Shown: piece after piece, positions 1-27,630 of the stretch
How the letters are laid out: each line of letters opens with the position of its first letter
Position numbering within the stretch: position 1 is the first letter of the stretch
Source: Candidatus Fraserbacteria bacterium
Lineage (GTDB): Bacteria; Bipolaricaulota; Bipolaricaulia; RBG-16-55-9
NCBI GenBank assembly: GCA_037442925.1
Contig: JBBIPG010000031.1
Span: 1 to 27,630, forward strand
DNA: 27,630 bases
Direction of reading: 5' to 3'
Position numbers and translations under genes: made by a program
The notes under the pieces: generated by a model
The model's input: only the letters and a program-made list of their open reading frames with translations
What the model was told of the DNA's origin: nothing
Database searches by the model: none

Positions 1-206
1 GAGCCTGAAAGATCGCGGTGCAAAGCTTGAAAAGCTCATGGGAGTGCAGTCATTCTGGTTTGCCTGGCTGGCATTCCATCCGAGGACGGAACTCTTCATT
101 GGCGAGCAGCATCCATGAGCGCTGCTTCAATGTCAGCCACGATGTGAGCATCGCTTCGTGCGTCGAGCGCATCACTTTGACTGTCGGCTTGAGGGCCAAG
201 TGAGCC

Positions 207-431
207 TCAGCCCTGCTCTAGAGTGCGGATCTCCTCTTCGACCTCAGAGAGCTCCTTTTCCAGATCCTTCTTGTACTCGAGGAGCTCTTCGCGATAGGCT
301 TTGAGCATCTCAAGATATTCACCGCGTCGGGGGAATCCCCAGCTGTGGAATCTGCGCCAGCCGCCCGGCCCAAAGTAAAAAGCTCCCAAGGGCGGAAACC
401 CGAAGCCGAACCAGAAGTGCTTCCTCCTCAT
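207..431 (-). CDS. Small protein, DUF5320-like (Gly/aromatic-rich N-terminus, coiled-coil C-terminus)
   Basis: 74 aa from the second ATG (431), which has GGAGG upstream. FGFGFPP..GPGGWRR is followed by the heptad-like EELLEYKKDLEKELSEVEEEI. Confidence 0.7.
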   Translation of the reverse strand: MRRKHFWFGFGFPPLGAFYFGPGGWRRFHSWGFPRRGEYLEMLKAYREELLEYKKDLEKELSEVEEEIRTLEQG

Positions 432-478
432 GCTTCTTCCTCCTAGCCCCATCCAGCCGGCTCGCCTTGAATGACAGT

Positions 479-507
479 ATTGTAAGCCGGCTTACAGACC
501 GAGGCAA
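479..507 (-). promoter_or_regulatory. Sigma70-type promoter TTGCCT-N17-TACAAT for the 431 gene
   Basis: Minus-strand hexamers at 507-502 and 484-479 with a 17-bp spacer; overlapped by the 481-496 palindrome. Confidence 0.5.
481..496. promoter_or_regulatory. Operator palindrome TGTAAG-N4-CTTACA (copy 1)
   Basis: TGTAAGCCGGCTTACA, a perfect palindrome; TACATT at 520-525 lies 23 bp downstream. Confidence 0.8.
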
Positions 508-535
508 GAGCCTTTCAGCTACATTTTAAAAAGGG

Positions 536-694
536 ATGATTCGGGCAGAAAATCTGACCAAGAGCTACAAGATGGGCAGAGTGGAGGTAAAAGCGCTTGA
601 TGGGGTGAGTCTCTCCATTCAGCCGGGGGAGTTTCTGGCCGTTATGGGGCCGTCGGAAAGATTACCGGCATCCGTGAATGAATATAGAGCGTGA
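536..694 (+). pseudogene. N-terminal fragment of a LolD/MacB-type ABC ATPase, truncated inside Walker A
   Basis: Translates MIRAENLTKSYKMGRVEVKALDGVSLSIQPGEFLAVMGPS, then unrelated ERLPASVNEYRA*. The expected GSGKST is missing. Not in the ORF track. Confidence 0.85.
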
Positions 695-1385
695 TGTTCC
701 ACAAGAATGCCCTGTGTGTAAGAAGTTTCCCCCTTGTCTTGCTGTCTTTGCAAAGCTTAAGCCAACAGACCTCGCTTGGCTCCAAAGGATCTCTAATTCC
801 CTCTTCCTTGAGAAAGATCAGAGTATCTTCGTGCAGGGCGGCCTGGCCCACGAAGTCTTCATCCTCTGTCAGGGCAAGGTTCAGCTGATCCGGAGTGAGA
901 ACGGGCAGACTCGAGCAGTGCAATTCCTTCGTGCGGGAGACGTCGTTGGCACTGCAGCACTGATGGGTCAATCGCACCATTATACGTGTGCTGTGGCTTT
1001 GGAAGCATCTTGCGTACGGCTCATCCCTGTGGGCGATTTCCGTGAGCTTTGCGACCGTTCGCCCGCGGCAGCCCGGAGCGTCTTGGACAATTTGGCCAGC
1101 CAGCTCGAGCGCTCCCGCAAGTTTGCTTATACTCTTCTAAGAAGTGGGTCAAGAGGAAAAGTGATAGGTCTTCTTCTCGAACTCAGCGATATCTATGGGC
1201 AGCGGACAGGTCAAAACGGCGTGGAGATCAAGGCGAGGTTTACGGATAGCCATCTGGCGAGGATGATCGGCCTCTCTCGCGAGATGACCAACCGTCAACT
1301 CAATAACCTCAAAAGTCGGGGACTGATCTTGCGGAAAGACCATCGATGGACAATCTTGGATGAAGAAGGTCTCAAGCAACTCTGA
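678..1385 (+). CDS. Crp/Fnr family regulator with N-terminal Cx2Cx5C
   Basis: cNMP-binding-like domain, C-terminal HTH (LARMIGLSREMTNRQL), and CPVCKKFPPC. Confidence 0.9.
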   Translation: MNIERDVPQECPVCKKFPPCLAVFAKLKPTDLAWLQRISNSLFLEKDQSIFVQGGLAHEVFILCQGKVQLIRSENGQTRAVQFLRAGDVVGTAALMGQSHHYTCAVALEASCVRLIPVGDFRELCDRSPAAARSVLDNLASQLERSRKFAYTLLRSGSRGKVIGLLLELSDIYGQRTGQNGVEIKARFTDSHLARMIGLSREMTNRQLNNLKSRGLILRKDHRWTILDEEGLKQL

Positions 1386-1402
1386 AAGAGGGTTCGGTTG
1401 GT

Positions 1403-1440
1403 TGTGAAAAAATGCACAATCATTTGTGACTGATAGACCA
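1403..1440 (+). promoter_or_regulatory. CRP-type box TGTGA-N6-GCACA (1403-1418) plus a second half-site TGTGA (1425-1429)
   Basis: Near-consensus CRP box directly after the Crp/Fnr gene. Candidate -10 boxes are TAAATT (1454) and TAAACT (1464). Confidence 0.6.
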
Positions 1441-1501
1441 TAGTTAAGCATGTTAAATTGATGTAAACTCATGCCATCGCATCCGAAGGAGGTGTAAGGT
1501 T

Positions 1502-1783
1502 ATATTAGCTCGCGTTACTCGCTGGCTCAGCGTCATCGCAGTCGGTGTAGTTTTGGTGGGTGGGTCACTTCTACCTGAAGTGATCTTGGATCAAACTGGG
1601 GTACCAACGTTTTACAACAGCAATGAAGCACAAGCAGCAACATGGTGCACTACACATTACGTACGGGTGCCCATAGGTTCATGGCACATCCCCATCTTCG
1701 TTTGGAGAGTCCATACGGAGCTCCAGCCAGTCACATGGTGTTTCCAGCATACCGGTGGCGGTGGCGGCTTCGAAGAATTCTAA
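1502..1783 (+). CDS. Small secreted peptide with two TWC motifs; probable non-canonical ATA start
   Basis: SD AAGGAGGT at 1486-1493 is 8 nt before in-frame ATA 1502. This adds the signal-like (M)LARVTRWLSVIAVGVVLVGGSLL. AQA motif precedes ATWC. Confidence 0.6.
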   Translation: MLARVTRWLSVIAVGVVLVGGSLLPEVILDQTGVPTFYNSNEAQAATWCTTHYVRVPIGSWHIPIFVWRVHTELQPVTWCFQHTGGGGGFEEF

Positions 1784-1803
1784 ACAAGCAAACTCCAGAT
1801 CGA

Positions 1804-1835
1804 GGAGGAGCCGCAAGTTCTACGGCGGCTCCTCC
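1804..1835 (+). terminator. Intergenic stem-loop GGAGGAGCCGC-N10-GCGGCTCCTCC (no U tract)
   Basis: Perfect 11-bp stem 20 nt after the peptide stop codon. Confidence 0.55.
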
Positions 1836-1866
1836 CTAGCAAGACAGCGATATCGAGGTAGAGCGC

Positions 1867-3600
1867 ATGTTAATCATAAAGATTTGTGTAGGGTTGCTTG
1901 CCTCTCTTACTTTGATTCTCGCTGCTTCGCTCAGTGTCTTTGGGCAATCTAAAGAACTCGGTCCTCCCTGGCTCAAAGAGATAGGAACCCCAGGCGGCGA
2001 ACTCAACATCCCCATCTTTGCCAAGCTCAAGACTCTCAATCCAATCATCTCTGTTCTTGATGAACTCGATATTCTCCTCCATGCTCATCTCCTCGAATTC
2101 AATCCAGCCACCGGTGAATTAGAGCCTGCTTTAGCTGCAAGCTACGAGATCTCAGCAGATGGCAAGACCCTTACGTTTGTCCTCCGAGAGGGCCTACACT
2201 GGTCAGATGGCCAGCCCTTCAGTGTTGAAGACGTCGAGTTCACTTATCGCGACCTCGTCTTTAATCCAAGCATCCCGGCGGTCAATCGAGAGCTGTTCCT
2301 TATTGATGGCCGGCTGCCGGAGGTCGTTGTGCAAGACCACCGAACGTTCAGCTTGAAGTTCCCCAGACCGGATTGGAGTGCCTTGACAGTGATCGCCACT
2401 CAGGTGATTGTCCCGAAGCATCTGCTTCAGGACAAGGCTTCCCCAGATGGTTTTCCCAACGCTTGGTCCTTGGAGACTCCTCCAGAGCAAATCGTGGGGA
2501 TGGGGCCGTTCCGGCTTGTCGAGCTCATCCCCGGTGAGCGAGTCATCCTCAAACGAAACGAGTTTTATTGGAAAGTCGATCCAACGGGACAGAGGCTTCC
2601 CTATGTAGACAGGGTAAACGCTTGGTTCAATGTCGATCGTGAGGCGGCTTTGCAGCGACTACAGGTTGGTCAGATCGATTTCCTCGTCCCCTCTCAGCAG
2701 GGGCTGCAAACCTTGCTCCGGAGCCACGACAATCAAGTGCAGCTCACCTTCGGGGGGTCTGACCTCTCCTTCAATCTACTCGCCTTTAACCTCGACATCG
2801 GTGATGAGGACTTGCGAAGAGTCTTTCGTTCTCCGCTGTTTCGGCAAGCGATTTCCCATGCCATCAATCGACAGAAGGTTGTCAAGGACGTCCAGGGAGG
2901 ACTGGCTGTAGAACGGTTCAATCCCGTTCACCCTGATTCGCCGTTCTTCATCAACGATTTGCCGCAATTCATCTTCGATTTGAACCAGGCACAGGAAAAA
3001 CTGAATCAACTGGGACTCACGGATACAGATGGAGACGGCCTCCTGAACTTGACTGCCAATAAGCAGTTTCGGTTTAAGTTGCTTGTGAATTTTGAGAGCG
3101 CTACTCGCGTCGCTATCGCGGAGTTGTTGCGTGAAGATCTTGGCAAATTGGGCATCGCCGTGCAGACCGAGTTGGTATCCTTTGAGGAGCTACAGCGTCG
3201 GCTTTTCAATCCAGATCCGCTATTTAATCTCTTTGGCCCAGCCTTTGAGGCAGTCGTAGTAGGCTTTGTAGGAACAACAGACCCACAGCCGCTCGATCGG
3301 CTTTATGCAACTGAAGGTCCACTGCAGTTCTATCACTTCACTGCTTTGGAAGAACCATTCGCCTATGAGCGACGGATCGACGAGATCTTCCGCGAGGCAG
3401 CTATGACGTTCGATGTCCAGCGACGTCAAGAGCTCTTTGCGGAATTTCAGATGATCGTGGCCGAGCAATTGCCTGTAATCTTGATCACAAGCCCAGCGTT
3501 TGTCGTAGCTGTAAGTCGCGAACTGGGCAATATAGGAGCTACCAAAGCCATCAGTGGAGATGGCCCCATTGATTTGATCGACGTTCTGTTCATTAAATAA
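1867..3600 (+). CDS. ABC transporter substrate-binding protein, family 5 (oligopeptide/nickel)
   Basis: Signal peptide; LEPALAASYEIS, LREGLHWSDGQPFSVEDVEFT, GMGPF and FRQAISHAINR motifs. Confidence 0.92.
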   Translation: MLIIKICVGLLASLTLILAASLSVFGQSKELGPPWLKEIGTPGGELNIPIFAKLKTLNPIISVLDELDILLHAHLLEFNPATGELEPALAASYEISADGKTLTFVLREGLHWSDGQPFSVEDVEFTYRDLVFNPSIPAVNRELFLIDGRLPEVVVQDHRTFSLKFPRPDWSALTVIATQVIVPKHLLQDKASPDGFPNAWSLETPPEQIVGMGPFRLVELIPGERVILKRNEFYWKVDPTGQRLPYVDRVNAWFNVDREAALQRLQVGQIDFLVPSQQGLQTLLRSHDNQVQLTFGGSDLSFNLLAFNLDIGDEDLRRVFRSPLFRQAISHAINRQKVVKDVQGGLAVERFNPVHPDSPFFINDLPQFIFDLNQAQEKLNQLGLTDTDGDGLLNLTANKQFRFKLLVNFESATRVAIAELLREDLGKLGIAVQTELVSFEELQRRLFNPDPLFNLFGPAFEAVVVGFVGTTDPQPLDRLYATEGPLQFYHFTALEEPFAYERRIDEIFREAAMTFDVQRRQELFAEFQMIVAEQLPVILITSPAFVVAVSRELGNIGATKAISGDGPIDLIDVLFIK

Positions 3601-3614
3601 GGAAGGAGGAGTCA

Positions 3615-4454
3615 ATGGGAATGATCCTCAAGCGGCTGATGATGCTTCCGGCTTTCGCTATCTTGTTCCTAGTGGGCGCAAGTCTGGCTCAAGAGACCCC
3701 CGTTTTACTAGAGACGGGGCAATTCAAAATGGTCATCAACGATGCCTTTGAGGCAGCCGTAGAGGACTACCGCCTCGAACAGTTGGAGAACAAACAAATC
3801 CGCGTCACTTCTCAAGGAGTGGTTAAGTCACTCGACCGGCTTCCTCCGGAGTTGAATTTCCTGCGCGCGGAAGTGATCCTGCAAGGCCCATTCTCCGAGG
3901 AGATTCTGCTCACAGAAGAGTGGGAGTTTCGTCGCTATTCGGCTCGATTCACTACGGTGACCGGAGGGACCCTAGAGATTGAGTCTGAATTTGACGGCAT
4001 CCTGCTGAGAACGGCAGCCCGACAGGGAGATCAGACGGCCACAGTGAGCCGGATCATCGAAGGGGATCTCATCCTCGATCCGAGAGGGACTCTAGTCTTC
4101 CCGCTGATCTTGGTCAAGAGACTCGAGCATCGAGGACAGACTGCTCCATGGAACGTCTTCTCCTTTACTCCTGTGGGATTCCGGTTTCCTCCTCAACAAC
4201 TGGAGATTCGCAAGATCGAAGGAGTCATCTTGAAGACGGAGGAGGGTTCTCTGCCGGCTGAACGTTATCGAATCTTCGAGTCCGGAAGCGCGATTCAAGT
4301 AGAAACGGACCTGCTCGTTCGCGAGGGGAATATGGTAGGGCTATTCGTCTTCTCCGATGAGCCTGACCCCAACCCTGATCTGAAAGTCCTCGTATTTCGC
4401 AGTGATCTCTTCCCCAAGGGTTTTCAGGTCCAAGAGTCTGCTTCGGGCTCTTAA
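3615..4454 (+). CDS. Secreted hypothetical protein (beta-rich)
   Basis: SD AAGGAGGAG; signal peptide ending ASLA; 279-aa ORF in operon context. Confidence 0.8.
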   Translation: MGMILKRLMMLPAFAILFLVGASLAQETPVLLETGQFKMVINDAFEAAVEDYRLEQLENKQIRVTSQGVVKSLDRLPPELNFLRAEVILQGPFSEEILLTEEWEFRRYSARFTTVTGGTLEIESEFDGILLRTAARQGDQTATVSRIIEGDLILDPRGTLVFPLILVKRLEHRGQTAPWNVFSFTPVGFRFPPQQLEIRKIEGVILKTEEGSLPAERYRIFESGSAIQVETDLLVREGNMVGLFVFSDEPDPNPDLKVLVFRSDLFPKGFQVQESASGS

Positions 4455-4472
4455 CATGCCCCAGATAGAGAC

Positions 4473-5762
4473 ATGGTTCAGTTGGGATGGTCCAATATCC
4501 GTGCTCACAAGCTGCGCAGCAGTTTGGCTGTTCTCATGATTGCGGTAGGGATCGGCACGGTGATCGCCATCGTGACCGTGGCCGAGGGACAGAAGCAGGC
4601 TCTGCTGAATGCGCTGGCGGAGTTCTATCGTGCCGATGTCATTTACATGAAGGGCGCTCAAAGCGGGGAGCGGTTGACTCTCCAGGTGCCCCGTGTCTTC
4701 TCTGAGCGGGATGCTCAGCGCATCGCTCAGCTCAAGGACGTTAAGGCAGTGGGGCTGGCCGGACAGCTCGAAGGGGCAGTCTTAGCCTATCAGGGCACGC
4801 CCCTGCCGGTAGGTCGCGTCATGGCTAGCTTTAATCTCAGTAGCTTCTTCGGTCTAGAGCAGGGCAGATTTCCCCAAGCGAAAGGCGAAATCGTCCTGGG
4901 GCATTTTGTCGCGGAAGAACTGCAAACGATCTCCCATATAGACTCAGCACTGGGGCAGATTCTCACCCTCAAATATCTTGAAAACGGGCAGATTCTGGAA
5001 GACCGGCTGCAAGTGGTGGGCGTCTTCAAGAGAGTGCCCGTCAATCCGGATCAGCTGGGACTAAGCGGAGTTCAGGGCACCGATGCGTATGTCTCTATGG
5101 AGTATCTGGCCCCGAATCAGACGATCGAGGGTCAAAAGATCCGCTTCGTGGAAGAGTTGTTCATCCAAGTTAAGACCGTGCAGAACTTGAAAGCCGTCAG
5201 AGAGCAAGCTCAAAAGCTGTTGATGAATAATCCAACCAGCGACTTCATGAAATTGATAGAGAAGTTAATTCAGGGCAAGAGGTCGATAGGCTTAGGCTTT
5301 GGGGTTCGGGTTCAAGAAGATGTGGCCAAGGGGATAAGTGAGGCGATCTTTCGCGTGGCCGGCTTTGTAAGTGCCATTGGGAGCTTTGCCTTACTAGTAG
5401 GGCTTCTAGGAATTACGGCCGTCATGATCATCAGTGTGACCGAGCGCACCCGCGAGATTGGGATTCTGCGGGCGATCGGGGCCTCGCGCTCAGCCGTCAT
5501 GCGCTTATTTCTTGCAGAAGCAGTAATTCTCTGTGTGGTGGGGGCTGGCTTAGCCATCGGCTTTGGGATGGCAGCCTCTTCTGTGGTGAAAGGCTTAATG
5601 ACGCTCTTTCTAGAGACGGACTTGGAGATCCCGTTTGTCTTCCTTCCCGGCTGGTACGCGATCGCTTTGTTCACCGGAGTCTTCATGGGCCTACTGGGCG
5701 GCCTCTACCCCTCTTGGCGGGCGGCGCGAGTCGATCCCATCGAAGCCCTGCGCTATGAATGA
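4473..5762 (+). CDS. ABC transporter permease, MacB/FtsX family
   Basis: HKLRSSL N-terminus, SVTERTREIGILRAIGA, and C-terminal YPSWRAARVDPIEALRYE. Confidence 0.95.
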   Translation: MVQLGWSNIRAHKLRSSLAVLMIAVGIGTVIAIVTVAEGQKQALLNALAEFYRADVIYMKGAQSGERLTLQVPRVFSERDAQRIAQLKDVKAVGLAGQLEGAVLAYQGTPLPVGRVMASFNLSSFFGLEQGRFPQAKGEIVLGHFVAEELQTISHIDSALGQILTLKYLENGQILEDRLQVVGVFKRVPVNPDQLGLSGVQGTDAYVSMEYLAPNQTIEGQKIRFVEELFIQVKTVQNLKAVREQAQKLLMNNPTSDFMKLIEKLIQGKRSIGLGFGVRVQEDVAKGISEAIFRVAGFVSAIGSFALLVGLLGITAVMIISVTERTREIGILRAIGASRSAVMRLFLAEAVILCVVGAGLAIGFGMAASSVVKGLMTLFLETDLEIPFVFLPGWYAIALFTGVFMGLLGGLYPSWRAARVDPIEALRYE

Positions 5763-5929
5763 GACGTGCTGCGCATGGAGTCTATTCCCGGCTTGATCTA
5801 AGATGGCGTTCTGTGGCCCGTGTGCCACCTTAGGACATGCGATGCGATCTGTATCACTCTGTATCACTTACAAGGGGAAAGCCTGTCTTTGGCGTGCGGA
5901 GCCCCCTGAGGTTGATCGCCCAGGGAACT

Positions 5930-6487
5930 CTAATATTTGTATCCCTTGGCTTCTTCTTCCGTGAACTCTACTCCGAGTCCTTCCGCCACCCGGTTGACGA
6001 AGTTGAAGTAGCTGGTAATCAGATTGATAGTAAGAATCTCTTCGTCACTGAATCCCGCTTGCCGCAGTTTTTCGACATCCGGATGGTTCATGCTGGCGGG
6101 ATTACGCGTAAGCTTGCTGGCATAGTCCAGCATCGCTCGATCTTTCGCCTCCAGGGGCGCTTGGGTGTAATCTTGTTGAATCTTAGCCAAAAGACTCTCA
6201 TCTTGGACATAGGAGCGTAAGGCTTCACTGTGATGCCGGACGCAATAAGCACAGCCATTGAGGGCCGAGACCACGGTTGCCAAGAGTTCTCGCTGGCGCC
6301 GACCTAGGCCGGAAGACCCGAACATGATGGTCCGATAGAGATTCAGATGCGCCTTCATCGCTTCGGGCTGAAGGCTGTGCACTTTCATGATGTTTGCGAT
6401 CTTGCCACGGGCTCTTTTGATCTCTTCGTAGTACGCCTTAAGCTGGCCTTCGGCTGAAGCTTCCTCTATCACCCGAATCCAGGCCAT
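5930..6487 (-). CDS. Peroxidase-related enzyme, AhpD/CMD family
   Basis: RELLATVVSALNGCAYCVRHH, and SYFNFVNRVAEGLG. Confidence 0.92.
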   Translation of the reverse strand: MAWIRVIEEASAEGQLKAYYEEIKRARGKIANIMKVHSLQPEAMKAHLNLYRTIMFGSSGLGRRQRELLATVVSALNGCAYCVRHHSEALRSYVQDESLLAKIQQDYTQAPLEAKDRAMLDYASKLTRNPASMNHPDVEKLRQAGFSDEEILTINLITSYFNFVNRVAEGLGVEFTEEEAKGYKY

Positions 6488-6513
6488 ACAGAATCACCTC
6501 ATTCGCACACAAC

Positions 6514-6556
6514 AGTCTAGCCTTGCCTCTAGCGAATGACCGTAGGCGTGCTTACA
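6514..6556 (-). promoter_or_regulatory. Operator copy 2 (6541-6556) with -10 TAGACT 21 bp downstream, for the peroxidase gene
   Basis: CGTAGGCGTGCTTACA on +; agtcta at 6514-6519 reads TAGACT on the minus strand. Confidence 0.75.
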
Positions 6557-6575
6557 GAAACGGGTTGATCGTGCG

Positions 6576-7280
6576 TCAAGTCAGTTGTTTGAGACGCTCG
6601 ACATCCCGGACGATGATGATTCCTCGCTGTTTGCGCAGCAGCCCTTGGCGCTCCAGTTCACCCAGTGCCAGGGAAGTCGTCTCACGGGTGGAGCCGATCA
6701 GATGGGCCAATTCCTCATGGGTGAGTTTAAGACCAATGCGCACGCCATCGGCTTCGGACTCGCCATGCTTTTGGACCAGTTGCAGAAGTGTCCGCGCGAG
6801 GCGGGCGTTCACCCCCTTAAAGAGCAAGTCCTCGAGCTTGTTCTCGATCTCAACTAAGCGCTCTCCAAGCAGCTTCGTGATCTTCAAGGCCAAACGAGGA
6901 TTGTTCTGAGCCAGCCGGAGAAAGTCGCCCTTGTGGATGATACATACCACCGTGTCCTCGAGCGTCTCGGCGATCCAGCGACGTTTCTGCTCACCCGTTA
7001 TGGCCGTCTCTCCGAAGAGTTCACCTGGATTGATGATGGTCAATGTCAAGCGGCGTCCGCTCTCATCGAGATAGGCCAAGCGCACGCGACCATGATGGAG
7101 CGTGTAGAGCGTGTCGCTGGGATCTCCAGGAAAGTACACAGTTTCGCCCGCTCGATACGCAACAGAGCGCATGGTGCGCCGGAGTTCCTCACGCTCTTGG
7201 GGGGTCAGCACATCGACGAAATTGAAATTCTCCACACACCAGAAGCGACGGGCCACATCGCCTTGTAGATGGAGCTTCAT
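6576..7280 (-). CDS. Crp/Fnr family transcriptional regulator
   Basis: Likely start is ATG 7280 (MKLHLQ, purine-rich SD). PGELFGE cNMP-like motif; HTH LTHEELAHLIGSTRETTSLAL. Confidence 0.92.
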   Translation of the reverse strand: MKLHLQGDVARRFWCVENFNFVDVLTPQEREELRRTMRSVAYRAGETVYFPGDPSDTLYTLHHGRVRLAYLDESGRRLTLTIINPGELFGETAITGEQKRRWIAETLEDTVVCIIHKGDFLRLAQNNPRLALKITKLLGERLVEIENKLEDLLFKGVNARLARTLLQLVQKHGESEADGVRIGLKLTHEELAHLIGSTRETTSLALGELERQGLLRKQRGIIIVRDVERLKQLT

Positions 7281-7372
7281 CCTCACCCACCCTCTTTCCT
7301 GACCAGCTACAACTACCCAGTATCGTTTGTATTGGAACCCTTTGCAACTCTGAGTTTCTTTGCTCATCCGTT

Positions 7373-7415
7373 CGTAAGGGGGCTTACAGATTTCGAGGGC
7401 TGTCGTGGGTAACGT
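7373..7415 (+). promoter_or_regulatory. Operator copy 3 (7373-7388) with -10 TAACGT (7410-7415)
   Basis: CGTAAGGGGGCTTACA, 21-bp gap, then TAN3T. Confidence 0.75.
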
Positions 7416-7450
7416 GAATGAGTGATGAATAGAGACCCCCGAGCTTCCTC

Positions 7451-7499
7451 TCACCTACAGTCCCCCGGTGGTGCCGCCGCCCCACCGGGGGGCTGCCCC
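7451..7499 (+). repeat. Conserved leader hairpin, copy A
   Basis: 14-bp stem CAGTCCCCCGGTGG/CCACCGGGGGGCTG; similar to 16695-16745 on the minus strand. Confidence 0.65.
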
Positions 7500-7605
7500 T
7501 CATCCCATCGCTGCTTCACAACTTATACAAGCGTTATCAGCGTACTGCAAGCGGGGTTGAGAAGAGGAAAAGCCGGACGGAACGGAAACAGAAGGAGTTG
7601 GTTTC

Positions 7606-8373
7606 ATGGATCGGGAAGGACGCAAGCGCGAACAGTTACGGGAACACATCATGGCCGAACGGATGAAGATTCGCCAGCACCTGGAGCAGGAGCGCGGGAC
7701 CAAAGTCATCACGCTCATCCATCGCAAGGAGCCTTGGGTAGAGTTGGGCGAAGAAGGCAGCATCGTCATCGAAGACAGCGAGAAAGTATTGATGGAGATT
7801 CACAAGACCCCCAAGGATCGTCCGATTGATCTCATTTTACACACACCAGGTGGCCTCGTGTTGGCAGCGGAGATGATCGCATCGGCGCTCAAGAAGCATC
7901 CGGCGAAGGTCACGGCCATCGTGCCCTTCTATGCCATGAGCGGGGGCACGTTGATCGCCTTGGCCGCCGATGAGATCCTCATGGAAGATTTTTCGGTCTT
8001 AGGCCCGCTGGACCCGCAAATCCACGGCATGGCTTCCGGGGCTATTCTCACTCTGATGCAGAAGAAGCCGATGGAAGCCGTTAGTGACGAGATGGTGATC
8101 TTGGCAGACTTGGCAGAGAAGGCCATAAGAGAGGTCAAAGCGTACATCCACTGGCTATTGGCAGACAAGAAGCTAGAGGAGAAAGAACGAGAGCTGGTGG
8201 CAGAGTTTCTTGTGGGAGGCTATGTAGCGCACGACCAGCCTCTTTCCTTTGAGACGATGCAGGAGTTTGGGATTCCGGTGGTTAAGGGCGTGCCAGAGCT
8301 GGTCTATCAGTTGTTTGAGACGTGTGAGTTTGGGGACTGCCATCGGCCCCAGACAGCGATTTTCCTCTGGTAG
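7606..8373 (+). CDS. SDH_sah family (ClpP/crotonase-fold) serine protease
   Basis: IDLILHTPGG, AMSGGTLIALAADEI and LGPLDPQ motifs; SD AAGGAG. Confidence 0.88.
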   Translation: MDREGRKREQLREHIMAERMKIRQHLEQERGTKVITLIHRKEPWVELGEEGSIVIEDSEKVLMEIHKTPKDRPIDLILHTPGGLVLAAEMIASALKKHPAKVTAIVPFYAMSGGTLIALAADEILMEDFSVLGPLDPQIHGMASGAILTLMQKKPMEAVSDEMVILADLAEKAIREVKAYIHWLLADKKLEEKERELVAEFLVGGYVAHDQPLSFETMQEFGIPVVKGVPELVYQLFETCEFGDCHRPQTAIFLW

Positions 8374-8390
8374 CTTCTGACACGCCATTG

Positions 8391-8434
8391 TGTAAGGCGG
8401 CTTACGGACGCCCTGAACCACATCACGCTACGCT
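8391..8434 (+). promoter_or_regulatory. Operator copy 4 (8391-8406) with -10 TACGCT (8429-8434)
   Basis: TGTAAGGCGGCTTACG, 22-bp gap. Confidence 0.75.
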
Positions 8435-8470
8435 AGATCATTAAATCAATCAAGGAGAGTGTTCGATAGC

Positions 8471-8905
8471 ATGAAGCAGCGAAACGTAAGGCTCTTCACA
8501 TTGTTGACGGTCGGTCTGGGCAGCCTGCTGGCCATCATAGGCGGTCTAGGAGTAGTTCAGGCACAGCAGAGCGCACAAGAATTTGCCCTCATCCACAGCC
8601 TGACGGTGGCTGCTGGTGAGAATCGGGGAGCTCCGGCCATCTTCCCCAATGAGATTCGCGTGAAAGTCGGTCGCCTGGTGAGGTTCTTCAATGTCACCCC
8701 CGATCCCAGCGGTTTGATTCACGACCCTGTGATCATCAGCAGCGATGAGGATGGGAAGAATGCCGTCTTCGGCATTCAGGGGTTCCGCATCGAGCCTGGA
8801 AAAGTCACTGTGATTGAGTTCACCCCGGATCGCACCGGGACCTTCTTCATCACTCATAAGAGCCACTTCCATGACATTGTGGGCAAGCTGATCGTGGAGG
8901 AATAG
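8471..8905 (+). CDS. Secreted cupredoxin-like protein with atypical ligand loop
   Basis: Signal peptide ending VQA; PNEIRVKVG and IEFTPDRTGTF...GKLIVE pattern. Start is 8471 (ATG) or 8459 (GTG). Confidence 0.7.
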   Translation: MKQRNVRLFTLLTVGLGSLLAIIGGLGVVQAQQSAQEFALIHSLTVAAGENRGAPAIFPNEIRVKVGRLVRFFNVTPDPSGLIHDPVIISSDEDGKNAVFGIQGFRIEPGKVTVIEFTPDRTGTFFITHKSHFHDIVGKLIVEE

Positions 8906-8925
8906 CCTCCCCTTCCCCGCCGCGT

Positions 8926-8956
8926 GAGGAGGAGCCTGAGAGATAGGCTCCTCCTC
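8926..8956 (+). terminator. Intergenic stem-loop GAGGAGGAGCCT-N7-AGGCTCCTCCTC (no U tract)
   Basis: Perfect 12-bp stem with the same core as 1804-1835. Confidence 0.55.
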
Positions 8957-8997
8957 CATGCTGGGTGATCATTACTAGAATACGAAAGGAGTCACAA

Positions 8998-9348
8998 ATG
9001 AGTGCACCAATCTATGTCAAGAGCGAGGCTTTCGAGAGAGATGTGCTTCAGTCCCCTAAGCCTACGCTGGTCGACTTCTACGCCGACTGGTGTGGACCGT
9101 GCCGAGCGCTTGCTCCCGTGGTAGAGGAAATCGCCGCAGAGCTCGATGGCCAACTGAAGGTTGCAAAAGTGAACGTGGATGAGAATGAGACGCTCAGCCG
9201 AAAGTACGGAGTTCAGGGTATCCCAACTCTCGTCTTGTTTCGCGAGGGTCAGGAAGTGGAGCGAATCGTGGGCTATCTTCCTAAGAACCAACTCCTCGCC
9301 GTCTTGGAACCTCACCTTGCCACAAGTCATAGCAGAGCTGCCAAGTAG
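8998..9348 (+). CDS. trxA: Thioredoxin
   Basis: DFYADWCGPC and GIPTL; SD AAGGAG before ATG 8998. Confidence 0.95.
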   Translation: MSAPIYVKSEAFERDVLQSPKPTLVDFYADWCGPCRALAPVVEEIAAELDGQLKVAKVNVDENETLSRKYGVQGIPTLVLFREGQEVERIVGYLPKNQLLAVLEPHLATSHSRAAK

Positions 9349-9373
9349 CTAGCAAGGCAAAAGGAGCAATTCC

Positions 9374-9811
9374 ATGATTGCGAGGATCTTCCACAACAGC
9401 CAAGATGCGGCTCTCCTGCTGTTGCGTCTAGCTTGCGGACTCATCTTTTTTGTCTACGGGTGGCGGCATGTCGCCGACGTAGCCAGCTTCACTGAGGCGT
9501 TTGCGAATCGCTTTCATATTCCCCTGGCGGGGCTCTTTGCCCCGCTCGTTGCCTGGGTAGAACTGTTGGGTGGACTGGCTGTCATCGTCGGGGTCTTCAC
9601 ACGGTATGCCGGACTCCTGCTGGCAGTCGTCATGGTGGTCTCCACACTCCAGGTCAAATTGCCTGCGGGTGTGGCAGCAGGTAGAGATCTACTGGGCTTG
9701 ACAGGCTTTTGGGATCTGGACCTGTCTCTCTTCGTGATGGGAGTCTCGTTGCTGCTCATGGGGTCGGGAAGATTTGCGCTCGAGCGCAAGCTTTTCCGAG
9801 GAGAGATCTAA
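9374..9811 (+). CDS. DoxX family membrane protein
   Basis: LLLRL..G, ELLGGL...GVFTR..G and GSGRFALE; four hydrophobic segments. Confidence 0.88.
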   Translation: MIARIFHNSQDAALLLLRLACGLIFFVYGWRHVADVASFTEAFANRFHIPLAGLFAPLVAWVELLGGLAVIVGVFTRYAGLLLAVVMVVSTLQVKLPAGVAAGRDLLGLTGFWDLDLSLFVMGVSLLLMGSGRFALERKLFRGEI

Positions 9812-9927
9812 ACCCTGTGACAAGCCTGAAATATCGAGAGATCAGCCCGCAGACTTCAATTTCATGAATCGCTTGCTCGATGCCCTTCAGGTCGACTGCA
9901 GTACGTCTATGATAGAGGTAGATTAAG

Positions 9928-10317
9928 ATGGAACTTCTCTTCTTGATCGGACGCGTCTTGTTCTCGTTCATCTTCCTGATGAGCGGCGCGGGCCACTTCA
10001 TGCGTCTGGAGCAGATGGCTCAATACGCTCAATCCAAGGGGGTCCCTGCGCCCAAGCTGGCCACTCTGGGGACCGGGGTGCTGTTGGTGCTAGGAGGCCT
10101 AAGTGTGCTCTTGGGCTTCTATCCCAGCGTCGGACTGACTTTGCTCATCATCTTCTTGGTGCCGACCACGCTCTTCATGCATCCGTTTTGGGGGATCGCG
10201 GACCCCATGCAGCGGCAGATGGAGATGGTGCAGTTTCTGAAGAACATGGCTTTAGCAGGTGCGGCTTTGATGCTGCTCTTGCTAAAGAGTTGGCCGCTTA
10301 GCGTAGCCGCCGGATAG
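9928..10317 (+). CDS. DoxX family membrane protein (second type)
   Basis: IGRVLF...SGAGHF, HPFW and QFLKNMAL motifs. Confidence 0.88.
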   Translation: MELLFLIGRVLFSFIFLMSGAGHFMRLEQMAQYAQSKGVPAPKLATLGTGVLLVLGGLSVLLGFYPSVGLTLLIIFLVPTTLFMHPFWGIADPMQRQMEMVQFLKNMALAGAALMLLLLKSWPLSVAAG

Positions 10318-10343
10318 TGGGAAAAGCATAAGGAGGTTTCACT

Positions 10344-10748
10344 ATGCAGCAGCGCTTCATTCGGGCAGTGGTGGCCGGACTCGTAGGCACGGTTGTGATG
10401 AGCATCCTCTCATATCTGGGCAGCTTCATGATTCCAGGCATGATGCCTCCTTGGGAGATGTTGGCCATGAAGATGGGCGGTATTGTAGGTGGCTGGATAG
10501 GCCATATTATGATCGGGGTGATCCTCGCGCTGATCTATGTATACATTTTCGCAAAGATCATACCCGGAAAGGACCCTTGGATCAAGGGAGCCCTCTATGG
10601 CGTCTTACCTTGGTTGGCCGCGATGGTGGTCGTCATCCCGTTCATGGGGATGCCGCTCTTTGCTGGCTCGTTCATGGTGGCCATGGGCTCCCTGGCAGGC
10701 CATATCTTCTACGGAGCGTTCGTGGGCGGTGTCTGCGGTGACTGGTGA
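10344..10748 (+). CDS. Met/Gly-rich 4-TM membrane protein (DUF6789/DUF2938-like), paralog of 16816-17253
   Basis: AGLVGT.VM, GWIGH, KGALYG and GSL.GH.FYG are shared with the paralog; SD AAGGAGGT. Confidence 0.8.
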   Translation: MQQRFIRAVVAGLVGTVVMSILSYLGSFMIPGMMPPWEMLAMKMGGIVGGWIGHIMIGVILALIYVYIFAKIIPGKDPWIKGALYGVLPWLAAMVVVIPFMGMPLFAGSFMVAMGSLAGHIFYGAFVGGVCGDW

Positions 10749-10784
10749 GTTCTATGCTCTTAAGGTTCGTTTTGGAACTCGGGT

Positions 10785-10828
10785 TGTAAGAGGGCTTACA
10801 GACCATCTTGACACGGCCAGACTATCTT
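10785..10828 (+). promoter_or_regulatory. Operator copy 5 (10785-10800) with -10 TATCTT (10823-10828)
   Basis: TGTAAGAGGGCTTACA, 22-bp gap; a TTGACA is also present at 10808. Confidence 0.75.
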
Positions 10829-10846
10829 TATTATCAGAGAAAGGTG

Positions 10847-11041
10847 GTGAAAGCGGTGCTCGCAAGCATGATCTCAAAGGTTCGAGGACGCAAGCAACTC
10901 CCTACCGAGCAAGGTGCTAACGAGAAAGCCATTCACCAATGGCTAAATCAAGTCCTCGTTCAGAAAAGACCAGCTGAATCCTCGCCGGTACAGATTCCAC
11001 CCAGGAGAGCGTATGAAACAGATTCGGCTATTACATACTGA
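10847..11041 (+). CDS. Small hypothetical protein (start uncertain)
   Basis: ORF directly after the promoter with GAAAGGTG upstream; overlaps the start of the next gene. Confidence 0.4.
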   Translation: MKAVLASMISKVRGRKQLPTEQGANEKAIHQWLNQVLVQKRPAESSPVQIPPRRAYETDSAITY

Positions 11042-11327
11042 AGATTGCCATGCATACCATCAGGCTTTGGATCAGCTGGAAGAGGCCTTAAAGCAACTCG
11101 GCTTACCCGTGCGATTCGAGGTTGTGGTAGTCAATTCCGACACGCAAGCGAGGAGGTACAATTTCTTCGGCTCGCCCGCGATTCATGTGGATGGCAAGGA
11201 TGTGGACCCTCTGGCCACCGAGGCGACTCAATGCCATGCCCGAGCATGCCGATCTTATCTCTGGCAGGGGACGTCCCATGACTTCCCTCCTGAGGAAATG
11301 ATTCTTCAAGCTCTGAAAGGACGGTGA
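11013..11327 (+). CDS. Thioredoxin-fold protein (DF-family/DUF2703-like)
   Basis: HTEDCH, FFGSPAIHVDGKD and ACRSY motifs; SD AGGAG. Confidence 0.75.
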   Translation: MKQIRLLHTEDCHAYHQALDQLEEALKQLGLPVRFEVVVVNSDTQARRYNFFGSPAIHVDGKDVDPLATEATQCHARACRSYLWQGTSHDFPPEEMILQALKGR

Positions 11328-11333
11328 GCCAGC

Positions 11334-11588
11334 ATGGAAACAGTCAAGATCTACACGACGCCGACTTGCACCTATTGCAAGCAGGCCAAAGCGTATCTGG
11401 CAAGGGAAGGCATCAAATACGTTGAATATGACGTAACGAAAGACCAGAATGCCTTGCAAGAGATGGTCAAGATCTCCGGCGCTCGCGCGGTACCGGTCAT
11501 CGTAGCCTGTGAGCAGATCATGGTCGGCTTCAGTCCGGCCAGATTAGCGCAGATGCTCAACTGTATCCAGAATCGCTCCACTGTGTAG
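11334..11588 (+). CDS. Glutaredoxin-like protein (NrdH/YruB type)
   Basis: IYTTPTCTYC, GARAVPVI and VGFSP. Confidence 0.9.
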   Translation: METVKIYTTPTCTYCKQAKAYLAREGIKYVEYDVTKDQNALQEMVKISGARAVPVIVACEQIMVGFSPARLAQMLNCIQNRSTV

Positions 11589-11640
11589 CCAGTGGAAGCA
11601 AGATTGCTCAACATCAATCAACACGAAGGAGGTGAGAAAG

Positions 11641-12006
11641 ATGGCAACGGCAACTAAGGTGGCTATTGTCGTTTTGGCCGATGCGGAGACGCATGAGAGT
11701 CTGGGCCGTCTGGCCAATGCTCTGATCACGGCCAAGGAGTTCAAGGAGGGCGGCGACGAAGTCGCGCTCATCTTTGATGGCGGAGGCACCAAGGGGCTGG
11801 CAGAGGTGGCTGAGGCATCCCACAAAGCCCACGCCCTCTATCAGGCAGTCCAAGACAAGGTGACCGGGGCCTGCAGCTATTGTGCCGCGGCCTTCGGAGT
11901 CAAGAATGCCTTGCAGAGCAAGAATCTCCCTCTACTCGACGAATATGCCCAACACCCCAGCCTGCGGAGTTTCATCTCCAGGGGCTTCCAGCTGATCACG
12001 TTCTAG
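11641..12006 (+). CDS. DsrE-like protein
   Basis: LIFDGGGT, GACSYCA and HPSL motifs; SD AAGGAGGTGA before ATG 11641. Confidence 0.8.
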   Translation: MATATKVAIVVLADAETHESLGRLANALITAKEFKEGGDEVALIFDGGGTKGLAEVAEASHKAHALYQAVQDKVTGACSYCAAAFGVKNALQSKNLPLLDEYAQHPSLRSFISRGFQLITF

Positions 12007-12017
12007 TGGAAAAGACA

Positions 12018-12058
12018 AGGTGGAGTGCAGGTTAACAGCGCTTGCGCTCCACCTCTTT
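12018..12058 (+). terminator. Stem-loop after the dsrE-like gene, terminator-like
   Basis: 14-bp stem AGGTGGAGTGCAGG/CTTGCGCTCCACCT (G-U pairs on the + strand) followed by CTTT. Confidence 0.55.
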
Positions 12059-12104
12059 GGCTTAGCCAACTACGCTTGGGAAAGTCTGAGGAGACAGGAG
12101 CTTT

Positions 12105-13220
12105 ATGGTGGCCAGGAGAGATGTCACTCGGGACGGGAGCACCGTGGACGCGATTCTCCGACGAATTGAGGACCATGACTTTCACCCCATCAAGGAAGGC
12201 CTCACGGTGGATCGCAACACGGGGGACCATGGGGTGGCCAATCTCCAAGACGATGATTGGCGCGTGAGAACTTTGACTATACGCGACTTGATTCGTTTGG
12301 GAGAGGCTGCCGTTCCGCAAATCGCAGCACATCTGCGAGACGATAACCCCCATGTGCGCCAGGTTTGCGCCATGGTTCTCGGCATTTTGCGAGCCGCTTC
12401 GGCAGCCGAGGCTCTCGAAGAACGTCTCGTAGCAGACCTCGACCCGGTCGTACGGTCACAGGCAGCGATCTCGCTCGGTGAAGTTGGGCAAGGACTTTCG
12501 GCGTTACGAGAGAGATTGGAGAACGATCCGAGCCGAGATGTCCAACACCAGTGCGAATTGGCCGTCTATCGCATCGCACAAGGGATCAAGCCCACCCCAG
12601 AACGAGTTTCCCAGTACGCGGCGTTGGATGAATCGGCCTTTGAAACAATCAAGGTCGGCCAACTAGCATTGGACTTCGCACTGCCGGACACCAACGGCAA
12701 GACGTGGCGCCTGTCTGATTTTCTGGGCAAGAGAAAGGTGGCCTTGATCTGGATCTTTGCGGATTGGTGCCCGGTCTGCCACCGTGAATTCCATGAGTTG
12801 ATCGAACTGGAGCAAGAATTCATTGCCAATGATATACAGATCTTTACGCTTGAATGTCATGATCTCTACCGGTGCCGCGTGATGGTAGGAGCAGAAGACC
12901 TTCGGCCGACCTATTGGTTCGCGGATCGTTTTGGAGAAGGAGGGCTACAGAAACTCTATACAGAAAGGATCTGGTGGCCACACCTGGTAGACTCGGCAGG
13001 GTCTGTGGGGGCCAGCTACGGCGTGCAGCCGATGGCGTACGTCGTGCATTCGGAGTGGATCAACCGGCCGTCCACCGTGCTCATCGATGAAGACGGCATC
13101 GTTCGATTGGCTTACTCTGGGAAGTATTGGGGAGATCGCCCCACCATTCGACAAACGTTGGAGATGATGTTGACGGGGAGATATCAATTTGAGCCTCCAA
13201 AACACAAGAGTTCACGTTAA
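12105..13220 (+). CDS. HEAT-repeat plus AhpC/TSA (redoxin) domain fusion protein
   Basis: HEAT repeats (VRQVCAMVLG, VRSQAAISLG), then DFALPDTNGKTWRLSDF, WCPVC and PSTVLIDEDGIVR. Confidence 0.85.
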   Translation: MVARRDVTRDGSTVDAILRRIEDHDFHPIKEGLTVDRNTGDHGVANLQDDDWRVRTLTIRDLIRLGEAAVPQIAAHLRDDNPHVRQVCAMVLGILRAASAAEALEERLVADLDPVVRSQAAISLGEVGQGLSALRERLENDPSRDVQHQCELAVYRIAQGIKPTPERVSQYAALDESAFETIKVGQLALDFALPDTNGKTWRLSDFLGKRKVALIWIFADWCPVCHREFHELIELEQEFIANDIQIFTLECHDLYRCRVMVGAEDLRPTYWFADRFGEGGLQKLYTERIWWPHLVDSAGSVGASYGVQPMAYVVHSEWINRPSTVLIDEDGIVRLAYSGKYWGDRPTIRQTLEMMLTGRYQFEPPKHKSSR

Positions 13221-13243
13221 TAGAAGATCCTGACCCTTCTTAT

Positions 13244-14581
13244 ATGATCCTCCAGAACTGGTGGTATACGACACTCTTGGGCCTCAACAACCCGATTCAG
13301 CCGCCCCTTACCGACCACATCCAGGCCGATGTGCTCATCGTAGGCGGTGGAGCTGCCGGACTGGCTGCTGCACTCGCCCTTATGGATAAGGGTCTAAAGG
13401 TGGTGCTTCTGGAGCGCAACATCTGCGGCGGTAGCTCGACCGGCAAGAGCGCCGGATTCCTCACCCCCGACAGCGAGCTAGAGCTATCTCAACTGCTGCG
13501 TCGTTTCGGCCCCCAAGGTGCCCGAGATCTTTGGGGAGCAGCCACACGAGGCGTCGAACTGATGACATCGACCATCTCGCGCTATGGGATCAACTGCGAT
13601 CTCGTCAAGCAGGACAGCCTTTTTCTGGGCAATGGACGCAGCGGCTGGAGGGCAGTGCAAGATGAAGCACAAGCCCACCATGAGCTGGGGTATCCTCAGA
13701 CGATCTACACTCCGCAGGAACTGCCTGCGGTTCTTGGCTCGAACCATTACAACGGTGGAGTCCGATATTCAGGGACATTTGGCATCAATCCCCTTCGCTA
13801 TTCCCAGGGGGTCAAACGAGTGCTACTCGAGCATGGCGTGCAGATCTATGAGGCCTCGGAGGCGACTGCCCTCGACGATCATACAGTGCGAACGCATTTG
13901 GGTTCCGTTACTGCGAATCAGATCATCTTCTGCTCGGATAAGCTGAAGCCTACTCTTACGAGATTTTCCCGAAACATCTATCACGCCCAGACGTTCCTTG
14001 CCATCAGCGAGCCGCTGGAAGATGAGGACATCGCCGCGATGTTTCCCGAAGAGCCATTGCAGTGTTGGGACTCAGATCTTGTGTACACGTATTGCCGACT
14101 CACAGGAGACGGAAGACTCCTGGTGGGTGGAGGAAGCAAGTTGACGACGTTCTCGCGCCATGACGTGACCCCACCGCACGTCATCAACCGAGTCTTATGT
14201 CGTTTCAAGAGGAAGTTCCCCTGCATTGACCATGTGGAGTTCATTCAATACTGGCCGGGGCGTATCGATACGACTCGTGATCTATTGCCTACGGTACTGC
14301 GAGATGAGCGCTCTCCTTGGATTCACTACGTGTTGGGTTGTGTGGGACTGCCATGGGCTACCTTTTGTGGAGATTTTGCCGGCCGACATATCCTATGCGA
14401 TGGTCGATGCGAGGAGCATAAGTACTATCGCTACTTCAGCGTGGACCGGGGGTTCCTCCTGCCCTTATGGCTGCAAAAGCTGGTCGGCAAGCAGCTTCTC
14501 TTCTCTATCAACAACGCGTGGGCCAAGTATTATCAAGTGGACCAGGGAAGAGAAGTCCCTTATAGCGAAGAGCGATTCTGA
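13244..14581 (+). CDS. FAD-dependent oxidoreductase, DAO/PuuB-like
   Basis: ADVLIVGGGAAG, GSSTGKSAG, INPLRY and RLLVGG. Confidence 0.88.
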   Translation: MILQNWWYTTLLGLNNPIQPPLTDHIQADVLIVGGGAAGLAAALALMDKGLKVVLLERNICGGSSTGKSAGFLTPDSELELSQLLRRFGPQGARDLWGAATRGVELMTSTISRYGINCDLVKQDSLFLGNGRSGWRAVQDEAQAHHELGYPQTIYTPQELPAVLGSNHYNGGVRYSGTFGINPLRYSQGVKRVLLEHGVQIYEASEATALDDHTVRTHLGSVTANQIIFCSDKLKPTLTRFSRNIYHAQTFLAISEPLEDEDIAAMFPEEPLQCWDSDLVYTYCRLTGDGRLLVGGGSKLTTFSRHDVTPPHVINRVLCRFKRKFPCIDHVEFIQYWPGRIDTTRDLLPTVLRDERSPWIHYVLGCVGLPWATFCGDFAGRHILCDGRCEEHKYYRYFSVDRGFLLPLWLQKLVGKQLLFSINNAWAKYYQVDQGREVPYSEERF

Positions 14582-14600
14582 AGTGCGGGCGCAAGACCCT

Positions 14601-15338
14601 ATGGCTCCGAAGAATGTAGAGATTCCGGCGATCACGGCTGAGCAGATGCGCAAGGTGGATCATCTGATAGTGGCGAAGTACGGGATTCAGCTGACCCAGA
14701 TGATGGAGAACGCTGGTCGGAATCTGGCAGAGCTGACGCGACGATGGCTGGGAGGCAGCGTTCTCGCTAAGCGATTGATTATCGCCACTGGCAGAGGGAA
14801 CAACGGAGGCGGCGGAATGGTTGCTGCTCGACACCTCCACAATTGGGGCGCTAGGGTCACCGTCCTCTTGGAGTCCGAGAGGCTTTCGGGCACTCCCAGG
14901 TTGCAGTGGGAGATTCTGAAGCGTCTGCCGTTGGAGAGGAAGATCGCTCAAGTCGCCCTAAAGTTCATAGCCCAGCAGTCGGCAGATGTGGTAATTGACG
15001 CACTTATCGGCTATGGCCTCTCTGGCCCCCCTCGGGGTTGGGTTGCAAGCGTGATTGAGGCCATAAACACTCTGGATATGCCTGTGATTGCTCTCGATGT
15101 TCCCTCTGGTCTGGATGCCACAACCGGAGAGATCTGCAGCCCCTGCATTCGAGCAACAGCCACTCTGACCTTGGCACTTCCAAAGACGGGCCTGATGAAA
15201 CCGCAAGCAAAAGATGCGGTCGGTAGACTTTATCTGGCTGACATCGGAGTGCCCAACGTCATCTATCGAGAGATCGGGATCGAAGTGGGCTCTATCTTCG
15301 CACGGGATGCCCTCATACCATTGAATGAAGGAATGTAA
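14601..15338 (+). CDS. nnrE: NAD(P)H-hydrate epimerase (stand-alone YjeF_N)
   Basis: MMENAG, GRGNNGG, IDALIGYG, ALDVPSG and LADIGVP; likely start ATG 14601. Confidence 0.9.
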   Translation: MAPKNVEIPAITAEQMRKVDHLIVAKYGIQLTQMMENAGRNLAELTRRWLGGSVLAKRLIIATGRGNNGGGGMVAARHLHNWGARVTVLLESERLSGTPRLQWEILKRLPLERKIAQVALKFIAQQSADVVIDALIGYGLSGPPRGWVASVIEAINTLDMPVIALDVPSGLDATTGEICSPCIRATATLTLALPKTGLMKPQAKDAVGRLYLADIGVPNVIYREIGIEVGSIFARDALIPLNEGM

Positions 15339-15352
15339 GTCTGCGAAGCGGC

Positions 15353-16597
15353 TTACCAGGGCGCGGCTGTCGTGCGTCGCTTCTCCTTCAGTTTGCTCAG
15401 CACCAAGCGGTGTCCGCCAAGGTCCCAAAGATAGCGGTTGGCAATCAGGCCCTTCAGCGTCCGCGCTGCCCAACCCGAAAAGCGCAACTGGATGAATCTC
15501 GTGAGGTTCAAAACTCCTAGCGCATCCTTGCGGCCCAAGCTCAAGAATGTCCCCAGTCGCTTTGGGCAGAAGGGCTCCGGCTTATGTCCCGCTATCTCAC
15601 GACACAAGTTCTTCGCGGCAAGATATCCTTGTTGTACGGCAATCTGGGCTGTGGGTGGCAAAGGGCGGCCTAGCTCATCTATGGCCAAGGAGCAGTCTCC
15701 GACGATGTAGACGTTGGGTTGTTCACGAGCTTGCAGGAATTCATTGACGTAGGCCCGCCCCTGCTTGTTAATCGCAAACCTGCTCTCCTCCACCAGGTGA
15801 TGGCCGCGTACGCCGCCGGCCCAAAGGATCACTCCCGCTTCTAGCCGCTGGCCACTTCCAAGCACCACACAATGAGGCTCCACGCAGGCGATGCGAGCTC
15901 CCGTGATCAATTCAACGCCCTTGCGCTTAAGGGTCTTGGTAGCTTGCTCGATCAACAGCGAGTCAAAACCTGCGAGGATCGTCTCCGATCCCTCTACCAC
16001 GGTGATGCGGATCTCCTGCGGGTCTACATCAAAGGCCTTCGCCAAGCGTGGTCGCCAGTCGGCTATCTCGCCGGCCAGCTGAACCCCCGTGAACCCTCCG
16101 CCGCCGATGACGAGATGAGTGCACCAATGCTCCTTGGGATTTTCATCGTAGGCGGCCATCGCCATCACGATGCGGCTGTGGATCAGCTGCGCACTGCTGA
16201 GATCTCGTAACACGAGCGCATGCTCTGGCAACCCTGGGATATCATAGAACTGAGGCTCCCAGCCTAGTGCCAAAATCAAGTAGTCATAGGCCAGAGTCCT
16301 CGTGCCCCCGCGAGTCTTCACCTTGACCCGCTGGTCTTGAGGATCGATGGTCTGAGCCATACCGCGTAGGAACTCGATCTGAGGGGCCAGCAGCCCAGGC
16401 AGATAGACCGAGACTTCTTCATAGCCGGTATGCCAGACAGCCGGATGATGCAAGATCGTGGTCAAGTAATGATAGTTGTATTTGTTCACGAGGGTGATTT
16501 GAGCTTTTCTTAGAGCCGTCATCTGGCGCAGATGGACGGCGGCTGTGACCCCGGCGTATCCGCCACCAAGGATGAGGATCTTGGGGTTCTTGAGCAT
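15353..16597 (-). CDS. Type II NADH dehydrogenase family FAD oxidoreductase
   Basis: LGGGYAG, GGGGFTGVQLAGE, WAGG, GD and PPTAQIAVQQG. Confidence 0.9.
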   Translation of the reverse strand: MLKNPKILILGGGYAGVTAAVHLRQMTALRKAQITLVNKYNYHYLTTILHHPAVWHTGYEEVSVYLPGLLAPQIEFLRGMAQTIDPQDQRVKVKTRGGTRTLAYDYLILALGWEPQFYDIPGLPEHALVLRDLSSAQLIHSRIVMAMAAYDENPKEHWCTHLVIGGGGFTGVQLAGEIADWRPRLAKAFDVDPQEIRITVVEGSETILAGFDSLLIEQATKTLKRKGVELITGARIACVEPHCVVLGSGQRLEAGVILWAGGVRGHHLVEESRFAINKQGRAYVNEFLQAREQPNVYIVGDCSLAIDELGRPLPPTAQIAVQQGYLAAKNLCREIAGHKPEPFCPKRLGTFLSLGRKDALGVLNLTRFIQLRFSGWAARTLKGLIANRYLWDLGGHRLVLSKLKEKRRTTAAPW

Positions 16598-16694
16598 CGT
16601 TGGTTCTCGCTCCTGTCATGTTTCGAGTGCTAGTTCATAGTTCACAATCTCGGTTGAAATCGGCCTACACCTGCTATTATAATCATCACCTAGT

Positions 16695-16745
16695 GGGGGA
16701 CAGCCCCCGGCGGAAGCTGATGTCCGCCAGGGGCTGTAAGGTGAT
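16695..16745 (-). repeat. Conserved leader hairpin, copy B
   Basis: 15-bp stem ACAGCCCCTGGCGGA/TCCGCCGGGGGCTGT on the minus strand; similar to 7451-7499. Confidence 0.65.
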
Positions 16746-16779
16746 GAGGGGTAGGGGTGAAGCTAGGAGGCCTGCTTAT

Positions 16780-16813
16780 ATTATAGCGCGTGGCGCATCT
16801 CCAAGTCTGTAGG
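16780..16813 (-). promoter_or_regulatory. Operator half-site (CCTACA, 16813-16808) 22 bp upstream of -10 TATAAT (16785-16780)
   Basis: Same spacing as the full copies, but only the promoter-proximal half is conserved. Confidence 0.5.
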
Positions 16814-16815
16814 AA

Positions 16816-17253
16816 TCAACTGGAAGCGCTGGACAAGGAGCCCTGCTGAGGCGTGCCGTAGATGGCTCCGACGACTGCGCCGTAGATCAGATGCCCCATC
16901 AGACTGCCCATCACCAGAAGGAAGGCATTGGGGGCATTCGAGGTGAAGAGCCCCATGCCCATCATCGGCATGATAACCACTTGGGCGACAACGAAGGGAA
17001 ACAGGCCATAGAGAGCGCCTTTCAGCCATGGCGTCCCCGGCAGCCAACTCACGAAACCGTAGGCGTAGAACAAGGCTAAGATCATTCCAATCATGAAGTG
17101 AGCTAGCCATCCAATCAGAATGGAAGCGCCCATGAAACTGCTGAGCATAGCCGGGATATCCATGGGCAACCCCATAACCCCGGCCATCATGGTCAATAGA
17201 GTCATCACGATCGTCCCGATCAATCCTGCCAGAATCGCTTTACCCGCATTCAT
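16816..17253 (-). CDS. Met/Gly-rich 4-TM membrane protein, paralog of 10344-10748
   Basis: Start MNAGKAIL with SD AAGGAG; GWLAH, KGALYG and GSLMGHLIYG. Confidence 0.8.
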   Translation of the reverse strand: MNAGKAILAGLIGTIVMTLLTMMAGVMGLPMDIPAMLSSFMGASILIGWLAHFMIGMILALFYAYGFVSWLPGTPWLKGALYGLFPFVVAQVVIMPMMGMGLFTSNAPNAFLLVMGSLMGHLIYGAVVGAIYGTPQQGSLSSASS

Positions 17254-17285
17254 AGAACTCCTTTCTCTCGTTCCTCCCGTCGTCG

Positions 17286-17639
17286 CTAAAGTGTGATCAG
17301 CGTGTAGCCTTCTTGGACGAGCTTGGCCACGCTGGGATGACCGCCGTACTCGGCGTGGAATGGGATACCGGCCTGGGCAATCTCGTTCTTGACTTGAAAC
17401 GCCTGTGCGCAATAATCACAAGCCCCCCCAATCAAGCCTGATTTCTTGACCTCTTGATAGAGCTTGTGATACTTGTGGTCGGGCTTTTCGAACTCCCGGA
17501 CCCATGTCGTGCCTGCCCCGTCGAAGATCAGCCGGACCTGATGACCAGCCTCTTTAAGATCCTTGGAGTAGAGAAGCCCATGGACCGCCCGGCCCATGTC
17601 CCCCGGCTGTGCGTGCAAAATGACTGCGAATTTCGCCAT
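17286..17639 (-). CDS. DsrE-like protein, paralog of 11641-12006
   Basis: LIFDGAGT, GACDYCA and GHPSV; SD GGGAGG. Confidence 0.8.
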   Translation of the reverse strand: MAKFAVILHAQPGDMGRAVHGLLYSKDLKEAGHQVRLIFDGAGTTWVREFEKPDHKYHKLYQEVKKSGLIGGACDYCAQAFQVKNEIAQAGIPFHAEYGGHPSVAKLVQEGYTLITL

Positions 17640-17684
17640 CGTGCCCCTCCCTTTCGACATTCATTAGTTGAGTTGAGTAGACGA

Positions 17685-17727
17685 ATCGTACTTCACCTTG
17701 AACCCTAAGACTGTAAGTGTGCTTACA
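17685..17727 (-). promoter_or_regulatory. Operator copy 6 (17712-17727) with -10 TACGAT (17690-17685)
   Basis: TGTAAGTGTGCTTACA, 21-bp gap on the minus strand. Confidence 0.78.
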
Positions 17728-17748
17728 AAGCCTGAAAGACTTTGAGGT

Positions 17749-17777
17749 TTGACAAGGGCCCTACTCTCATGCATAAT
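17749..17777 (+). promoter_or_regulatory. Sigma70 promoter TTGACA-N17-CATAAT for aroF-tyrA
   Basis: Near-consensus hexamers with a 17-bp spacer. Confidence 0.8.
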
Positions 17778-17806
17778 GGGCCCACTCTTCAGATGAGGTG
17801 ATGATA

Positions 17807-17935
17807 ATGCTCAAAGGTGATCGGCTTTGGCTGCAACAGGCAGTCACAGCTTGCAGGACGGCAGTTCTCTCCTCTTTCCACCTCCTCTCCTCTCGCTTCC
17901 CCTGGCGAGTTTGCCGCTACCCCTATAGCGCCTGA
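17807..17935 (+). CDS. 0-frame leader ORF of aroF (42 aa, MLKGDRLWL...)
   Basis: SD GAGGTG at 17795-17800, ATG 17807, stop TGA 17933-17935; codons 7-8 are CTT TGG. Confidence 0.7.
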
Positions 17936-18812
17936 GGCGCTTCCAACCAAGTCCAATTCCGCACCTGCTTCACTGGAAACTCAGAGTAGCGAACAGTTTA
18001 GACTAGCCAGCCGTCGGTCCCGTCCGCAGGACACGATTGTTGATGTGAAGGGCGTGAAAATCGGCGGCGAGGAGCTGGTGATCATGGCCGGGCCGTGCTC
18101 CGTGGAGAACGAGTACCAGATCCATACGATTGCGCAGCTGGTGGCCGAAGCAGGAGCCCGAATCCTGAGGGGTGGCGCTTTTAAGCCCCGCACGTCACCG
18201 TACAGCTTCCAAGGCTTGGGCCAAGAGGGGTTGAAACTGCTACGAACTGCTGCGGATGAGAACGATCTGCTGGTCATCACAGAGGTCTTAGATGTCCGCC
18301 AGATCGATCTGGTCGCCCAGTATGCCGACATCCTGCAGATTGGTGCGCGCAACATGCAGAACTTCGCACTGCTCAAAGAAGTGGGACTTACCCATCATGC
18401 TGTGCTCCTCAAACGAGGGATGGCTGCTACGGTGAACGAGCTTCTGATGGCTGCAGAATACGTGTTGTCCGCAGGGAACTCGCGAGTGATCCTCTGCGAA
18501 CGGGGGATCCGAACCTTCACGGACTACACACGCTTCACGTTGGATGTCGCAGCCGTTCCCGTTGTGAAGAGGCTCTCGCATCTACCCATCATTATCGATC
18601 CCAGCCACCCCGCAGGGCGACATGAGAACGTCATTCCGTTAGCACTGGCCGGGATTGCTGCCGGCGCAGACGGGTTGATCGTCGAAGTCCATCACAATCC
18701 CGAATGTGCTTTGAGCGATGGCCCTCAGGCGCTTCGACCCGAACAGTTCAGGCAACTCGTCGGAAAAGTTTCCGCCATGGCAGCCGTCTTGGGTAAGAAG
18801 TTTCTCGCGTAA
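17807..18812 (+). CDS. aroF: DAHP synthase type I-beta; predicted 334 aa via a +1 frameshift at 17825-17830 (ORF track start GTG 17817)
   Basis: [37 protein letters not shown] and DPSH. GTG 17817 has no properly spaced SD, and the next in-frame GTG lies inside the core. Confidence 0.9.
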
Positions 18813-18817
18813 ATGCT

Positions 18818-19720
18818 ATGGCTCGACCACGCACGCCTAGAAGAGTTACGATCGTAGGTGTGGGTCTGATGGGCGGCTCTCTGGGCATGGCCATCCGGCG
18901 ATGCTGCAAGGGCGTCGAAGTGATCGGCGTCGATCGGGAAGAAGCGACTCTCCAGCAGGCCCAAGAGCGCGGGGCCATCGATTGGGGTACACTGGATCTC
19001 GAGCAGGGCGTGGCCGAGGCGAATCTGGTCTTCTTGGCTACACCGATTCGGGTTATTTTGGAACTCTTGCCCGCTCTAGCAGATGGTATCGCGGAGAAAG
19101 CGATCGTCTCCGATCTGGGTTCGACAAAACTGCAAATCTGCCTTGCCGCAAAGAAGCTACTGCCCGAAAACTTCGTGGGCGGACATCCGATGACCGGCTC
19201 CGAGCGTCAAGGCATCGAAGCAGCGGACCCTTTCTTGTTCGAGAACGCGGTCTATCTCCTCACTCCGCTACGCCCTGGCGATGATAAGGCTGAGAGACTC
19301 GCGGCCTTTTTGGAGCAACTGGGGTGTTCGATAGTCTGCATAAGCCCGCAGCGGCATGATCGCTTGGTAGCCCACGTCAGCCATCTACCACAGCTTTTGG
19401 CAGTGGCTCTGGCAGACTTCATTGGGGAAAGGGCCGAAGCCGACAGCCTATACAAAGAATTGGCTGCCGGAGGCTTGCGAGACATGACCCGCATTGCGGC
19501 CTCGCCCTATGAGATCTGGCAGGACATTCTGATCACAAACCGGGATGAGATCGAGCAAGCCATGCAGGCATTGTTGTCACGGCTGCAAGACAGGTGTTGC
19601 ATCAGAGAAGAAGACGCTTGGCGCGAGAGGTTCGCGCGGGCAGCGCGCTTTCGCGCCGCGTTTCCTCGGCAATCGAAGAGCTTGGTTGACGCGTCCCACA
19701 CCGAGGGATATAATCAGTGA
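18818..19720 (+). CDS. tyrA: Prephenate/arogenate dehydrogenase
   Basis: VGVGLMGGS, SDLGSTK, GGHPMTGSE, HD...VSHLP and RDMTRIA. Confidence 0.93.
   Translation: MARPRTPRRVTIVGVGLMGGSLGMAIRRCCKGVEVIGVDREEATLQQAQERGAIDWGTLDLEQGVAEANLVFLATPIRVILELLPALADGIAEKAIVSDLGSTKLQICLAAKKLLPENFVGGHPMTGSERQGIEAADPFLFENAVYLLTPLRPGDDKAERLAAFLEQLGCSIVCISPQRHDRLVAHVSHLPQLLAVALADFIGERAEADSLYKELAAGGLRDMTRIAASPYEIWQDILITNRDEIEQAMQALLSRLQDRCCIREEDAWRERFARAARFRAAFPRQSKSLVDASHTEGYNQ
19686..19714 (+). promoter_or_regulatory. Sigma70 promoter TTGACG-N17-TATAAT inside the tyrA 3' end, driving the trp operon
   Basis: Hexamers at 19686-19691 and 19709-19714. Confidence 0.8.
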
Positions 19721-19748
19721 ACTCGTACACACCGGAGGGTGATTCAAC

Positions 19749-19817
19749 ATGAGAAGATTCTCAAGAAGACTCTCAAAGGGTGAGTATCTTTGGCTCTCCT
19801 CGTTCCGTTGTATCTAG
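19749..19817 (+). CDS. 0-frame leader ORF of trpE (22 aa, MRRFSRRLSKGEYLWLSSFRCI)
   Basis: SD GGAGGGT at 19734-19740, ATG 19749, TAG 19815-19817; codons 14-15 are CTT TGG. Confidence 0.7.
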   Translation: MRRFSRRLSKGEYLWLSSFRCI

Positions 19818-21256
19818 GCACAACCCCGCCTCAGGCCGTCCTTCCTCCCGTCGTGATGTGCCCATAGCTCGTTCCAAAAGCCATCTCATCATACGAGAGA
19901 TCCCCGCTGTGGAGCCCTTTGCGCTCTATCGCCGCTTGCGGAATCGTACTGGAGTCAGCTTTCTCTTAGAGAGTGCTCCGGGACCAAAACGCTTGGCACA
20001 GTTCACCTTCATCGGGTTTGACCCTGTGAGGGTCTTTGCTCTACAGGATGGAGTGCTGTTCGTCGACGGGAAGCGCAGAGACAGGCTTTGGTCGTCCGGT
20101 CAATTTCCTACGAGACACGCTTGCACAGCATCAGCCTTTCACTAGGGCAGAAGTCCCTTTTCTTAGCAGATTCAGCGGTGGCCTCGTTGGCTACTTTAGC
20201 TATGACTTCGTACACCATCTAGAGAGGCTGCCGGAGCCTACTCCACCACGCTCCTCCTTTCCGGACTTCGAGCTGGGCCTCTATCTCGATGGCATCGTCT
20301 ATGATCATCACCGCCATCGCGCCCATTATTTTTCTCACAGTGAGGATCGATCCCACGTTGTGATGGAAGCTCTAGCTGATCCCACTCCCTCTCCGGCCCG
20401 TCTTCGCGTCGATCGCTTTGAGTCCGACATAACTCAGCAAGAGTTCTGCGCGAGTGTCGCGCACGCCAAAGCGCACATCCAGTCCGGTGATATCTATCAA
20501 GTTGTGCTCTCCAAACAGCTAACGGCACCCTATGACGGCGACCTGCTCTTGTTTTATGAGCTGCTCCGTCGGATCAACCCATCACCCTATATGTTCCATT
20601 TGGATTTCGGCCCGCGCGTGATCTCCGGCAGTAGCCCAGAGATGCTCGTCTCCGTCCAAGGGAATCTCATCACGACCTATCCCATTGCGGGGACGCGCCC
20701 ACTCGGACGGAACGCCAAAGAGCGGAAGCGCTATGCTCGCGAACTCTTGAGGGACGAAAAAGAGCGTGCGGAACACGCGATGCTGGTCGATCTGGCCAGA
20801 AATGACATCGGGCGCGTGGCAGAATACGGCAGTGTACGTGTGCCCGAATACATGCGGGTGGAGTCTTTCAGCCATGTTCAGCATCTGGTCTCTCGCGTTG
20901 ACGGGTGCTTGCGAGCAGGTCTGGACGCCATCGATGCGTTGGCTGCGCTCTTCCCTGCAGGAACGGTGACAGGAGCACCCAAACCGCGTGCCATGGAGAT
21001 CGTCAACAATCTGGAACGGAGTCCCCGGGGCCCCTACGCCGGTGCTGTGGGCTATCTGTCGCTCAACGGCCATCTGGACACAGCCATCACGATTCGTACG
21101 CTCTTTGCAGATGCTCACGCCCAAAGACTCTTCCTGCGCGCCGGTGCCGGCATCGTCTGCGATTCCGTTCCGAAAAGAGAGTGGGAGGAAACCGAACGCA
21201 AACTCGAAGCCATGAAAGTCGCCCTAAAGGGAGCTGCCTCATGCGCGTTCTCGTGA
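19749..21256 (+). CDS. trpE: Anthranilate synthase component I in three successive +1 frames (predicted 501 aa with shifts at 19788-19793 and 20086-20091)
   Basis: FLLESAPG..FTFIGFDP lies in ORF 19780-20145. FSGGLVGYFSYD, GDIYQVVLS, NPSPY, SSPE, PIAGT, EHAMLVDLARND and PAGTVTGAPK lie in ORF 20036-21256. Confidence 0.88.
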
Positions 21257-21831
21257 TCGACAACTACGACTCATTCACCTACAACCTGGTGCAATACTTC
21301 GGGGAGCTGGGCTGCCAACTACGCGTCTTTCGAAACGATGAGCGAGACCTTGAGGAGATCAAAGCCCTCAAGCCCGAGCGGATCGTACTGTCCCCCGGAC
21401 CCGGCAACCCGCAAAACGATCGGGATTTCGGCATCTGCTCCTCCATTCTACGGGAGATCTCCCCATGCATTCCTACGCTGGGGGTGTGCCTGGGACATCA
21501 GGGAATTGCGGCGGTCTTCGGGGGACGGGTGATTCAGGCAAAGACGATTCGGCATGGCAAGACTTCGCGTATCTACCATGACGGCCAAGGGATCTTCCAA
21601 GGGGTCCCCAACGGCTTCTTGGCAGCGCGTTACCACTCGCTGGCAATCGATCGTGCCTCGCTGCCATCGGTTTTGGAAATCAGCGCCGAATCCGAAGACG
21701 GCGAGATCATGGGAGTGAGGCATAAAGACTATCCCATTGAAGGAGTGCAGTTTCACCCCGAATCGATTCTGACCGAGCACGGGAAGGCGATTCTGGCAAA
21801 TCTTCTGACGCACGGAGGTAGCGGGTCATGA
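21241..21831 (+). CDS. trpG: Anthranilate synthase component II (glutamine amidotransferase)
   Basis: IDNYDSFTYNL, SPGPG, GVCLGHQ and QFHPES; start overlaps the trpE end. Confidence 0.95.
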   Translation: MRVLVIDNYDSFTYNLVQYFGELGCQLRVFRNDERDLEEIKALKPERIVLSPGPGNPQNDRDFGICSSILREISPCIPTLGVCLGHQGIAAVFGGRVIQAKTIRHGKTSRIYHDGQGIFQGVPNGFLAARYHSLAIDRASLPSVLEISAESEDGEIMGVRHKDYPIEGVQFHPESILTEHGKAILANLLTHGGSGS

Positions 21832-22868
21832 TGCAGGAAGCACTCGCCTTGCTGGCAGAAGGACAGGATCTCAGTGCTGAGATCACAAGAGGAGCCATGA
21901 CGGAGTTGATGAGCGGCTGCTGCAGCGAGGCACAAGTGGGTGCTTTCCTGATGGGGCTGCGCATCAAGGGCACGACCGTCGAGGAGGCCATCTCCTTTGC
22001 CGAGACGTTGCGAAGCCTGTGCCTGAGAATCAGACCCCGCTTGAAAGGGGATGCGCTACTCACAGATGTGTGTGGCACCGGCGGCGCACCCGTAAAGACG
22101 TTTAACGTCTCGACCGTGAGCGCCTTTGTGGTAGCCGGAGCCGGTGTGCCCGTCGCCAAGCACGGCAACCGTGGCGTGACAAGCCCGTGCGGCAGCGCCG
22201 ATGTCCTGGAGGCTCTGGGGGGCAATTTGAACGTCTCACCCCAAGCGGTGGAACGAAGCATTGAAGAGATCGGAATCGGCTTCCTGTTCGCTCCCAATTT
22301 TCACCCGGCGCTGAAGTATGTGGCCAAGAGCCGCAAGGAACTGGGCATCCGCACGGTCTTCAACATGCTGGGGCCGTTGGTCAATCCGGCGGACCCTCAA
22401 GCTCAGCTCCTCGGGGTCTTCTCACAGGAGCTGGTGGGGATGTTCCCTAAAGTCCTGCGGGCTTTGGGCGTCCAGCGCGCCTTGGTGGTCTACGGTCTCG
22501 ACGGCGTGGATGAGGTCTCGATCCTGGGCAAGACGCTCATCGCAGAACTCAAAGATGGGACCATCCGGCACTACGAGCTCAATGCCCAAAGCCTGGGCTT
22601 TCGGCTCGCTAAGCCGGAAGAGATCGAGAGTCTTCCTGCGGCGCAGAGCGCGGAAGTCACAAGACAAATACTATCAGGGAAGCTGCGAGATGCCCGCTAT
22701 GAAATGGTGCTACTGAACGCCGGGGCGGCCATCTACGTGAGTGGGAAAGCGGCATCGCTCGAAGAGGGCATCGCGCAAGCAGAGGAGAGCATCAAAAGCG
22801 GCAGTGCCTTAGAGAAACTGAGGCTCCTCGTGCAATCACACCATGGATCAGTTGGACCGGATCATTGA
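21828..22868 (+). CDS. trpD: Anthranilate phosphoribosyltransferase
   Basis: DVCGTGG, FNVST, AKHGNR and RTVFNMLGPL. Confidence 0.96.
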   Translation: MMQEALALLAEGQDLSAEITRGAMTELMSGCCSEAQVGAFLMGLRIKGTTVEEAISFAETLRSLCLRIRPRLKGDALLTDVCGTGGAPVKTFNVSTVSAFVVAGAGVPVAKHGNRGVTSPCGSADVLEALGGNLNVSPQAVERSIEEIGIGFLFAPNFHPALKYVAKSRKELGIRTVFNMLGPLVNPADPQAQLLGVFSQELVGMFPKVLRALGVQRALVVYGLDGVDEVSILGKTLIAELKDGTIRHYELNAQSLGFRLAKPEEIESLPAAQSAEVTRQILSGKLRDARYEMVLLNAGAAIYVSGKAASLEEGIAQAEESIKSGSALEKLRLLVQSHHGSVGPDH

Positions 22869-23616
22869 GTCTGTTCGGGCCACCCTTCGAAGTGGGTATT
22901 ACCGGACAGAGAAGTTCCTGCGGGTGGAGCGCAAGTCATTTGTGGAGAGCATTCGCACCTGCTCGGCCACCCCCATTGTTGCGGAGATTAAGCCGGCTTC
23001 CCCCTCTCTGTCTCGGGGTCGGCTGCTTTCACCAAAGAGGATCGATGAGATCGTGGGCGTATTTGCCGAGGCCGGAGTCGTGGGCATATCAGTCCTGACC
23101 GAGCCGGTGCACTTCCGTGGGTCTTTAGAGAATTTACGATCAGCCAGCGCGAGCGGACTCCCCACGCTGATGAAGGATTTCGTGATCGATCCGGTTCAGC
23201 TAGAGGCGTGTGCGGCGTATGGGGGTAGCGCTGTCCTGCTCATAGTGAGTCTCTTCCGACGCGGCTACAGCACAGTGAATCTACCCGAAATGATCGCTCT
23301 TGCCCACAAGAAGAATCTAGAAGTAGTACTCGAAGTCAACTCGCTTAAAGAGTTCCAACTGGCAAAGAAGACGAAAACGGACATGATCGGCATCAACAAT
23401 CGCAATCTGGGCACACTCCAAGTCAACTTGGAGACGACCCCCCGCATCCTGCATCGGGTCAAAAAAGACCGCATCGTGTGGAGCATGAGCGGGATTGAGA
23501 GCCCCCAAGACCTTCGCCGACTCAAACAGGCCGGAGCCGATGCGTTCTTAATCGGGACTTCCTTGATGCAGGCTCCGGATCTGGTAGGCAGATTAACTGA
23601 GCTGCTAGAGGCGTAA
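22843..23616 (+). CDS. trpC: Indole-3-glycerol phosphate synthase
   Basis: AEIKPASPS, SVLTEP..F.G, LMKDF and GINNRNL. Confidence 0.94.
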   Translation: MDQLDRIIESVRATLRSGYYRTEKFLRVERKSFVESIRTCSATPIVAEIKPASPSLSRGRLLSPKRIDEIVGVFAEAGVVGISVLTEPVHFRGSLENLRSASASGLPTLMKDFVIDPVQLEACAAYGGSAVLLIVSLFRRGYSTVNLPEMIALAHKKNLEVVLEVNSLKEFQLAKKTKTDMIGINNRNLGTLQVNLETTPRILHRVKKDRIVWSMSGIESPQDLRRLKQAGADAFLIGTSLMQAPDLVGRLTELLEA

Positions 23617-23635
23617 TTTCGAGGAGGACATCACG

Positions 23636-24301
23636 ATGTGTAAAGTCAAACTGTGCGGCAATCGCAGCTTGCAGGACGTTGAGATCACACGGAATGCCGA
23701 CGCGCAGGGCTTTGTGGTGGAGACGCCCCGATCACCGCGAAATATCCCCCTGAGCATAGCGCAAGTGTTAATACAAGCCGTGCCACTCTTCAATACGTCT
23801 GTCGTAGTGACGGCCATCAGAGAACCTCAAAAGCTGGCTGATGTTGTCTCTAAGACGCAACCTGATGCACTTCAGATCCATAGCGAATTGGAGCCTGACC
23901 AGATCGAGCGTATTCACGAGGTGCTCCCAGCTCACGTCAAGCTATACAGCCTGCTCAGTGTGCTGGGTCCGCAAGAGGACTTGATCGAGAAAGCCAAAGC
24001 ACTGGCCAGCATCTCTCTGGATGCGATCATTCTAGACACAAACATCGGCGGTCAAAGCGGTGGCACCGGCGTGCCACATGACTGGCAGCTCAGTCGGGTG
24101 ATCCGCGATGCGATCTACCCGTTTCCCGTGATTCTCGCCGGTGGACTTACTCCCGGCAATGTCGCAGAGGCCATAGAGATCGTCAGGCCCTATGCGATCG
24201 ATGTAGCCAGCGGTGTGGAAGAGGCTGGTGCGAAGTCGCCTCGCCTTGTGCAAACCTTGCTCCGTCAAGTGAGGAACTATGCAGAACCACGAGTGGAGTA
24301 A
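23636..24301 (+). CDS. trpF: Phosphoribosylanthranilate isomerase
   Basis: [25 protein letters not shown] and DVASGVE. Confidence 0.94.
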
Positions 24302-25448
24302 GCTGGGGAGAGATGGAAGATTTGCGCAGTTTGGTGGCCGCTTCGTGCCCGAGATTCTCCGGTCGGCTCTCGTGGAGTTGGAGAGGGCATATCAAGAAGC
24401 CAAACAAGACGACGTCTTTCACAGGCAACTGCGCTGGTATCAAGAGCACTATGGCGGAAGGCCATCGCCGCTCTACCATGCCAAGCGGTTGACGTCCCAT
24501 GTGGGAGGGGCTCAGATATTCATTAAGCGAGAGGATCTCATTCACGGTGGTGCGCATAAGTTCAACAACGTGATGGGGCAGGCGCTGCTCGCCCGGCGCA
24601 TGGGGAAGCAGCGGATCATCGCAGAGACGGGTGCAGGGCAACACGGCGTGGCAACGGCTATGGCCGGGGCGGTGCTGGGCATCCCTGTTGAAGTTTATAT
24701 GGGCAGAGTTGACGTGGAGCGTCAAAAGATGAACGTCTTTCGCATGAAGCTTATGGGAGCTCTCGTGCACGAAGTGACGAGCGGCAGCGCCACATTAAAA
24801 GACGCGATCAACGAAGCACTGCGAGATTGGGCCACCAATGTGCCCACGACGTATTATCTCTTGGGCTCCGTGGTCGGACCGCACCCGTATCCTGTGATGG
24901 TGCGCGACTTTCAGCGTGTGATCGGCGATGAGATCAAGGGCCAGTTGCTACGAGAGACTAAGAGACTCCCCGATCTACTCGTCGCGTGTGTGGGCGGCGG
25001 CAGCAACGCGATGGGCACCTTTTACCCCTTCGTTCAGCACAAAGATGTGGAGCTTCTGGGGGTGGAGGCAAAGGGGGCAGCGTCGCTGGTGAGCGGTCGC
25101 CCCGGCGTGCTCCACGGTGCCAAGACGTATGTATTGCAAGATGAGTGCGGGCAGATCCAAGAGACTCACAGCATTGCTGCCGGACTCGATTATCCCGCTG
25201 TCGGCCCCGAACACGCACTCCTTAAGGATCTCAAACGAGTAGAATACATCGCCGTAGGAGACGATGAAGCTCTAGAAGGTTTTCGATTGCTTGCCAAGCT
25301 AGAGGGCATCATCTCGGCACTGGAGCCGGCGCATGCGGTGTGGGCTGCCGTGCAGCGTGCCAAGAAGTTGCGTGCCGATCAGATTGTCGTAGTCACGTTG
25401 TCCGGCCGCGGGGATAAAGACTTAGAGACGGTGATGCGCTATGAGTAG
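24279..25448 (+). CDS. trpB: Tryptophan synthase beta subunit
   Basis: [32 protein letters not shown] and SIAAGLDYP. Confidence 0.97.
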
Positions 25449-26238
25449 AATCGCACAACGCTTTCATGATCTATCGGCTGAAGAAGAAGGTGCTTTGATT
25501 TGCTATCTCATGGCCGGGGACCCTGACACGTATAAGACGCTCGACTACGCGTTCGCTCTGGAAGAGGGGGGTGCAGATGTAATCGAGCTGGGAATTCCCT
25601 TTTCTGATCCGGTAGCGGACGGCCCCACCATCCAAGCAGCGGGAGTGCGTGCGTTACAAGCCGGCACGACGCCCCAACGAGTCTTTGAACTCTCTTCGCG
25701 GCTGCGCAAGCGCTCCAACATTCCCATTGTGCTTATGACCTATTACAATCCCATCTTCGTGATGGGCGAAGAGACATTTATCAAAGCCTCCAAAGACGCG
25801 GGTGCAGACGGGGTGATTGTGCCGGATCTGCCGATGGAAGAGTCGAGACACTTTATCGAAGCCGCCCGCCGGCATGGCATCGACACGATCTTCTTCGCTA
25901 CGCCGGAGACCGACGACGTGCGAGTGGGGCAGATTGCTGCTGCCACAACGGGTTTTCTATATATCGTGGCACGATATGGCATCACCGGAGCTAAGGAAGA
26001 GTTAGCAGACTTGACCACCACCCTCATTCAGAGGGTCCATCCTCTGGTTGTGCCGCTGAATCTGCCCATCGCCGTGGGCTTCGGGCTGTCGAACCCGGAA
26101 CAGATCAAAGGCGTTATAGGCGCAGGGGCCAACGGAGCGATTGTAGGCAGTGCCATCGTCGAGAGAATTGCCAGCGGCATCTCCTTGGAGGTTCTCGCGG
26201 GGTTTGTTCGAGAGCTCAAGCAGGGCACAAAGCTCTAG
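25441..26238 (+). CDS. trpA: Tryptophan synthase alpha subunit
   Basis: [27 protein letters not shown] and GAIVGSA. Confidence 0.97.
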
Positions 26239-26276
26239 CGAAGAGCGACCAACCGCTTTCTACTTGTCGGCAAGAG

Positions 26277-26306
26277 TTGTCAAACCGAGAGCCCCTCATC
26301 TATGAT
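26277..26306 (+). promoter_or_regulatory. Candidate promoter TTGTCA-N18-TATGAT
   Basis: Near-consensus hexamers upstream of ATG 26329. Confidence 0.5.
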
Positions 26307-26328
26307 GCAAGTATTCGGAGGGGGAAAC

Positions 26329-27528
26329 ATGGCCTACCGTTACGCGGTTCTGGGGGCAGGACGTCAAGGCGTGGCAGCAGCATATGATCTGGCCCGCTTT
26401 GGGGGAGCAGATGCCATCGCTTTGCTCGATGTGGATCTCAAGCGTGCTCAGCAAGCCGCTGCCAGAGTAAATCAACTCAGCGGTCAACGGATCGCGAAAG
26501 CCGCCAGAGTCGATGTCGAGAAGGGCAGCCAGCTTGCTGGCGCTCTGAAAGGCTTTGACGCCTGCGTGAGCGCCGTTCCGTATCGCTACAACGTCAAGAT
26601 CAGCCAGGCTGCCATCCAGGCCCGCGTGTCGCTTTGCGACCTTGGCGGGAGCACGGAAACGGTCTTCGAGCAACTGAAACTCGGTCCCAAAGCGAGAAAA
26701 GCCGGAGTCGCCATTGTCCCCGATTGTGGCCTAGCGCCCGGAACGGCCAACCTGCTGGCCGTCTATGCCATGCATCGAGTCAAATCCCTTGGAGGTCAAC
26801 CTGAGCAAATCAAAATATACTGCGGTGGCCTGCCACAGCATCCGAAGCCCCCTCTGGATTATCAGCTTCTCTTCAGCATGGACGGACTACTCAACGAATA
26901 TCTCAGTCCGGTGCACATGCTTCGCGATGGCCAGATTGTGGAACTCAAACCACTCACCGAGCTGGAGACAGTAGAATTTGCAGAGCCTGTAGGCCGCTGC
27001 GAGGCCTTCCTCACCTCAGGCGGCACCTCCACGTGTCCATGGACGTTCAAGGGAACCCTGAAAGGATATGCATACAAGACCGTTCGTTATCCGGGTCACT
27101 GTGAGAAGATCAAAATGCTTCGGGATCTGGGGCTCTTCCAGATGGAGCCTTTGGAAAGCGCAAAGGCGAAGCTCCGCCCTCGTGCCGTCTTCGAGGCCGT
27201 TGTGAGCCCACGCCTGACGTTTCCCGATGAGCCCGATCTAGTCGTCTTGCGGGTGATCTGTCGCGGGAGGCGGGAGGGATGGGCTTCAGAGGCCGTAGAA
27301 GTCCAGTTGGATCACATGGACTTCTATGACCCGAAGACGCAATTGACGGCCATGGAGCGCACGACCGGCTTCTCGGCGGCCATCGTGGCCACACTCTTGG
27401 CCCAGAAGAAGATCAAGCCGGGCGTACACACCCCAGAGCGCGCGGTTCCCATTGATGCGTTCATGCGGGCGCTTACCCAGCGAAACTTTCGCTTTACAGA
27501 GACCATCCGAAAACCCTTGGAACTATAG
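26329..27528 (+). CDS. Saccharopine dehydrogenase / lysine 6-dehydrogenase family protein
   Basis: LGAGRQG Rossmann motif, DCGLAPG, YCGGLP, KTVRYPGH and TAMERTTGF; SD GGAGGG before ATG 26329. Confidence 0.9.
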   Translation: MAYRYAVLGAGRQGVAAAYDLARFGGADAIALLDVDLKRAQQAAARVNQLSGQRIAKAARVDVEKGSQLAGALKGFDACVSAVPYRYNVKISQAAIQARVSLCDLGGSTETVFEQLKLGPKARKAGVAIVPDCGLAPGTANLLAVYAMHRVKSLGGQPEQIKIYCGGLPQHPKPPLDYQLLFSMDGLLNEYLSPVHMLRDGQIVELKPLTELETVEFAEPVGRCEAFLTSGGTSTCPWTFKGTLKGYAYKTVRYPGHCEKIKMLRDLGLFQMEPLESAKAKLRPRAVFEAVVSPRLTFPDEPDLVVLRVICRGRREGWASEAVEVQLDHMDFYDPKTQLTAMERTTGFSAAIVATLLAQKKIKPGVHTPERAVPIDAFMRALTQRNFRFTETIRKPLEL

Positions 27529-27630
27529 ATGGAAGAATATAGAAGCGAGTATCCGCGCAGTGGCGATCTGATCCGGCTTACGCCCTTTGAGGACGTAGCG
27601 CAAGTCTTCCTGTGCGAGTCGTTAGGTGAC
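27529..27630 (+). CDS. Partial hypothetical CDS running off the window
   Basis: ATG directly after the previous stop; frame open to the window end (MEEYRSEYPRSGDLIRL...). Confidence 0.4.
   Translation, partial: MEEYRSEYPRSGDLIRLTPFEDVAQVFLCESLGD

What the first reader, a model, noticed from the sequence alone, without database searches (positions are those of the whole stretch)
17795..21256. Candidate tryptophan-sensing programmed +1 ribosomal frameshift system (CTT-TGG) gating aroF and trpE
Seen: three reading-frame discontinuities occur in the two committed-step enzymes. All are +1 and all contain an in-frame CTT TGG: aroF 17825-17830 (AAA GGT GAT CGG CTT TGG C), trpE leader 19788-19793 (AAG GGT GAG TAT CTT TGG C) and internal trpE 20086-20091 (GAC AGG CTT TGG T). 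Slipping CTT to TTT enters the enzyme frame each time. Known: prfB autoregulation uses AGG GGG TAT CTT TGA C, where tRNA-Leu slips CUU to UUU while the A site is slowly decoded, and hungry codons promote +1 shifts. Inference: the slow codon here is UGG, so enzyme is made mainly when Trp-tRNA is scarce; otherwise ribosomes stop in frame 0. I saw no U-tailed attenuator, T-box or TRAP repeats. I know of no trp/aro operon reported to be controlled this way, but could not search the literature.
Basis: partly seen in the sequence, partly recalled or inferred. Interest (0 to 1): 0.97.

Follow-up and report, generated by a model that had tools for sequence, protein, structure and literature searches.

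The report
Tryptophan-sensing frameshift switch on trp genes
The tryptophan-pathway genes here sit one base out of frame behind short leader ORFs carrying this lineage's own release-factor-2 frameshift signal with the stop codon UGA changed to the tryptophan codon UGG, so the enzymes are probably made only when charged tryptophan tRNA runs low.

Summary
The hexamer alone is common. What matters is a 16-nt cassette, GGTGAT-NNN-CTT-TGG-C. It lies in a short ORF with a promoter, a strong Shine-Dalgarno site and an ATG, and the enzyme is fused in the +1 frame.

- **Spread:** I found 43 such leaders in this unnamed phylum and one archaeon. All precede tryptophan genes: trpE, one aroF paralogue, trpS (in genomes where no trpE was found) and trpB2.
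- **Frames:** In 33 fused loci the +1 frame has 0 stops over 1,237 linker codons. The other two frames have 70 and 46.
- **Link to prfB:** 21 of 22 prfB genes of the lineage carry the same cassette with TGA instead of TGG. In one genome the two cassettes match over 19 bases apart from that A/G.
- **Internal trpE shift:** It recurs at the same codon in a second genus and a metagenome fragment. Reading it through restores ungapped collinearity with intact TrpE.

Best reading: a prfB-type +1 frameshift gated by a hungry Trp codon. There is no expression or protein evidence. The main rival is initiation at an invariant in-frame GTG. I found no prior report.

The parts
17749..17777 (+). aroF-leader promoter, TTGACA-17-CATAAT
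   Evidence: 11 of 12 consensus matches.
17795..17809 (+). Leader Shine-Dalgarno site GAGGTGAT and start ATG at 17807 (an alternative ATG lies at 17801 in the same frame)
   Evidence: Sequence; SD match of 8 nt in the leader table (L027).
17816..17831 (+). aroF frameshift cassette GGTGAT-CGG-CTT-TGG-C
   Evidence: Same cassette as the own prfB with TGA in place of TGG.
17807..17935 (+). 0-frame aroF leader ORF. It runs 34 codons past TGG, ends ..[13 protein letters not shown], and its stop TGA at 17933-17935 sits in the loop of the hairpin AGCGCC/GGCGCT (17927-17941)
   Evidence: Related aromatic-rich leaders occur in G027, G003, G007, G002 and G009.
17829..18812 (+). aroF (class I-beta DAHP synthase without the ferredoxin-like domain) read in the +1 frame from the slip
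   Evidence: Pfam DAHP_synth_1 E 1.2e-80; NCBIfam NF006421. No stop in 87 codons from the slip to GPCS, and no start codon before codon 72.
18818..19720 (+). tyrA (prephenate dehydrogenase), between the two regulated units
   Evidence: Pfam PDH_N and PDH_C.
19686..19714 (+). trp-operon promoter, TTGACG-17-TATAAT
   Evidence: 11 of 12 consensus matches.
19734..19817 (+). trpE leader: SD GGAGGGTGAT, ATG at 19749, 0-frame ORF MRRFSRRLSKGEYLWLSSFRCI, stop TAG at 19815-19817
19779..19794 (+). trpE leader frameshift cassette GGTGAG-TAT-CTT-TGG-C
   Evidence: The same variant occurs in G006.
19792..20088 (+). trpE segment 1 (linker and N-terminal domain), in the +1 frame relative to the leader
   Evidence: Pfam Anth_synt_I_N profile positions 3-57.
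20077..20092 (+). Internal trpE shift site AGAGAC-AGG-CTT-TGG-T. The segment-1 frame stops at TAG 20143-20145
   Evidence: Conserved as CGAGAC-CGG-CTT-TGG-T in G006 and as ..RRDRLWSPT in P0003.
20090..21256 (+). trpE segment 2, a further +1 frame
   Evidence: Pfam Chorismate_bind E 3e-92. Ungapped BLASTP across the junction.
21241..26238 (+). trpG, trpD, trpC, trpF, trpB and trpA, downstream in the same operon
   Evidence: Pfam GATase, Glycos_transf_3, IGPS, PRAI, PALP and Trp_syntA.

Best explanation
Each unit is a translational switch built from the lineage's release-factor-2 (prfB) frameshift cassette, with the stop codon UGA replaced by the tryptophan codon UGG.

Proposed sequence of events:
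1. Ribosomes load at a strong SD-ATG and translate a short leader.
2. They reach GGUGAU-NNN-CUU-UGG-C, with peptidyl-tRNA-Leu on CUU and UGG in the A site.
3. If Trp-tRNA(Trp) is plentiful, UGG is read. The ribosome stays in frame and stops a few codons later, so no enzyme is made.
4. If charged tRNA-Trp is scarce, the A site stays empty. The SD-like hexamer pairs with the 16S 3' end three bases upstream, tRNA-Leu re-pairs from CUU to UUU, and the ribosome continues in the +1 frame.

In this window the +1 frame is the enzyme itself: DAHP synthase (aroF), and anthranilate synthase (trpE) heading the trpEGDCFBA operon. trpE needs a second shift of the same kind inside the gene, which should sharpen the response.

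What is shown: the anatomy, the frames, the conservation, the tryptophan-only set of controlled genes, and the near-identity to the prfB cassette.

What is inferred: that shifting happens, that it depends on Trp-tRNA supply, and the roles of the SD-like hexamer and of the second site.
For: 1. **Conserved architecture.** Promoter, SD, ATG, 2-22 codons, cassette in the ATG frame, gene in +1. This holds upstream of trpE in 14 of 15 relatives found by protein search, not by motif. In the 15th, G035, the leader precedes trpB2-trpE. In total there are 41 ATG-started leaders plus 2 started by TTG or GTG.

2. **Tryptophan-only targets.** trpE 21, aroF 2, trpS 13, trpB2 6, trpB2-trpE operon 1. Identities come from Pfam and NCBIfam. 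Further strict-pattern hits fetched and inspected lay in unrelated sequence without a leader.
   - trpS carries the cassette in 16 of 16 f5 genomes and 4 of 4 f3 genomes that have a trpS match. Most of these yielded no trpE match.
   - In genomes with trpE, including this one, trpS has an ordinary start.

3. **The +1 frame is open exactly from the cassette.** In 33 fused loci there are 1,237 codons from the slip to a conserved core motif. Stops in frames 0, +1 and +2 number 70, 0 and 46. In 12 of 19 trpE loci no ATG, GTG or TTG exists in that stretch.

4. **The lineage's prfB uses the same cassette.** 21 of 22 prfB loci carry it with TGA. The own genome has GGGGATCGCCTTTGAC and G006 has GGTGATCGCCTTTGAC. 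In G036 the prfB site ATAGGTGATCGGGTTTGAC and the trpE leader ATAGGTGATCGGGTTTGGC differ only at A/G.

5. **The features that define the prfB motif are present.** These are an SD-like hexamer 3 nt before CTTT and a C after the A-site codon (PMC12421855, passages). The own 16S ends ..GGATCACCTCCTTTCT, which is complementary to GGTGATCC. The base after TGG is C in 29 of 41 leaders.

6. **The constraint is on the RNA, not on either protein frame.** Codon -3 is GGT in 39 of 41 and codon -2 is GAT in 28 of 41. The E-site codon is CGN in 32 of 41, using all four third bases. That is silent in the leader frame but gives different residues (Gly, Asp, Ala or Val) in the enzyme frame.

7. **The internal trpE shift is conserved.** It lies at the same codon in G000, G006 (69% identical, another genus) and P0003. 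Reading CTTT as one step from ATG 19749 gives 501 residues with no stop and exactly 2 steps. The product aligns ungapped across the junction with intact G009 TrpE at 60% identity.

8. **Not an assembly error.** An independent assembly of the source run reproduces all three sites without indels.

9. **The +1 leader peptides are under selection.** Upstream of unfused trpB2 they vary only at synonymous third positions, so that frame is translated.
Against: - There is no RNA, ribosome-profiling or protein evidence. All genomes are metagenome bins and the relatives are not independent.
- A GTG in the enzyme frame lies inside every one of the 43 cassettes, so direct initiation there cannot be excluded from sequence.
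- 12 of 13 trpS loci and 7 of 19 trpE loci also have an in-frame start codon further downstream.
- In-frame CTT TGG is not avoided genome-wide: 135 observed against 112 expected. There is no excess of other internal CTT TGG shift candidates: 19 of 2,681 sites, within the range of the control hexamers.
- The internal trpE site has only a degenerate SD-like hexamer (AGAGAC or CGAGAC), so its efficiency is unexplained.
- GGTGAT lies 3 nt from CTT. That is the short end of the spacings seen between GGTGAT and real ATG starts in this genome, which peak at 5 nt. It is not outside that range.
- Only 2 of 30 aroF loci carry the cassette. The aroF 0-frame also encodes a conserved aromatic-rich leader, so aroF may also be under conventional leader-peptide control.
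- The 11 GTT TGG variants re-pair less well on UUU.
Confidence: 0.8

Rival explanations
1. The enzymes start directly at the GTG inside the cassette (17817, 19780). The ATG mini-ORF is an overlapping upstream ORF or an ordinary Trp-codon leader peptide, and no frameshift occurs at the two leader sites.
For: GTG in the enzyme frame is invariant in all 43 cassettes, including the variants CGTGAT and AGTGAA. ORF callers find these starts, and a database protein is called that way (P0003 begins MSTFG). Short +1 ORFs upstream of trpB2 look like leader peptides with W or WW codons.
Against: - No SD lies at a working distance from the GTG. The strong SD sits next to the ATG, tens of bases upstream of the GTG.
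- The GTG lies inside the SD-like hexamer itself.
- Ribosomes loaded at the ATG would run over the GTG.
- This reading cannot explain the internal trpE shift.
- It cannot explain why the leader ATG is in frame with TGG in 41 of 41 leaders, nor why the 0-frame stop follows closely.
- It cannot explain the near-identity with prfB cassettes, where shifting is the accepted mechanism.
- It cannot explain why third-base variation of the CGN codon is silent in the leader frame only.
- It would require three unrelated enzymes to share an M-I/V-x-F-G tag followed by unconserved linkers.
Confidence: 0.08
2. The +1 shift happens but at a fixed efficiency. It sets a low expression level, or is a tolerated relic, and does not sense tryptophan.
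For: No data on regulation exist. Ty1-type CUU_AGG_C sites shift at a set high rate (PMC5009743, passages). In-frame CTT TGG is tolerated elsewhere in the genome.
Against: - The A-site codon is TGG at all 15 trpE leaders found by protein search, not by motif.
- Every controlled gene belongs to tryptophan supply: trpE, aroF, trpS, trpB2.
- The cassette sits on trpS in the genomes where no trpE was found.
- A set-ratio device gives no reason for these links.
Confidence: 0.07
3. The conserved 16 nt is an RNA or DNA site for a regulator (a protein operator or small hairpin), and the reading frames around it are incidental.
For: The constraint is at nucleotide level in both frames. Some leaders can form a small local hairpin around the site.
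Against: - No hairpin is shared across leaders, and there is no Rfam match.
- This reading does not explain the in-frame ATG with its SD, the early 0-frame stop, the +1 frame that stays open over 1,237 codons, or the internal trpE shift.
- The same sequence in prfB is a known recoding signal.
Confidence: 0.03
4. The frame breaks are sequencing or assembly errors, or trpE and aroF are decaying pseudogenes.
For: The genome is a 86-contig metagenome bin.
Against: - The same breaks occur at the same codons in other genera and in independent assemblies.
- The genes are otherwise intact, with 60-69% identity to relatives and no other stops.
Confidence: 0.01

Closest known systems
prfB (release factor 2) autoregulatory +1 programmed frameshift
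   Same: It shares the SD-like hexamer 3 nt upstream, the CTT-T slippery run, a slowly decoded A-site codon, a C after it, and a product in the +1 frame (features from PMC12421855 passages, and PMC5009743 passages). In this lineage the prfB cassette is the same sequence except for the A-site codon. For trpS the feedback logic is also the same: the product restores decoding of the sensed codon.
   Different: The A-site codon is the sense codon UGG, not the stop UGA. The sensed quantity would therefore be charged tRNA-Trp rather than RF2. The 0-frame ends at a separate stop 1-34 codons later. The cassette sits in a dedicated leader in front of unrelated enzymes, and once inside a gene. It is sometimes not fused to the gene but followed by a short +1 ORF.
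Yeast Ty1 / ABP140 +1 frameshift at CUU_AGG_C
   Same: Both use the heptamer CUU-sense codon-C, with peptidyl-tRNA-Leu slipping to UUN while a 'hungry' sense codon waits in the A site (PMC5009743 passages).
   Different: The yeast sites are eukaryotic. The hunger comes from a permanently rare tRNA, giving a set ratio. There is no SD-like stimulator and no link to the supply of the amino acid concerned.
Antizyme +1 frameshift (polyamine sensor)
   Same: Frameshift efficiency is used as a metabolite sensor in a feedback loop on a biosynthetic pathway (PMC5009743 passages).
   Different: The antizyme A site is a stop codon. The sensor is polyamine acting on the ribosome and nascent chain, and the product inhibits the pathway rather than being its enzyme.
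Classical trp leader-peptide attenuation and T-box tRNA-Trp sensing (from established knowledge, recalled, not from a call)
   Same: All three read out Trp-tRNA charging through a leader in front of trp genes. The T-box regulon in Firmicutes likewise covers trpS and trp or aro genes.
   Different: This window's leaders have a single Trp codon, no terminator or antiterminator and no T-run, and no T-box match. The output would be decided by reading frame, not by transcription termination.
Laboratory use of the RF2 shift site with sense codons to measure aminoacyl-tRNA selection rates (Curran and Yarus, late 1980s; recalled, paper not seen)
   Same: Replacing UGA by a sense codon makes frameshifting report how fast that codon is decoded. 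That is what this natural cassette appears to exploit.
   Different: That system is an engineered reporter in E. coli, not a natural regulator.

Membership tests
prfB-type +1 frameshift cassette | Slippery CTT followed by T (CTTT) | tested here: met
   All three window sites have it. The P-site codon is CTT in 30 and GTT in 11 of 41 leaders. prfB of G036 also uses GTT.
prfB-type +1 frameshift cassette | SD-like hexamer 3 nt upstream of the slippery codon, complementary to the 16S 3' end | tested here: met
   GGTGAT (aroF) and GGTGAG (trpE leader) lie 3 nt before CTT. The own 16S 3' end is GGATCACCTCC, and the own prfB has GGGGAT at the same place. The internal trpE site has only AGAGAC, which is inconclusive for that site.
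prfB-type +1 frameshift cassette | In-frame premature stop codon (TGA) in the A site | tested here: not met
   The A-site codon is TGG at all three sites and at all 15 trpE leaders found by protein search; all leaders in the table also have it, though that search required it.
prfB-type +1 frameshift cassette | C immediately after the A-site codon | tested here: met
   C at 17831 and 19794, T at 20092. C in 29 of 41 leaders.
prfB-type +1 frameshift cassette | Functional product encoded in the +1 frame downstream | tested here: met
   0 stops in +1 over 1,237 codons in 33 loci.
prfB-type +1 frameshift cassette | The gene encodes RF2 | tested here: not met
   The genes are DAHP synthase and anthranilate synthase. 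prfB itself lies elsewhere, at C26.
prfB-type +1 frameshift cassette | Frameshifting actually occurs and responds to the decoding factor | not testable with these tools
   No RNA run was listed and there are no proteomic data.
trp leader-peptide transcription attenuator | Tandem Trp codons plus alternative terminator and antiterminator hairpins with a U-tail | tested here: not met
   The trpE leader has one Trp codon. The terminator scan found no site in either leader, and neither leader has a T-run of 5 or more.
T-box riboswitch | Match to the T-box RNA family | tested here: not met
   No Rfam family reached its gathering score in the whole window.
TRAP-binding leader | Series of (G/U)AG triplets with 2-3 nt spacers | tested here: not met
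   The longest runs are 2 (aroF leader) and 1 (trpE leader).

The most novel reading that the evidence does not exclude
This would be the first natural regulatory frameshift driven by a hungry sense codon. A modular leader, one base away from the prfB recoding signal, measures Trp-tRNA charging on the ribosome. It switches on a whole tryptophan regulon across a bacterial phylum: biosynthesis (trpE operon, aroF), salvage (trpB2) and charging (trpS, in genomes where no trpE was found). One copy is also seen in an archaeon. A second in-gene copy in trpE would act as a multiplier. If so, frameshift-based sensing of amino-acid supply is a fourth route beside attenuation, T-box and protein-mediated control. 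Cassettes for other amino acids may exist.
Probability: 0.72. Interest if true: 0.95.

Novelty: new variant of a known kind. Interest (0 to 1): 0.92.

Why it matters
Amino-acid operons are known to be controlled by repressors, leader-peptide attenuation, T-box RNAs, TRAP and riboswitches. A frameshift that reads tRNA charging directly would add a mechanism.

It would also answer a question left open in the field's main review. Speaking of hungry-codon frameshifting that makes useful trans-frame products under starvation, that review states 'no examples are known' (PMC5009743, passage read).

The finding suggests how such a device could evolve: one A-to-G change in a copied prfB cassette.

It gives a short, portable part, about 16 nt plus a leader, that could be tested as a sensor of tRNA-Trp charging.

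It also bears on annotation. Gene callers start these genes at the internal GTG or split trpE in two, so the frameshift is missed in current annotation.

Tried and rejected
- **Known RNA families:** the Rfam scan of the window gave no family.
- **RNA evidence:** no RNA holder was listed.
- **Other runs:** runs X2 and X3 (other studies) hold only parts. Their contig on the aroF leader begins at 17826 and does not bridge the site, and none covers 19515-20482. They are not informative.
- **Metagenome search for the internal site:** an exact-pattern scan found 0 matches. The protein-based scan found 19 relatives and none has the internal shift.
- **Other internal CTT/GTT TGG shifts in the own genome:** 19 candidates among 2,681 sites, no more than the control hexamers gave (4-22).
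- **Avoidance of in-frame CTT TGG:** none.
- **A stimulatory RNA structure shared by the leaders:** single-sequence folds of 20 leaders showed no common hairpin. I did not run a covariation analysis.
- **A frameshift-suppressor tRNA:** 48 tRNAs found, and no odd tRNA was flagged among those printed.
- **Reading every in-frame CTTT as a 4-base step:** this works for trpE but breaks aroF at a further CTT-T at codon 23. CTTT alone is therefore not the signal.
- **Extra strict-pattern hits in the own genome (C2, C39):** judged chance. The C2 +1 frame stops after 6 codons.
- **Taxon name:** not obtained. The genome-contig scan returned only other phyla.


Full report
**Observation**

The window is the whole of contig C31 of a 2.07-Mb, 86-contig metagenome bin. 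On the + strand it carries aroF, tyrA and trpE-G-D-C-F-B-A.

The frames behave as described:
- aroF is open only from GTG 17817, in +1 relative to an SD-ATG mini-ORF.
- trpE is open from GTG 19780, in +1 relative to another SD-ATG mini-ORF.
- trpE is split again near 20086 into a further +1 frame.

Pfam places Anth_synt_I_N profile positions 3-57 before the internal break and 64-138 after it.

Both leaders follow near-consensus sigma-70 promoters: TTGACA-17-CATAAT at 17749-17777 and TTGACG-17-TATAAT at 19686-19714.

Logan's independent contigs of the probable source run cover all three sites at depth 15-18 with no gaps.

The hexamer itself is ordinary. It occurs 33 times in the window against 15.5 expected. 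In-frame CTT TGG occurs 135 times in 1,398 crude genes against 112 expected.

**What relatives show for trpE**

A protein search, blind to the motif, found trpE in 15 of 40 relatives. In 14 of these 15 the gene is preceded by the same arrangement:
- a promoter;
- a strong SD (mostly GAGGTGATC);
- an ATG;
- a few unconserved codons;
- then AAG GGT GAT CGN (C/G)TT TGG in the ATG frame.

TrpE runs on in +1 through an unconserved, low-complexity linker. The exception, G035, has the leader in front of trpB2, which precedes trpE.

G006 belongs to another genus and its TrpE is 69% identical. It has the window's own variant, GGT GAG TAT CTT TGG. It also has the same internal shift, GAC CGG CTT TGG TCG. 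A metagenome protein fragment, P0003 (69% identical), begins MSTFG and ends ..GERRDRLWSPT. That is the same out-of-frame read-on after the internal site.

In JGI and ENA metagenome contigs the 9 closest of 19 TrpE relatives carry the leader in the right frame. The 10 distant ones do not.

Of 80 TrpE loci from other phyla, one has a loose match. It is from the archaeon Ca. Wolframiiraptor. A TATA-like box is followed by ATG AAC GGT GGC TGT CTT TGG CTC TAA, with TrpE fused in +1.

**The set of controlled genes**

A pattern search over all 184 genomes of the phylum matched 106 of them. In the 35 genomes of the window's order I count 60 matches, against 8 for the reversed control pattern (my tally of its table).

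Fetching the matches separated two kinds. Some were chance hits inside unrelated genes, with no ATG leader. The others were true leaders, and every true leader precedes a tryptophan gene.

*trpS.* In families f5 and f3, where most genomes gave no trpE match, the leader is fused to trpS (tryptophan-tRNA ligase, NCBIfam TIGR00233).
- 14 f5 genomes were found by matching the coordinates.
- 2 more f5 genomes have variant cassettes. That makes 16 of the 16 f5 genomes with a trpS match.
- 4 of 4 f3 genomes have it.
- 13 of these leaders were inspected as sequence.

*Ordinary trpS starts.* The own trpS (C4) and the trpS genes of 8 other genomes from families f1, f2, f8, f9, f10 and f11 have ordinary SD-ATG starts.

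*trpB2.* In f9, f10 and G035 the leader precedes trpB2 (NF009057). It is not fused there. The +1 frame runs 23-60 codons and ends before the gene's own SD-ATG. These +1 peptides (..PEQLEPAW....HPPFK(D/Y)WWPP..) differ between genomes only at synonymous third positions, so that frame is translated.

*aroF.* Only 2 of 30 aroF loci carry the cassette. In the window's short-type aroF it is fused. In G009's it is unfused, and the +1 ORF ends 2 codons before aroF's SD-ATG.

**Frames and constraint**

The table of 41 ATG-started leaders is. Two more leaders start with TTG or GTG behind a strong SD.

In 33 fused loci there are 1,237 codons between the slip and a conserved core motif. They hold 0 stops in +1, against 70 in frame 0 and 46 in frame +2. 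In 12 of 19 trpE loci that stretch has no ATG, GTG or TTG at all.

The 0-frame stops 1-18 codons after TGG for trpE, 1-6 for trpS, 2-4 for trpB2 and 33-34 for aroF.

Within the cassette:
- codon -3 is GGT in 39 of 41;
- codon -2 is GAT in 28, GGT in 8 and GAG in 3;
- the E-site codon is CGN in 32 of 41, using all four third bases;
- the P-site codon is CTT in 30 and GTT in 11;
- the base after TGG is C in 29.

These counts partly reflect how I searched, because GTG and (C/G)TTTGG were required. They hold equally in the trpE set that was found by protein search.

Third-base freedom of CGN is silent in the leader frame and non-synonymous in the enzyme frame. The other synonymous positions are frozen in both frames. 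The constraint is therefore on the RNA and on leader-frame decoding, not on an enzyme N-terminus.

**The link to prfB**

RF2 genes were found in all 41 genomes searched. I inspected 22 prfB loci, and 21 carry a +1 shift site that is the same cassette with TGA.

| Genome | prfB shift site |
|---|---|
| own genome | GGGGATCGCCTTTGAC |
| G006 | GGTGATCGCCTTTGAC |
| G037, G040 | GGTGATCACCTTTGAC |
| G039 | GGTGATTACCTTTGAC |
| G024 | GGTGAGCGCCTTTGAC |

G036 uses GTT in both places. Its prfB site is ATAGGTGATCGGGTTTGAC and its trpE leader is ATAGGTGATCGGGTTTGGC. G038 showed no such site.

The published definition of the prfB motif comes from PMC12421855 (passages read) and PMC5009743 (passages). 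It comprises an SD-like hexamer, 3 nt, CTTT, a premature TGA and a conserved C. Every element is met here except the stop codon.

The own 16S rRNA ends ..GGATCACCTCCTTTCT, which is complementary to GGTGATCC. The 3-nt spacing between GGTGAT and CTT is at the short end of the spacings seen between GGTGAT and real ATG starts in this genome, which peak at 5 nt. This fits the prfB idea that the rRNA-mRNA duplex favours a forward slip, but the contrast is modest.

**Mechanism proposed**

See the best explanation above. tRNA-Leu(GAG) and tRNA-Leu(UAG), tRNA-Val(GAC, UAC and CAC) and a single tRNA-Trp(CCA) are present, and none of those printed is odd.

Reading CTTT as one step from ATG 19749 gives a 501-residue TrpE with exactly two such steps and no stop. 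It aligns at 60% identity and without a gap across the internal junction to the unbroken TrpE of G009.

The internal site shares GAY-MGG-CTT-TGG (peptide DRLW) with the leaders and with prfB (peptide GDRL-stop). It lacks a good SD-like hexamer, and how efficiently it shifts is open.

The logic is clearest for trpS. Low TrpRS means less charged tRNA-Trp, more shifting and more TrpRS. That is the same loop as RF2.

**Against, and rivals**

Nothing here shows expression. An in-frame GTG sits in every cassette, and many trpS loci have a further in-frame start. Direct initiation is therefore the main rival. I rate it low because the GTG has no SD, lies inside the SD-like element, and would be overrun by ribosomes from the strong ATG. 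Direct initiation also cannot explain the internal shift or the prfB identity.

A constitutive shift cannot be told apart from a regulated one by sequence. The Trp-only regulon and the TGG at every protein-search-found trpE leader are the argument for regulation.

aroF may also be under a conventional leader-peptide control. Its 0-frame leader ends ..[13 protein letters not shown] with the stop in a hairpin. Related aromatic-rich leaders precede aroF in relatives that have no cassette.

**Novelty**

Full-text searches found no report of frameshift control of trp genes or trpS.
- 'programmed ribosomal frameshifting' + 'anthranilate synthase': 0 papers.
- frameshifting + trpE + leader peptide + tryptophan: 3 papers, unrelated by title and abstract.
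- 'tryptophanyl-tRNA synthetase' + frameshifting + autoregulat: 1 paper, unrelated.
- 'programmed frameshift' + tryptophan + 'trp operon': 2 papers, unrelated.
- listings only.

The 2016 review says of starvation-specific products of hungry-codon frameshifting that 'no examples are known' (PMC5009743, passage). The 2025 survey of prfB frameshifting mentions tryptophan only in connection with UGA reassignment (PMC12421855, passages).

Subscription journals and supplements were not searched.

I file this as a new variant of a known kind. It works like prfB and is one base from it, but it fails the membership features 'stop codon in the A site' and 'gene is prfB'.

Noticed in passing
L049 (own genome C53, second aroF); L028, L030, L031, L033, L035, L038, L040, L048: The ferredoxin-like-domain aroF paralogue has its own SD-ATG. 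It is preceded by Phe-rich leader ORFs (..LFIFP(T/I)F.. or ..ASFFFGAPRP-stop) that end in or next to a GC-rich hairpin. This looks like a separate Phe-sensing leader-peptide control.
   Followed up: no
window 17831-17941; L034, L052, L054, L055, L056: The 0-frame of the aroF leader continues for 34 codons and ends in an aromatic-rich peptide (..[13 protein letters not shown]). Its stop TGA sits in the loop of the hairpin AGCGCC/GGCGCT. Related peptides (..YSWRYPSA..AYPFSYSA..YRLTYWLY) precede short-type aroF in relatives without the frameshift cassette. In the window this stretch is read in two frames.
   Followed up: partly
L130:1150-1206 (Ca. Wolframiiraptor allenii MAG, archaeon): An archaeal trpE is preceded by a TATA-like box and ATG AAC GGT GGC TGT CTT TGG CTC TAA, with TrpE fused in +1. 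It is the only loose match among 80 TrpE loci of other phyla. It is possibly the same device on a leaderless mRNA, or a transfer.
   Followed up: partly
L068, L072, L081 (f9); L103, L105, L126 (f10): In the unfused trpB2 leaders the short +1 ORF carries further conserved Trp codons near its end (WWPP, or ..EPAW plus 2 codons and a stop). This suggests a second Trp-sensing step after the shift.
   Followed up: no
60 nt downstream of TGG in 41 leaders, for example window 17870-17890 and 19840-19850: Anti-SD-like pyrimidine tracts (CCTCC, CACCTC, TCACCC) follow the cassette in 22 of 41 leaders. A control window 300 nt further on has them in 7. Their role is unknown: they may sequester the SD, or simply encode Pro/Ser-rich linker.
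   Followed up: partly
window 20020-20034: A terminator-like hairpin GACCCTGTGAGGGTC followed by TTTGCTCTAC lies inside trpE, about 50 nt upstream of the internal shift site.
   Followed up: no
G038 (complete 1.7-Mb genome, family f9), L250: Its prfB matched the RF2 model from position 2, and no CTT/GTT TGA shift site was found in the stretch fetched. It is the only one of 22 prfB loci without the cassette.
   Followed up: no
Genomes of genus g10 and family f3: 13 of 14 g10 genomes and 4 of 4 f3 genomes gave no trpE match although many are 90% or more complete. These are probably tryptophan auxotrophs, and they are the genomes where the cassette sits on trpS.
   Followed up: partly

Follow-up and report, generated by a model that had tools for sequence, protein, structure and literature searches.

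How does translation enter the aroF gene at the head of an aromatic amino-acid operon of a Candidatus Fraserbacteria bacterium, when the start codon served by the upstream Shine-Dalgarno (SD) sequence opens a different reading frame? The window, that is, the whole stretch of 27,630 nucleotides analysed here, is contig C31 of a 2.07-Mb metagenome bin (~15x depth) and carries the genes in the order aroF-tyrA-trpE-G-D-C-F-B-A. Public annotations of aroF conflict, one giving 331 residues counted from GTG 17817 and another, for a near-identical copy, 242 residues counted from Met 90.

The aroF leader and its reading frames

The features on which the argument rests are these:

17749..17777, + strand: sigma-70-like promoter, TTGACA-17-CATAAT (11 of 12 matches)
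17795..17802, + strand: Shine-Dalgarno sequence GAGGTGAT, serving the leader start (GAGGTG at 17795-17800)
17807..17935, + strand: leader ORF, 0 frame, 42 codons plus TGA 17933-17935; the peptide begins MLKGDRLW
17816..17824, + strand: GGTGATCGG, an SD-like 9-mer abutting the shift codon and holding the +1-frame GTG 17817 (annotated aroF start)
17825..17830, + strand: proposed +1 shift site, CTT (P site) at 17825 and TGG (A site, the putative sensor Trp codon) at 17828
17829..18812, + strand: aroF frame entered by the proposed shift (327 codons plus TAA), with a low-complexity linker as far as ~17996 before the core of a type I-beta DAHP synthase
18818..19720, + strand: tyrA, prephenate dehydrogenase (PF02153 and PF20463)

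The initial annotation had described a promoter at 17749-17777 and, 6 nt upstream of an out-of-frame ATG at 17807, an SD motif GAGGTG leading into a 42-residue ORF. The promoter is present and the remainder can be read directly from the sequence. Counted from the end of the GGAGG register, the distance from SD to ATG 17807 is 8 nt, which falls at the peak (4-10 nt) of the SD-to-start spacings in the organism's own genome. The leader frame differs from that of the enzyme, which has a TAA at 17805-17807. We also confirmed that GTG 17817 stands 16 nt past GAGGTG and is the sole enzyme-frame ATG, GTG or TTG before codon 77 (GTG 18045). With a spacing of 18 nt in the GGAGG register, at the background of the genome, this GTG is a poor independent start, in agreement with the earlier view that aroF has no credible start of its own. 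Entry through the upstream ORF, which is real and conserved, is the best reading. The sequence AGGTGATC (17815-17822), which overlaps the GTG, is complementary to the 16S 3' end GATCACCT, and that 3' end is canonical. The six residues MIGFGC encoded from GTG 17817 were considered as a lipoprotein or signal sequence and rejected by eye.

That the enzyme frame stays open across a low-complexity linker holds, whereas the idea that the 42 codons form a dual-coding overlap does not; a specific candidate shift site lies seven codons into the leader instead. Since the stretch 17827-17928 is polypyrimidine and has no stop in any of the three frames, open frames alone are no proof of dual coding. By codon usage, a coding signal is absent from every frame before ~17990 (near zero, versus 0.37 per codon in the core). 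The leader peptide contains the aromatic residues listed earlier (F24, F31, W33, Y38, Y40) and also W8; the relevant sensor codon would be that of W8, not the later F/F/W/Y/Y. The aromatic-rich tail may be a by-product of a CU-rich linker read one base off. In the 0 frame this tail also holds CCC TGG (17900-17905) and CCC TAT (17921-17926), both CCC-U contexts; that they offer further chances of +1 entry at Trp and Tyr codons, and with them a tyrosine input, is pure speculation. Repeats of the (G/U)AG type bound by TRAP were rejected, only about four being found by eye.

The enzyme is a type I-beta DAHP synthase: PF00793 covers residues 74-314 of AroF, NF006421 and TIGR01361 score above their cut-offs, and homology to other DAHP synthases begins at residues 55-63. 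Residues 1-57 are rich in Ser, Pro, Ala and Thr. The 58 codons of the linker contain no ATG, GTG or TTG, the +1 frame is open up to the core, and GTG 17817 lies upstream of it. The Pfam search found no FL/ACT or chorismate-mutase domain at the N-terminus, as had been noticed from the sequence, and AroF thus belongs to the unregulated subclass of type I-beta DAHP synthases, which has the DAHP_synth_1 barrel without an FL or CM domain. A second DAHP synthase of the genome (contig C53:10760-11572, L023), 67% identical, keeps an N-terminal ferredoxin-like regulatory domain (PF18152), so that the organism has one allosteric isozyme and one domain-less isozyme. Because the former retains PF18152, the earlier suggestion that translational control substitutes for allosteric feedback in AroF is plausible.

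P0033, a DAHP synthase with 60% identity to AroF and likewise annotated from MIGFGC, has an N-terminal extension homologous to the one here (BLASTP E 9e-9; none of 2000 shuffles reaches the score). The two have a stretch ..PIAPxALPT.. in common, and the linker of P0033 is longer and otherwise diverged. The closest homologues, P0004 (86%) and P0005 (80%), have annotated starts at positions 74-75; for these two and for P0033 the comparison was of protein sequences. An M-[IV]-x-F-G start occurs in none of 33 further DAHP synthase homologues. A metagenome scan for the extension in the DNA of relatives gave nine loci with no close relative among them; in a scan of genome contigs with the N-terminal alignment, none of 102 pattern matches was confirmed; a phylum search with the first 82 residues returned noise, and with P0004 nothing nearer than the window itself; a word search on residues 1-60 returned the query alone. 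Across 17444-17791 and 17826-17945, hot-spring contigs from two other studies are nearly identical to the window; they leave gaps at 17792-17825 (the cassette) and 17948-18001. In two hot-spring runs the flanks are 99-100% identical, yet there are 35 differences in 18027-18267 and 15 in 18300-18377, which suggests that the 5' half of aroF is mosaic or recombinant in a related strain, or that organisms are mixed.

Recurrence of the cassette and its likeness to prfB

We tabulated 17 cassettes: those of the window's own aroF and trpE, that of aroF in genome G009, and those that precede trpE in a further 14 relatives. As the genomes under comparison are kin, the counts that follow overstate independence. 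In all 17, an SD lies 4-9 nt before the leader start, the A-site codon is TGG, the enzyme occupies the +1 frame, and a GTG of that frame stands at the position equivalent to 17817. In the P site, 13 have CTT and four GTT, although only 12.2% of Leu codons are CTT. The leaders span 9-17 codons, the 0-frame stop follows 3-34 codons later, and a peptide motif K/x-G-[DGE]-x-[LV]-W is common to the aroF leader and the other 16. Across about 510 codons of enzyme-frame linker there are five start-like codons, none with an SD. Further copies in the phylum start at GTG or TTG.

The cassette is confined to a particular set of genes. Among 41 genomes searched, 16 had a trpE match, and in 15 of these it lies directly before trpE; in the sixteenth, G035, it precedes a TrpB-like gene 1.7 kb upstream of trpE. 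A search of 184 phylum genomes with a strict 15-mer, GGTGATCGNBTTTGG, gave 80 matches in 60 genomes, versus two matches for a reversed control. We examined 56 of the 80 matches: 15 precede trpE, 14 trpS, 12 TrpB-like genes and two aroF (in this window and in G009), and the remaining 13 are incidental and have no SD/start leader. Three of the 14 trpS genes were tested with NCBIfam TIGR00233 and three of the 12 TrpB-like genes with NF009057, and all six scored above cut-off; for seven of the TrpB-like loci the upstream ORF alone was seen. Given a single Trp codon and cassettes only before Trp-related genes, we argue that the Trp codon is the sensor.

Fusion of the +1 frame to the enzyme is not universal: the aroF of G009 has its own start, and of the 14 loci with trpS behind the cassette (L162, L164-L172, L179-L182) roughly half possess an in-frame ATG immediately ahead of the conserved N-terminus. 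In G009 (L027, G009:C50 1200-1545), the leader reads MIRSGDRVW and a promoter-like TTGACA-17-TATACT stands at the same place; an 85-codon +1 ORF ends at a TAA two codons before the SD and ATG of aroF itself, an arrangement that points to coupling rather than fusion. The 0-frame tail of this leader, 42 residues long, is aromatic-rich like that of the window's aroF and contains a CTT TTC (Leu-Phe) site. In the TrpB-like class, a conserved +1 upstream ORF of ~48 codons ends in ..FFPEQLEPAW about 90 nt before the start of the gene, which has its own SD and start. The CU-rich end of this ORF might mask the SD of the gene (L143-L159, L183). Since neither G009 aroF nor the TrpB-like class has a fused +1 ORF, the output must in those cases be coupling or unmasking.

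Within the 2.07-Mb genome, the strict scan returned the aroF and trpE leaders only. A third exact GGTGATCGGCTTTGG (C2:15608-15622, minus strand) follows an ATG (..VRGDRLW) without an SD, and its +1 frame closes after six codons; lacking an SD, it was set aside as a chance match or relic. CTTTGG in a frameshift-like layout occurs 11 times, versus ~4.3 expected; ten of these are ordinary gene starts and trpE is the sole split gene. Ordinary genes of this genome do not avoid CTT-TGG (57 observed versus 49 expected), which indicates that the dipeptide alone is not strongly slippery.

The cassette resembles the frameshift signal of prfB, the gene for release factor 2 (RF2), in the same phylum. The prfB of this organism (contig C26, minus strand, ~20430-20500, L102) is split in the manner known from textbooks and carries the signal GTC GGG GAT CGC CTT TGA C, and its ORF1 ends ..VGDRL. 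All 30 phylum prfB loci have GA[TG] NNN NTT TGA with RF2 in the +1 frame. Their consensus is GGTGATCGC CTT TGA C, while the 17 trp/aro cassettes have GGTGATCGG CTT TGG C; common to both groups are the 9-mer GGTGATCGN, the spacing and G-D-R-L. In G036 the unusual GTT is found in both prfB and the trpE leader, with 19 of 23 bases identical. The RF2-type features present are a short ORF1 with its own ribosome-binding site, a CUU followed by U, and an SD-like element at a fixed distance; the A-site UGA is absent and replaced by UGG in 17 of 17 cassettes, which makes the cassette a variant, not a member, of the RF2-type class. The published prfB logo is given as AGGGGG, 3 nt, CTTT (PMC12421855); here the SD-like element lies 7 nt from CUU (GGAGG register), not 3 nt, and in this it matches the phylum's own prfB. 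GGTGA stands at the equivalent position in most phylum prfB cassettes (T in 20 of 30 loci) and gives the same +1-frame GTG, which can be read as a by-product of the SD-like motif.

Two sites at trpE

The window contains a second cassette before trpE and a third site inside the gene, both of them absent from the initial annotation:

19734..19817, + strand: second cassette, before trpE, with SD GGAGGGTGAT at 19734-43, ATG 19749, GGTGAGTAT at 19779-87, CTT 19788 and TGG 19791
19792..20088, + strand: N-terminal part of TrpE, in the +1 frame with respect to its leader; a linker precedes Anth_synt_I_N positions 3-57, which include the LLES motif
20086..20091, + strand: third site, internal to trpE, GAC AGG CTT TGG; the Pfam profile resumes in the +1 frame
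20090..21256, + strand: main frame of trpE, the rest of Anth_synt_I_N and Chorismate_bind; trpG, D, C, F, B and A follow, to 26238

The trpE leader, located in the tyrA-trpE spacer by a regular-expression scan, has 22 codons up to TAG 19815-17 and a peptide ..KGEYLW. Downstream of it, trpE is split over two frames, Pfam Anth_synt_I_N positions 3-57 lying in one and 63-138 in the next. When the frames were compared with TrpE of five relatives, homology extended to ..VDGKRRDR in the first frame and began from RPVNFLRD... in the second, and a shift placed at CTT|T gives gap-free collinearity with all five; in G036, for example, the residue count from VDGK to RP is equal. The junction, GAC AGG CTT TGG, closely resembles the GAT CGG CTT TGG of the aroF leader, and at both places +1 is the productive frame. 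The internal site lacks GGTGAT, and GAC MGG stands before CTT TGG instead.

The nearest related genus, represented by G006 (TrpE 69% identical), has the same leader cassette and an internal site CGA GAC CGG CTT TGG, at which no start codon is available in the new frame. The conservation of the internal site in G006 excludes an assembly error. A required +1 shift at CUU UGG is thus hard to avoid for a full-length trpE product, judging from the frames, and full-length TrpE would need two such shifts, one in the leader and one internally, with the same double arrangement in G006.

A proposed mechanism, its alternatives and its relatives

From the anatomy of the cassette, its conservation, its frame relations, its identity with the prfB signal and its restriction to Trp-related genes, all read directly from the DNA, we infer a ribosomal shift at the site, at a rate set by the supply of Trp-tRNA and with a role for the SD-like element. 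The segment 17795-17830 is probably an RF2 (prfB)-type programmed +1 frameshift cassette with UGG in place of UGA, which would make aroF and trpE responsive to Trp-tRNA. Ribosomes would bind the strong SD, start at ATG 17807 and read M-L-K-G-D-R-L until CUU occupies the P site and UGG the A site. When Trp-tRNA is plentiful, UGG would be decoded, the frame kept and translation stopped at TGA 17933, yielding a useless peptide of 42 residues. When Trp-tRNA is scarce, the A site would stay empty and the peptidyl-tRNA-Leu would slip from CUU to UUU, a slip that the upstream GGUGAUCGG, able to pair with the 16S 3' end, would aid. Reading would then resume at GGC 17829 in the aroF frame and continue via the linker into the domain-less DAHP synthase. 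The same device would gate trpE twice, at the leader and then internally.

Could AroF instead start independently at GTG 17817, as M-I-G-F-G-C, with the ORF of ATG 17807 merely competing or tuning and no frameshift at all? This GTG is the sole canonical in-frame start before the core, P0033 is annotated from the same residues, and the GTG recurs at that position in all 17 cassettes; the conservation of the enzyme frame past the leader stop (..PIAPxALPT..) further indicates that the frame is translated, and leaves the route of entry unspecified. However, the GTG has no SD, the leader SD lying 16 nt upstream here and farther in the other cassettes, against a genome peak of 4-10 nt, and it is embedded in a well-initiated ORF. 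Its recurrence in the phylum's prfB cassettes weakens the case from conservation, if it is a by-product of the GGTGA motif there too. Stalling at a hungry UGG would place the ribosome over the GTG, so that regulation would have the wrong sign. An independent start also leaves unexplained the conserved in-frame Trp codon, the invariant CTT/GTT, the early 0-frame stops and the restriction to Trp genes, and at the internal trpE site of G006 there is no start codon to use. We consider this explanation, the main rival, unlikely.

It is something of a long shot that the leader senses Trp by stalling or nascent-peptide arrest without any change of frame, acting via RNA structure, sequestration of an SD by the CU tract, or access of Rho to the C-rich linker. 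G-D-R-L-W is kept at the peptide level despite base differences (GAC AGG versus GAT CGG), the predicted fold pairs the SD GAGGUG with CACCUC at ~17880 in both the MFE and centroid structures, and the unfused +1 ORFs of the TrpB-like class and of G009 aroF need a structure or coupling step. Yet shuffled sequences fold as well as 17784-17950 and 17784-18060 do (z -0.23 and +0.50), no + strand terminator was found in 17200-18400, and an Rfam covariance scan of 17600-18200 gave a single chance-level match (E 0.95) and no T-box; nor does stalling explain the uninterrupted +1 frame between site and core wherever fusion occurs, the identity with prfB, or the internal trpE site. Barely credible, finally, is the idea that the TTT run was misassembled or misread, or that the genes are decaying pseudogenes, with the true aroF and trpE each in one frame. 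A +1 shift at CTT|T does equal the loss of one T, and ~15x is the depth of the metagenome bin to which the window belongs; but genomes of other genera that were assembled independently (G006, G009), and other relatives as well, show this frame relation, trpE is the sole real split gene among the 11 CTTTGG layouts of the genome, and the contigs from the two other studies are nearly identical over 17826-17945.

The frameshift cassette can be set beside several known systems. Leader-peptide attenuators of amino-acid operons, such as trpL, pheL and Corynebacterium aroR-aroF, are alike in that a translated leader with codons for the end product reports the supply of charged tRNA; they differ in that the cassette has one Trp codon rather than a run, no terminator/antiterminator, and a proposed frame change as its output. 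T-boxes on trpS and trp genes of Firmicutes follow the same regulon logic, with trpS, trp and aromatic genes responding to the charging of tRNA-Trp, whereas here there is no T-box or other Rfam family and sensing would take place in the ribosomal A site, not in an RNA-tRNA complex. Sense codons placed in the RF2 window have been used to measure the selection rates of aminoacyl-tRNAs. The nearest system is prfB, which likewise combines a short ORF1 that has its own start, a CUU_U site, an SD-like element at a short, constant distance before it and a protein in +1, and in which the rate of frameshifting is set by the slowness of decoding of the A-site codon (PMC5009743, PMC12421855). According to a review of recoding from 2016, no other RF2 shift site comes close to CUU_U in efficiency, an SD-like stimulator is a major feature, and a short zero-frame ORF can serve as both sensor and effector (PMC5009743). 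The cassette differs from prfB in that its A site is the sense codon UGG, so that Trp-tRNA rather than RF2 would be sensed, in a loop of biosynthetic feedback rather than autoregulation; in addition, its ORF1 contributes no conserved part of the protein, the product carries a variable low-complexity linker or is coupled via one, and trpE needs two shifts.

Hungry-codon shifting and the Ty1 site CUU_AGG_C are alike in that a P-site tRNA-Leu on CUU slips +1 beside a slow sense codon in the A site, and different in that those cases arise in the laboratory or adventitiously, or else require a rare tRNA. Starvation-induced frameshifts count as well studied in E. coli, and their natural use as unclear, in the 2016 review (PMC5009743); the frameshifting in pheL of E. 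coli was considered incidental (PMC5009743; PMC3082878). Our literature search, which covered work outside subscription journals, found no published description of the cassette.

With some reserve, we are inclined to a broader reading, in which bacteria of the Bipolaricaulota type turned the RF2 signal, UGG taking the place of UGA, into a portable sensor of Trp-tRNA that needs neither a regulatory protein nor a riboswitch, and placed it before trpE, trpS, TrpB-like genes and, here, a domain-less aroF. If the cassette is such a sensor, AroF would be a translationally Trp-controlled isozyme, and its copy of the switch would extend control from the Trp branch to the common entry of the aromatic pathway, on an enzyme without a regulatory domain. 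The window would then hold three sites in series, and the output of TrpE, as the product of two shift frequencies, would respond steeply. The annotation conflicts, with aroF at 331 or 242 residues and trpE apparently split, would be accounted for. The prfB control present in the same genomes makes the hypothesis directly testable. If real, this would be a natural case of hungry-codon frameshifting controlling amino-acid synthesis, and a third route, beside attenuation and T-boxes, by which a cell reads the charging of a tRNA. With only the ribosome and ~40 bases of mRNA involved, it would also offer a very compact amino-acid-responsive switch for engineering.

Follow-up and report, generated by a model that had tools for sequence, protein, structure and literature searches.

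Among the described systems closest to the arrangement reported here is the autoregulatory +1 frameshift of bacterial prfB (release factor 2): the ribosome slips on CUU-U, an SD-like hexamer lies three bases upstream, the functional protein is encoded in the +1 frame, and the rate of shifting is set by the speed at which the A-site codon is read. In trpL-type attenuation (Rfam Trp_leader), a short SD-led leader ORF with tandem Trp codons reports charged tRNA-Trp to the downstream genes. In the yeast element Ty1, tRNA-Leu slips on the CUU of CUU_AGG_C while a slow sense codon occupies the A site, as summarized in a 2016 review (PMC5009743), and antizyme is described as using a +1 shift as a feedback sensor of a metabolite, polyamine (PMC3113565). 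The same 2016 review reports that starved Escherichia coli shifts frame at codons whose aminoacyl-tRNA is in short supply, and in cancer cells a shortage of Trp has been reported to cause frameshifting at Trp codons (PMC13751296, PMC8942854). On functional trans-frame products under starvation, the passage of the review devoted to them states that "no examples are known" (PMC5009743). Our literature search found no description of amino-acid sensing by a frameshift switch of this kind.

We analyzed a 27,630-nt stretch of DNA (the window) from a Candidatus Fraserbacteria bacterium (genome G000) in which aroF and trpE each follow a short SD-led ORF, of 42 and 22 codons, that carries Trp codons as trpL-type leaders do. 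Judging from sequence comparisons, we consider it probable, at roughly 80%, that a programmed +1 frameshift at a hungry codon gates both genes and serves as a sensor of charged tRNA-Trp. The proposed device differs from prfB in that a sense codon, UGG, is read by a tRNA instead of a stop codon by a protein factor, that biosynthetic genes and a tRNA synthetase would be gated and translation in frame 0 would yield a disposable peptide, and that trpE would use two sites in series, the second without an SD-like element. Unlike trpL, the trpE leader has a single Trp codon, lacks terminator and antiterminator hairpins and matches no Rfam family; leader folding is no better than that of shuffled sequences, and the enzyme is joined to the leader in a different frame. 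Ty1 is a eukaryotic retroelement whose slow codon reflects a fixed low tRNA level, without feeding back on an amino-acid pathway, and antizyme has a metabolite-stimulated stop-codon site in eukaryotes and yields a negative regulator. The hungry-codon shifts of E. coli and human cells are errors or side effects, whereas here the shift is proposed as the route to the enzyme.

Leaders of aroF and trpE

Sequence comparison established the anatomy of the leaders, their frame relations, the missing starts of the enzymes, the conservation of the layout and the identity of its cassette with that of prfB in this lineage. The features upstream of and within aroF are as follows.

17749–17777, + strand: aroF leader promoter-like site TTGACA-17-CATAAT, 11/12 consensus matches
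17795–17802, + strand: aroF leader SD GAGGTGAT, 4 nt upstream of the ATG
17807–17935, + strand: aroF leader mini-ORF, frame 0, 42 codons plus stop
17816–17831, + strand: putative aroF frameshift cassette GGTGATCGG CTT TGG C (CTT 17825–27, TGG 17828–30)
17826–18812, + strand: aroF (DAHP synthase), +1 frame from TTT GGC; Pfam DAHP_synth_1, 1.2e-80

The aroF leader starts at ATG 17807 and encodes MLKGDRLW.., contains CTCAAAGGTGATCGGCTTTGGCT, and has a second W further downstream in the frame-0 ORF. Its SD GAGGTGAT is complementary to the G000 16S tail, and the same type of SD precedes 50 related leaders. The product scores above the cut-off of NCBIfam NF006421, and from the cassette to the conserved core of the enzyme there is no in-frame ATG, GTG or TTG. 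The fused aroF layout was found in G000 only, which counts against the frameshift reading; in one relative (G009) the cassette stands ahead of an aroF that is preceded by a separate SD, and other aroF orthologues have different leaders.

The features of trpE, including a second site within the gene, are the following.

19686–19714, + strand: trpE leader promoter-like site TTGACG-17-TATAAT, 11/12 matches, within the end of tyrA
19734–19743, + strand: trpE leader SD GGAGGGTGAT, read in the sequence, complementary to the 16S tail and seen in related leaders
19749–19817, + strand: trpE leader mini-ORF, frame 0, 22 codons, one Trp
19779–19794, + strand: putative trpE shift site 1, GGTGAG TAT CTT TGG C (CTT 19788–90, TGG 19791–93)
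19789–20088, + strand: trpE N-terminal part, +1 relative to the leader; Pfam Anth_synt_I_N, profile positions 3–57
20086–20092, + strand: putative trpE shift site 2, internal CTT TGG T, at the homology frame switch and kept in G006
20090–21256, + strand: trpE C-terminal part, a further +1; Anth_synt_I_N 63–138, Chorismate_bind 3.5e-92

The initial annotation had read this leader as a promoter, an SD and a 22-codon ORF whose sole Trp codon lies in TAT CTT TGG C, and each of these elements was recovered at the positions above; in the region scanned, three promoter-like sites compare with 1.0 expected. The ORF runs from ATG 19749 to the stop at 19815–19817 and encodes MRRFSRRLSKGEYLWLSSFRCI. The 15-mer GGTGAGTATCTTTGG of site 1 is identical in the trpE leader of G006, a member of another genus whose TrpE is 69% identical. 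That the aroF and trpE leaders share a cassette, as had also been proposed, was borne out by GGTGANNNNCTTTGG, of which the window has two copies where 0.01 would be expected, a count reached in 0 of 100 shuffles. Relative to its leader, each enzyme is encoded in the +1 frame, which is open from within the cassette, and neither enzyme has an SD-led start of its own.

A second +1 change in trpE takes place at an in-frame CTT-TGG-T (20086–20091), the exact point at which homology changes frame: the switch falls between codons AGG (20083–85) and GGT (20090–92), and the Pfam match of TrpE is broken at profile position 57|63. In BLASTP against an unshifted orthologue, residues 13–99 of the N-terminal piece match orthologue residues 44–129 and residues 19–400 of the C-terminal piece match 130–515, with the junction at CTT-T-GGT. 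With GAC AGG upstream, the site encodes D-R-L-W. Both trpE sites are present in G006, where site 2 reads GAC CGG CTT TGG TCG and the downstream frame has no start codon from the preceding stop to the conserved part. Site 2 has no SD-like element in either G000 or G006. The only in-frame start candidate before the trpE core in G000 is GTG 19858, which has no SD.

Cassette Anatomy and the Candidate Stimulator

The prfB frameshift site of G000 and of the phylum reads GG[T/G]GATCGCCTTTGAC, and the leader cassette is nearly the same, with TGG replacing TGA. In G000, prfB has ..GGG GAT CGC CTT TGA C; five relatives have GGT/GCT GAT CGC/TAC CTT TGA C, a G-D-R-L cassette in the same register. In all six, RF2 can be made only by way of a +1 shift at this cassette. 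The aroF cassette is one base short of identity with the prfB cassette of relatives, the difference being essentially TGA vs. TGG, and both leader cassettes end in GGTGA-N4-CTT-TGG-C. The comparison with prfB of G000 and the five relatives supports the original description of the cassette as resembling that of prfB, a Trp codon replacing the stop. At all three sites in the window the slippery codon and A-site codon are CTT TGG, and the A-site codon is Trp rather than the stop TGA; the device would therefore work like prfB and yet not be prfB. At these sites a functional conserved protein continues in the +1 frame, as seen with Pfam, NCBIfam and orthologue alignment.

The 16S 3′ end of G000 is ..GGATCACCTCCTTTCT, of which GGTGATC is the exact complement, in agreement with the pairing noted in the initial annotation. 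The E. coli 16S tail should likewise be capable of pairing with the cassettes. In both leaders, an SD-like GGTGAT or GGTGAG facing the 16S tail GGATCACCTCC is followed by 3 nt and CTTT, an element that the internal trpE site lacks. The spacing of SD-like hexamer, 3 nt and CTTT in the leaders and in prfB of the phylum equals the bacterial prfB consensus as given in PMC12421855. The register had been placed 4 nt further upstream than that of prfB; this holds in the 16S register, but counted from the hexamer over 3 nt to CTTT, the spacing is that of the prfB consensus.

We collected 50 related cassettes by pattern, so that the invariance of the core positions is partly built in. Among them, the slippery codon was CTT in 29 and GTT in 21, and the base after the A-site codon was C in 40. 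The share of GUU for CUU is thus ∼40%, and re-pairing of tRNA-Val on UUU would be poorer. The synonymous choices GGT, GAT and CGN are retained, only the third base of CGN being free, and two variants alter the Gly residue while retaining GTGA. This codon retention and the GTGA-keeping variants point to SD pairing rather than the nascent peptide as the stimulator at the leader sites. Of the KG[DE] peptide considered earlier, the Lys varies (V, I, L, A, S, R and others) and the Gly-Asp codons GGT and GAT are kept. A CAAAG/CTTTG hairpin, the third stimulator suggested, found no support: positions −12 to −10 vary among the 50 cassettes and the hairpin is absent from trpS leaders.

RNA structure as the stimulator was rejected more generally, the hairpin being unconserved and the three sites folding no better than shuffles (z = −0.45 and −0.37). 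A search of 17300–20400 against Rfam (E ≤ 1) gave two chance eukaryotic matches and nothing else. Terminator-based attenuation was set aside, as no terminator-like site was found between the leaders and the genes, and for transcriptional slippage we judged the three-T run too short.

The tRNAs of G000 include tRNA-Leu(GAG), one tRNA-Trp(CCA) and tRNA-Gly(GCC). G000 does not avoid in-frame CTT-TGG, which its 986 long ORFs contain 107 times vs. 91.7 expected, so the heptamer alone is not very shift-prone. Genuine D-R-L/V-W peptides had an NTT codon in 0 of 12 cases, a sample too small to carry meaning; two peptides that seemed to use CTT turned out to be shadow frames of actual genes. When G000 was scanned blindly for ORFs joined in the +1 frame at NTTTGG, 26 candidates emerged, mostly ordinary gene junctions, and the scan was uninformative.

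Distribution among Relatives

The phylum consists of one class of 184 genomes, and the phylum-wide pattern search therefore repeated the class search. The pattern GGTGRTCGNSTTTGG gave 95 matches in 70 of the 184 genomes, compared with 10 for the reversed pattern, and 42 of the 70 matches read were leaders of Trp genes. For trpE, genomes were chosen by a trpE match and not by the motif (16 of the 41 genomes searched). The motif is present in these orthologous leaders, contrary to what the initial annotation had listed as counterevidence: in 15 of the 16 the cassette stands directly before trpE with the gene in the +1 frame, and in the last (G035) it precedes a TrpB-like gene just upstream of trpE. 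The trpS loci were likewise chosen independently of the motif, and 27 of 30 were evaluable. The cassette precedes trpS, again in the +1 frame, in all 18 genomes without a trpE match vs. 2 of the 9 with trpE; trpS of G000 has an ordinary SD and ATG and no cassette. The logic at trpS is that of prfB feedback, with the gene product furnishing what reads the codon.

In leaders of the TrpB-like-gene type, the +1 ORF terminates in SFFPEQLEPAW. Across 10 sequences of this ORF, 3, 1 and 10 of the 11 columns vary at codon positions 1, 2 and 3, and by this pattern the +1 frame is evidently translated in relatives.

A version of the cassette with TGT or TGC was found in 95 of the 184 genomes. Among 30 such loci read, 16 lie before cysK-like genes and 1 before cysE, with 3 cysK and the cysE above the NCBIfam cut-off.

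Outside the phylum, a loose form of the layout occurs at 6 of 145 trpE loci, not above the 0–6 given by control patterns. TrpE scans of metagenome_contigs and genome_contigs returned only distant relatives of at most 59% identity, and the same contig scan with a GG.G[AG] filter gave no match.

Start Codons, Codon Identity and Sequence Quality

It is unlikely that there is no frameshift and that the mini-ORF is an ordinary leader or uORF, with the enzymes starting by coupling or reinitiation at weak SD-less codons, be it the GTG in GGTGA or a GTG or ATG downstream. Such codons do exist: every phylum cassette contains a +1-frame GTG, at 16 of the 18 trpS loci the usual start position, a few codons past the leader stop, still has an ATG, GTG or TTG, though without SD, and trpE has GTG 19858. 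The GTG of the cassette, however, is a by-product of the SD-like GGTGAT and also occurs in the prfB cassettes of four of five relatives (G006, G010, G039 and G095), where the RF2 frame-0 ORF reaches ∼20–50 codons upstream of it. The distance from SD to GTG ranges from 10 to >40 nt, and stalling at UGG would leave the GTG hidden beneath the ribosome, giving the wrong regulatory sign. In 39 fused loci, the stretch from the site to the enzyme core holds no ATG, GTG or TTG in 14, a candidate without SD-like sequence in 23 and one with a weak SD-like 4-mer in 2. Starts within the linker would leave unexplained the internal frame change of trpE, the new frame of G006 without any start codon, aroF with none ahead of its conserved core, and the 11 of 20 trpE loci with no start codon in the linker; the linkers differ in length, and the frame is never broken. 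At the trpS loci, reinitiation past the leader stop could contribute.

Quite unlikely, too, is a real but constitutive +1 shift that serves as fixed low expression or an N-terminal tag without sensing Trp. Sites of the prfB type have appreciable basal shift rates and in-frame CTT-TGG is tolerated elsewhere in G000, but UGG stands before trpE, trpS, the TrpB-like gene and aroF, and UGU or UGC before cysK and cysE, a match of codon and pathway that would be unexplained if the identity of the A-site codon were irrelevant. Moreover, genomes without a trpE match have the cassette on trpS, the enzyme charging the tRNA of that codon, and hungry A-site codons raise +1 shifting according to the review cited above (PMC5009743).

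That the frame changes are defects, by assembly error or in a decaying trpE, is very improbable: although the genome is an 86-contig metagenome bin and the stretch is found in one sequencing run only, the probable source, a second assembler gave identical letters over 19600–20300 from the same run (depth 18), both trpE sites recur in another genus (G006) with different flanking synonymous bases, the 388 codons past site 2 are open and 57–69% identical to orthologues, and the remaining trp operon is intact.

Proposed Mechanism and Implications

From this arrangement we infer the occurrence of a shift, its efficiency and its control by Trp supply. Under programmed frameshifting at the hungry UGG codon, translation would begin at the mini-ORF's SD-led ATG, and the ribosome would decode G-D/E-R/Y-L in frame 0. 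Peptidyl-tRNA-Leu (anticodon GAG) would then sit on CUU in the P site while the A site awaits Trp-tRNA at UGG, and the SD-like GGUGA(U), three bases upstream, would pair with the 16S tail. With ample charged tRNA-Trp, UGG would be read, the nearby frame-0 stop reached and no enzyme made; with charged tRNA-Trp scarce, the ribosome would slip from CUU to UUU, read GGC (Gly) and go on to make the enzyme. In trpE, the internal CUU-UGG would be the second shift and output would track the product of the two, which would tighten the off state and steepen the response. The double gate suggests a simple route to a steep response without a protein regulator. Two inefficient shifts in series might yield very little TrpE.

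We lean toward a wider reading, in which the phylum would run amino-acid homeostasis by a modular hungry-codon frameshift sensor sharing the prfB cassette. UGG would gate trpE, aroF, the TrpB-like gene and trpS, and UGU or UGC would gate cysK, cysE and possibly a transporter; serial sites would sharpen the response, and targets with their own start would be controlled by a conserved sensor peptide. At the latter targets, a shifted ribosome would translate SFFPEQLEPAW, which ends in a second Trp codon, and this peptide might control the downstream gene, for example by shielding the transcript from Rho.

If true, the proposed Trp-sensing shift would be a third general ribosomal readout of amino-acid supply, beside leader-peptide attenuation and T-box/tRNA sensing, and a natural use of hungry-codon frameshifting, for which the cited passage of the 2016 review gave no example (PMC5009743). 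The old question of a sense codon as a programmed frameshift sensor would become testable, the cassettes being short and portable. For annotation, trpE, aroF and trpS of the phylum are likely called truncated, split or mis-started; the G000 trpE would be taken for a pseudogene and its host for a Trp auxotroph. The organism is known solely from a metagenome bin. In keeping with the frameshift reading, AroF contains no Trp and TrpE one.

Paired leaders in the aro–trp cluster

The window spans one complete contig from a metagenome bin, which totals 86 contigs and 2.07 Mb. By Pfam and NCBIfam, the + strand of its right half encodes aroF, tyrA and trpE-G-D-C-F-B-A. Near-consensus promoters stand before aroF and trpE; downstream of each come an SD (GAGGTGAT or GGAGGGTGAT type) and a mini-ORF:

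17749–17777, +, aroF leader promoter, 11/12 matches
ATG 17807, +, aroF leader mini-ORF, 42 codons
19686–19714, +, trpE leader promoter, 11/12 matches
ATG 19749, +, trpE leader mini-ORF, MRRFSRRLSKGEYLWLSSFRCI, 22 codons

The two leaders share the cassette GGTGA-N4-CTT-TGG-C; the window contains two copies, where 0.01 are expected. As the 16S gene of this genome (G000) ends in ..GGATCACCTCCTTTCT, GGTGATC is the exact complement of the 16S tail. The initial annotation had described both leaders and a prfB-like cassette with a Trp codon replacing the stop, and the sequence, the motif count and the 16S end bear out every detail.

Enzymes in the +1 frame

Both aroF and trpE lie in the +1 frame of their mini-ORF, and this frame is open from within the cassette. 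For aroF, no ATG, GTG or TTG was found from the cassette to the conserved core, the nearest downstream GTGs (18045 and 18054) being already within the core; for trpE, the one start candidate is GTG 19858, with a pyrimidine-rich stretch where its SD would be expected.

The trpE frame changes once more further downstream. An ORF at 19780–20145 matches positions 3–57 of the Anth_synt_I_N profile, while an ORF at 20036–21256, one frame further, matches positions 63–138 and the chorismate-binding domain (Pfam). Against the unshifted orthologue of a relative (G008), residues 13–99 of the N-terminal piece align with residues 44–129 and residues 19–400 of the C-terminal piece with residues 130–515, which places the change between AGG (20083–20085) and GGT (20090–20092). 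It coincides exactly with an in-frame CTT TGG T (20086–20091; site 2), preceded by GAC AGG and again reading D-R-L-W. Another assembly, built from the probable source run, excludes an assembler slip as the cause: although it comes from the same sample and is not independent, its letters are identical at depth 18, and it shows neither differences nor gaps over 19600–20300. A terminator-like hairpin (20020–20034, GACCCTGTGAGGGTC then TTTGCTC) lies within trpE about 50 nt 5' of site 2; the number of terminator-like sites in that region is not above chance.

We compared trpE among 41 genomes picked without the motif (the 40 nearest and G000), and found a TrpE match in 16. The open frame is 390 aa in G006, a member of a different genus whose TrpE is 69% identical, 408 aa in G000 and 454–554 aa in the other 14. 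G006 has both sites, the leader MRSLPGEYLWFFF with an identical GGTGAGTATCTTTGG and an internal GAC CGG CTT TGG TCG, and the new frame after its site 2 has no start codon from the preceding stop to the conserved part. In 13 of the remaining 14 genomes, an SD-led mini-ORF ..K-G-[DG]-[RH]-[LV]-W.. lies directly 5' of a trpE in the +1 frame; in the last (G035), the cassette precedes a TrpB-like gene that itself immediately precedes trpE. The linkers from the site to the TrpE core, 15 to 53 codons long and unrelated in sequence, keep an unbroken frame in all cases, and 11 of 20 lack a start codon. The anatomy and conservation of the cassettes are thereby documented in sequence, and the presence of the motif in orthologous leaders, one of the two points by which the initial annotation would have its proposal judged, holds for trpE or its TrpB-like neighbor.

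The best evidence for +1 translation comes from leaders of the TrpB-like-gene type, in which no enzyme is fused. Their +1 ORF, of 39–61 codons and without an SD-led start of its own, has the final residues SFFPEQLEPAW. Across 10 sequences from two genera, 3, 1 and 10 of the 11 columns vary at codon positions 1, 2 and 3, respectively, a substitution pattern characteristic of a peptide that is translated and under selection. Among loci of the f10 family genomes (L039–L055), the +1 ORF ends in this peptide in 10 of 12, and nearly all of the variation is synonymous; the TrpB-like gene that follows has its own SD and the intervening RNA is C-rich. The peptide may form a second sensing step, for example as an arrest peptide or by shielding from Rho.

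Trp and Cys cassettes across the phylum

Searching 184 genomes of the class, representing the whole phylum as sampled, the pattern GGTGRTCGNSTTTGG gave 95 matches in 70 genomes and the reversed pattern 10. We read 70 of the 95 matches; a further 8 are trpE leaders already in the homology-picked set.

Placement of the 70 matches read
Leaders before trpE: 11
Leaders before the TrpB-like gene: 12
Leaders before trpS: 18
Leader before aroF: 1
Located within another ORF, or lacking a plausible leader: 28

Among trpS loci picked by homology alone (27 of 30 evaluable), the cassette precedes trpS, in the +1 frame, in 18 of 18 genomes without a trpE match and in just 2 of 9 genomes with trpE, although these counts are not independent events since the split follows family lines. 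The trpS of G000 has an ordinary SD and ATG. In G001, of the same genus, trpS matches as two separate pieces (C14:20328–20657 and 20788–21273, residues 2–111 and 159–320) and may be disrupted or contain an insertion.

A parallel series carries a Cys codon. On the minus strand of contig C25 of G000 (~9895–9909), a consensus promoter and SD precede ATG AAG GGT GAT CGC CTT TGT TAG (MKGDRLC), followed by a 45-codon +1 ORF ending in ..HHCSCTVGCGL, with three Cys codons, and then by a transporter gene (SBP_bac_5) that has an SD of its own. The pattern GGTGRTCGNSTTTGY occurs in 95 of the 184 genomes. Among 30 loci read in relatives, 16 Cys cassettes lie 5' of cysK-like genes (three were checked against TIGR01139, all above cut-off) and one 5' of cysE (TIGR01172, above cut-off). 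Trp codons before Trp genes and Cys codons before Cys genes are, judging by these placements, what a hungry-codon sensor would predict; neither a constitutive shift nor a mere oddity of start sites predicts such a match of codon and pathway. In five loci, tandem Cys cassettes lie on the same strand with match starts 22–49 nt apart (G008:C167:2097–2157; G004:C179:3506–3566; G006:C10:79–127; G002:C171:293–356; G168:C131:358–394), an arrangement that looks like gates in series, by analogy with trpE of the window.

Relation to prfB and the stimulator

In G000, prfB reads ..GTC GGG GAT CGC CTT TGA C, RF2 lying in the +1 frame; in five relatives, GGT GAT CGC, GCT GAT CGC or GGT GAT TAC stands before CTT TGA C. 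From these sequences, the Trp cassette equals the RF2 cassette of its own lineage except that TGG replaces TGA. A recent survey of prfB (PMC12421855) gives the consensus as an SD-like hexamer followed after three bases by CTTT, with a conserved C behind the stop; the Trp cassette shares all of these, and in 40 of 50 cassettes a C comes directly after TGG, at a position left free by the pattern. The initial annotation had worried that the SD register lies 4 nt further upstream than in prfB. This stands as regards the part of the 16S tail that is paired but is no objection, because prfB in the same genomes has the same geometry.

The annotation had also left SD pairing and the nascent peptide as candidate stimulators. 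Upstream of the site, in contrast to the +1 ORF, the constraint falls on frame 0. The one freely variable cassette base, its variability in part built into the search pattern, is the third position of the frame-0 Arg codon (the second in the +1 frame). In frame 0, GGT, GAT and CGN are retained over their synonyms, and two variants found without the pattern alter the Gly residue and retain GTGA (CGT GAT; AGT GAA). Codon retention and these variants favor SD pairing at the leader sites. Site 2 has no SD-like element yet keeps R-R-D-R-L in both G000 and G006, so the nascent peptide may contribute there.

Proposed mechanism

We infer the +1 shift itself, its efficiency and its Trp dependence from the cassettes. 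The ribosome would initiate at the leader ATG and, while tRNA-Leu(GAG) occupies CUU and GGUGAU pairs with the 16S tail, pause for Trp-tRNA, for which G000 has a single tRNA-Trp. With Trp-tRNA plentiful, UGG would be read and the ribosome would terminate 1–34 codons on; with Trp-tRNA scarce, it would slip to UUU, read GGC and make the enzyme. In trpE of G000 and G006, two serial gates would multiply their effects. The trpS cassette would carry the logic of RF2 autoregulation over to a synthetase. AroF contains no Trp and TrpE one, so both could be made during Trp shortage.

Several observations count against this frameshift sensor. The 986 long ORFs of G000 show no avoidance of in-frame CTT-TGG (107 occurrences against 91.7 expected), the second trpE site has no SD-like stimulator, and the fusion of aroF to the leader frame is confined to G000. 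GUU occupies the slippery position in 21 of 50 cassettes, with poorer re-pairing on UUU. A start codon is kept at 16 of 18 trpS loci, and reinitiation may therefore contribute there.

In the openly accessible literature searched, we found no description of a natural Trp- or other sense-codon frameshift gate on prokaryotic biosynthetic or synthetase genes; for starvation-induced frameshifting yielding functional trans-frame proteins, a review states that "no examples are known" (Atkins et al. 2016, PMC5009743).

Observations beyond the proposed regulon

Beyond the phylum, a loose layout fits 6 of 145 trpE loci, three archaeal records among them; as control patterns gave 0–6, these are leads. 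A +1-frame trpE without its own start follows short leaders in archaeal records (L219, L221), Methanobacteriaceae (L112/L220) and a metagenome (L108/L109). The leaders, MNGG[CY]LW (GGT TAT CTT TGG), MKGSECFW (TGT TTT TGG C) and MGYSLW, are conserved in pairs, in numbers not above control patterns.

The second DAHP synthase paralogue carries a regulatory domain at its N-terminus and has a Phe-rich leader peptide upstream (..LFIFPTFWPPRGA, ..FMFFVASFFFG..). In G000 this leader lies on contig C53, 5' of 10805 (L207); it is also present at L187, L189–L192, L194–L199, L203, L204 and L208. A G+C-rich hairpin overlaps the leader's stop, and the arrangement looks like a classical Phe attenuator.

Follow-up and report, generated by a model that had tools for sequence, protein, structure and literature searches.

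Two CUU UGG sites in series in trpE of a Bipolaricaulota lineage as probable programmed +1 frameshifts

How can a trpE gene whose reading frame is broken twice yield its enzyme at the head of an operon that is otherwise intact? The window, i.e., the whole 27,630-nt stretch analyzed here (Candidatus Fraserbacteria bacterium, assembly GCA_037442925.1, contig JBBIPG010000031.1), carries aroF and tyrA followed by trpE, G, D, C, F, B, and A, and all features below lie on its + strand. The genes from trpG to trpA (21241..26238) had been called intact in the first-pass annotation, and each of trpG, D, C, F, B, and A is indeed one open frame, without in-frame CTT TGG. trpE comes in pieces: the ORF at 19780-20145 resembles the TrpE N-terminus (a weak match), and the ORF at 20036-21256 resembles the remainder, the end of trpE overlapping the start of trpG (21241) by 16 nt. 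This trpE is the sole TrpE/PabB homolog in the genome of the window (G000), a 94% complete assembly.

Putative sigma70-like promoters precede the trpE leader (19686..19714, leaving a 5′ UTR of about 30 nt) and the aroF leader (17749..17777), with 11/12 consensus matches each; both are called by consensus match only, and 4 such sites were found vs. 1.0 expected in shuffles. A Shine-Dalgarno (SD) sequence complementary to the 3′ end of the genome's own 16S (19734..19743) stands before ATG 19749, which opens a leader ORF of 22 codons with one Trp codon (19749..19817), the product of ribosomes unshifted at a first site (site 1). If CTTT is counted as a single Leu step, translation from this ATG yields an uninterrupted protein of 501 aa (P0001) that contains exactly two of these steps, at L14 and L113. 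The first leads into the TrpE N-terminal segment (19792..20088, 99 codons, with an LLES motif), and the second, at an internal site (site 2), into the C-terminal segment (20090..21256, 388 codons), which is the catalytic part. P0001 matches positions 1-448 of 449 of TIGR01820 with 460.6 bits, under the cut-off of 512; TrpE models score above PabB models for it, and its gene heads trpGDCFBA. It also aligns with PDB 1QDL and 5KCK through the internal junction, with short gaps there in both, and a single-sequence AlphaFold model of the two-shift protein reached a pLDDT of 36, on which no conclusion rests.

Judged from its sequence, a full TrpE starting at ATG 19749 thus appears only after two +1 steps, and both sites prove to be conserved. 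The reading that we favor, and hold to be probable, is that decoding of trpE involves two serial, programmed +1 frameshifts of the ribosome, each of them at CUU UGG. Two serial Trp-dependent shifts had been proposed at the outset; the serial part of that proposal stands, since the internal break lies in series with a conserved leader site and two +1 steps are needed for full TrpE, while Trp dependence and steepness of the response are what we infer from this arrangement.

Site 1 (19779..19793) reads GGT GAG TAT CTT TGG, comprising an SD-like hexamer, a 3-nt spacer, a slippery CTT T, and the Trp codon, and it makes a +1 step into the trpE frame with a pairing to the anti-SD of -8.5 kcal/mol. 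A search of 184 genomes of the phylum gave 44 with a match, and the 30 best trpE loci were surveyed for the leader. The strict motif (SD-like, NTT TGG) is found in 26 of the 30 Bipolaricaulota loci, always +1 to trpE, and three more carry an AGT GAT variant, so that 29/30 have the cassette overall, all in +1, and one has none. Named relatives are Bipolaricaulota (Acetothermia, Fraserbacteria), and the motif is absent from seven weaker matches in other phyla. The leader cassette thus occurs across almost the whole phylum Bipolaricaulota, which is a result of independent interest. The leaders place 7 to 14 or more codons before W, and the distance from ATG to a downstream GTG varies widely. Many leader cassettes have GTT rather than CTT at the P site, and the cassette-less trpE (L126 / L009, G035) sits directly after a trpB2-like gene. 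A second full-length trpB lies outside the operon in G000 (C47 13704-14846) and in G006 (C7 22422-23546), a genome from the same family but another genus, without an upstream cassette. The nearest TrpE proteins outside the phylum (P0079-P0097) are labelled Thermoplasmatota and Micrarchaeota, a likeness that raises the question of exchange of gene and cassette with archaea.

The cassette resembles the shift site of the release factor gene prfB. The prfB site of G000 is GGG GAT CGC CTT TGA, nearly the aroF leader site, and GA(T/G) CG(C/T) CTT TGA is present in prfB of 28/28 genomes of the order with a prfB match. In terms of its letters, the trp cassette is the local prfB site with UGG for UGA, and it may have descended from prfB, going by likeness only. 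The tetrapeptide DRLW, said to be shared by site 2 and the aroF leader, is encoded by that leader (ATG 17807) at 17816-17830, as claimed; it is better read as a prfB-type D-R-L-stop with Trp for the stop than as a peptide signal, because the leader peptides vary (GDRLW, GGRLW, GEYLW, GECLW, GGHVW, GDRVW). Twelve of the 28 prfB sites pair weakly with the anti-SD (-4.9 to -5.7); these have no G-rich SD, and the inner GAUC portion of the anti-SD is all that they could pair with, in a register different from that of E. coli prfB. In G000, GGTG(A/G) peaks 11 nt before start codons (29/881 starts), and in the cassettes it lies 9 nt before the P-site codon, a distance that becomes 10 nt once the ribosome has shifted +1, so that slipping would move the ribosome toward the preferred 11-nt spacing. 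Between cassette and enzyme domain the window has Ser/Pro-rich, poorly conserved linkers of 25-50 codons (19794-19870, 17831-17984), and the relatives are alike in this.

Other known means of control were also sought. Neither G000 (94% complete) nor G006 (88%) yielded a TrpR, TRAP, or T-box, and there was no Rfam match in 16500-22000. The trpE leader holds no terminator-like site; one + strand match lies at 20020-20034, and the count of such sites is at chance level (2 vs. 2.6).

The aroF gene offers a comparison within the window. Its leader ORF (17807..17935) has a single cassette, GGT GAT CGG CTT TGG at 17816-17830, that is +1 into aroF and pairs with the anti-SD at -13.3 kcal/mol. The contrast drawn in the first-pass annotation, a two-site trpE against a one-site aroF, applies to this genome but not elsewhere: the cassette is found in 1/24 aroF-like loci, the window's own, and G006 has site 2 without the aroF cassette. 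That trpE responds more steeply than aroF is plausible for this genome, but it is not why site 2 was kept. In G006, a short ORF with many Phe, Tyr, and Trp codons (L170 ~17330-17500, - strand) precedes aroF and looks like an attenuator-type leader peptide, though trpE there would use frameshift gates. A second aroF of the genome (G000 C53) has an N-terminal regulatory domain that the cassette-bearing aroF lacks. When the genome was scanned for Trp-codon cassettes only the aroF and trpE leaders passed, and a generic slippery-codon scan kept 7/997 sites with these two leaders among them; a purL candidate was rejected for having its own ATG, and candidates on C36 and C43 are shadows of ordinary ORFs. 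An exact copy of the aroF cassette 15-mer at G000 C2 15608-15622 (-) has no long +1 frame after it and is probably chance or a relic.

Site 2 (20077..20091) reads AGA GAC AGG CTT TGG and has no clear SD. The first-pass annotation described its frame switch accurately: frame 0 runs to VDGKRRDRLW and the +1 frame continues as GRPVNFLRDTL...FSGGLVGY, with CTT TGG at 20086-20091, the frame-0 stop TAG at 20143-20145, and no GGTGA in the preceding codons AGA GAC AGG. When shift 2 fails, an off-frame tail is read (20089..20145; Trp, 17 codons, and TAG), which from the sequence would close a 131-aa dead-end product.

Conservation of this break was followed at the level of both DNA and protein. A public contig (run X1, depth 18) matches the window over 19112-21400 with neither a difference nor a gap, but X1 may be the window's source sample and was excluded as independent evidence, and X2-X4 have no coverage of the site. 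Among 41 related genomes, of which 16 have a match, the short open frame is common only to G006, which carries GAC CGG CTT TGG at the matching place and then the identical +1 switch. G000 and G006 have diverged almost to saturation at synonymous sites (pS 0.67 and 0.72), with a dN/dS of 0.17 upstream of the break (71 codons) and 0.10 downstream. Furthermore, six protein fragments (P0002-P0006 and P0313, with P0006 and P0313 in one 90% cluster) break at the same column, the fragment ends being RRDRLW, RQDKLW, RLDRLW, EGGRLW, QWDHLW, and PWDRLW, each with an off-frame tail of 3 to 27 residues after it. L-W is kept by 8/8 break-bearers (seven aligned rows plus P0313) while the flanking residues vary, at 50-78% alignment identity to the window fragment; the eight are kin, so not independent draws, and DNA was read for two of them (the window genome and G006), the other six being protein records, with P0002 on a 767-nt contig. 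The off-frame tails fit G-x-P-L-D/E in the +1 frame, and the long tail of P0313 is compatible in +1 with a TrpE-like helix, which in both cases is compatibility and not proof; tail length and off-frame sequence are unconserved among the relatives.

Among 138 short proteins checked, the pattern was fitted only by five fragments and one unrelated match, and in a HMMER search of 1.84 billion representatives the best 150 of 911 matches contained those five and none new. The nearest longer proteins, P0058 (85%) and P0065 (82%), are C-terminal fragments that start 7 residues upstream of the break; among the matches listed (120 of 255), intact proteins reach at most 62% identity over the C-terminal part, and no one-base deletion restoring the frame was seen in the break-bearing group. 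In a tree built on 62 columns, with one row misplaced (P0065, which is without the domain), a branch with support 78/93 (not starred) separates the eight break-bearers from the rest, and 0/500 label shuffles were as clustered. A metagenome scan with a 20-letter site-2 pattern gave 81 matches, which are chance, TrpE being encoded at none of the 80 listed, and a single-protein scan of genome contigs gave no match.

The claim that the junction lies at CTT TGG also holds as the best placement, although an alignment with orthologs carries it only part of the way. The +1 step leaves 8 residues in the loop between D/N-G and P, as in 11/21 intact orthologs (7 residues in 2/21), but the loop is variable and the alignment alone cannot fix the junction, being compatible with a -2 shift or a junction further upstream. 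Against the former, it is +1 that matches the commonest loop length; against the latter, the +1 frame of G006 holds a stop 7 codons upstream of the site and is open only thereafter, which confines the junction to these 7 codons or later. What singles out the hexamer is that L-W is constant in frame 0. As a mere shadow of an F-G pair in +1, L-W would be expected in 432/1546 cases (28%) per draw, so that with perhaps four independent lineages the chance of such an origin is about 0.6-2%, even granting a constraint on F-G that intact orthologs lack (neither L-W nor F-G occurs in the loop of any of the 21). CTT makes up 13% of the Leu codons of the genome, and both DNA-known copies of site 2 use it. 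Transcriptional slippage at site 2 was rejected, there being no run longer than TTT.

How slippery would site 2 be? CUU_U is in frame with the upstream coding sequence at both sites in G000 and G006. An SD-like stimulator with its end 3 nt upstream of the shift codon is present at site 1 and at the aroF site and absent from site 2. Its anti-SD pairing (-2.9 kcal/mol in G000, -3.2 in G006) equals the background of 173 CTT TGG pairs in the genome's long ORFs (median about -3.1); all 28 prfB sites (-4.9 to -13.1) and the 27 leader sites that were scored (-8.4 to -16.6) pair more strongly. At such a background level, site 2 probably falls well short of the leader site in strength. G000 ORFs do not avoid CTT TGG (114 seen vs. 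98 expected), so the hexamer alone is probably not very shifty. TTT TGG and ATT TGG are under-represented in the long ORFs of the same genome (36 vs. 88 and 47 vs. 98 expected). A two-sequence consensus fold supported no downstream stimulatory structure, and nucleotide identity at site 2 is unexceptional, with 155/1454 windows as high. D or G stands three codons before W in 8/8 break-bearers, with E-G-G or W-D in three, residues that hint at SD remnants. In sum, shifting at site 2 is likely to be inefficient except under a shortage of Trp or with the help of an unseen stimulator.

This weakness gives the main rival its force. Site 2 may be a corrective +1 shift of fixed rate, in which an old insertion is tolerated through a low, constant slip on CUU U without Trp sensing, the level of TrpE is capped, and UGG is kept merely as a slowly read codon that starts with U; we regard this as unlikely, though worth keeping in view. 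Corrective frameshifting is described as a class in PMC5009743, site 2 is without an SD stimulator, and at least 33 other genomes of the phylum use the leader site alone. However, other U-starting codons would preserve the slip (UGC and UGU, or UAN, UCN, and UUN with changes of the +1 residue), and TGC or TGT would partly keep the Gly-compatible +1 frame, yet Trp is found in 8/8 cases in a gene for Trp synthesis; moreover, a simple one-base deletion would restore the frame, and the group shows none.

It is distinctly less credible that each message has a single gate, with TrpE starting at GTG 19780 in the +1 frame, site 1 acting as a start or coupling device, and site 2 as the sole frameshift. 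A GTG in that frame is present in 29/29 cassette-bearing loci and gene callers begin there (P0059-P0076), but the strong SD precedes the upstream ATG, which is itself in frame with NTT TGG, and neither the variable distance between ATG and GTG nor a motif geometry equal to the prfB shift site of the order suits a start device. A ribosome stalled on the Trp codon would, furthermore, cover the GTG and give the wrong sign of control.

We give little credence to a split gene, whose N-terminal fragment and C-terminal part would be made separately, the C-terminal one from an internal start, before reassembling. The window does have an in-frame ATG 13 codons before site 2, and the gene calls for P0058, P0065, and P0314 start at an ATG 7 codons upstream of it; these positions, however, differ between genomes, and in G006 the +1 stop 7 codons upstream is followed by no ATG, GTG, or TTG in that frame until 39 codons past the site, beyond the conserved GGLVGY motif. 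The frame-0 tails of 3 to 27 residues are unconserved, and an invariant L-W would be left unexplained. Slighter still are the prospects of site 2 being mainly a polarity control, in which the stop at 20145 bares 1.1 kb of mRNA to Rho and uncouples trpG, so that expression of the downstream genes is set rather more than the level of TrpE: rho is present in G000 and G006, trpE overlaps trpG, and the downstream genes have no cassette of their own, but failure at site 1 would already expose the mRNA, and this role is compatible with two gates rather than exclusive of them. Finally, a sequencing or assembly error or a pseudogene is very unlikely and refuted in practice, as had been maintained from the start: the genome is metagenome-assembled, the sole spanning contig may come from the source sample, and a congener (G001, 80% complete) gave no trpE match, but the same bases are broken in another genus with purifying selection on both sides, six more fragments end in L-W at the same column, the operon is intact, and the assembly has no other TrpE.

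In the reading with two serial shifts, the peptidyl-tRNA-Leu at each site would leave CUU for the overlapping UUU while the A site awaits Trp-tRNA, a pause logic like that of prfB, where the A site awaits RF2 at UGA. With Trp plentiful, most ribosomes would decode UGG and end after 22 codons at site 1 or 131 at site 2; when charged tRNA-Trp runs low, ribosomes would wait longer at each UGG. TrpE output would be p1 x p2, and far from saturation its fold change would be the product of the two, giving lower basal expression and a wider range of induction. Site 1 would be the SD-stimulated cassette ancestral to the phylum, whereas site 2 would have a single origin in one sub-lineage, when a loop of TrpE that tolerates indels gained one base net, a change that was then retained. 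With little help from an SD, site 2 is probably the weaker and rate-limiting gate, and its failure may also reduce expression of trpG-trpA by lost coupling or Rho polarity. Putting these steps together, we lean, if only slightly, toward a scenario in which a prfB frameshift was turned into an amino acid sensor, a second and SD-poor copy arose within the TrpE fold of one Bipolaricaulota lineage, and the ribosome computes roughly the square of the tRNA-Trp shortage. If true, serial recoding would here act as a natural gate that makes a metabolic switch sharper and needs neither a regulator protein nor an RNA structure. The internal site would also provide a natural comparison of one site with two within one phylum, making the steepness of serial recoding directly testable, and it would indicate that a frameshift can persist within a core enzyme without an obvious SD stimulator. 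Since annotation pipelines split or truncate such genes, Trp prototrophy and its control may be misread in these uncultured bacteria.

Several known systems can be set beside trpE. According to PMC5009743 and PMC2377451, +1 shifting in prfB depends on three elements, namely a slippery CUU_U, an A-site codon that is read slowly, and an SD-like stimulator; PMC5009743 also states that CUU_U is by far the most efficient +1 site among 32 tested and that hungry A-site codons promote +1 shifts. Both trpE sites share with prfB (RF2) the CUU U site, the +1 direction, an essential product in the new frame, and presumably the feedback through a slow A-site codon, and site 1 only shares the SD-like hexamer 3 nt upstream. 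A conserved product is required in the +1 frame, as the C-terminal dN/dS of 0.10 and the assembly's only TrpE indicate. The differences are that the A-site codon is UGG, so that the sensed factor would be Trp-tRNA and not RF2, that the target is a biosynthetic enzyme, and that two serial sites stand 99 codons apart, the second without a clear SD. The trpE sites would therefore work like prfB without being members of it, given their UGG codon, their place in trpE, and the genome's own prfB with UGA.

The attenuator trpL of E. coli reads the supply of Trp-tRNA before trpE by means of a short leader ORF with Trp codons. trpE of the window likewise has a short leader ORF with a Trp codon, but the leaders shown have one Trp codon at the motif and no tandem ones, neither a leader terminator nor an Rfam match is found here, leader and trpE are fused into one polypeptide by the change of frame, and site 2 lies within the enzyme. 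There are also laboratory constructs: Sipley and Goldman reportedly showed in 1993 that CUU UGG, engineered into the RF2 context, gives measurable shifting in E. coli that changes with the supply of charged tRNA, and CUU UGG reporters of these authors and of Gao et al. (1995) reportedly respond to Trp supply, but less so under severe starvation. Such a drop in shifting would limit a steep response from two gates. These reporters bear the full prfB SD and a single site, while trpE is natural and has two.

More than one frameshift per protein, as in trpE, is known from the double -1 shifts of retroviral gag-pro-pol, from Euplotes, and from mitochondrial genes (PMC5009743), whereas the passage concerned describes no nutrient sensing and the trpE shifts occur at the codon of the pathway's end product. 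Full-text literature searched, mostly outside subscription papers, yielded no natural Trp-sensing frameshift in trp genes, and the main text and 2 of three supplements of PMC3711429 do not mention anthranilate, tryptophan, or trp. The 2016 review PMC5009743 knows of no trans-frame proteins with a starvation-specific function from hungry-codon shifting; a conserved trpE gated by Trp codons would be such a case, and, if true, it would stand as a fourth mode of trp control beside repression, attenuation, and T-box/TRAP.
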